From positions 1 to 35,859 of the IMG/VR virus record IMGVR_UViG_3300027265_000050: 35,859 nt of DNA, one strand, 5' to 3'. Every line of letters begins with the position of its first letter. The first letter of the stretch is position 1. A model generated the notes under the pieces. That model was not told the DNA's origin and made no database searches. It saw nothing but the letters and a program-made list of their open reading frames with translations. Shown here one piece after another: positions 1 through 35,859 of this stretch. A program made the translations under genes and the position numbers. The DNA comes from a virus. Its lineage: Duplodnaviria; Caudoviricetes.

Positions 1-105
1 TCAGCGTATTAATACAATTGTAACCCCTAAATTGAGCGAAAAGGGTATATATGCCATTAAAACAATAGATTTTTTGGCACCGGGAAGCATGTGCCTATAC
101 TTTTT

Positions 106-492
106 TTAAGCAGTTTGCGAATAGTTAGAATTTTTATCCGCTGATTTTTTCTCCAGGGATGTTATTTTTTCTTTTTGCTCTTCAACCTTGTCCTTTAATA
201 AGGAAATTATAGTATCCTTATCTATACACCTGGGACAAGATGTATTATATTTTACTTCTGGTTCTGAAACCATATTATCTGAAAACATTTCGCCTTTACC
301 TCTGAATAGCCAATTTGCATTTAATTCAGGATATTTTAATAGTATTTTTGATATATTTTCGAGTGATAATGATCCCCTTTTACGTGCTTTTCCGATAATA
401 CCATTAGAAATACCTGTCTCAACGGTAATTTTATTATCGTTTAATCCCTTGTATTTCATAAAGTTATCCAAGCGAGAAAAAAAATCTATCAT
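106..492 (-). CDS. Phage repressor (XRE-type HTH), 128 aa; start moved to MIDFFSRL (ATG at 492-490)
   Basis: RLDNFMKYKGLNDNKITVETGISNGIIGKARKRGSLSLENISKILLKYPELNANWLFRGKG is an HTH ending in the repressor-typical WLxxGxG motif; divergent from the early operon. Confidence 0.85.
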   Translation of the reverse strand: MIDFFSRLDNFMKYKGLNDNKITVETGISNGIIGKARKRGSLSLENISKILLKYPELNANWLFRGKGEMFSDNMVSEPEVKYNTSCPRCIDKDTIISLLKDKVEEQKEKITSLEKKSADKNSNYSQTA

Positions 493-531
493 TTTTTCTA
501 TATAAATTGTAGAAATGTAGCAATATTGATA

Positions 532-539
532 TATATTTG
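532..539 (+). promoter_or_regulatory. Bacteroidota -7 promoter element TATATTTG (early/lytic promoter)
   Basis: Matches TAnnTTTG, about 35 nt upstream of the ATG at 575. Confidence 0.6.
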
Positions 540-555
540 TTGTCATTAAACAACA

Positions 556-563
556 CAAAGTTA
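556..563 (-). promoter_or_regulatory. Bacteroidota -7 promoter element TAACTTTG (repressor promoter)
   Basis: The + strand reads CAAAGTTA; it points toward the repressor start at 492. Confidence 0.55.
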
Positions 564-574
564 AGTAACAATTT

Positions 575-775
575 ATGGAATCAACACAAATAGTAAAAAA
601 AAGACAAAACAGTGACTTTGCCACTCTGGCAAAAATGCTGGGTATAAGCTACGCAGCTGCCCAAATGAGATTTTACCGGCATAATGAGGAGGCAATGGAA
701 ATGATGCTAAAAATAGTTGAGGCGAAAGAAAGCCTGATCAATGAGAATAGTCCCAAAGAAAGTACTAATCAATAA
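575..775 (+). CDS. Ner/Cro-like small HTH regulator
   Basis: 66 aa with HTH-like FATLAKMLGISYAAAQMR; first gene divergent from the repressor. Confidence 0.7.
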   Translation: MESTQIVKKRQNSDFATLAKMLGISYAAAQMRFYRHNEEAMEMMLKIVEAKESLINENSPKESTNQ

Positions 776-780
776 ATGAC

Positions 781-1101
781 ATGCCAATGGAAAACATTGA
801 TCCAATTATAAACAACATTTTAGTGAACATTGATAACCTGGTAGATATAGTTGAATTAGGCTATAAACAACTGAAAGAGAATGAGGATAAATTGGAGGTT
901 GAAATTAAACATCTAAATAAACTAACAAAAATGGCACACGAACTAACAATTAAGCAGGGTAAGACGAGAATCGTAAAAAGTATTGCTGAGCTTGAAAAAA
1001 TAGTAAGCAATATAAAAGCAAGGCAGGCAAAGCTACCAGCTGAAACTGAGCTGAACATTTTTATAATGACCGCGGAAATTACTTCTTCAGAATCTTGTTG
1101 A
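781..1101 (+). CDS. Hypothetical coiled-coil protein
   Basis: 106-aa ORF directly after the Ner-like gene; heptad-like composition. Confidence 0.55.
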   Translation: MPMENIDPIINNILVNIDNLVDIVELGYKQLKENEDKLEVEIKHLNKLTKMAHELTIKQGKTRIVKSIAELEKIVSNIKARQAKLPAETELNIFIMTAEITSSESC

Positions 1102-1300
1102 TTTCATCAACCAGGTGTTTACGGCCAGCCTCTGCAAGCAGCTCTTTATACTTACCCGAAACAGTTCTCTTAAAATTTTCGCAACATGCAGTTATTTTCA
1201 AAGTATCACCTCTTACAGACACTTTAGGGTGATCATTATGCTCAGGGCAGCGAAGTCCTTCAAGCTTTCTCTTTAGTTCAAATGAATCAATAACACTCAT
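1079..1300 (-). CDS. Small Cys/His-containing accessory protein, antisense to the early operon
   Basis: 73 aa with CPEH...CC; own TACATTTG motif on the - strand at 1328-1335. Confidence 0.7.
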   Translation of the reverse strand: MSVIDSFELKRKLEGLRCPEHNDHPKVSVRGDTLKITACCENFKRTVSGKYKELLAEAGRKHLVDEINKILKK

Positions 1301-1340
1301 AACACTACATTTTAAGGTTTAGCAACACAAATGTAGCAAA

Positions 1341-1387
1341 TTCCCGGAGCCGAGCATGAGCAGCTGGATCGAATCAGCCTCCGGGAA
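1341..1387 (+). other. Stem-loop with T-arm-like hairpin upstream of the transposase
   Basis: TTCCCGGAG / CTCCGGGAA (9 bp) enclosing GCTG-GATCGAAT-CAGC. Confidence 0.6.
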
Positions 1388-1413
1388 CAATTAGCAACAA
1401 AAACAAAATAGCA

Positions 1414-3465
1414 ATGGAATTTTACAACGGAACGCTATGTATACCTGCCAACGAGTACTACCACCAGTACGACGGTAAAAAGCCCGGCAAAGGTAAAGTT
1501 GTTAAAGAAAATTACGTGCCGTATGGTACTTACCTCAGACAATCTCAAGCTAAGTTGAGAATAGTTAGAAAAGGTGGTGGAAAAGCAAATCCGGCCCTTA
1601 TTGATTTTGAAAGCATACCGATGGAGACGCGCATGAAGGTGCGTAAGGATAACCCTAAGGCTGAGAAAGAAGCTTCAGAAAAGCCACTATACACGCTGGT
1701 GAAGAAAGATTATAAGGCGGTGCAGTTTTATATTGACTTCCGGTTTCCGGACGGTTCGGAAATATCGACAGAGCGGAAAGATAACATACTGCTATGGAGC
1801 AATAACGCCGCTATAATGAATGCGCTGGTTGATATGTATCGGGATCACGTAAAGGCCAGGGCAAAACTTGGAAAAGGACCGCTTAAAAAAGATTTTTTTA
1901 CAAATGCCGCAAGTGCACTGTACTCTGAAAAGCTGAACGAGGAATTCCCGAACAACCTGCCACGTAACCAAGTGAGATTACAGCAAAAATTTGAGTTGTA
2001 CAAGGATATCCAATATATGGCTTTTGTTAAAAATAATGAATCGAAAAATAATGCCATCAAGATCAATGCTAAGATTTTTAACCTGTTACAAATATTGTCA
2101 ACCCTACCAACACGGCCTTACAATACAACTGTTAACGAAATGTATATAAAGTTTATGCAGGGCCGACTAGAAGTTGTGAATGCGAAGACCGGAGAGCAAT
2201 ACCTTCCTCAGGATTATCTGAATGAAAAAGGAGATATTGTAACATTTACCGATCAGGCCATAAACCAGCGATTGAATAAACCCGGTACCCAGGTTATAAT
2301 TGACAAAAAGCGCATGGGTGCAAAGGACTTTAACGATTTACACAGGCCTCACCATCACCGACACAGCCCAGAGCTCAGCTTCAGTAAGATTTCACTGGAT
2401 GACAGGGATCTTGTGTGGAAGGATTCGGATAGCGAAAAGCGTGTAAAGGCTTACTATGCTTACGACGTTGCAAGCGGTTGCCGGGTAGGATCCTCTTACT
2501 CGATGACAAAGGATGAAACACTGTTCCTGGACTGCCTACGCGATATGTTTGTATTTATCGACCGGCACAGTTTCGGGATCCCGCTTGAGGTGGAAGTTGA
2601 GCATCACCTAGTGAACAAGTTTTTTGATGATCTGGCTATAATGTTTCCATACCTGACTATTTGTGCAGCCGGTAACTCTCAACAGAAACGTGCTGAGCAT
2701 TTTAACAGGGCTGTGAAGTACCAGGTTGAAAAGAACAATCATCCCGGCATTGGACGCTGGTGGCTGAAGAGCAAATATAACCGGGTTTCGCTCGAGCGGG
2801 TAGGCGATGATTTTAAAATGCAAATGAAACCGGTTGACCGGCTTATAGCTGATGACATTTTAGATACTATTGAGTATAACTACTCTTTGCATAAGAACCA
2901 GAAAAAGTATCCGGGCATGACACGCATGGACGTGTTACTCGAAAACCTGAACCCAGCACTTCCAAAATTCAACAAGCAATACATTTACCGTTACATCGGA
3001 TTTAAACAGGTTACCACCATAACCCGGAGCCAGTATATTCAGGTTCAATATGCCAAATATGGCTTACCAAGCCCGGCAGTTCTCGACAAACTTGCATCCA
3101 ATAACCGCGAAGTTGAGGCTTATTATATGCCTGATGAGGAAGGATCCATTCCTGAAGTATATCTATACCAGAATGACAAGTTCATTTGCACCTGTGCCCG
3201 GATAGAGACTTATAACGAGGCTAAGGCTGAATTTACCGAGCTGGATGAAAAAGCAATGGTTGAGCAGGCTAAATACATTGCCAAGTTCGACAAGTTTGTG
3301 AAGGATGGTGTAGCCGAATTGCCACAGGTGGAAGTAATGAAGCCTAACAAGAATTTTGACCAGGTACCGGCAGCTGAAGTAATGACCGAAGCACGCAGGG
3401 AAGTTAAAGTAAAACCCGCCAGTACCGACTACTCACAAAAAGCAATAGACGACTATTTTAATTAA
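1414..3465 (+). CDS. Mu-type DDE transposase (MuA-like)
   Basis: 683 aa; integrase-core motifs ISLDDRD, YAYDVASG, QKRAEHFN; followed by an AAA ATPase as in Mu A/B. Confidence 0.88.
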   Translation: MEFYNGTLCIPANEYYHQYDGKKPGKGKVVKENYVPYGTYLRQSQAKLRIVRKGGGKANPALIDFESIPMETRMKVRKDNPKAEKEASEKPLYTLVKKDYKAVQFYIDFRFPDGSEISTERKDNILLWSNNAAIMNALVDMYRDHVKARAKLGKGPLKKDFFTNAASALYSEKLNEEFPNNLPRNQVRLQQKFELYKDIQYMAFVKNNESKNNAIKINAKIFNLLQILSTLPTRPYNTTVNEMYIKFMQGRLEVVNAKTGEQYLPQDYLNEKGDIVTFTDQAINQRLNKPGTQVIIDKKRMGAKDFNDLHRPHHHRHSPELSFSKISLDDRDLVWKDSDSEKRVKAYYAYDVASGCRVGSSYSMTKDETLFLDCLRDMFVFIDRHSFGIPLEVEVEHHLVNKFFDDLAIMFPYLTICAAGNSQQKRAEHFNRAVKYQVEKNNHPGIGRWWLKSKYNRVSLERVGDDFKMQMKPVDRLIADDILDTIEYNYSLHKNQKKYPGMTRMDVLLENLNPALPKFNKQYIYRYIGFKQVTTITRSQYIQVQYAKYGLPSPAVLDKLASNNREVEAYYMPDEEGSIPEVYLYQNDKFICTCARIETYNEAKAEFTELDEKAMVEQAKYIAKFDKFVKDGVAELPQVEVMKPNKNFDQVPAAEVMTEARREVKVKPASTDYSQKAIDDYFN

Positions 3466-3485
3466 TCATTAATCCCTATTTAAAA

Positions 3486-4379
3486 ATGATTTCAATCGAA
3501 TTTAAACAACGTGTAATTGATCAGCTGAAAGCGGCTGAGAAAACATCGGGACTAAGTGCTCAGCGTTTTGCTACGAGCGTAAATATTAATCCCTCGCAAT
3601 GGTCGCGCATTAAGAACGGCGATATAGACGGCGTTCTTTCGGATGCCAGGTATATAAGCCTGGGCCGTGAGCTTAATATACCTGTAGGAACTCAGCCACA
3701 ATGGGTAACCGTACAAACGGCAACTTTCCAGTATATGAATACACTGCTGGATACCTGTCACCGGCAGTGCATAAGTACTTTGCTGGTCGACCTATCGGAT
3801 ATCGGCAAATCGCACGTGTGTAAGTATTACGCCAGGGAAAACCGTAACGCAATTTACATCGACTGCTCGCAGGTGAAATCGCGCCAGCTGTTTGTTCGTG
3901 AAATTGCCCGGCTGTTTGGAAGCAACCATACCGGAAAGTATGCGGATGTGTACAAGGACCTGATTTACTACCTGAACTCCATCGATGACCGGTCCATAAT
4001 TATCCTGGATGAAGCCGGTGACCTGAAGTATGATGCCTTCCTTGAGATAAAAGCATTGTGGAATGCTACCGAAGGCAATGTGGGCTGGTTTATGACCGGT
4101 GCCGATGGATTACAGTCGAAAATAGAGCGGTCCATCCGTTGCGTAAAAGTTGGATACACCGAAATTTTCAGGCGTTTCGGTAGCCAGTACCGCAGGGTTA
4201 CACCTGGTGGAAAAGAAGCCCTGGAATCATTTAAATACGATCAGATTGCACAGGTGGCAGTGGCTAATGCTCCAGCCGGAACCGACATACAGAAACTGGT
4301 TAAAGCCAGCCGGTTCAGCCTGACTAATCTGCACAATATGATCAAGGTTTTAAACTCACAAAAAGCAAAAGCAGCATAA
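3486..4379 (+). CDS. MuB-like transposition AAA+ ATPase with N-terminal HTH
   Basis: N-terminal HTH (SAQRFATSVNINPSQWSRIKNG), Walker A variant DLSDIGKS, Walker B IIILDEAG. Confidence 0.88.
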   Translation: MISIEFKQRVIDQLKAAEKTSGLSAQRFATSVNINPSQWSRIKNGDIDGVLSDARYISLGRELNIPVGTQPQWVTVQTATFQYMNTLLDTCHRQCISTLLVDLSDIGKSHVCKYYARENRNAIYIDCSQVKSRQLFVREIARLFGSNHTGKYADVYKDLIYYLNSIDDRSIIILDEAGDLKYDAFLEIKALWNATEGNVGWFMTGADGLQSKIERSIRCVKVGYTEIFRRFGSQYRRVTPGGKEALESFKYDQIAQVAVANAPAGTDIQKLVKASRFSLTNLHNMIKVLNSQKAKAA

Positions 4380-4391
4380 CTACTGGAGTGC

Positions 4392-5042
4392 ATGGATAGG
4401 ATACAAAGGGCTTGCTCAGTTGATAACGTACTTAATGCAAAATTTAAAGGAATTCAGTTTGATGGGCAATGGTACGAAGCAATAGGACACCCTGAGTATG
4501 GTAAAAGCTGGATCGTTTACGGACACTCCGGATCGGGAAAAACAACCTTCCTGATGCAATTAATGAAGTACTTGAGCCAGTTTGACAAAGTAATATATAA
4601 TTCGCTTGAGGAATGGCCCAGCAAAGGAATACAGGACGCATACAGGCGGGTAGGATTAACAAACGGAATGCCGGTGTTGATGGTGGGAGAAAGCATGGAC
4701 GACTTTACAAAGAGAATGAAGCGCAAGCGAAGCCCACGTATCATGATCGTTGACTCAATTAAGTATACCAAATTCAGGTGGGAAGACTACCAGGATTTTT
4801 GCAATGAGTTTCCGAATCATATTAAAATATGGGTGGGGCATGCAATGGGAAAGGAGCCGAAAGGCGCACTGGCTGACGACATACGATACGACTCATCTGT
4901 GAAAATATACACTGAAGGATACCGGGCACATATAACAAGCCGGTACTCCGAAACCGGGAAGGGCACTATTGATATCTGGCCTGAACAGGCAAAAATTTAC
5001 TACGCTGAGATAAATGACGATAATCAACAATCAAACAAATAA
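4392..5042 (+). CDS. Second P-loop ATPase (RecA/Sms-like fold)
   Basis: Walker A GHSGSGKT, YNSLEE, Walker B IMIVDS. Confidence 0.8.
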   Translation: MDRIQRACSVDNVLNAKFKGIQFDGQWYEAIGHPEYGKSWIVYGHSGSGKTTFLMQLMKYLSQFDKVIYNSLEEWPSKGIQDAYRRVGLTNGMPVLMVGESMDDFTKRMKRKRSPRIMIVDSIKYTKFRWEDYQDFCNEFPNHIKIWVGHAMGKEPKGALADDIRYDSSVKIYTEGYRAHITSRYSETGKGTIDIWPEQAKIYYAEINDDNQQSNK

Positions 5043-5046
5043 CAAT

Positions 5047-5229
5047 ATGTCAAATACAGAAAGCATATTCATGCAAATGCACAATGGTACTTGTACTGGC
5101 GAAGGATCATTCAATGTGGCACTTAAAGGGTTATTCTATATAGCTAGCCACTCTAACAGAATTAAGCTGGTGAAAGCCTTCCCGGAATTTTTCGGGATAG
5201 AGGTTCCGGAATTTGATATATATAAATAG
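5047..5229 (+). CDS. Hypothetical small early protein
   Basis: Fills the gap between 5042 and 5238; likely start MSNTES at 5047. Confidence 0.55.
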   Translation: MSNTESIFMQMHNGTCTGEGSFNVALKGLFYIASHSNRIKLVKAFPEFFGIEVPEFDIYK

Positions 5230-5237
5230 GCGGAGCC

Positions 5238-5831
5238 ATGAAAACAAAAACCCTCACCTACAACTACGATCCCGACAGCCGGCAGCTTACCATACTGCTG
5301 GACGGGAAACCGCGAGGTGGATTTATAGGCCCGGAAGGGGAAAAGAGATTTCTATCTCTCCTTGACACAGACGCGCAAATTAACATTACAGCCATGACAG
5401 CAGAAGCATTTAAGAAAGTATTGATACGCCAATTTCATGCGGCCCTTGCCGGTGGTGGTATTATGGATCACAAGGAATCAATTCTAGCTGGTTACGGTGC
5501 TGATTCAACCTCTGAACTCACCATTGACCAGTTGAAGGAAGTCGTGGCAATATACTCCGGTCGCAAACCCGTGAAATCCGTTGAAGTAACTCCGGAAGTT
5601 CGTGCAATGCGCTCCGAGCTCCTTACCATCTGCAATAAGATGGGCATTTATGTAACCAACGACGACTGGAGCGCGGTTAACCACTTCTTTGAAAGCCCCC
5701 GGATTGCGGGTAAGAAATTAAACAAGCTAACACTGGAGGAGATCACTGCCCTGGTGCCTAAGATGCGATCAATACTTACAAAGTACATGAAGAACCAGAA
5801 AGAAATCACACGCCAAAAACTCGAGAACTAA
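5238..5831 (+). CDS. Mu-like early protein, possibly GemA/gp16-like
   Basis: Repeated S/L-x-x-L-T-x-x-E/Q-L/I helical motifs (STSELTIDQL, LNKLTLEEI) and its position in the early operon. Confidence 0.5.
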   Translation: MKTKTLTYNYDPDSRQLTILLDGKPRGGFIGPEGEKRFLSLLDTDAQINITAMTAEAFKKVLIRQFHAALAGGGIMDHKESILAGYGADSTSELTIDQLKEVVAIYSGRKPVKSVEVTPEVRAMRSELLTICNKMGIYVTNDDWSAVNHFFESPRIAGKKLNKLTLEEITALVPKMRSILTKYMKNQKEITRQKLEN

Positions 5832-6004
5832 TGGCAGTAACCGAAAAACCCCTCATTAAAACTGAAAACATCGACATATGCCGGAACTGCCGCGGCACCG
5901 GAAATCTGAAATATCCCAGCCATGTTACCAAATGCGATGTATGCGACGGACACGGCAGGGTGCTGGTAAAGAAAGAAATTAAAATCACAATAGAAACACT
6001 TTAA
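5831..6004 (+). CDS. 57-aa DnaJ-type zinc-finger protein (missing from the ORF track)
   Basis: MAVTEKPLIKTENIDICRNCRGTGNLKYPSHVTKCDVCDGHGRVLVKKEIKITIETL has two CxxCxGxG motifs; TAATG coupling with the upstream gene. Confidence 0.8.
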   Translation: MAVTEKPLIKTENIDICRNCRGTGNLKYPSHVTKCDVCDGHGRVLVKKEIKITIETL

Positions 6005-6014
6005 TCTTTAAAAA

Positions 6015-6647
6015 ATGATATACACTACAAAAGACCAATTTTGGGCAGATGAAACCGGGCATAAGGTTAGCCTGAAGTACATCACCCCCTCAGCTCGCCT
6101 GCGCGAACGCAACGCGGCAGCAATTCTTAAAAATGCCTTGTCCTTAAATAAGTCGCTTATTGCTTTTAAGAAAAAAATGAATCAGCTATGCGATGAAGCC
6201 TATGCAAAAACACTCGAAGAATTAAACGCCAGGGGAAGCACAGTCGGTAAAGGAAACTTTAACTGGTTCAACTTCGACCGCTCAATCAAAATTGAAGTAT
6301 CAATTTCTGACCGTATCACTTTTGACGATCTTACCATTAAAGCAAGTAAAGAGGAATTTGATCTGTATCTCGACGAAAAGTTAAAAAACCTTGCCGATAA
6401 TGACGATGATTTTTTTGCGGACATAGTTCGGGACACGTTTGCCACAACAAAGGGGAATCTCGATGTTAAGAAGGTGCTTTCGATTATGAAGTATAAAAAT
6501 AAGGTTCAAAATCAGCACGCAAAACGGGGGTTTGAGTTAATTACTGAAGCTATCCGACGCCCTGATTCAAAAAGGTACAGCCGAGTTTTTCTGCGCCAGG
6601 AGGACAACAGCTACAAGCTCATCGACCTTAATTTCTCAAGCATATGA
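6015..6647 (+). CDS. DUF3164-like protein of Mu-like phages
   Basis: KGNFNWFNFDRSIKIEVSISDRITFD and C-terminal SKRYSRVFLRQEDNSYKLIDLNFSSI pattern; Gam-like position. Confidence 0.75.
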   Translation: MIYTTKDQFWADETGHKVSLKYITPSARLRERNAAAILKNALSLNKSLIAFKKKMNQLCDEAYAKTLEELNARGSTVGKGNFNWFNFDRSIKIEVSISDRITFDDLTIKASKEEFDLYLDEKLKNLADNDDDFFADIVRDTFATTKGNLDVKKVLSIMKYKNKVQNQHAKRGFELITEAIRRPDSKRYSRVFLRQEDNSYKLIDLNFSSI

Positions 6648-6874
6648 AATGGCATTCATTAGAGGAGCAAATTCAATCGATTAAGGAAATCATGGAGGAC
6701 GCTCAGTATAACATCGATAAATCACGAAGTCCCAAAAGAAAAAGGCAGGCCGAGACAACTTATTCCTTTTTCAGTGCCATAAAAGAAAGCTTATGTAAGC
6801 TTCATATAATGATCCACCCTGCGCCCACTCCACCGGCTGATAGAGATACTAGTAACATGGATTGCGGTGGTTAA
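6644..6874 (+). CDS. Hypothetical protein
   Basis: ATGA overlap with the upstream gene. Confidence 0.6.
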   Translation: MKWHSLEEQIQSIKEIMEDAQYNIDKSRSPKRKRQAETTYSFFSAIKESLCKLHIMIHPAPTPPADRDTSNMDCGG

Positions 6875-6913
6875 ACGCTAATTATTATCTACAGCCGGGA
6901 AAGACCGGCACCC

Positions 6914-7002
6914 GACCGGGTAGTGTAAAGGTAGCACGTAAGACAGAAGACCCAAAATAGGGCAGGGCTCTTACAGAATTGGTTCGAGTCCAGTACCGGT
7001 CA
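6914..7002 (+). ncRNA. tRNA-like RNA / pseudo-tRNA with a 25-nt expanded anticodon loop
   Basis: Acceptor GACCGGG/ACCGGTC, T8A9, D-arm GTGT-AAAGGTA-GCAC, stem TAAGA/TCTTA, T-arm ATTGG-TTCGAGT-CCAGT; no 7-nt anticodon loop and no encoded CCA. Confidence 0.7.
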
Positions 7003-7038
7003 CAAACAAACAAACAAACAAACAAACAAACAAACAAA
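7003..7038 (+). repeat. (CAAA)9 simple sequence repeat
   Basis: Nine perfect tandem CAAA units, counted directly. Confidence 0.95.
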
Positions 7039-7047
7039 GTAAGTAAT

Positions 7048-7692
7048 ATGTGGAAAAGGCGTGACACTATATTACCGGCTGGAATCGACAGGCAGCAAAT
7101 TGCCTCAGCAGGAACGGAGACAATCATAGGATCAATCCTTGAATACTTCGGGTGCACTATATCCGACATCAAAAACCGTAGCCGCAAACTTGACCTCGTT
7201 GTATCCAGGCATATGGCGCATTATTTCCTTACGGTTAATCCGTCGATACCGCTTCGCGAAATGTCATTAGTTACCGGATTCGACCATACTTCGGTTAACC
7301 ACTCACGCAAAGTTGTAGAGGACTGGATGGAAACTGATAAGGGCTTCATGCTAAAAGTACACGCAATAGCGAATTTAATAATCAATAATAAACAAAAACA
7401 AACTATGCAAAGAATTCAAATTGTAGGCAAAGTGACAGGGCTCAACCTGATTGATGCCAAAACGAAGTTCAAGGAATCACAAAATTTCCTTGAGGAGCGG
7501 GGTTACGAGGTAGTAAACCCGATGCAAATTGTGCCTCTGGGTTCCACCTGGCACGAGGCAATGCGCATTTGTGTAAAATCGCTACTCGAGGTTGACGCCA
7601 TAGCCGTACAGGCCGACTGGGTTGATAGTAAAGGTGCACAAGCTGTATACTTGTTAGCAACTACGCTCAACATGAAAATAATTAGGATATGA
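7048..7692 (+). CDS. DnaA domain-IV-like HTH fused in frame to a DUF4406-like (nucleoside deoxyribosyltransferase-like) domain
   Basis: DIKNRSRKLDLVVSRHMAHY...GFDHTSVNHS resembles the DnaA C-terminal HTH; IQIVGKVTG...GYEVVNP...DWVDSKGA resembles DUF4406. Likely start ATG 7048; possible second start at 7405. Confidence 0.75.
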   Translation: MWKRRDTILPAGIDRQQIASAGTETIIGSILEYFGCTISDIKNRSRKLDLVVSRHMAHYFLTVNPSIPLREMSLVTGFDHTSVNHSRKVVEDWMETDKGFMLKVHAIANLIINNKQKQTMQRIQIVGKVTGLNLIDAKTKFKESQNFLEERGYEVVNPMQIVPLGSTWHEAMRICVKSLLEVDAIAVQADWVDSKGAQAVYLLATTLNMKIIRI

Positions 7693-8102
7693 TCTATCAC
7701 ATAACCTCATCCAGTTGGAGCGGATTTATACAAGTTGAGTATAACGAGCTTGGCTACCTGGTAGCGCACGACACTCGTAATGCTGTACTTACTGAAAAAC
7801 AGCAGCAGTGGTTCCTGAATAGGATGCCTCGTGAGCTGTCGGAGTTGCAAAGAGTATTGCAGGGAAGTACCGCAAAAATTGAAGAGGTTAAACAAGAAGT
7901 AAACTTTGATCTCTTCTGGGACAGATACAACGAAAAAGTGCGCAGCTCGAAGAAGAAAGCGCAAATAACCTGGAACCGGTTACCGCCTACGGAGCAAATT
8001 AAAGCCTTCAATTTCATTAAAAAGTATGAGGCTAATATACCAGCAGGCGTAGCGAAAAAGTACGCTGAAACCTACCTGAACGCTGAGTTATGGAACAATT
8101 AA
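7689..8102 (+). CDS. Hypothetical phage protein
   Basis: ATGA coupling; FDLFWDRY..K..SKKKA...WNRL...AETYLN helical motif seen in phage proteins. Confidence 0.7.
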   Translation: MIYHITSSSWSGFIQVEYNELGYLVAHDTRNAVLTEKQQQWFLNRMPRELSELQRVLQGSTAKIEEVKQEVNFDLFWDRYNEKVRSSKKKAQITWNRLPPTEQIKAFNFIKKYEANIPAGVAKKYAETYLNAELWNN

Positions 8103-8114
8103 TCCTAAATCAAT

Positions 8115-8279
8115 ATGATATTACTTAACAGAAAAATAGTGCCGCAGGCCAGAAACATCCATAACTGTTTTCAAATTCTGCCGGTATTGTAGATAGAACA
8201 TAAAGGAGAAGTAGGATTTGCAATCGTAGTTGGATGGGGCCATTACAGAGCCGGAATCATGTTTGAAATAATCAATTAA
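8115..8279 (+). pseudogene. Small ORF interrupted by an in-frame TAG (8190-8192)
   Basis: MILLNRKIVPQARNIHNCFQILPVL*IEHKGEVGFAIVVGWGHYRAGIMFEIIN* fills the gap between neighbouring genes. Confidence 0.45.
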
Positions 8280-8302
8280 TCACTAATTAAATACTAATTA
8301 AA

Positions 8303-8518
8303 ATGTCACAAAACTACATCACCAATCAATGCTGCTCCGTGCAGGACTTGCAAAGTTACCTGAGCAGCTGGAAGCCGACTGACCCGGTAACGGTTAAACA
8401 GGCAATCACCAACCTGGAAGAATCAATTGCTCATGAAAAAGAGCACCAGAACCGCGTATCAATTATCAAGTTGCTGACGGCAAAAAGGAACGCTTTTAAA
8501 AAACTAATCAAGATATGA
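8303..8518 (+). CDS. Hypothetical protein
   Basis: 71-aa ORF with an A-rich start context; coupled to the next gene. Confidence 0.65.
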   Translation: MSQNYITNQCCSVQDLQSYLSSWKPTDPVTVKQAITNLEESIAHEKEHQNRVSIIKLLTAKRNAFKKLIKI

Positions 8519-8946
8519 GCACACATTGCAACAAATACCCGGGCTGTGGATGCCCGCCCGAATGTGGCGAAAGATGCCATATTGTTGATCTTGGATCGCC
8601 CGAAACGGTTGGCGATCTACTTGATAGGCTGAACGGAATACCCTTCAACGCCGATTTTGGTTTCAGGAATCAGCCTGCGCAAAAACTGTATTATGATAAT
8701 ATGAAAGTGTCATGTTATTTTCAACAAAATGAAATTCAGCAAACTTGGAATTTAGTTGAAAGTCAGTTACCTGATATGGATAGATTAGTAATTGCAAAAT
8801 GTCAGTATTCTTCAGGGCATATTTCTCATAATATAATTCGAAGGATACCATCTCATGATTCAACTATTGATTGGCAATGGTCGAGCGAAGGGCGGCATTC
8901 ATATTTTGCATTAAGGGTAATTGCCTGGAAGTATTTTGATTTTTGA
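8515..8946 (+). CDS. Hypothetical protein; Cys-rich N-terminus, DUF551-like C-terminus
   Basis: CxxxxxCxCxxxCxxxC N-terminus; W..VESQLP...VIAWK ending. Confidence 0.6.
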   Translation: MSTHCNKYPGCGCPPECGERCHIVDLGSPETVGDLLDRLNGIPFNADFGFRNQPAQKLYYDNMKVSCYFQQNEIQQTWNLVESQLPDMDRLVIAKCQYSSGHISHNIIRRIPSHDSTIDWQWSSEGRHSYFALRVIAWKYFDF

Positions 8947-8949
8947 GCC

Positions 8950-9156
8950 ATGAGACCACTCACCTCATTTATCCGCCGCAAATACTACCTGAACCGCAAG
9001 GTAAAGGCATTTTGTACTATAAAAGCCCGATCAAAGGTTTTGTTTATGACTGCCGATGAACATATAAACCTGGCAGGCAAATACCTTAAATGGGTAAACG
9101 AATTAACAGGTACTTATAGTTATCAGATACAATATAAAATGGACTTACCGCTATGA
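8950..9156 (+). CDS. Hypothetical basic protein
   Basis: Operon spacing and coupling. Confidence 0.6.
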   Translation: MRPLTSFIRRKYYLNRKVKAFCTIKARSKVLFMTADEHINLAGKYLKWVNELTGTYSYQIQYKMDLPL

Positions 9157-9401
9157 GTGATACCAAGAATTTCATAACCGGTCTTTACGGTTGCAGCTGT
9201 CATCCGTTTACCACCTGGGGCGAATGTGACGCTTTTCACAAACAAAAATTGACTACCGGGCAAAAGGTAAAGCAAAGGCATACCGGCAAGGAAGGTGAAG
9301 TATTTAAGATTAGCGAGCATAAAGGTTTTGTGACAGTGAAATATGGTGACCTTAAGAGCGATTTACACCAGGAGCATGTAGCTAATCTAATAAAATTATA
9401 A
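9153..9401 (+). CDS. Small SH3/KOW-like beta-barrel protein
   Basis: GQKVKQRHTGKEGEVFKI...VTVKY pattern. Confidence 0.55.
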   Translation: MSDTKNFITGLYGCSCHPFTTWGECDAFHKQKLTTGQKVKQRHTGKEGEVFKISEHKGFVTVKYGDLKSDLHQEHVANLIKL

Positions 9402-9447
9402 CATCGCGCAATTCCATTGCGCCATCACAATCAAACAACTTAACTAC

Positions 9448-9750
9448 ATGAAAAAACTAACCATACACCTCAATAAATCGGAATGGACACAGCTAACTGC
9501 TGCCGTCCTGGAGCAAAGCGGCGAAGTACGCAATACAGAAGATAAGTATTTGAAGGCAATTCTCTTTCATACGCTCCTACAGGTATATGTGAAGCTTCAT
9601 AATAAGCTGCACAGCCTGCATTCCGAAAGTAATCGGCTTAATCTTACCTACCCTGAAGCTTCAGTACTGGCAATGACATTGCTGGAGATGAACTCGGACA
9701 ACTATATGATTGTGAATTTAACCAGCTTTATTGATCAAAAATTAACTTAA
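9448..9750 (+). CDS. Hypothetical protein
   Basis: 100-aa ORF with an A-rich start context. Confidence 0.65.
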   Translation: MKKLTIHLNKSEWTQLTAAVLEQSGEVRNTEDKYLKAILFHTLLQVYVKLHNKLHSLHSESNRLNLTYPEASVLAMTLLEMNSDNYMIVNLTSFIDQKLT

Positions 9751-9786
9751 ACTTTCTACATTTGAATAAACTTTAAAACCTGTCGT

Positions 9787-10401
9787 ATGGGACTATTTAC
9801 ACTGTTATTCGGAAAGAAAAAAAGCAGAAAAGGTGAAACCGTTAAACTTGAAATTATGGGTAAATCTTATGATACAGGAGTCACCCAGGAGCAAATCAAT
9901 CAATTTAACAGTAAACCTGTCGTAGGCGTTGCATGCTCCTGGGTCGAAAGTAATCAAGTTGAAATGGTTAGAAGTGATGAGCACAAAATTTACAAGATTA
10001 ACCGGGTAAGTCCTGAGCAAAGAAATCAAATCGGATTTTATGGGCAGAAATGGTATTCCGAAAACGGAGAGTTTTGTGTTGTTTATTCTAGTATTGAGGA
10101 GGGAAAATATAATGTTGGCCTGGTTGATGTGCTTAAAAATACAGTGGCCTATCGCATTAAATTAACACGTCCTCACCGCTGTTTGGTCTCAAATAATGGG
10201 ATAGTCGTATGTGAAGATTGGGGAAATATAGAGAGTAAAACTAGCTACATATTAGCTTTAGGTACAAAAGGCCAAATACTAGCTAAAAATGCACACCGCG
10301 AAGCAGTTGGAGATAACTTTTCTATTAGTGATGACGGGCGTTTAGTTAATTACACGCTTAATTATTCAGGAAAAAATGTAAAATTAAATTTGGAATTCTA
10401 A
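9787..10401 (+). CDS. Accessory (moron-like) protein with beta-propeller-like repeats
   Basis: Own TACATTTG motif at 9757-9764; AT-rich; repeats YSENGEF / VSNNGIV / ISDDGRL; MGLFxxLFG amphipathic N-terminus. Confidence 0.65.
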   Translation: MGLFTLLFGKKKSRKGETVKLEIMGKSYDTGVTQEQINQFNSKPVVGVACSWVESNQVEMVRSDEHKIYKINRVSPEQRNQIGFYGQKWYSENGEFCVVYSSIEEGKYNVGLVDVLKNTVAYRIKLTRPHRCLVSNNGIVVCEDWGNIESKTSYILALGTKGQILAKNAHREAVGDNFSISDDGRLVNYTLNYSGKNVKLNLEF

Positions 10402-10418
10402 TATTCATTGTATATTTG
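10389..10418 (+). promoter_or_regulatory. Bacteroidota promoter TTTG-N18-TATATTTG for the antirepressor cassette
   Basis: TTTG at 10389-10392 and TATATTTG at 10411-10418. Confidence 0.65.
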
Positions 10419-10423
10419 CCCCC

Positions 10424-10569
10424 GACTTACATACAGATATTCTTGGGCAAATAATCCAACAATTATTTTAACAAGATAAAGGGAACGTCCCTATGGTGGT
10501 GCTGCGGAAACAATGCACTGTACAACCGCCCTGCGTTTGTGTGTAAGTCACACCTACGGGGGCGTTTCT
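10424..10569 (+). ncRNA. Structured leader RNA of the antirepressor gene
   Basis: GACTTACATACAG (10424) pairs with TTTGTGTGTAAGTC (10536-10549); GGGAACGTCCCTATGGTG (10481) pairs imperfectly with CACCTACGGGGGCGTTTCT (10551-10569). Confidence 0.5.
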
Positions 10570-10592
10570 CATTTATCATAATTCGATCCAAT

Positions 10593-11120
10593 ATGACACA
10601 CGGAAAGAATGAAGCTAGCAACTTACTGCCAATGACGGTTTCAGAAGGATTAACCGTTAACATATTGCCAAATCAGCAGTATGAGTATCTAATGCCAAGC
10701 AAAGAGGTCGCACTTGGCTATGGAGTGACTGAGTATAATATTCGTCAACACAAATTGCAACACCCTGACGAATTAAAAGCCGGTAAGCACTTTATAAGTG
10801 CTGTTAGTATTCCTAACAGCGACCTTCCACACAATGCAATTCTTTGGACCAAACGCGGCATTGTCCGACTTGGCTTTTTTATTAAAAGCGAACGGGCCAA
10901 GCTGTTCCGCGATTGGGCTGAGGAGCTTATTATTAAGCTGGATGAACAAAGAGATCTCTTTAATCAACCAATCCGCCAAAAGGAGCTGCCCGGCAGCCGT
11001 AAACACAATCGCCTTACCCAGGACAGGATGATAAGCATACTTGCCGATGTATGCCGTATTGATGACCGCGAGCTGCGCTTATCCATCACTAATAAGTTGA
11101 TGAAAGGAGGGCAGGCATGA
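10593..11120 (+). CDS. Phage antirepressor-like DNA-binding protein (ORF6N-like N-terminal domain)
   Basis: MPSKEVALGYGV...ELKAGKHFI...LWTKRGIVRLGFFIKSERAKLFRDW; likely start ATG 10593. Confidence 0.75.
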   Translation: MTHGKNEASNLLPMTVSEGLTVNILPNQQYEYLMPSKEVALGYGVTEYNIRQHKLQHPDELKAGKHFISAVSIPNSDLPHNAILWTKRGIVRLGFFIKSERAKLFRDWAEELIIKLDEQRDLFNQPIRQKELPGSRKHNRLTQDRMISILADVCRIDDRELRLSITNKLMKGGQA

Positions 11121-11338
11121 TACGTGTATTTGTGAACCGTAAAAGCGATGTAACCGCTTTTATGCAGAGCTACCAGGATAATGGATATACTTCCTACCGT
11201 ACCCGCCTGGAGTGCAACTGCCCTACGCACAACCGCCGTAGCGGCATACTGGTAATTGAGCCCGAAACACTTATTTTAACTGCAAAAGTAATCCGCTGCC
11301 GTGGCTGCGTTACCCGAAAGGAGGCCGGTAATGTGTAA
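11117..11338 (+). CDS. Small Cys-rich hypothetical protein
   Basis: ATGA coupling; CxCxxH...CxxC. Confidence 0.6.
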   Translation: MIRVFVNRKSDVTAFMQSYQDNGYTSYRTRLECNCPTHNRRSGILVIEPETLILTAKVIRCRGCVTRKEAGNV

Positions 11339-11516
11339 GAACTGCAAGGATGAACACCTGATACCGATTGATACGCGCAAGGTACTTGAAATGATAGAGA
11401 GCCAGCAACAACAGTGTGCTATACTTCACGATATAATGACGCTGATGTACGAAAAGCAACGGAACTGGGAGGAGGAGTATAAGAAACCGCCGGTTAAAAT
11501 GACGGTTAAGCGGTAA
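11331..11516 (+). CDS. Hypothetical protein (likely start MCKNCK)
   Basis: ATG overlaps the upstream stop region; followed by hairpins and a terminator. Confidence 0.55.
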   Translation: MCKNCKDEHLIPIDTRKVLEMIESQQQQCAILHDIMTLMYEKQRNWEEEYKKPPVKMTVKR

Positions 11517-11564
11517 CCGGTCTTATAGCCGGGGCGCGACTGGGAGTCGCACTCCGGCTAAACG

Positions 11565-11593
11565 CAAAAGCCACCCTAACCGGTGGCTTTTTG
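11565..11593 (+). terminator. Rho-independent terminator, possibly bidirectional; preceded by a palindrome at 11526-11560
   Basis: AAAAGCCACC-CTAACC-GGTGGCTTTTT. Confidence 0.8.
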
Positions 11594-11644
11594 GTTAATA
11601 ACTCAATTAGTCTGTTTTTCAGAACTATGTATATTTTTGCACAT

Positions 11645-11872
11645 ATGGCATACAACCGGAAAAACAAGTTACTTCAGATGCAGCGTGTTTGCGAAGTTTA
11701 CCAGAGGCATATGCTTCCGGGAGTTACCACCGCCTATGTTTACAGAACTTATATCTTCCCGGAATTTCATATTTCAATAGCCACTCTTTACATTTACCTG
11801 GGTACTTCAATTAATAAAGAACTCAAGCAAATTGATTCAACAGCCCGCCCCCAGTTAAGCCTGTTTGAGTAG
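11645..11872 (+). CDS. Small HTH-like protein, candidate middle/late transcription regulator (position of Mu Mor/C)
   Basis: MAYNRKNKL...IFPEFHISIATLYIYLG; last gene before the convergent late module; TATTTTTG motif at 11632-11639. Confidence 0.6.
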   Translation: MAYNRKNKLLQMQRVCEVYQRHMLPGVTTAYVYRTYIFPEFHISIATLYIYLGTSINKELKQIDSTARPQLSLFE

Positions 11873-12406
11873 TTCAACATTAATTGCCACTTCGGGCGGA
11901 ACCGTATTAAATATTTCTTCAGCTATTACGGGATCAGCAATATTGTAATACTGATCCATTGCGCTGGCATCAGTACAAAGCGTACTATACACTACCTCAA
12001 ATTCACGTATACCATCGTCACGTTTCACACGCCTGGAACTCAACCGCGTTAAGGTTCCGAAATCCGGGTTGGCTGCCGGTCGCCATCCGTGCAAAGCTTT
12101 GTGTATATTTTCAAGTATAAGCCAAACGGCGGCGGCTTTGGCTTGCTGCCCGGCGGGTGCTTTCGGATTGGTATTGCTGAGCTTTAAATCAGCGACCCGG
12201 ATGCTGATCAGTAATTCGCCGTCCTGCACTTTCTGCGACTGGTTTTTCCAGTTTGCCTGCTGAAGCTCCAGCAACATACAAGGAAATTTCACCGGCGGGT
12301 TCACCTGGTAATAGTCGAGCTGGCCCCAGTCTTCGTCCAGGTATTTAATATTCGGCTCTTTTTCAGTAAGCCTGGCCATAATGGCTGTTAAAATATCGTT
12401 AATCAT
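11855..12406 (-). CDS. Tail terminator/neck protein (Mu gp37-like)
   Basis: YLDEDWGQLD...PPVKFPCMLLE...IHKALHGW motif; follows the virion morphogenesis gene. Confidence 0.7.
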   Translation of the reverse strand: MINDILTAIMARLTEKEPNIKYLDEDWGQLDYYQVNPPVKFPCMLLELQQANWKNQSQKVQDGELLISIRVADLKLSNTNPKAPAGQQAKAAAVWLILENIHKALHGWRPAANPDFGTLTRLSSRRVKRDDGIREFEVVYSTLCTDASAMDQYYNIADPVIAEEIFNTVPPEVAINVELLKQA

Positions 12407-12903
12407 CGTTTAAGTATTGATTTAATGTAAGTATCCACCTCGCGAAAGTTAGCATCTACTACCCGTTTTACTGCAAGGTTAACCTGGCTGTGATGGCCAA
12501 TGAACCGGCGTTCCTGGATTATGATCCGGGAACCTACTTTCTTTAAGGCCATTGCTTTCCAGTACTGGGCCTCGGCGTTTGGCTTTTTGCTTTTACCACC
12601 CGACCTGTAAAACATAGCCCAGAAGTATTTTTGCATCTTCCTGGTAACTACAATCACACCTCCTTCGTTATGTATTCTGGCATAAGGCAGCGAGTTGGTA
12701 AACTGTATCATAAGGCCGTTAACAAGGGCACGGTTCCCGCGCCGTAACGCTCCAGATCGCATCAGGGTGCTTCCTCGCCGGTTTGCTCTGGTTGGGAGCC
12801 ACGGCTTATCGAAAAAAGCCTTCCGCTCAAAGTTTCGGTCGAACTCATCCATAAGTTCCACTTTGAGATCGGTAAGTACCTGATTGATAAAATTTAGTGC
12901 CAT
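12403..12903 (-). CDS. Phage virion morphogenesis / tail completion protein (Mu gpG-like)
   Basis: TLMRSGALRR...LPYARIHNEGG...RRFIG motifs. Confidence 0.85.
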   Translation of the reverse strand: MALNFINQVLTDLKVELMDEFDRNFERKAFFDKPWLPTRANRRGSTLMRSGALRRGNRALVNGLMIQFTNSLPYARIHNEGGVIVVTRKMQKYFWAMFYRSGGKSKKPNAEAQYWKAMALKKVGSRIIIQERRFIGHHSQVNLAVKRVVDANFREVDTYIKSILKR

Positions 12904-12928
12904 TTATTGAAAATGAGTAAAATGATTG

Positions 12929-13006
12929 TATCTTTGCTCCCGGTTGAGGGTATTGCAATATACCCCCGACCTCCCAAAAAAGGTATTCTTCGGAGTGCCT
13001 TTTTTG
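12929..13006 (+). ncRNA. Putative ~70-nt small RNA with its own promoter and terminator, convergent with the MuF gene
   Basis: TATCTTTG (12929-12936), hairpin GGTTGAGGGTAT-TGCAAT-ATACCCCCGACC, terminator AGGTATTC-TTCG-GAGTGCCT-TTTTT; the G-U pairs and cUUCGg loop form only on the + strand. Confidence 0.65.
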
Positions 13007-13009
13007 CTT

Positions 13010-14251
13010 TTATAGGGTGAAATCTTTATTCATTATTTCATCTCTCAGGTATGTTTTATCCTTTCCTTTGTGGATAACCGTGATGGATTTTATATTCTTC
13101 TCCTGGTTTACCCTTCCCCTAATCCCACGTTGCAGATCGTTATCGCTTATTCCCGATGTGATACGGATCACTACATGATCTGCTTGCCCGGCGGCATCAC
13201 GTATTTCGTTGTCAATTGCTCCTTTGGACGCTATAATGTTTGTTTTGTATTCCTGCTTTAAATTAAGCGTTTTGTTGAAGCTATCAGCGGTCTTTTTATT
13301 GCCTGAAACGGGTAAAAGATCAATATCATAACCATACGTATTAGCCAGGTACTTTGCCGTTATCAGGTTGCTTTCCCTCTCCCCGGCACCATGTAGAACA
13401 TTAACCCGGACACTGCCTTTATCGGTTTCAACCGTTTCCCATCCCCGTCCTTCGCCGCCTAATGATTCAACAATATTGCGGACTCCTTTCTGCACCTGCC
13501 TGTATGGATGATGAGGCGGAAATATCACTTTTTGCTTACCCGGATTGTAACGGAAAATAGCGGCTGAATTATTGCCGTTTTTGTCTATTTTGGTAGTGGC
13601 CTCTTCGCCTTTTGCGATAGCCTTTTTGGAATCGTCTTCCGGGTACTTCCCTTTGCGAACCTGCACTGCTGTGCACCGGCACCGCCAGGCTATCGGCGGA
13701 AGATAGCTATCCCAGAATGCATCCTCGGAGGGCAGTGTAATGTTGGCAAGTGCTGCATGATCATCGCGTACTTTGTTGTCACCGGCTGTCCGGTACTGGA
13801 GGTTATACCGGTCGCCGTCCTTTTCAAAGTCAACCCACTTGGCGGCCATTTGCGCTGAGCTGGTTGCGAAGATATATTCCGGCTCCAGGTACCTGACATT
13901 GTATTCCTGGTGAATGCTCAGCACATCGGCTTTAAACTGGTTGTAGGGCTTTATTTTCCCATCCGGAGTAATCAGGAGTTCTGAAGCTTCCTTCAGCTGG
14001 GCATGAGTTTTTAAACCAGAGAAAACAAAAACGTCATTCCGGAGAGCTCGAAGCATTTCTTCAGGAGGCATATTATCCAGTATGCCTTCATCCAGTGCGT
14101 TACTCAGTATGCGGTTTGTTTCGTTCACCAATCCGAGGAAAGGCTCATCGCTGAGCATTTCAGGTTCATACCCACCAGATTTATGCAGGTGTTTTATTGC
14201 TCTGGAGAAAATGTTTGCACGAAATGCGTTTTTCTTTGCATCAAACGCCAA
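13010..14251 (-). CDS. MuF (phage minor head protein) with C-terminal PD-(D/E)xK nuclease toxin domain, CdiA-tRNase-like
   Basis: MuF motifs YRTAGDNKVRDDH and PPIAWRCRC; C-terminal extension with KTADSF...KQEYK...IRDAAGQADHVVI. Only a weak TTG start; the frame is open upstream into the end of the portal gene. Confidence 0.85.
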   Translation of the reverse strand: MAFDAKKNAFRANIFSRAIKHLHKSGGYEPEMLSDEPFLGLVNETNRILSNALDEGILDNMPPEEMLRALRNDVFVFSGLKTHAQLKEASELLITPDGKIKPYNQFKADVLSIHQEYNVRYLEPEYIFATSSAQMAAKWVDFEKDGDRYNLQYRTAGDNKVRDDHAALANITLPSEDAFWDSYLPPIAWRCRCTAVQVRKGKYPEDDSKKAIAKGEEATTKIDKNGNNSAAIFRYNPGKQKVIFPPHHPYRQVQKGVRNIVESLGGEGRGWETVETDKGSVRVNVLHGAGERESNLITAKYLANTYGYDIDLLPVSGNKKTADSFNKTLNLKQEYKTNIIASKGAIDNEIRDAAGQADHVVIRITSGISDNDLQRGIRGRVNQEKNIKSITVIHKGKDKTYLRDEIMNKDFTL

Positions 14252-14304
14252 TAAAGTTGCACCGGGTGCAAGGTGGCTGAGCGTAGCCGAAGCCCCGCAG
14301 CAAT

Positions 14305-14371
14305 CGCACGTTTGATTATACAGACCCGAAAGCTGTGCGCTTATTTTTTCTTCGGGTCTGACTGAAAATTT
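14305..14371 (-). promoter_or_regulatory. Predicted programmed -1 ribosomal frameshift signal, portal into MuF
   Basis: Heptamer A_AAT_TTT in the portal frame (14371-14365), 10-bp stem CAGACCCGAA/TTCGGGTCTG, loop CGCAC pairing with downstream GTGCG; the -1 frame is the MuF frame with no stop. Confidence 0.75.
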
Positions 14372-15600
14372 GCGCCGGTTCCTCCAGCTGGTGTTTGCTT
14401 TATGCCGGTTACTTCAATACCGAACTTTTGCTTCACCCACTCCGGATCAACATCCATATATTGCATAAACCCGATTGTGCGCGTATAGAGTTCTCTGGTG
14501 TCCTCCTGTGGGTCGAAAGCGAATATAAGGCCGTCAGGCAGTAGCCCGATTTTAAACAGGCCCGGAAGTACAACGGTGTTCATATAACCTTCCACGAGGC
14601 GTTTGTCGCTCTCAGCGAGGCGCATTAATTGCTCAACACTAACCTTCTCTTTGCTTTCGTTGCCGTTTTTGGTATCCTGCCCAATAACTGCACCAACAAT
14701 CAACAGTGAGTTTTCATTGTTGCAAAGCCTTATCAGGTTGTTATACACATCGCCTGTTGTAACCGCTCCGGTTGCAAATTCGAACTCTTCGGAGTCGTCG
14801 ATTATGAACCAGGCTGCCGCGCCCATATCGCGCATCATCATCTCGGCACGGTCGAGCATGGCCGGGTTTTGGGTATTTGTTTTCATCACCCTGGGAGGGA
14901 TGCCGTATATTTCGCAAAGCTCGCTCCAGCAGCTCTGGGCAAATCTTTTAATTAGAACGTGCGGAACGGCCTTGTTTAAAATGCCAAATTCATCCGGTTT
15001 GCCAAATTCAAGCAGCCATGAGCCGTACTCCTTCACGTTGCGGAAGTCGATACCGGTGGTTGCCGTTTCATCCAGTAGCAGGATTCCTTTTTCCGGGATA
15101 ACATTTTGCTTTGGAATTAACACCGGCTTAAGTACGCCGTTTTTGTCGGTCACCATTTCAACCAACGCGGTACCGCTGAGCTGTGTATCGAATATATGCC
15201 CGATCAGTTCGCCGAACCAGGGCAATGATTTTAACAGGGCGGTTGAAACATCATCAGCCGTATCTCCTTTTTTCAGCGTGAATGGGGCGGATGTGCTGAT
15301 CATGCGCCGGTTGGTAATCTGCGAGCTGAGTAATGCATCAAGCATAATATCTTTGTATAGCTTATGCAACAATACCCTTTTTGGCATATCAACATTATCG
15401 GCCTGGCGGAGAGCCGATTTCCACGATGCAATGTCCTGCCGGGTGCGGCTTATGGTCTTAGGCGCAATTTGTGCGGCATACCCGTCGGTACGCTTTGCAA
15501 CGGTAGGCTGAGTCGGGGCTGGAGCTTTGAGGTTCAATCTCCCTGGACTAATATAATCGGTTTTATTAGTCCGTGTGCTTCTTCGGTTCTTTTTCATCAC
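14341..15600 (-). CDS. Portal protein (Mu gp29 / DUF935-like)
   Basis: 419 aa; WSELCEIYGIPPRVMKT and GAAAW motifs; located between the adaptor and MuF. Confidence 0.88.
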   Translation of the reverse strand: MMKKNRRSTRTNKTDYISPGRLNLKAPAPTQPTVAKRTDGYAAQIAPKTISRTRQDIASWKSALRQADNVDMPKRVLLHKLYKDIMLDALLSSQITNRRMISTSAPFTLKKGDTADDVSTALLKSLPWFGELIGHIFDTQLSGTALVEMVTDKNGVLKPVLIPKQNVIPEKGILLLDETATTGIDFRNVKEYGSWLLEFGKPDEFGILNKAVPHVLIKRFAQSCWSELCEIYGIPPRVMKTNTQNPAMLDRAEMMMRDMGAAAWFIIDDSEEFEFATGAVTTGDVYNNLIRLCNNENSLLIVGAVIGQDTKNGNESKEKVSVEQLMRLAESDKRLVEGYMNTVVLPGLFKIGLLPDGLIFAFDPQEDTRELYTRTIGFMQYMDVDPEWVKQKFGIEVTGIKQTPAGGTGANFQSDPKKK

Positions 15601-16073
15601 TAAAAATCGTGGTTAAATTTTTCACGGCTTCCAAACCGGAAAGCCTGCTTTGCTGTTGTTTCGTCACCGGCGGGCAACACCGGGAATCCGGGCGCAATAG
15701 GAGCTGAATCCTTATACTTGCCAATACCGGCTACTTTCTCCAGGTAATCAATTGCCCTGTCGTAACGCTGTATTACCCGCTCCTGGATTATATCCACATT
15801 AGCCAGCTGGCAAATCTGGTATAGGGCTATGCTCTTGACTAATGAAAGTATCATAGCATTGCGGTTAACTCCTACAGCAGAGAATATAGCCGCGACATCG
15901 TACCGTGGTCGCCCATCGCGCCACTTGATCTGGTCAGTGGGGCTTAGGTAACTTTTTACTTCTTCCACGGCTGCATTTATAGCCATTTCAGCGATGTCGG
16001 GGCTCGACTCTGTAATTTCGGTTAACTGATATTCGTAGATTACCGATTTTAATTCTGCAACTTCAAGAAACAT
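15600..16073 (-). CDS. Head-tail adaptor (Mu gp36 / DUF1320-like)
   Basis: AINAAVEEVKSYL...RYDVAAIF...IALY...RYDRAIDYLEKV. Confidence 0.8.
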   Translation of the reverse strand: MFLEVAELKSVIYEYQLTEITESSPDIAEMAINAAVEEVKSYLSPTDQIKWRDGRPRYDVAAIFSAVGVNRNAMILSLVKSIALYQICQLANVDIIQERVIQRYDRAIDYLEKVAGIGKYKDSAPIAPGFPVLPAGDETTAKQAFRFGSREKFNHDF

Positions 16074-16079
16074 GATGTT

Positions 16080-16406
16080 CTATTTAGTGATGTAATAAGC
16101 GTGTTTTTCAATATCCTCAATGGTTACACCTTTTTTAAACTTGCGACGTTTTACGGCATCCTTCAGGTCTTTCTTAGCATAGCACCGTGGACGGCCATAC
16201 ATGTTAGTTACGATATATCGCCGGTTCTCAAGCTTGCTAAGCCGGTTGGCTCGTTTTACTTTGCGCTCCAGCCGCCACCGGTGCCTTGCCGCGTATAGGT
16301 ATACATAAGCTATTTTAATTGGCTTTATCAGGATAAGTATTACAAATAACAATAGCCTGAAAGCCTGCGAGTCGGTGATTGTCTTTAAAGTATTTTTAAA
16401 AGTCAT
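16080..16406 (-). CDS. Hypothetical basic protein with one N-terminal hydrophobic segment
   Basis: LLLFVILILIKPIKIAYVYLY; operon position. Confidence 0.65.
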   Translation of the reverse strand: MTFKNTLKTITDSQAFRLLLFVILILIKPIKIAYVYLYAARHRWRLERKVKRANRLSKLENRRYIVTNMYGRPRCYAKKDLKDAVKRRKFKKGVTIEDIEKHAYYITK

Positions 16407-16424
16407 TTATGTAGTCGTTTAATT

Positions 16425-17993
16425 TTAAAATTGTCGTGATTCTCTCCGCCCGAAGCGGAACAGTCCTTTTGCTTTCCGTGTGCTTACGTTCAGCTTTGAC
16501 AACGCGCCTTCAACTGCATCGGGCCCATCGACAGGGGAGGCACTTCCTTTTTCGAATGCCATGTACTGATCAATCAATTCTATTTGGTCGTTATTGTCTT
16601 TTTCATCGATATTTAAAAAAACATTACGCCGCTCAAAATATGCCTGGCTTGCTTCGATACGTTCGTACTTGTCAGTCTTTGGTCTTTTATCGGCCACAAC
16701 CGGGATGTAATACCCGCGATCGTCGCCAACGTTGTCGAAGTCGTTTACAAACATGTCCATCGCGAAAAGCCCCTCGATGTAGTAGCGTATTTTGGGCACG
16801 AATTTCAGGTCGAAGTTTTCGTAAGTATCATAAAGCCACTTGGCAATTTTGTCGCGTGAGGTCTGCCGGAGGCATCCATGAATGATATGTATCTCCCGGT
16901 CTTTTTTACCTACCAGCCACAGGCCTTTGTGGCAGGCGGTATCTTTGTACGAAAGGTCACCGTAAAAGCAAAGCGCGTCGTATTCCTTTAGGGGAAGCAT
17001 TTTTTTCCACTGCATGTCCTCCATGCGAAAAACACTTCCGTCCTCAATATGCGTATGCATGTATTCACGCATAAACGACCGGTAAGGAGTATTCTTAAAT
17101 TTTTTCTTCCAGTATTCAGCGGTTGTTTTAGCTAACCATGTAGGGATGAAACTTACCAGGTCAAGAACTGCCTTTACCTTGATTATTTTGTGATAGCATT
17201 TATCACCATTATCGCTTGCTTTTTGAATGAATGACTTAAATAGCCGCTCAAGTCGGTTTGTAATACTGTTTTTATGGAAATTATTATTGGCATAGGCGAA
17301 ACGCTTAACAGCTCCGTCGCTTTCGTCGAAGCAACCCAGGGCATCTTCCATGATGAAGTCAATCGCCTCATCCATCATCCTGTCATTGTTCACATGCCGT
17401 TTGTTGTCGATATCATCAAAAACAATATAGTCGGGCCGGTCGGCCATTTCGCGCAATCCTCGCGGGTCCTGCCCGAATCCCATACTCATAAACCGGACTC
17501 CGTCGGTAGTTACAAAATTACCGTTGCTCCAATCACCAGCTTTAAACCTTTCGCCGTAGTCGTTAATAAACCGTTTGTTATACTTCAGTTCAGCCTGAAT
17601 ACCTGATATCAGCTTTTTCGCTTTCTGCTCGGTTAATCCGAATAAAAGCATAAACCGAAGCTTTCCGGTAACATACAATTTTAAAGGAATACCGATATCG
17701 ATGTGAACTGACTTCCCTCCGGATCGGTAAACCTCAAACAAAAGGTTTGCCTCCTCATTATCGATCAGGTAATCGGCTGCCTCCTTATGGAAGTCCGCAC
17801 ATTTAACCTTTGCATAATGGCTTAGATAATATTCAAACCACAGGTTATAGTCTGTCTCAAGGAGCCGCATTCGTTCCGCTTTGACCCTTGGTGTTTCCCC
17901 TTTGGAAACAGTGGTGGCTTTTAGAATCCTCTGACAATGCTGGTCATAGTTTTCTAACTGCTTAAGGAGCTTTATGTCGATATCCGAAGCCAT
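16425..17993 (-). CDS. terL: Terminase large subunit
   Basis: 522 aa; YRSGGKS Walker A, PRGLR...RPDYIVFDDID Walker B, RNase H-like YGDLSY and DGPDAVEG. Confidence 0.92.
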   Translation of the reverse strand: MASDIDIKLLKQLENYDQHCQRILKATTVSKGETPRVKAERMRLLETDYNLWFEYYLSHYAKVKCADFHKEAADYLIDNEEANLLFEVYRSGGKSVHIDIGIPLKLYVTGKLRFMLLFGLTEQKAKKLISGIQAELKYNKRFINDYGERFKAGDWSNGNFVTTDGVRFMSMGFGQDPRGLREMADRPDYIVFDDIDNKRHVNNDRMMDEAIDFIMEDALGCFDESDGAVKRFAYANNNFHKNSITNRLERLFKSFIQKASDNGDKCYHKIIKVKAVLDLVSFIPTWLAKTTAEYWKKKFKNTPYRSFMREYMHTHIEDGSVFRMEDMQWKKMLPLKEYDALCFYGDLSYKDTACHKGLWLVGKKDREIHIIHGCLRQTSRDKIAKWLYDTYENFDLKFVPKIRYYIEGLFAMDMFVNDFDNVGDDRGYYIPVVADKRPKTDKYERIEASQAYFERRNVFLNIDEKDNNDQIELIDQYMAFEKGSASPVDGPDAVEGALSKLNVSTRKAKGLFRFGRRESRQF

Positions 17994-18427
17994 TATTCCG
18001 ATTTTAACTGGGCAACATGAATAAGGTATTTTTTATGCCATGCGGTAAACTCCACTGCCTTTTCCGGGTCCTGATCAATCATCCAGTTATCAAGCTCTTT
18101 GAAAACTGAAATAATAACCGGGATGGATAGTGAGGCCTTTTCGAACGCGGCATATACCTTTTGAATTTTCAAAAGACCATCAGCATCGATGTTACTTTTT
18201 TCGCCCTTCGCCATCTTGGCCAGTTCGGTTTGCAGTAAACGCCTAAGCTGGTAAGGAGAGGTAAGAAACTCCTCGCGCTTCTTGTCCCAGTCGTAATCCG
18301 ACCGCCATTTCGACAGAGTGATTTCGGAAATAGAAAGCAGCTCGCTTATGGCTTTGCAGGTGAAGCCCTGCTCAATAAACATGTTTTCGGCATCATCATA
18401 GAGCTTATGCCTGGGGAGTCTTTTCAC
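17993..18427 (-). CDS. Terminase small subunit-like HTH protein
   Basis: N-terminal HTH (TCKAISELLSISEITLSKW...WD), directly upstream of terL. Confidence 0.75.
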   Translation of the reverse strand: MKRLPRHKLYDDAENMFIEQGFTCKAISELLSISEITLSKWRSDYDWDKKREEFLTSPYQLRRLLQTELAKMAKGEKSNIDADGLLKIQKVYAAFEKASLSIPVIISVFKELDNWMIDQDPEKAVEFTAWHKKYLIHVAQLKSE

Positions 18428-18525
18428 GTTCCTATTATTATTTTCCGCAAAAATGATTCAGAAACCCTCAAAAAAATAATTTCCTTCCATAGCTTATACA
18501 CTTCCATCAAAGGGTTAGACACTTA

Positions 18526-18557
18526 TTTGCATCACTCTTTTGCGCGGACTATGTTTG
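18526..18557 (+). promoter_or_regulatory. Promoter TTTG-N20-TATGTTTG of the head/tail operon
   Basis: Consensus Bacteroidota -33/-7 pair, 20 nt upstream of the ATG at 18578. Confidence 0.6.
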
Positions 18558-18577
18558 CCGTTCCAATTCGATTTCAA

Positions 18578-19516
18578 ATGCCCGTTTTCGTTCTAAATGA
18601 TGAATCAGTAATTACAGCTCACGGCTTTGTTGTGCTCAACTCGGGCGGCAAGTTCGACCGCTTCCGGGAAAACCCTGTTATGCTCGACTCACACGACGAG
18701 AGTGAAGTAATAGGCCGCTGGTTGAACCTTGCTATTGACGGGAGTAAATTACAAGCCGAGTCGGAATTCGATATTGAAGACCCTGACGCTTTAAAAATCA
18801 GCGGCAAAGTCGACCGCGGATTTATAAAAGGAGCTTCGATGGGAATCATTATCAATGATGCCGAAATGCGCAATATGCCGGTGCTGGGTTACCAGGTCGT
18901 TATTACGGACTGGGAATTGCTCGAAGCTTCAACTGTAGGCGTTCCTTCAAACAAGGCCGCATTACGGTTGTACGCTAAGGATGGCAAAACAGTATTGGCG
19001 ACAGATGAAATCAAACTTTCAGTTGACAGGATTATAAATCAAAAACAAATCATGGAAAAAATCACACTTTCCGTCGAGGCTGCTAAAGCACTTGGCGTAT
19101 CAAAAGACCCGGAAGTCACCGAACTCAACGCCGCCATTATGGAATTGAGCGCACGGGAATCCGCTGCCATAAAGGCAAAGGAAAAATCCGAAAAAGAGCT
19201 TTCGGATCACCAGGTAAAACAAGCCACCGATCTGGTTGAACTGGCCGTTGCCGCCGGTAAAATTACCGCAGACAAAAAAGAGGCTTATGTGAAACTTGCC
19301 ACTTCGGATTACAAGCAAGCAAAAGATATTCTCGACACTTTGCCCGGTAAAGAAACTTTCACTGACAAAACCAAAAAGCTGGGAGTAGTTACCGGTCATG
19401 ACGGGTGGGATTATATGAAATGGCTTAAGGAAGACCCAACCGGGTTAGCTGAAATGGCCGTGAATGATCCTGATGGACATGCTACCCTGAAGGCTTCGTA
19501 CAAATCGAAATACTAG
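18578..19516 (+). CDS. Prohead protease with C-terminal scaffold domain
   Basis: NPVMLDSH, IGRW, IKGASMG, ELLEAS.VGVPSN..A protease motifs; likely start ATG 18578; internal ATG 19052 for the scaffold. Confidence 0.88.
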   Translation: MPVFVLNDESVITAHGFVVLNSGGKFDRFRENPVMLDSHDESEVIGRWLNLAIDGSKLQAESEFDIEDPDALKISGKVDRGFIKGASMGIIINDAEMRNMPVLGYQVVITDWELLEASTVGVPSNKAALRLYAKDGKTVLATDEIKLSVDRIINQKQIMEKITLSVEAAKALGVSKDPEVTELNAAIMELSARESAAIKAKEKSEKELSDHQVKQATDLVELAVAAGKITADKKEAYVKLATSDYKQAKDILDTLPGKETFTDKTKKLGVVTGHDGWDYMKWLKEDPTGLAEMAVNDPDGHATLKASYKSKY

Positions 19517-19604
19517 AGCCCCGGAGGAGGGCTATGAAGATTGGGGTCGCGATTAACAGCGGCCCCTTTATAAAACCAATTTTTAACCAACACTTTTAAT
19601 AATC

Positions 19605-20621
19605 ATGCGAAAACAATTCAACCCAGGAGGCCTCATGTTCAACATGCTTGTTGCCTTTTGCCTTATGGTGGCCTTCAATGTTGCTGCCTTACCTGCCATT
19701 GGTGGCACACTTTTAGTAGGAGCTGCCAAATCATTCATAAAGTCGCCTGATTTTTCGTTTCAGGCCGGTATATCAAAAGAAATCTGGACAGACGTGCTTA
19801 TGGAGGGATTTTATCCGAAAGATGACTTCTTATCCTGGTCACGCGATATGTCGGAGCTTGTTGAATATAATACAATTAACCTGGCGGAGGCCGGGGTTGA
19901 TCCAAATCTTTTAATTGACAATGCCGTTTACCCAATCGCCGCTGCCACCAGAACCGATACTCCTAAAACAATAGTTCTTCGTACTTTGGATACAGATTCA
20001 ACTATAGTGCGTAACCTCGAAAAAAAGGAAACGACATACAACAAAATGGATTCAGTAGTTCGGGGTCATAGAAATACTTTACGTAAAGGAGCAATTCAGC
20101 TGGCTGCCCATTACTGGTCACCAACTTCCGACAGTGATTTTACTCCAGTGCTTGCCGCTACCGGTGAGCTGAAAAATGGTCGCAGAATGCTGCTATTTGA
20201 AGATATTTTGCTTTTGATGGGTAAGTTCGACCTGCTCGACGTTGATCCCGCATCTCTGGCTATATTACTTAACCCGCTGCATAAGGCAGACCTCATGGCT
20301 CAGAATATGAAGCTTTACAAGGAAATGATTGTATCCGGTAATATCTCAGGCCTGAAGTATTTCACCAACTCACAAACGCCACGCTTTAATGCGGCTACCG
20401 GGGCTAAAGTAGCCTTCCAGGCTGTTGCTGCCGGAACTGATACACAAGCATCAATAGTTTGGAGCAAAGACGAAGTTATGAAAGCCGACGGATCGGTCGA
20501 CGTATTTGCAAAATACAACGATCCGGATCAGAAAGGTGATGTAATCAACTTCCAAAAAAGGTTTGTGGCATTGCCCATGCGTAACAAAGTTCTTGGCGCA
20601 ATCTACAGCCCACACGCATAG
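19605..20621 (+). CDS. Major capsid protein with hydrophobic N-terminal leader
   Basis: 338 aa directly after the protease/scaffold; KEIW..LMEGFY..DFLS pattern. Confidence 0.8.
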   Translation: MRKQFNPGGLMFNMLVAFCLMVAFNVAALPAIGGTLLVGAAKSFIKSPDFSFQAGISKEIWTDVLMEGFYPKDDFLSWSRDMSELVEYNTINLAEAGVDPNLLIDNAVYPIAAATRTDTPKTIVLRTLDTDSTIVRNLEKKETTYNKMDSVVRGHRNTLRKGAIQLAAHYWSPTSDSDFTPVLAATGELKNGRRMLLFEDILLLMGKFDLLDVDPASLAILLNPLHKADLMAQNMKLYKEMIVSGNISGLKYFTNSQTPRFNAATGAKVAFQAVAAGTDTQASIVWSKDEVMKADGSVDVFAKYNDPDQKGDVINFQKRFVALPMRNKVLGAIYSPHA

Positions 20622-20716
20622 TATTATTTATCCAGTTCGTTGTTTGTTTCATGCCAGAAGGCCAAAGGAGCCGGTTCGTAATGAATCGGTTCCCGAAAGC
20701 CGAAAAAGTCAGAAAG

Positions 20717-21211
20717 ATGCCAGTAAAAAACTCATATCCTCACTTGCCTGAAATCGCCTTCGAGCGCACTGCTGTCGACATGAAAGCAGTAATGGCTTAT
20801 GCCTGTTCAAAAGTTGGCGAATACCCTAAAGAGGTTGTGCGAATGGCTTACTGTATTTTTTACAATGAGTCAGCAGCCGGTTACAAAGGAGTTAACAACA
20901 ACTACGCTGGTATACAGGCCGACTGCGGACGCTGGACAGGTTTAAGCGGCGAAATTGCTACCTGTGTTAAAAAGGATTCAGGAGGGGCAATACGCCGGTT
21001 TATATGCTTCGATCTCGACGGGTATAAGCATACACTTGACTTACTTCTTTTTGCATGCAAACGACGTGGAATGTTCATAGGTGCAATCGGAGTCACAGAT
21101 TGGAATACCCTCGGTACCGCTTATCTCAATAAATGGGTAGGCCGCAAAGCCTTACAGGCTGAGCGAAGCTTTAAAGCCCTTTACGAAACCGCAACACGTG
21201 CCATAATATGA
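20717..21211 (+). CDS. Endolysin candidate, lysozyme-like (GH73-type motif)
   Basis: IFYNESAAG...NNNYAGIQ; upstream of holin-like and spanin-like genes; start uncertain (20651, 20681 or 20717). Confidence 0.65.
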   Translation: MPVKNSYPHLPEIAFERTAVDMKAVMAYACSKVGEYPKEVVRMAYCIFYNESAAGYKGVNNNYAGIQADCGRWTGLSGEIATCVKKDSGGAIRRFICFDLDGYKHTLDLLLFACKRRGMFIGAIGVTDWNTLGTAYLNKWVGRKALQAERSFKALYETATRAII

Positions 21212-21579
21212 CCACATTCGATATCATCTTATCAATAATGAACCTGATTTTCGGTACGGGTATAGTTGTTACCCTGGTTACCCTGAAACAGGCCAGACGT
21301 AAAGCTACCACCGAGGTCGAAAAAGGAAATGTTGAGCTGGTTACCTCATCGGTGAACGAAATGCTCCAATCCGTTAATGGGCTTATGGGCCAAAATAAAG
21401 AGCTGATTAAGGAGATTATCTCCAGGAGCGACGAAAATACCGACCTAAAAAAAAAGCTGGAAAATCTCAGCACGAAAGTAGAGAAGATGCAGAGGACGAT
21501 TCGCGATGTGCTAAAGGCACTGGAGAAACTTGAGATTGACGAAGCACTACTTTCAAAGCTGAAGGAGGAAATTAAATGA
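21208..21579 (+). CDS. Holin-like protein (one TM plus coiled coil)
   Basis: IILSIMNLIFGTGIVVTLVTL followed by a coiled coil; lysis cassette position. Confidence 0.6.
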   Translation: MTTFDIILSIMNLIFGTGIVVTLVTLKQARRKATTEVEKGNVELVTSSVNEMLQSVNGLMGQNKELIKEIISRSDENTDLKKKLENLSTKVEKMQRTIRDVLKALEKLEIDEALLSKLKEEIK

Positions 21580-22088
21580 AAACTTTAATCATAATCCTGG
21601 TATCCTTAATCCTGGTTACCGGGTGCTGCACTCAGAAAAGGTGTAATGACATGTACCCGCCTAGTGTGCAATCCGTTAACGACAGCTCGTCGGTTACGAC
21701 TGACGAGAGTGTCCAGGAGAAGGATTCCATAACATATCTTCCGGCTGACAGCTCCTGGCTTAAAGCTTTGCTTGAGTGCAACGAGTATGGACAGGTAGTT
21801 TTTAGAGAGCTACAGGAATATAAGAACGGCAAAAACGTGGAAGTACCGGTGGTAAGTGTTGAGGATAACGTATTGACCGTAAAATGTAGAGTTGATTCAC
21901 TTGCTGTGTTTAACCACTTTTCAAAGTCAGTTAAAAACAAAATCGAATACCGTGACAGGGAAGTACTGAAGGAGAAGCGGGTGAATTACCTGACACCGTT
22001 TCAGAAAGCTGAAATCAAAGGCTTTTACATCGCATCAATCATATTACTCGTACTTGGATCATTAATTGTTTATAAAATCACCCATTAA
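21576..22088 (+). CDS. Lipoprotein with C-terminal TM; unimolecular spanin-like
   Basis: Lipobox LVTG-C after a signal peptide; C-terminal FYIASIILLVLGSLIVY. Confidence 0.65.
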   Translation: MKTLIIILVSLILVTGCCTQKRCNDMYPPSVQSVNDSSSVTTDESVQEKDSITYLPADSSWLKALLECNEYGQVVFRELQEYKNGKNVEVPVVSVEDNVLTVKCRVDSLAVFNHFSKSVKNKIEYRDREVLKEKRVNYLTPFQKAEIKGFYIASIILLVLGSLIVYKITH

Positions 22089-22090
22089 AG

Positions 22091-22570
22091 ATGACAAAAC
22101 CAACAAAAAAAATACCGCCTACCAAGCCTCCGGTATTTCCCGCAAAGGAAAAACTTGTGAGCGCAAAGGAGGAAACGAAATCGGATAAGGGAGCCGAAGC
22201 AGACGAAAGCGCGGAAGCTCCCCCCGATACGTCAGAGGACGCGAAAGCTCCTGAAGTAAACGCTGCTTCTGAGGCAGACACTGCCCCTAAAGCGGACGAA
22301 AAGCCTAAAGCAGACGCTGCTCCTAAGGCCGACACTACTCCTAAAGCTGACAAGGCCCCTAAGGCCGACACGGCTCCTAAAGTAAAGGTAAAGACGGCTA
22401 AAGAGTTGATGCTCTCTCGCGCTAAAGAAGTATTTGAATCGCACGAGGTAGATGAAATCTATTTCACAAGCGACATCAATGCATTCATCCAGCAGCAACA
22501 TGCAGTAATGCACGCTGAAAACATGAAGGATACGGATATCGTAACCGTTAAAAGATCGGAGGTAGAATAA
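22091..22570 (+). CDS. Low-complexity protein upstream of the sheath gene
   Basis: Disordered Ala/Pro/Lys/Asp N-terminal part; small C-terminal domain YFTSD..AF...HA..HA. Confidence 0.7.
   Translation: MTKPTKKIPPTKPPVFPAKEKLVSAKEETKSDKGAEADESAEAPPDTSEDAKAPEVNAASEADTAPKADEKPKADAAPKADTTPKADKAPKADTAPKVKVKTAKELMLSRAKEVFESHEVDEIYFTSDINAFIQQQHAVMHAENMKDTDIVTVKRSEVE
22271..22378 (+). repeat. Six degenerate 18-bp coding repeats ((K/E)ADxxP)
   Basis: EADTAP KADEKP KADAAP KADTTP KADKAP KADTAP. Confidence 0.85.
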
Positions 22571-23769
22571 TGTTACCACGCGTTAAAATTGACTTTAGCA
22601 ACGGCGCACTCGGCCAGGTTTCGGCCTCAGCTGATGGCGTTATAGGCATACTGGCCACCGGTGCTCCGGTAGCTGGTAAGTTCGTGCTTAACACGCCTTA
22701 CAAGATCACCCAGGCGGCTGACATTACCGGAGTGCTGGGGTTAACAGCGGTTAATAATCCAGGATTATTCAAACTGCTTACCGACCTGTTCAATCAGTCG
22801 GGCGATGGAGTTGAAGTATGGATCACCGGCTTTGCCGATACCGTAACCATGACCACCATGCTTACCAGGGCCACAGTGAATGGAGTGGAAGCTTTACTAC
22901 TTGCAGCCAATGGTAAAATACGTACCATAATTGTACACCGTACTCCGGCTGCTGGTTATGTTTCGGTACCTGCCGGTGGGCTTGATGGTGACGTAGCCAC
23001 CGCAATGGCACAGGCTCAGATTACCGCGACCTGGAGCGCTGATACGCTTAAAGCACCTGTTTTTGTGCTGATAGCCGGTCTTTATTATGGAGGTACTCCA
23101 GCAACGCTTACCGACCTTACTACCGCGACCAATAACCGCGTAGGGATTATGATCGGTGATTCGGCAACGGGTAACGGTTGCGCTATCGGAATACTTGCCG
23201 GTAAACTCGCACGAATTCCGGTGCAAAGGAATATTGGCCGGGTTAAGGACGGGGCTATTAATGGCCTTGTAACCGCATACCTGGGCGCGGTACTTGTTGA
23301 AAGTGCCGACGTAGCATCCATACACGATAAAGGGTATATTACCTTCAGAACTCATACAGGACGCTCAGGCTATTACTTCAATGACGATCCGCTCGCTGCG
23401 CCGGTAACTGATGATTACAATCACATTACCGCCCGGCGAACTGTTGACAAAGCTTACCGCGTTGCGTATGACACCCTCATTAACGAGCTGCTGGATGAAG
23501 TTCCGGTAACTGACCAGGGTAAGATATCGGTGGCTTACGCCAAGTCGATTGAAAACAAGGTTGAAAGCGCAATTATCAACAGCATGACCGCCAATGGCGA
23601 ATTAGGCAACGACCCGGCAGATCAGAACGACCGTGGAGTTACTTGCTTTGTAAACCACGACCAGAACATTATCGCAACCGGACAGGTGAACGTAACGCTT
23701 AAGGTTAAGCCGTTTGGCTATGCCAGGTACATCACAGTTGAGTTAGGATTTAAAACTTTAACCGCATAG
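22570..23769 (+). CDS. Contractile tail sheath protein (DUF2586-like)
   Basis: 399 aa; IPVQRNIGRVKDG, KGYITFRTHTGRSGYYFNDD, VKPFGYARYITVELGF. Confidence 0.88.
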   Translation: MLPRVKIDFSNGALGQVSASADGVIGILATGAPVAGKFVLNTPYKITQAADITGVLGLTAVNNPGLFKLLTDLFNQSGDGVEVWITGFADTVTMTTMLTRATVNGVEALLLAANGKIRTIIVHRTPAAGYVSVPAGGLDGDVATAMAQAQITATWSADTLKAPVFVLIAGLYYGGTPATLTDLTTATNNRVGIMIGDSATGNGCAIGILAGKLARIPVQRNIGRVKDGAINGLVTAYLGAVLVESADVASIHDKGYITFRTHTGRSGYYFNDDPLAAPVTDDYNHITARRTVDKAYRVAYDTLINELLDEVPVTDQGKISVAYAKSIENKVESAIINSMTANGELGNDPADQNDRGVTCFVNHDQNIIATGQVNVTLKVKPFGYARYITVELGFKTLTA

Positions 23770-23771
23770 TT

Positions 23772-24188
23772 ATGCCATTCAATTCAAGTCAATATGCATG
23801 GAGCGATCTTACGCTCGAGCTCGGCGGCAAAGTAATAACCGGATTCCGCGGGCTGAAGTATGCCACCAAACAGGAAAAAGAGTTACTACACGGGAAGGGG
23901 AATAAGCCCTTGAGTATACAACGTGGGAATGTTACCCACGAAGGAGAAATTACTTTGCTTCAGTCAGAACTGGAGACTCTCCGACTGGCTGGAGGTGGTT
24001 CAATCCTCAATCTTCGCTTAGACGGCACAGCCGTGTATGGCGATCCGGCTAACGGAGATACAATTATCACTGACAAAATTTTGGGGATTGAGTTTACTGA
24101 AGACCCGAAGGAAATGAAACAAGGTGATAAGAACATGGAGGTAACCCTTCCGTTCATCTGCTTAGACATCAGGAACCAGGTAGCATAA
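23772..24188 (+). CDS. Tail tube protein
   Basis: FNSSQYAWSD...HGKGNKP.SIQRGN...EGEITLLQSE; follows the sheath gene. Confidence 0.85.
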   Translation: MPFNSSQYAWSDLTLELGGKVITGFRGLKYATKQEKELLHGKGNKPLSIQRGNVTHEGEITLLQSELETLRLAGGGSILNLRLDGTAVYGDPANGDTIITDKILGIEFTEDPKEMKQGDKNMEVTLPFICLDIRNQVA

Positions 24189-24211
24189 CTATTAAGAATA
24201 AGGATAACCGG

Positions 24212-24257
24212 AAAGGCTACCATGATCCTGAAGCCGGGAAAATGGTAGCCTTTTTTT
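24212..24257 (+). terminator. Terminator/attenuator hairpin after the tube gene
   Basis: AAAGGCTACCAT...ATGGTAGCCTTTTTTT, 12-bp stem. Confidence 0.75.
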
Positions 24258-24273
24258 AAAAAACAAACAAACA

Positions 24274-24588
24274 ATGAGTAAAGTTGAAGTATTGATCGGA
24301 CAGGCCACTCCGGAACAAATTGAAGAGTGGAAAAAGAAATACGGCAAAATGTGGGCGATTATAGTCGGCGGCCATATTTGCTATTTGAAAAAGCCAGATC
24401 GTAAAATACTGGGATATGCCTCAGTATCCGGTAAAGATAACCCGCTTAAGTTTAACGAGGTGATGCTTACCAACTGCTTTGTTGGCGGCAGTGAAGCCAT
24501 AAAAACAGACGATGAACTATTCCTGGGCGCAAGTTCAAAACTTGTTGATATTATCCAGGTGAAGGAAGCCGAACTGGTAAACTTATAG
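24274..24588 (+). CDS. Tail assembly chaperone (short form)
   Basis: QIEEWKKKYG...CYLKKPDR; between tube and tape measure genes. Confidence 0.85.
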   Translation: MSKVEVLIGQATPEQIEEWKKKYGKMWAIIVGGHICYLKKPDRKILGYASVSGKDNPLKFNEVMLTNCFVGGSEAIKTDDELFLGASSKLVDIIQVKEAELVNL

Positions 24589-24752
24589 AGGGTGCCGGAG
24601 TAACAGACGGTATGCTGGTGCGGATAGCAAATGCCCAACTTAGCTATTTCATGCACATACCCGATCCGGACAGCCTCGACGACGAAACATGGGCAATGCG
24701 ATTAACCGAACTCGCTTATATAAGGAAAAAAGAAGCTGAAGCAAACAAATAG
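24576..24752 (+). CDS. -1 frameshift extension of the tail assembly chaperone
   Basis: Slippery G_GTA_AAC just before the stop; the -1 frame reads ...YFMHIPDPDSLDDETWAMRLTELAYIRKKEAEANK* and ends 3 nt before the tape measure ATG. Confidence 0.8.
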   Translation, partial: GKLIEGAGVTDGMLVRIANAQLSYFMHIPDPDSLDDETWAMRLTELAYIRKKEAEANK

Positions 24753-24755
24753 AAA

Positions 24756-27005
24756 ATGTCAGACGTACTATCATACACACTTTCATTACAAGATCAGATC
24801 AGCGCTAAACTGCAGAAGATTGGTGTTAGCTCTGACCATGCTCTTGATATTTTTTCGAAGCTTCAGAAACAAAGCCTATCGATGGGCAAGATCATGGGCG
24901 AAACCGGGAGGAGTGTTGGAAGCCTTCAGATGAAGCTCGACCTGTTAAAACGTGAGCGCGACTGGATACCGGAGAAAAATTTAACCGATATCAAACGTTA
25001 TAATTCCGAAATCAACAAACTTGAAAAGCAAATAAACCACCTTCAGACAACGACCGGAAGTCGTATGTCGAAGGTGACAAACGCTTTATCCGCTATTCCC
25101 GGAGCTGAGCTTTTAACCAATCCAATTGTACAGGCTGGTGCCGCTCTGTTCGGTGCCGGTAAGATGGCATTCAGCTTTGATGAGGGCATGGCAAAGATTA
25201 ATACCACCGCTCAAATGTCGCAGCCTCAGCTTGCGGCTTTCAAAAAAGAATTGATTGCAATTGGAGTCGACGCAAAGGCTAACCTTTCCACAGTTCCTGA
25301 AGCATATGAAAAGATTCTCAGCCAGACAAATGACGTTGCGCTTTCAACCGATATACTGAAACAATCATTGAAAGGCGCGAAAGCGGGCTTCACTGATCAA
25401 TCTATTGTAGCGGAAGCGCTGGCACAAACACTCTCCCTGGTAGGCAAAGAAAATACAAATGCGCAGGAAGTTATTGATACACTTTTTGCCGCTAAGCGAG
25501 TAGGAGCTGGTGAGTTTCGTGACTTCGCCCAGTATGTTCCCGGACTGATTGCTTCAGGTCAGGCATTAGGAATGGGCTTTAAACAAACTGCCGGTTTATT
25601 TGCATTTATGACTGGTAAAGGTCAGAGCGCTGAGCGATCGGCTATGCTTATGACAAACGCCTTCACCGCTCTTGGAAAGTCTGAAATTACTGGAGGCATG
25701 GAGAAAGCCGGTATAAAGGTTTTCAATACCGATGGCTCCATGAAGCAAATGGATCAGATATTCAGCCAGGTTCAAAAAAAGATGGAAGCTTTCGGGAAGG
25801 ACGATAAAGCAAAATCCAATTTCCTGGAGAAAATAGGTTTAAGAGATGCCCAGGCGAAACAGGCATTTATGGTAATGGCCAGCGATAGTAAAAAGCTGTC
25901 CGAAACTTTGACCGATGTGGCAAATTCGCAGGGCGAGGCAGATGCTGCTTTTGCTAATTCTATGAATAACATGCAGAAGATTGCCGGGCTTTGGTCGCAG
26001 ATACAAATGATTGCGTTAACGCTTGGAGGCGCTTTATCAACAGTTCTTTCCCCAGCACTTGACGTATTAACTGGAGTATTTTCAGGCTTGAACTCAACAA
26101 TAGAGTATATGACGCATAGATTTCAGAGGCTGTGGGAGCTTTTAAACGATGGCGATCAAACAGCAATTGTATTAACTTCATTAGTTGCAGGGCTAGCCGG
26201 TGTCATGGCAATTCAGGCATTCTGGGCAGGAGCGGTTGCCGTTAAAACTGCACTATGGACAAGTGCCCAATGGCTACTGAATGCTGCTGTAAGCGCAAAC
26301 CCCATTGGCGTTATTATTTTTGGAATAATTGCATTATTTGCCGCCATTGGCTGGATTATTCATAAAACTGATGGCTGGGGCAAGCAATGGGATTCCGTTG
26401 TAAGTTTTATGAAGTATAGTTTTATGGCTTTTGTTGAGGGTATCAAGTTATACTGGAATACCTGGATAGAAGGGTTTATGATCGGACTCGACATCATCAG
26501 GCTAGGGTGGTATAAGTTTAAAGAGGCTATCGGACTTGGTGACTCAGCTGAAAATCAATCAGCAATTGCAAAGATTAACGCTGACGTTGAGGCCAGGCAG
26601 AAAGCGATAACTGACGGTGCAAAGAAGGTAGACGAATATGCCGCAAAAGCTAATAGCGCACTAAAATGGGAGTTATCGTGGAACAACACCAAAAAGTTCA
26701 GCGATGTAACCAGCAGCATCAAGGATAAGATTGGGCTTCCGGGATCAACCGGAATAGCACCGGTAACTCTGCCAGGCTCGCAGGGAACTACTCAGGGCGA
26801 TGGGGAACCGGACGGAACCGGTTCAAAGGTAACCGATGCTATCAGCTCCGGTGGAACCCGCAACAGCTCCGTGCAGATCACCTTTAAAAATATGATTGAA
26901 ACATTTGTTTCGAACGGTGATACGAAAACAACTGAACGTGAATTGGAAGAAGTGGTAATCAGCGTCATGTCCAGAGTTCTTGGTATGGCCCAAAGTACAG
27001 CATAA
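24756..27005 (+). CDS. Tail tape measure protein
   Basis: 749 aa, helical and Ala/Gly-rich; FDEGMAKINT and ANPIGVII motifs. Confidence 0.92.
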   Translation: MSDVLSYTLSLQDQISAKLQKIGVSSDHALDIFSKLQKQSLSMGKIMGETGRSVGSLQMKLDLLKRERDWIPEKNLTDIKRYNSEINKLEKQINHLQTTTGSRMSKVTNALSAIPGAELLTNPIVQAGAALFGAGKMAFSFDEGMAKINTTAQMSQPQLAAFKKELIAIGVDAKANLSTVPEAYEKILSQTNDVALSTDILKQSLKGAKAGFTDQSIVAEALAQTLSLVGKENTNAQEVIDTLFAAKRVGAGEFRDFAQYVPGLIASGQALGMGFKQTAGLFAFMTGKGQSAERSAMLMTNAFTALGKSEITGGMEKAGIKVFNTDGSMKQMDQIFSQVQKKMEAFGKDDKAKSNFLEKIGLRDAQAKQAFMVMASDSKKLSETLTDVANSQGEADAAFANSMNNMQKIAGLWSQIQMIALTLGGALSTVLSPALDVLTGVFSGLNSTIEYMTHRFQRLWELLNDGDQTAIVLTSLVAGLAGVMAIQAFWAGAVAVKTALWTSAQWLLNAAVSANPIGVIIFGIIALFAAIGWIIHKTDGWGKQWDSVVSFMKYSFMAFVEGIKLYWNTWIEGFMIGLDIIRLGWYKFKEAIGLGDSAENQSAIAKINADVEARQKAITDGAKKVDEYAAKANSALKWELSWNNTKKFSDVTSSIKDKIGLPGSTGIAPVTLPGSQGTTQGDGEPDGTGSKVTDAISSGGTRNSSVQITFKNMIETFVSNGDTKTTERELEEVVISVMSRVLGMAQSTA

Positions 27006-27526
27006 TGGACAGAAACCCGGTTATAGGATTTGCATTACCTCCATTTGTCTTCAGCGGCAAATCGGTGGTAATTATTGATAAGGGCACAATGAACGTTGAC
27101 GGATATAACGCTTCCGGCAATCAGTTCCCGCTTACCCTCCGGGCTGATGGACTTTCGGACTTCACTTTCCCGCTCGATCCGATTATAAGCCTCAGTTTTA
27201 AAAACATCATCACCAAGCGCACAGTTGCCAAAGGTAAAAACCGTGGTACCGTAAAAGAGCGATGGACTGAGGATGATGTAGAAATAAGTATTTCAGGTGT
27301 GTTCATTTCGAAGGATGGCGAATATCCAACAGAAGTAAATCAGCTGCGCGCTTTCTTCGCCCAGCACAAAGCTGTAGAAGTGATTTGTGATCATCTGAAC
27401 CAGCGCGATATTCACCAGATCGTACTTGAAAAATTAAACCTGCCACACACAAAAGGCAGCGAAAACCAGGCTTTTGAAATAGATGCCTCATCCGATGACG
27501 TGTTTCAACTCTTAATCGAAAGCTAA
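27005..27526 (+). CDS. Tail tube initiator / baseplate protein (DUF6046-like)
   Basis: KNIITKRTV...RGTVKE...DDVEISISG, after the tape measure gene. Confidence 0.7.
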   Translation: MDRNPVIGFALPPFVFSGKSVVIIDKGTMNVDGYNASGNQFPLTLRADGLSDFTFPLDPIISLSFKNIITKRTVAKGKNRGTVKERWTEDDVEISISGVFISKDGEYPTEVNQLRAFFAQHKAVEVICDHLNQRDIHQIVLEKLNLPHTKGSENQAFEIDASSDDVFQLLIES

Positions 27527-28473
27527 TGTTCGACATAACCTGGGAAATTAAAGTAGGCAAGTATAAGCTTATGATGCTCGACAGCGCAACGATCATGCGC
27601 TCGGTTGAGCAATTGAGCGATACTGCCGAAATTTTACTTCCGGGTTCGTGTTTTAACAAAGCTATCGAAATTGAGAAATCAATAAAAAGAGGTGACGCAG
27701 TTACGATTATGGCTGGTTACGACGGTAAGAATGAAACTGAGTTCTCCGGTTACCTGGAGGCGATTGCCACTGATGACGGAGCCATCACCCTGAAGTGTGA
27801 GGACGGTATTTATAATTTTAGGAAGCCGGTAAAAGACAAAGAATTTACCAAGCCGGATGTAAAAGAGATCCTCGGTTATATATGCTCAGAAATAGGAGGT
27901 TACAGCGTCAACTGCGACTACTCATTTACCTACGACAAATACGTGATCCGGGGTAATACCGGGTACGATGTGTTGAAGAAAATACAGGAAGAAACTAAGG
28001 CAAACATTTACCTGAAGGATAAAGTTCTGCACGTTCATCCACAGTACAAGGAGATTTTTGGCACTGCAAAATATTCGTTCCAGGTTAATATTGAAAAAAG
28101 CGATCTGGAGTACCGGATTGCTGAAGACCGGCCCTATGAAGTAACTGTGGAAGGAAAAGGAGCTGACGGCAAAGTGATCCGGGTAACATCGGGTAAAAAA
28201 GGCGGCGACAGCGAAACCATAAAGCGTGACGGAGTGAGCGACATAGGGTCACTCACCAAGTTAGCTGAAGAGGTGGCTAAACGAAAAAGCTATACTGGGT
28301 ATTCCGGGAGCTTCACCGGCTGGCTGATTCCCTGGTGCGATGCCGGGGATAAAGTAAGCCTGAAAGATGATGACTACGAATTTAAAAACGGCGACTACTA
28401 TGTATTATCCGTTGAAACGAAAATAAGCAAATCGGGCGGTGAGCGGACGGTCAAAATCGGAATGAAGATATGA
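27526..28473 (+). CDS. Baseplate hub protein (P2 gpD / Mu gp44-like)
   Basis: SVEQLSDTAEILLP, GYDG..EFSGY, YSGSFTGW; size and position. Confidence 0.8.
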   Translation: MFDITWEIKVGKYKLMMLDSATIMRSVEQLSDTAEILLPGSCFNKAIEIEKSIKRGDAVTIMAGYDGKNETEFSGYLEAIATDDGAITLKCEDGIYNFRKPVKDKEFTKPDVKEILGYICSEIGGYSVNCDYSFTYDKYVIRGNTGYDVLKKIQEETKANIYLKDKVLHVHPQYKEIFGTAKYSFQVNIEKSDLEYRIAEDRPYEVTVEGKGADGKVIRVTSGKKGGDSETIKRDGVSDIGSLTKLAEEVAKRKSYTGYSGSFTGWLIPWCDAGDKVSLKDDDYEFKNGDYYVLSVETKISKSGGERTVKIGMKI

Positions 28474-28979
28474 ACGGCGGGATAGCAGAGATAAGGGAAC
28501 AGATACAGCGTATTGCCGGAACCTATAAACCCGGTGATGTTGCTTTTGTAGCTGAAGTAACCGCAGTAGCCGACACGGATTGCACTGTGAAGCTTGGAGA
28601 ACTGGAGCTGACTAAGGTTAGGCTGTTCAGCCAGGCAACGGAAGCCGGTAACATCCTTTTCAAGCCTATGGTAGGAAGCATGGTAACCGTGGCTGACTTT
28701 AGTTCAGGGAAGCTTCGCGACCTACAAGTGATCAGTTGTGATAAAATCACTTTGATAAAGTTTGTTGAAAACGGCCTCACGATTGAAATAGACAGTGTAA
28801 CTAAAAAACTGGATATAAAGAACGACCAGGTAGGGTTAAAGGATTTGTTCCAGGCGGTTGCCGATATCGTAAAGCAACTTACCGTAAGCACACCGGCTGG
28901 GCCTTCGGGAACTCCGCTACCTCCAACTCTAGCTTCAGTAACTCAGTTTGAAACTAATTTTAATTTGCTTTTAAAATAG
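28470..28979 (+). CDS. Baseplate central spike-like protein
   Basis: OB-fold-like N-terminus (VRL...KPMVGSMVTV); C-terminal TPAGPSGTP. Confidence 0.65.
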   Translation: MNGGIAEIREQIQRIAGTYKPGDVAFVAEVTAVADTDCTVKLGELELTKVRLFSQATEAGNILFKPMVGSMVTVADFSSGKLRDLQVISCDKITLIKFVENGLTIEIDSVTKKLDIKNDQVGLKDLFQAVADIVKQLTVSTPAGPSGTPLPPTLASVTQFETNFNLLLK

Positions 28980-28985
28980 ACTTAA

Positions 28986-29216
28986 ATGCCACTTAACAAA
29001 GCATCTCTCAAGACAGGTATCGAAGCCCTGCTGAACAACACAGCAGCGAATGCGGGTACCTATGCCGATTTCGCGGCAGGTTTAGCTGACCTGATTGACG
29101 CCTACGTTAAGACGGGTACCGTTAGTGTGCCTGCAGGGATAGCAGTTGCAACTACCGGCACAGCAGCGGCACAAACGGGAGTAACAACATCAGTCGGCAC
29201 AGGAACAATATCATGA
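28986..29216 (+). CDS. Small baseplate/spike-associated protein
   Basis: 76 aa, LADLIDAYVK, Thr/Gly-rich C-terminus. Confidence 0.55.
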   Translation: MPLNKASLKTGIEALLNNTAANAGTYADFAAGLADLIDAYVKTGTVSVPAGIAVATTGTAAAQTGVTTSVGTGTIS

Positions 29217-29509
29217 CAAACCACAGCGATATATTACTCGACTCAACTTACGACCTCCTGGAGCGCGATGGTGACTTTGTGACTGGTGATGCCATTACCC
29301 AGCAGCAGGCATTGCTCCTTGCAACTGGCGAAGGAGAGTGGAAGCAATCGCCGGTAGTTGGTGTGGGACTGGATATGTTCCTCCTGGATGAATCAGAGCT
29401 AGAGGCAATGCGCAAGATCAGGCAGCAGTTCAAGTCGGACGGACTGCTGATCACACAACTAAAGAAAACGAATGACGGTAACTTAACCATACAAGCACAA
29501 CATGCGTAG
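29213..29509 (+). CDS. Baseplate wedge / sheath initiator (gp25/gpW-like)
   Basis: GDFVTGD...GEWKQSP.VGVGL. Confidence 0.7.
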   Translation: MTNHSDILLDSTYDLLERDGDFVTGDAITQQQALLLATGEGEWKQSPVVGVGLDMFLLDESELEAMRKIRQQFKSDGLLITQLKKTNDGNLTIQAQHA

Positions 29510-29729
29510 CGTATATTCAAAGTCGGGTCAAAACATCTGGGACATCGCCATCAGGCATATGGGTGGGGTTGATTCGATTTTTACAATTCTATCCTTAAAC
29601 CCGGCGATCAGTGTTGATCAAACAATACCCACCGACACTGAGGTATTTCTACCGGACAATGCAGACAAGCAGCGGGTAGTTGATTACTATGTGCTGAACA
29701 ATATCGAACCTTCAACCGGAATAGTATAA
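29502..29729 (+). CDS. LysM / tail-X-like baseplate protein
   Basis: GQNIWDIAIRHMG...ILSLNP. Confidence 0.75.
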   Translation: MRSVYSKSGQNIWDIAIRHMGGVDSIFTILSLNPAISVDQTIPTDTEVFLPDNADKQRVVDYYVLNNIEPSTGIV

Positions 29730-30592
29730 TGGCACGAACAATCGCAGAAATATACGACGCTCTCAACCAGGTAAAAGGCAATATGTCGGAACTGGGTGTA
29801 TACGTGAATAACGACGCTCAGAGTGTTGATACAGCTAAAAAGCTGGTGAACGACGTGCGAAACACATCAAGAGTGGCTATTTGGAGATTATGGCTGTGGA
29901 TCGTGGCCGTGGGATCATGGGTTATTGAGAACTATATGGACGCTCATGAGGCTAAGATTAATGCAATAATTGCTGCTGATAAACCGCACACGCTCAACTG
30001 GTACGCAGCCGAAAGTAAAAAGTTTCAGTATGGGTACGAAATTACCTGGCTGAACGATCATTTCGGCTACGCGGCAACTGATGTACTGTCACAAATTGTC
30101 ATGTACTCGGCGGCAATAGAGAATATAGGCGGCGGAGTAACAATTAAAGTTCTGAAAGCTGCCCGCATTCCGTTAACAATTCAGGAGCTTGATGCGCTTA
30201 AATCGTTTTGGGCACGGTGGAAAGATGCGGGTGTGAACCTGGATGTAATCAGCAATGGCGTGAATAACACATGGTTTTCAGCCGATATTTACAGGAATAG
30301 AAATATTGTAAACGCTGATAATACACTTATAGCCGACCCTGCCGTAAATGTAGTTACTGATCCGGCAAACGCTTATATAAATTCAGTTGAGTTTAACGGC
30401 ACAATTTACTACCTGCAATTGATGCAGGATATTATGAATCAGCCGGGCATCGCTAATGCAGTACTTACCTCAGCTCAGGTCGACGAAGGCACCTGGGGAG
30501 CCGCCGGCTCCTGGACACTGATACCTCTGTCCGGTTTCGCGTCAATCGATTGGCTCGCTTGTACAATTACCTATCACGATGTATATGAGTAA
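29729..30592 (+). CDS. Baseplate wedge protein (gpJ-like)
   Basis: MARTIAEI...SRVAIWRLW...PHTLNWY...FQYG...KDAGV; position. Confidence 0.72.
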   Translation: MARTIAEIYDALNQVKGNMSELGVYVNNDAQSVDTAKKLVNDVRNTSRVAIWRLWLWIVAVGSWVIENYMDAHEAKINAIIAADKPHTLNWYAAESKKFQYGYEITWLNDHFGYAATDVLSQIVMYSAAIENIGGGVTIKVLKAARIPLTIQELDALKSFWARWKDAGVNLDVISNGVNNTWFSADIYRNRNIVNADNTLIADPAVNVVTDPANAYINSVEFNGTIYYLQLMQDIMNQPGIANAVLTSAQVDEGTWGAAGSWTLIPLSGFASIDWLACTITYHDVYE

Positions 30593-31040
30593 CATCTCGC
30601 TATATAGGATCGCAATGTTTCACACAGGCTTTATATTAAGGCCTACCGTGAAGTTTACAAAGTGGCTTCGGGTAATGGTTTCATACCTTCAGTACCTGAG
30701 CTTAAGGCATGAGTTATTTGCTGGTGAAACACAGCTACAGTCATATATGAACGGACAGGTGTGTAACCTGGAAAAATTACTCCAGATGTACATATCCCCT
30801 CAGGCGGTGATAAACCCGAAAGCTTTCGAAGTGACACTCTGGCTCGAGGCTGAACCAGCAGGAAGTGATCTTTTTATCAGCGATACCGCCGGTCAGATAT
30901 TTTTTACTGAAGCGGAATTCGGGTTGAATGAATTTACAGTAGTTCTCCCGGCTTCGGCATCACCATTAATAAACTACGTGCGTGAACTTTTAAATGCTTA
31001 TAAACTCCCAGGCAAACAATATACAATCGTACTTCAATGA
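30585..31040 (+). CDS. Baseplate wedge protein (gpI-like)
   Basis: NGQVCNLEKLL...FTVVLP...YKLPGKQY; follows the gpJ-like gene. Confidence 0.65.
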   Translation: MSNISLYRIAMFHTGFILRPTVKFTKWLRVMVSYLQYLSLRHELFAGETQLQSYMNGQVCNLEKLLQMYISPQAVINPKAFEVTLWLEAEPAGSDLFISDTAGQIFFTEAEFGLNEFTVVLPASASPLINYVRELLNAYKLPGKQYTIVLQ

Positions 31041-31798
31041 AAAAAATTAAATTTCTGGCCGGGGGGCAACCATTCCGGTCAACAGACTTCAAGGTGATAC
31101 AGGACAATGCGCTGGTATCAATTGCCGAGATGCTTGCTGCCTCCTCACTCGGCAATACAGTAATAGTTGGCGGGCTTGTATTCGACTTTGCAGCTTTGCA
31201 CGATCCTGCTGACCCAATAACGGTGCCAGCTGGTTATGTTTTCGACCAGGTTGAGCTTTGTCGGGTTCCGGAAACATCATTCACCTACGACGCTGCAAAG
31301 AGCATCTACCTGCGCTTAACAATTTCGGAGACATCAAGTCGCACAGTTGGCGGCATACCTCAGTACGTAATTGAAGAGCGAATGTATACAGTTATTTATA
31401 CAGCTACTCCAATTTTGGGAGATGTACTTCTATCATCGCTTACAAGGCTTACTCCTGTAACTGATGTTTCGTATGCTTTGAATCAAAGTCACGGTGCTAT
31501 TGCGCTACAGGCGGGTTATGCTGCAACGCTGGGTACAGGCATGTATGCAATTGCTAACCAGCATGGCGATATTATGATATTGTGTCAGTTTACCGCAACG
31601 GTGGCAGCCGGAGTTGTAGCAATACTACCCACCCAACACCGGCCAGCCAGCACTGTAATTGGCTGGTACAAAAATGTGAGTTCAATTGTGCCTCTTGAAA
31701 TCCGCGCTAATGGCGAAGTAGCCATTTCCGGTGCAAGCACAAGCGGTGACAATGTGATTATGTTCCGCTTCAACAAAAATGTAAGTTACACTTTATAA
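31037..31798 (+). CDS. Tail fibre / fibre-attachment protein
   Basis: GGQPF...DF..IQ N-terminus; C-terminal LP...RP...EIRANGEV domain. Confidence 0.65.
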   Translation: MKKIKFLAGGQPFRSTDFKVIQDNALVSIAEMLAASSLGNTVIVGGLVFDFAALHDPADPITVPAGYVFDQVELCRVPETSFTYDAAKSIYLRLTISETSSRTVGGIPQYVIEERMYTVIYTATPILGDVLLSSLTRLTPVTDVSYALNQSHGAIALQAGYAATLGTGMYAIANQHGDIMILCQFTATVAAGVVAILPTQHRPASTVIGWYKNVSSIVPLEIRANGEVAISGASTSGDNVIMFRFNKNVSYTL

Positions 31799-31809
31799 CG
31801 CATAAAAAA

Positions 31810-32142
31810 ATGAGCAAATTCAAACAATTAACACCAGCCTACGCAATAGCCACTGGTGATCATGATTTTGAGGCAATGCAGGCAACCGGCAACCTGTGTA
31901 TGATAACCACAGAGATTTCCGGACTTAATGCCGCCGATGCATCTGTTGAGCTGCATCAGAGCATAGACTCAGTAGAATGGGGCCTTGTGCCCGATTCGCC
32001 GCAAACGCTTGCAGTTGGGCAAACATCGCACCAGTGGAACCTGGCCGGAGTTGTAAGAGGAGCGTTTTTGCGGGTATCGCTGAAAAAAGGAACGGCAACC
32101 GCAGGTATTGTTAACAAAATAAAAATGATGTGCGATGATTAA
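31810..32142 (+). CDS. Small beta-sandwich virion-associated protein
   Basis: VELHQSIDSVEW...FLRV pattern; position among fibre genes. Confidence 0.5.
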   Translation: MSKFKQLTPAYAIATGDHDFEAMQATGNLCMITTEISGLNAADASVELHQSIDSVEWGLVPDSPQTLAVGQTSHQWNLAGVVRGAFLRVSLKKGTATAGIVNKIKMMCDD

Positions 32143-33478
32143 TACCGTAAAGAATATTAATATGGGATCGGGCGCAGGTGCGACACCTAGTGTTCTCCTG
32201 GTTGAAAAGACTCACGCCGAACTTCGTGCGCTACAGCTAGCCTCAGGATTAGAGGCGGGTCGTAAATATAAGCTTACGGACTTCATCACAAAGCACAATG
32301 TGATGAATGGAAATAATATATTACCAGAGGTGCTAACTGCCGAATATGGTGAGCCACTTATTCTTACCGCTTCAAGCCAAACAGCTTTTTACGAAAGAGT
32401 TGAAAGCGTATACGGGATAGATGTTATACACTACGACATTAATGATGATAAGTGCGAGGACGGTATAACACCCCGCCCCGGAAGTATCACTTATCGGAGG
32501 AATATTAATGGGGTTGAAACATACTACGATTTTCGTAGTGTGAGATTTCGCAGGTGGAGGGTAAATACATCTGTAATCCCTACATGGGTAAGCGGTGGTA
32601 CATATAATCAAGATGATTTCGTAATACACAATTCAATACTTTACATCTGCTTGATGAATGTAACAGGCGAGGTGACAGTTCCTGCCTCCGCTGGAAAAAA
32701 TTATACTCCTATCTGTTATGTTGGTGCGCTTACTGCAACGAAAACTCCTTATATATCAGCATACAACACAACAATGATAATAGGAAGCGCATATGATGTG
32801 TTTAAAAATATTCCTATCGATTCTACTCAATACATGGATTATTACACCTGCTCAGGCATTCAATATGCTAGCGAGTCTAGCGATGTTATGATGGATATTA
32901 AGATTGAGAAGTTTGTAGTTATGGGAGCCAAGAGACTGAATAATATTGTTCTACTTGATAATCTGTCTTACACCACTTTTGGCAACACATTCGGGGTTAG
33001 TTGCCACGCAATGACCTTTATCAAAAACACCTTTAATAATACTTTCGGATCAGGTTGTTATAATTTTCTGTGCAGCACCAATTTCAGAGGAAATATGGTT
33101 AAACAAGGCTATAACAATACATTCTTTGCTGACACATCAGACAATCTTTTCAACGGCATATACAATTGTATATTCGGTTCATGTACTTGTAATCAATTCA
33201 ATTCGAATAATATAGGACACGCGATAATGACGGGTATTAGAGACTGCGTTATTAACGCGCATATCACACATTGGGTTATCGGTAGCTGGCTGAAATACCT
33301 TACGGTTGAGGCGGGATGCGAATTGCTTGAAGGAACTATATATATGTATCAACCTCCGATAACCGCTTTTGTGTACACAGCAGTATCAAAGAGAATGATA
33401 TTAGATACGGGCGGATTTGTTAAAATGCAGTATTTGAACGCTGATGGAACATTCGCATTAATCGACCCACTTACATAA
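32135..33478 (+). CDS. Receptor-binding / tail spike protein with beta-helix-like repeats
   Basis: GNTFGVSC / NNTFGSGC / NNTF / NCIFGSC repeats; CBM5/12-like WVSGGTYNQDDFVIHNSILYIC segment. Confidence 0.65.
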   Translation: MINTVKNINMGSGAGATPSVLLVEKTHAELRALQLASGLEAGRKYKLTDFITKHNVMNGNNILPEVLTAEYGEPLILTASSQTAFYERVESVYGIDVIHYDINDDKCEDGITPRPGSITYRRNINGVETYYDFRSVRFRRWRVNTSVIPTWVSGGTYNQDDFVIHNSILYICLMNVTGEVTVPASAGKNYTPICYVGALTATKTPYISAYNTTMIIGSAYDVFKNIPIDSTQYMDYYTCSGIQYASESSDVMMDIKIEKFVVMGAKRLNNIVLLDNLSYTTFGNTFGVSCHAMTFIKNTFNNTFGSGCYNFLCSTNFRGNMVKQGYNNTFFADTSDNLFNGIYNCIFGSCTCNQFNSNNIGHAIMTGIRDCVINAHITHWVIGSWLKYLTVEAGCELLEGTIYMYQPPITAFVYTAVSKRMILDTGGFVKMQYLNADGTFALIDPLT

Positions 33479-33479
33479 C

Positions 33480-33950
33480 ATGAAAAAGCTTTTTATCATC
33501 CTGCTATTACTCCCTGTGCTGGCCGTCGCGCAGGTGTTCAGTAAACAAGAAATTCGGGCTATTGGCTTACGCTCCGGACTCTTGTTTACAGCCGGTGCGT
33601 TCGACGGAACGGCTGAAACGTTGCGCTATCACTATGACGAGTTTCAGTATGTCTTTCCTCGAGCTAATCCGCAGTTCTGGAATCCGGCAATCAGTTGGCC
33701 GAATAAGTATAAAAACGGCGACTACAGGCAAGGCGAAAAGTTTCCGTTAAGTTCTACGGCTCTATGCTGGACTACTGACGGTTTTCACGCCATGCGAACA
33801 CCTCGTAACTTGCTTATGCTTACGGCTATCGTAATACCTCTAGACGGGAAAAAGAGCTTTAAAAAATACTTGATTGAACTCGGGCTTTACTATCTGTCCT
33901 ATACAGGCGGATTTACTCTGACTTACGATGTAATCTATAGGAAGCATTAA
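33480..33950 (+). CDS. Membrane protein with signal peptide, function unknown
   Basis: MKKLFIILLLLPVLAVA-Q signal; further hydrophobic segments; FWNP..SW.NKY and TDGFH motifs. Confidence 0.7.
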   Translation: MKKLFIILLLLPVLAVAQVFSKQEIRAIGLRSGLLFTAGAFDGTAETLRYHYDEFQYVFPRANPQFWNPAISWPNKYKNGDYRQGEKFPLSSTALCWTTDGFHAMRTPRNLLMLTAIVIPLDGKKSFKKYLIELGLYYLSYTGGFTLTYDVIYRKH

Positions 33951-33958
33951 ATAAAAAG

Positions 33959-34093
33959 AGGCCTCTGCCTCTCAGTAGCCGGTCTCAAGCGGCTAAAAAG
34001 TAAAGGTGCGCAAACACCACGACAAAGGCCAATTAAGCCTTGTGGTGTTTGCGCACCTTTTTTATTTGTAAAAATTGAGACTTGACAAAAGTA
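33959..34093 (+). promoter_or_regulatory. Structured leader / attenuator upstream of the modification cassette
   Basis: Perfect 19-bp inverted repeat 34002-34020 / 34042-34060 plus T-tract; upstream hairpin whose loop GTCTCAA is complementary to TTGAGAC (34075-34081). Confidence 0.65.
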
Positions 34094-34233
34094 TGAAAAA
34101 AACTGAAAAGAAAAGTTACGCTTACAAGCCGCAATATGGTATTGTGGTAATGTGCGCTGATGAGCAGGAGCAAATCAAGCTATTTGAGATGCTTCAGAAA
34201 AAAGGATTAAAACTAAAAGTAGTTGTAGTATGA
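34093..34233 (+). CDS. 46-aa protein coupled to the ABC-GNAT gene (missing from the ORF track)
   Basis: MKKTEKKSYAYKPQYGIVVMCADEQEQIKLFEMLQKKGLKLKVVVV; ATGA overlap with the gene at 34230. Confidence 0.8.
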   Translation: MKKTEKKSYAYKPQYGIVVMCADEQEQIKLFEMLQKKGLKLKVVVV

Positions 34234-35357
34234 GAATTGAAATTAACCATACCTGTGCCAATTATGACACGTACAGGGCGGAGAGAGTGAAGTCATTATT
34301 TAATGCCGAAACGGGATATGCCTGGTCGCATACGGCAGAGCTTCCTATTGAGGAAATGAACTGGAGCATCGGGCTGATAGTTGGCCCGTCAGGATCAGGA
34401 AAGACAAGCCTGGGAAACGCAATATTTCCCGGTACCGGAATTCATGATCTGTACTCGGGCTGGCCAGCAGATAAACCGATAATTGAGGCGATCCTTCCTG
34501 AAGGGGACTTTAATGAAGTGTCCGCATCTCTAGCATCTGTAGGGCTCGGCGATGTGCCTTCATGGCTAAGACCGTTCCGGGTGCTTTCGAATGGTGAGCA
34601 ATTCAGGGCAGGACTGGCAAGGCTGATGTGCGATAGCGAGGAGCACGTTGTTATTGATGAGTTCACCTCAGTAATTGACAGGCAAATCGCTAAAGTAGGT
34701 GCAGCGGCATTCGGCAAGAGCTGGAAGCGAACCGGTAAGAAGGCAGTGCTATTAAGTTGCCATTATGATATAATTGAGTGGTTGCAACCGGATTGGATTT
34801 ACGATACAAAGGAGGCGCGGTTTTACAGCCGTGACTGCCTTCGGCAACGGCCAGAGATTACAATCGACATTTACCGAGTTCCGGGAACGAAATGGAACTA
34901 TTTTAAGCCGCATTATTATTTAGACCTTCCCTACCCGGTAGCGGCTCAATACTTCATTGCCTTTGTGGGCGATGAGCCGGTTGCTCACCTGGCAGTCTGC
35001 CCAATGTTTCAGGGCGGCCACTACCGGGCAACCCGGCTGGTGGTTATGCCGGAGTGGCAGGGGATAGGAGTTGGAACTGCCTTCCTGAATGAGGTGTGCC
35101 GATTGCACCTGGAGGGACACGGCAGAAACGGGCATAAGTTCACAACGCTGTTTCACACTTCGCACCCGCAGCTGTGCTTTGCGTTGAGACGATCAAATAA
35201 GTGGGTACAGGTAAGCGGAGCATTAAAATTTGACAACAAATCAAAATCAATAAAAACTTTAGGAGCCGCCGCCGAGGCTAAAGGAGAGAAAAAGAAATCG
35301 GGCGGATTCGGGGGCCATTTCAGGGCCATACAGGGGTTTAAATATGTAGGAGGATAA
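34230..35357 (+). CDS. ABC-type ATPase fused to a GNAT (Mom-like) acyltransferase; putative DNA modification enzyme
   Basis: Walker A GPSGSGKT, signature LSNGEQ, Walker B VVIDEF, H-loop SCH; GNAT motif A RLVVMPEWQGIGVG; no TM partner; position of Mu mom. Confidence 0.82.
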   Translation: MRIEINHTCANYDTYRAERVKSLFNAETGYAWSHTAELPIEEMNWSIGLIVGPSGSGKTSLGNAIFPGTGIHDLYSGWPADKPIIEAILPEGDFNEVSASLASVGLGDVPSWLRPFRVLSNGEQFRAGLARLMCDSEEHVVIDEFTSVIDRQIAKVGAAAFGKSWKRTGKKAVLLSCHYDIIEWLQPDWIYDTKEARFYSRDCLRQRPEITIDIYRVPGTKWNYFKPHYYLDLPYPVAAQYFIAFVGDEPVAHLAVCPMFQGGHYRATRLVVMPEWQGIGVGTAFLNEVCRLHLEGHGRNGHKFTTLFHTSHPQLCFALRRSNKWVQVSGALKFDNKSKSIKTLGAAAEAKGEKKKSGGFGGHFRAIQGFKYVGG

Positions 35358-35358
35358 A

Positions 35359-35859
35359 ATGGTAATAAAGATACTTGGCGAGCGCGAAACACTCGCTTAT
35401 AGGACGGTTGAGGCCTTAATCAAGCGTTTAGGCCATGCCGTACATGACAACTCATACTTTTACTGCGATCTTTCGGTTGCGCCGCTTCTGACTAAGAAGT
35501 TAACCGACTGGGAGCTGCTGGAGCCCATAAAGGGAACCTTAATATTTCATCCTTCACCTTTGCCACATGGCAGAGGCCCCAGCGCAATCAGATGGGCATA
35601 TGCCAGGAAGGAGCCATTGACAGCAGCCACCTGGTTCTGGGCTAATAGTGAATATGACGGTGGCGATGTATGCGAAATGGAAATACTTGCAATTGATTAC
35701 TCGATGAGGCCGAAGGACTACTATGAGTCACACATGCTACCCGCCCTTGAAAGAACGTTGCAACGGTGTTTAATTAGTATTTCAAGAGGCTTTGAAAGGC
35801 GTGTGCCACAGATGGCTCAGTATGCGACTTACGATTCAAGATTTAATCCAGACAGGTAA
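35359..35859 (+). CDS. Formyltransferase (Fmt/PurN-like N-terminal domain only)
   Basis: FHPSPLPHGRGPSAIRWA and YDGGDV match the HPSLLP..RG and D-x-G motifs. Confidence 0.85.
   Translation: MVIKILGERETLAYRTVEALIKRLGHAVHDNSYFYCDLSVAPLLTKKLTDWELLEPIKGTLIFHPSPLPHGRGPSAIRWAYARKEPLTAATWFWANSEYDGGDVCEMEILAIDYSMRPKDYYESHMLPALERTLQRCLISISRGFERRVPQMAQYATYDSRFNPDR

Follow-up and report, generated by a model that had tools for sequence, protein, structure and literature searches.

Conserved −1 frameshift signals at the portal 3′ end of Bacteroidota Mu-like prophages point to a portal–MuF fusion made by recoding

INTRODUCTION

Frameshifting in phages has been nearly equated with the tail chaperones, and portals are treated as homo-oligomers. 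In the lambda-type G/GT chaperones, a slippery heptamer near the end of one gene joins it to a downstream ORF at −1, giving two products with a shared N-terminus in a set ratio; the direction of the shift varies by phage, being −1, −2 or +1 (PMC5009743, PMC10885494). In dnaX (tau/gamma), a long ORF also yields a short product through a −1 shift at A_AAA_AAG, a site that has a 3′ stem-loop and is used at about 50%; the reversed arrangement is known as well (PMC5009743). T7 gene 10 and Listeria phage PSA extend a fraction of a structural subunit at its C-terminus (PMC5009743).

In the MuF polymorphic toxins, MuF directly follows the portal and carries a variable C-terminal effector (PMC5576092; Bxa/Apk2, PMC11699363), and SPP1 gp7 binds the portal at 1–2 copies per capsid (PMC5576092; PMC11699363). 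Both papers treat MuF as separately initiated, and ‘frameshift’ is absent from both main texts. In-frame portal–MuF(–PBECR) genes show that the fusion architecture occurs naturally (PMC5512222, PMC7302621), Porphyromonas gingivalis phage007a having an annotated 853-aa portal; these fusions have been described as single proteins.

Here we analyse the window, a 35,859-nt stretch of a Caudoviricetes virus (IMG/VR record IMGVR_UViG_3300027265_000050), in which MuF directly follows the portal as in the MuF polymorphic toxins. Comparison with relatives makes a −1 frameshift at the portal 3′ end of this Bacteroidota Mu-like prophage very likely. The locus resembles G/GT in its heptamer near the gene end, −1 downstream ORF and predicted pair of products with a shared N-terminus. 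Unlike G/GT, the site lies in the portal gene of the head module, the products would be virion components, there is a conserved 3′ hairpin and a sister group shows the opposite polarity. We call loci with MuF in the −1 frame relative to the portal type A, and loci in which portal and MuF are fused in frame with the recoding cassette retained type B. Type B resembles dnaX, whose reversed versions match the type B versus type A relationship, although the portal site is U-rich and lies in a phage structural gene. As in T7 gene 10 and PSA, a fraction of a structural subunit would be extended, and the proposed fusion would be a covalent version of the gp7–portal binding at 1–2 copies.

We found no report of a portal–MuF frameshift, and no paper joining frameshift and DUF935, in a literature search mostly confined to open-access papers. 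The word ‘portal’ does not occur in the consulted part of PMC5009743, or in the main texts of the GeneTack survey (PMC3711429) and the PRFect paper. The consulted parts of the Hardycor1 (PMC7911831) and Microbacterium (PMC7302621) papers report frameshifts only for tail chaperones, and that of the P. gingivalis phage paper (PMC10367356) only for spanins. New here is the same cassette in 39 non-redundant in-frame portal–MuF fusions, 34 of them with a strict site.

MATERIALS AND METHODS

A strict U-type heptamer was defined as T_TTT_TTY or A_AAT_TTT. Loci are non-redundant but share ancestry, so that locus counts are not counts of independent events. The phases of L103 (a run of N), L167 and L289 (downstream breaks) and the sites of L143, L257, L305, L447, L462, L464 and L508 were assigned by individual re-reading. 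The fold comparison of the C-terminal domain rests on an alignment-based model, which replaced a single-sequence model.

RESULTS AND DISCUSSION

The recoding site in the window

The features at the portal–MuF junction are as follows.

14341–15600, − strand: portal gene of the Mu gp29/DUF935 type, 419 aa; GTG start at 15600 (ATG at 15597); Pfam Portal_Mu, E 1.2e-63; phrog_113 portal
14365–14371, − strand: slippery heptamer A_AAT_TTT (Asn-Phe) in portal phase, read from the sequence
14359–14364, − strand: 6-nt spacer from the heptamer to the conserved stem core, from family comparison
14321–14360, − strand: putative stimulatory hairpin with a 10-bp stem (14360–14351 / 14330–14321); fold −22.1 kcal/mol, z −2.0
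14305–14339, − strand: candidate second helix, CGCAC (14339–14335) with GTGCG (14309–14305); possible H-type pseudoknot
13010–14365, − strand: −1 frame from the site, 451 codons, comprising a Cys-rich linker, MuF and a C-terminal domain

The first-pass annotation had proposed a programmed −1 frameshift that fuses the portal to MuF, and the heptamer, stem, loop stop, CGCAC/GTGCG pair and limits of the −1 frame all lie on the − strand where it placed them. The 10-bp stem does begin 4 nt past the heptamer, and the loop contains both the portal stop (14343–14341) and CGCAC. Upstream, a TGA at 14416, 15 codons from the heptamer, closes the −1 frame, which is open to 13010; the predicted fusion product has 412 + 451 = 863 aa. 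Taken by itself, the window offers modest evidence for frameshifting, since 9 of 200 shuffles fold as well as its hairpin (z −2.0) and a strict heptamer of some kind occurs in the final 12 codons of 4 of its 40 ORFs. An assembly error as the source of the junction is ruled out by conservation. We also rejected a G/GT tail chaperone identity: such sites belong to the chaperone gene that directly precedes the tape measure gene, but here the site falls within the portal gene and the tape measure gene is at 24756–27005.

Conservation of phase and heptamer

Portal ends of relatives were aligned, as the first-pass annotation had suggested. The portal/MuF phase is not random: MuF is in the −1 frame in 168 of 189 non-redundant portal loci. 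Of these 168 type A loci, 161 carry a strict U-type heptamer, usually followed by a hairpin at about 6 nt. Four type A loci have imperfect sites, and the frame is open between site and MuF in 164/168. A search with the L380 portal gave two loci, both type A in appearance. A strict heptamer falls within the last 12 codons at 99 of 103 portal ends, compared with 14 of 862 other ORF ends from the same loci; the window heptamer is thus more than a chance occurrence.

The base preceding the site is also constrained. Before Phe-Phe sites the wobble base is T in 74/74 cases, across 11 different codons (309/1384 for internal Phe codons), and before Asn-Phe sites it is A in 26/26, across 8 codons (522/2118 for internal Asn codons). 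On this comparative evidence, the site is demonstrably under selection at the nucleotide rather than the amino-acid level.

The downstream hairpin

In 116 of 161 loci the heptamer is separated from the stop by exactly one sense codon, the second codon of the spacer being the portal stop in most relatives and a sense codon in the window. The stem core begins 6 nt past the heptamer, with GCC at bases 7–9 in 108/161 loci, and the first helix of at least 5 bp begins 4–6 nt past the site in 82/103. The hairpin region has a mean z of −2.1, against −0.6 to +0.3 in flanking windows, and four of the six core stem pairs show compensatory changes on both sides among 19 sequences. In canonical −1 frameshifting the 3′ RNA structure lies about 5–9 nt downstream. 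The caveat that a 4-nt spacer is slightly short therefore holds for the extended stem of the window and otherwise largely dissolves, since the family stem begins at 6 nt and the window stem is this core plus two extra pairs.

In the candidate second helix 91.6% of cells are paired, with one compensatory change in the same number of sequences (19). It is present only in the subclade of the window, and its bases double as codons for conserved −1-frame residues. Rfam gave no match within 12700–14600.

Alternatives to ribosomal slippage

MuF might instead be made separately.

13667–13894, − strand: MuF (Phage_Mu_F / SPP1 gp7-like) domain core; PF04233, E 2e-10, above cut-off; TIGR01641, E 2.4e-9, just under cut-off

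In such a case translation would begin at TTG 14251, at another start or by re-initiation past the portal stop, the overlap would reflect gene packing and the hairpin would tune coupling. TTG 14251 is indeed the first common start of the window's MuF frame (the first in-frame ATG, 14158, is inside the MuF region), some in-frame ATG, GTG or TTG is present in 112/168 type A loci, and some members, such as hankyphage p00, have an ATG close to the stop. Among distant relatives, lotta, FPSV-S1, Mushu and a Klebsiella Mu-like phage have a separate ATG-started MuF gene, so that the fusion is not essential. However, 130 of the 168 loci have no ATG in the MuF frame and 56 have no ATG, GTG or TTG at all; start positions are not conserved, with no single ATG position common to more than 3/164 loci. 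The first-pass annotation had named initiation at 14251 as evidence that would count against it, and this TTG turns out to lie in a window-specific insertion where relatives have no conserved start. The stretch of −1 frame upstream of the TTG has conserved codons, a codon-position pattern of 0.24/0.17/0.45 and evolves like coding sequence. Start context did not discriminate between a real and a spurious TTG (PMC6847099). From the comparison, TTG 14251 is probably not a real start. Separate initiation also leaves unexplained both the heptamer and its retention within in-frame fusions, and we regard it as very improbable.

Slightly less improbable, though still very unlikely, is that RNA polymerase adds an extra U while copying the T run and that ordinary translation of such mRNAs yields the same fusion. 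Most relatives have 6–7 T, an additional T in L119 and L427 gives a reading frame that encodes exactly the predicted fusion product, A runs of 9–10 without a clear hairpin occur in the distant relatives Peternella_1 and fF4, and three loci needing a +1/−2 shift are more easily explained by a change in run length. Against this, A_AAT_TTT with its 4–5 T is the sole site in the window and in 27 further non-redundant loci, and descriptions of transcriptional slippage in bacteria concern runs of 9 (PMC5009743). The identity of the base in front of the site varies with the P-site codon, as needed only for tRNA re-pairing, and the hairpin lies 3′ of the run at ribosome-footprint distance. Slippage might instead occur at the A run before the window's stop (AAG AAA AAA TAA), which leads to the same frame, as do A runs in L001 (A_AAA_AAG), L002, L003 and L095. 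This is the least probable of the three: the run is missing in most close relatives (L005, L007–L013) and is inside the hairpin rather than before it.

In-frame fusions and +1 loci

For this portal family we found 68 portal–MuF fusion proteins. Among the 39 non-redundant type B loci, all from Bacteroidota, strict sites are present in 34/39, concealed with the hairpin at the domain junction, and imperfect ones in 5/39; where the site is strict, its first Phe codon is always TTT (34/34). The Ala codon is GCC in 39/39 (background 0.32), the Gly codon GGG in 35/36 (background 0.13), and the pair between two variable positions is Watson–Crick in 37/39 (31 G-C, 5 A-T, 1 C-G). T_TTT_TTT makes up 18/34 type B sites versus 15/133 type A Phe-Phe sites, the loci being related. 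In all 39 the −1 frame stops 17–43 codons past the site, so that a slip there would give a short portal, a dnaX-like reversal of type A polarity. According to PMC5009743, in the part consulted, a low-level structural-to-enzyme shift is not simply switchable to the zero frame while keeping frameshifting; contrary to this, type B appears to have done so. A type B MuF query (E 1e-40) gave 0 matches in a 401-genome sample of the phylum, a search that had no positive control.

For type B alone, the cassette might be a relic or an RNA processing signal, with all portal subunits being full-length fusions. Portal–MuF fusion genes are known in Microbacterium clusters EA and EB (PMC7302621) and portal–MuF–PBECR architectures elsewhere (PMC5512222), 5 of the 39 sites are imperfect, and chance alone would be expected to place an off-frame stop within 43 codons. 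We consider this unlikely: synonymous heptamer and stem positions are fixed or covarying across the 39 loci, some of whose portals are only about 27% identical to that of the window. In three further loci (type C), MuF is in the +1 frame and requires a +1/−2 shift, out of reach of a −1 slip.

Proposed mechanism

The comparison establishes that the site and the frames exist and are conserved, and that synonymous bases and base pairs are under selection. Phase, site and start comparisons all support the first-pass proposal, and we hold it highly probable that a programmed −1 frameshift at the portal end makes, from one mRNA, both plain portal and a ~863-aa portal–MuF fusion, which would share a mixed portal ring, with type B as the reverse. 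The ribosome would pause at the hairpin while tRNA-Asn and tRNA-Phe occupy A_AAU_UUU; both tRNAs would re-pair one base back and translation would proceed through the linker, MuF and nuclease. Plain and fused chains would then enter the same ring, leaving MuF on only some of its subunits. In type B, a sister MuF lineage, the same cassette would work in reverse, the slip ending translation 17–43 codons later. Given this reversed polarity, the conserved trait would be the two-product mixture rather than the identity of the default product. Type B shows that the default can flip, and the minority of MuF-bearing subunits supposed in the first-pass annotation is a conjecture. More tentatively, though we still favour it, the cassette may be wired in three ways for a heterogeneous portal ring: in type A a −1 shift extends the portal; in type B a −1 shift truncates portal–MuF–PBECR, one MuF lineage having been joined to several portal lineages by recombination at the hairpin; and in type C a +1/−2 shift extends.

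Counting against the proposal are the imperfect sites, the three +1 loci, the distant relatives with a separate MuF gene, and the reportedly much lower shift-proneness of U_UUU_UUU than of A_AAA_AAG in Escherichia coli (PMC5009743), the host here being Bacteroidota. Capsid mass spectrometry of hankyphage gave 3 peptides for MuF and 20 for portal (PMC12135933 S6 Table, which lists no peptide sequences), compatible with a low MuF copy number. MuF was in the 250–85 kDa slice alongside small proteins such as Gam and the adaptor, and the slice is therefore uninformative on the fusion.

If true, the frameshift would explain genetically how MuF and its effectors are directed to the portal vertex in few copies, with the cassette setting the number of MuF-effector chains covalently loaded at the DNA exit. 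The polarity switch would be a natural experiment: the ring must tolerate the fusion as either the shifted or the default product, which implies that efficiency was retuned or that the ring accepts a wide ratio. Type A MuF starts have probably been miscalled, and a short form is likely concealed in type B ‘portals’. In gut, oral and aquatic phages, hankyphage and the P. gingivalis phages among them, the ends of many ‘portal’ and ‘MuF toxin’ annotations would then be wrong.

The C-terminal domain and the downstream gap

13013–13465, − strand: C-terminal domain, predicted PD-(D/E)xK nuclease and relative of the CdiA-CT tRNase PDB 4g6v; profile match, E 6.8e-5; Foldseek, E 5.7e-5

The Pfam CdiA_C match reaches only E 9.5e-4, below its cut-off. 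The alignment-based model (pLDDT 93.6) superposes on 4g6v with Z 11.7 and rmsd 3.2 over 118 aligned residues; the single-sequence model (pLDDT 60.6) had no Foldseek match and only Z 5.7 to 4g6v. The earlier assignment of a nuclease to the MuF C-terminus is upheld by this predicted fold and an acidic motif, and the domain is predicted to be a tRNA-cutting nuclease of the CdiA tRNase fold.

The C-termini of 76 relatives comprise CdiA_C (15), LPD3 (11), ART (6), PBECR2 (4), Gln_amidase (2), GNAT (2), other weak matches (3) and none (33). Because 39 of 157 complete MuFs are short products that lack a C-terminal extension yet carry the same signal, and because extensions are freely swapped among relatives, the suggestion that the shift serves to fix the toxin dose is not supported. 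The effector would instead be optional cargo that enters the cell along with the DNA.

Unlike in the MuF polymorphic toxins (Jamet et al. 2017), no small immunity ORF directly follows the window toxin, the 106-nt gap at 12904–13009 having no ATG ORF; a same-strand ATG immunity ORF is equally missing in 10 of 13 CdiA-like relatives. As a finding separate from the frameshift, this gap holds a candidate small RNA.

12904–13009: 106-nt gap; on the + strand, candidate small RNA with promoter-like TATCTTTG (12929–12936), a hairpin and a terminator-like hairpin

The portal-MuF junction

The record is a complete provirus of 35,859 bases with genes for a Mu-type transposase, terminase, gp36 adaptor, portal, MuF, neck protein and tape measure. 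Relatives of its portal are found in Bacteroidota, and its portal is 27% identical to those of hankyphage p00 and Peternella_1; the phage is a Bacteroidota Mu-like phage and distant kin of these two. The first-pass annotation had predicted a programmed -1 frameshift from portal into MuF, and every feature it named is present:

14371-14365, - strand: slippery heptamer A_AAT_TTT, in portal phase
14360-14351 / 14330-14321, - strand: 10-bp stem, with the portal stop and CGCAC in its loop
14309-14305, - strand: GTGCG, complement of the loop CGCAC
14413 to 13010, - strand: open stretch of the -1 frame

The predicted frameshift product is 863 aa. Taken alone, the junction is only suggestive, because its hairpin has a z of -2.0 and some strict heptamer lies at the end of 4 of 40 window ORFs. 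A linker rich in Cys (CDCC-like; 14320-14290, read in the -1 frame) is conserved 3' of the hairpin in the products of both locus types described below and is possibly a metal site between portal and MuF.

Conservation of phase, heptamer and hairpin

The full sample held 442 sequences, of which 427 were callable (11 ended before MuF and 4 had partial portals). Far from being random, the phase of MuF relative to the portal was -1 in 168 of 189 non-redundant loci (type A), in frame in 14 and +1 in 7. Three heptamers, T_TTT_TTC (118), A_AAT_TTT (28) and T_TTT_TTT (15), account for 161 of the 168 type A loci; in two distant phages, A runs take the place of the U-type heptamer.

An initial sample of 177 sequences including the window gave 166 callable junctions and 106 non-redundant ones at 90% portal identity, 103 of which are 40% or more identical to the window. 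The -1 phase was called automatically in 101 of these 103 and by inspection in the other two (L103 and L167), and 100 had a strict heptamer at the site. A U-type heptamer lies within the last 12 codons of 99/103 portals, against 14/862 control ORF ends. The wobble base ahead of the P-site codon is T at all 74 Phe-Phe sites, across 11 codons, and A at all 26 Asn-Phe sites, across 8 codons; at internal codons the same bases occur in 309/1384 (Phe) and 522/2118 (Asn). This is the pattern that tandem tRNA re-pairing requires and that protein selection could not yield, and it establishes selection at the nucleotide level. A helix starts 4-6 nt 3' of the site in 82/103 loci, with a mean z of -2.1 compared with -0.6 to +0.3 in flanking windows.

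In 116 of 161 strict type A loci the spacer is 6 nt long and its bases 4-6 are the portal stop. In the window TCA stands in that place and the stop has shifted into the loop; the 4-nt spacer, earlier thought slightly short, thus corresponds to the 6 nt usual in the family, shortened by two additional stem pairs. Among 19 window-like sequences, four of six stem pairs show two-sided changes and the putative pseudoknot helix shows one compensatory change, with the structure taken from the window's own sequence and the controls therefore biased in its favour.

Probable mechanism and alternatives for type A

The portal-MuF signal is real and strongly conserved, and very probably reflects a programmed frameshift. 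In the mechanism that we think highly likely, the hairpin would stimulate tandem -1 slippage at the heptamer, a single mRNA would yield both portal and portal-MuF fusion, and the two would co-assemble so that only some subunits of the portal ring bear MuF. Such a predicted minority fusion is compatible with the 1-2 portal-bound copies of SPP1 gp7 given in PMC5576092, and with a published MS table for hankyphage listing 3 MuF and 20 portal peptides (PMC12135933).

The window's TTG at 14251, the start raised at first, sits within an insertion peculiar to the window, which argues against its use; between portal stop and TTG, variability by -1-frame codon position is 0.24/0.17/0.45, highest at third positions. 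The annotated ATG of hankyphage p00 is not kept in relatives: site and stem do not vary among hankyphage-like loci, whereas this ATG is missing or replaced by GTG (79 of 80 loci read).

L174:5280-5330 (hankyphage p00, BK010646.1): T_TTT_TTC followed after 6 nt by a GCCCC/GGGGC stem, 42 nt ahead of the stop codon of the portal

The -1 frame is open from site to MuF in 164/168 type A loci; ahead of the first MuF match, 130/168 have no ATG and 56/168 no ATG, GTG or TTG. No ATG position was common to more than three of the 164 loci searched, and a conserved MuF start is absent. Transcriptional slippage would likewise join the frames, and two loci, L119 (5140-5175, Flavobacterium covae chromosome) and L427, carry one extra T in the run that makes the locus a constitutive fusion identical to the predicted shift product; this may be an assembly error or a natural mutant. 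We consider transcriptional slippage very unlikely, independent initiation more improbable still, and a slip at the terminal A run, just before the window's portal stop, the least probable of the three.

Peternella_1 (L175) and fF4 (L258) have A runs of 9-10 at their portal ends rather than a U-rich site, with MuF in the -1 frame and annotated GTG starts; they may use transcriptional slippage. In Elizabethkingia phage TCUEAP3 (L260) and the 112-kb Bacteroides phage BS-TP1 (L261), T_TTT_TTC or A_AAT_TTT lies close to the end of the portal, and the -1 frame is open from well ahead of the annotated MuF start.

In-frame fusions and +1 loci

A search for longer homologues gave 68 portal-MuF(-PBECR2) fusion proteins, 64 of which keep the junction motif FF or LF followed by xxA(P). 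At the DNA level (39 non-redundant in-frame fusions, type B; 4 of 80 new loci lacked a usable portal), the cassette is in the same register, with T_TTT_TTY strict in 34/39 and imperfect in 5/39 and the stem 6 nt later. Here the -1 frame closes 17-43 codons past the site, and a slip would give a short portal. Chance alone would give such a short off-frame, and the evidence for a type B signal is instead synonymous constraint. The stem Ala codon is GCC in 39/39 (background 0.32), a count favoured by anchoring on motif and hairpin energy; the Gly codon is GGG in 35/36 (background 0.13), and a pair joining two variable positions is Watson-Crick in 37/39, with three pair types. One example, annotated as an 853-aa 'portal protein', fuses portal to MuF and continues into a C-terminal extension:

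L257:4188-4241 (phage007a_Bg4, P. gingivalis, PP754929.1): T_TTT_TTC and hairpin at the junction; -1 frame stops after 21 codons

According to one review (PMC5009743), U_UUU_UUU shifts weakly in E. coli; low-level structural-to-enzyme frameshifts are not simply switchable to the zero frame, but those near 50%, dnaX among them, are. By that rule, type B would imply high efficiency, retuning (T_TTT_TTT makes up 18/34 type B sites against 15/133 in type A) or a relic; with the stem codons so constrained, a relic seems unlikely.

A MuF tree (FastTree, 160 rows) included 13 loci of type B and 2 of type C (MuF in +1 without a start), which form one clade (support 0.976), while in the portal tree type B is scattered over five places; the type B portal of L282, for example, is 72% identical to the type A portal of L163. 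We infer a single origin of type B on a MuF-PBECR module with later recombination onto several portals.

Nested in this MuF lineage, L375, L380 and L448 have portals ending CTT TTT TCG, a 6-bp stem 9 nt 3' of the Phe codon, and MuF in the +1 frame with no start; they are tentative candidates for a +1 (CUU_U-like) or -2 shift. In the five remaining +1 loci portal and MuF are separate genes; MuF has an ATG of its own in four of them and probably in the fifth (L349).

Relation to known systems

The cassette resembles both the dnaX frameshift and that of lambda G/GT, and it has every sequence-level feature of a -1 cassette; unlike G/GT, it does not lie in a tail-chaperone gene. It represents recoding of a known sort in a gene without a described frameshift; we found no report of frameshifting at a portal gene in the portions of open-access literature text covered.

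The window also encodes a likely tail assembly chaperone of 104 aa (24274-24750, + strand), followed by an overlapping open frame of ~55 codons that ends just ahead of the tape measure gene. Since the last 12 codons of the chaperone ORF contain no strict heptamer, the overlapping frame may be entered by a non-canonical G/GT-type shift or have a TTG/ATG start.

C-terminal cargo and the downstream gap

The family profile of the window's C-terminal 151 residues matches the CdiA-CT tRNase structure 4g6v (E 6.8e-5). An alignment-based model (pLDDT 93.6) also has 4g6v as its best match (Foldseek E 5.7e-5; Z 11.7, rmsd 3.2, 118 aligned; next-best Z 7.2), and by this likeness the domain is a predicted tRNase. 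The effector is optional in type A: 39 of 157 complete products do not exceed 330 aa, and among the 118 longer ones the 76 that were scanned carry six or more different domain families.

The window's MuF product shares the domain layout of MuF polymorphic toxins without the immunity ORF: none with an ATG start on the same strand was found 3' of the toxin, where there is instead a gap, structured and some 100 nt long. Such an ORF-free structured gap follows the C-terminus in 10/13 CdiA-like relatives and 5/6 LPD3 loci. The Bacteroidota -7 promoter consensus is TAnnTTTG, and the gap contains:

12929-12936, + strand: promoter-like TATCTTTG, inside the gap 12904-13009
within 12904-13009, + strand: hairpin with a TGCAAT loop
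within 12904-13009, + strand: 14-bp terminator-like hairpin with a T run at its end, directed at the toxin's stop

Rfam gave no match for 12904-13009, and the gap is a candidate for encoding an RNA antitoxin or tRNA decoy.
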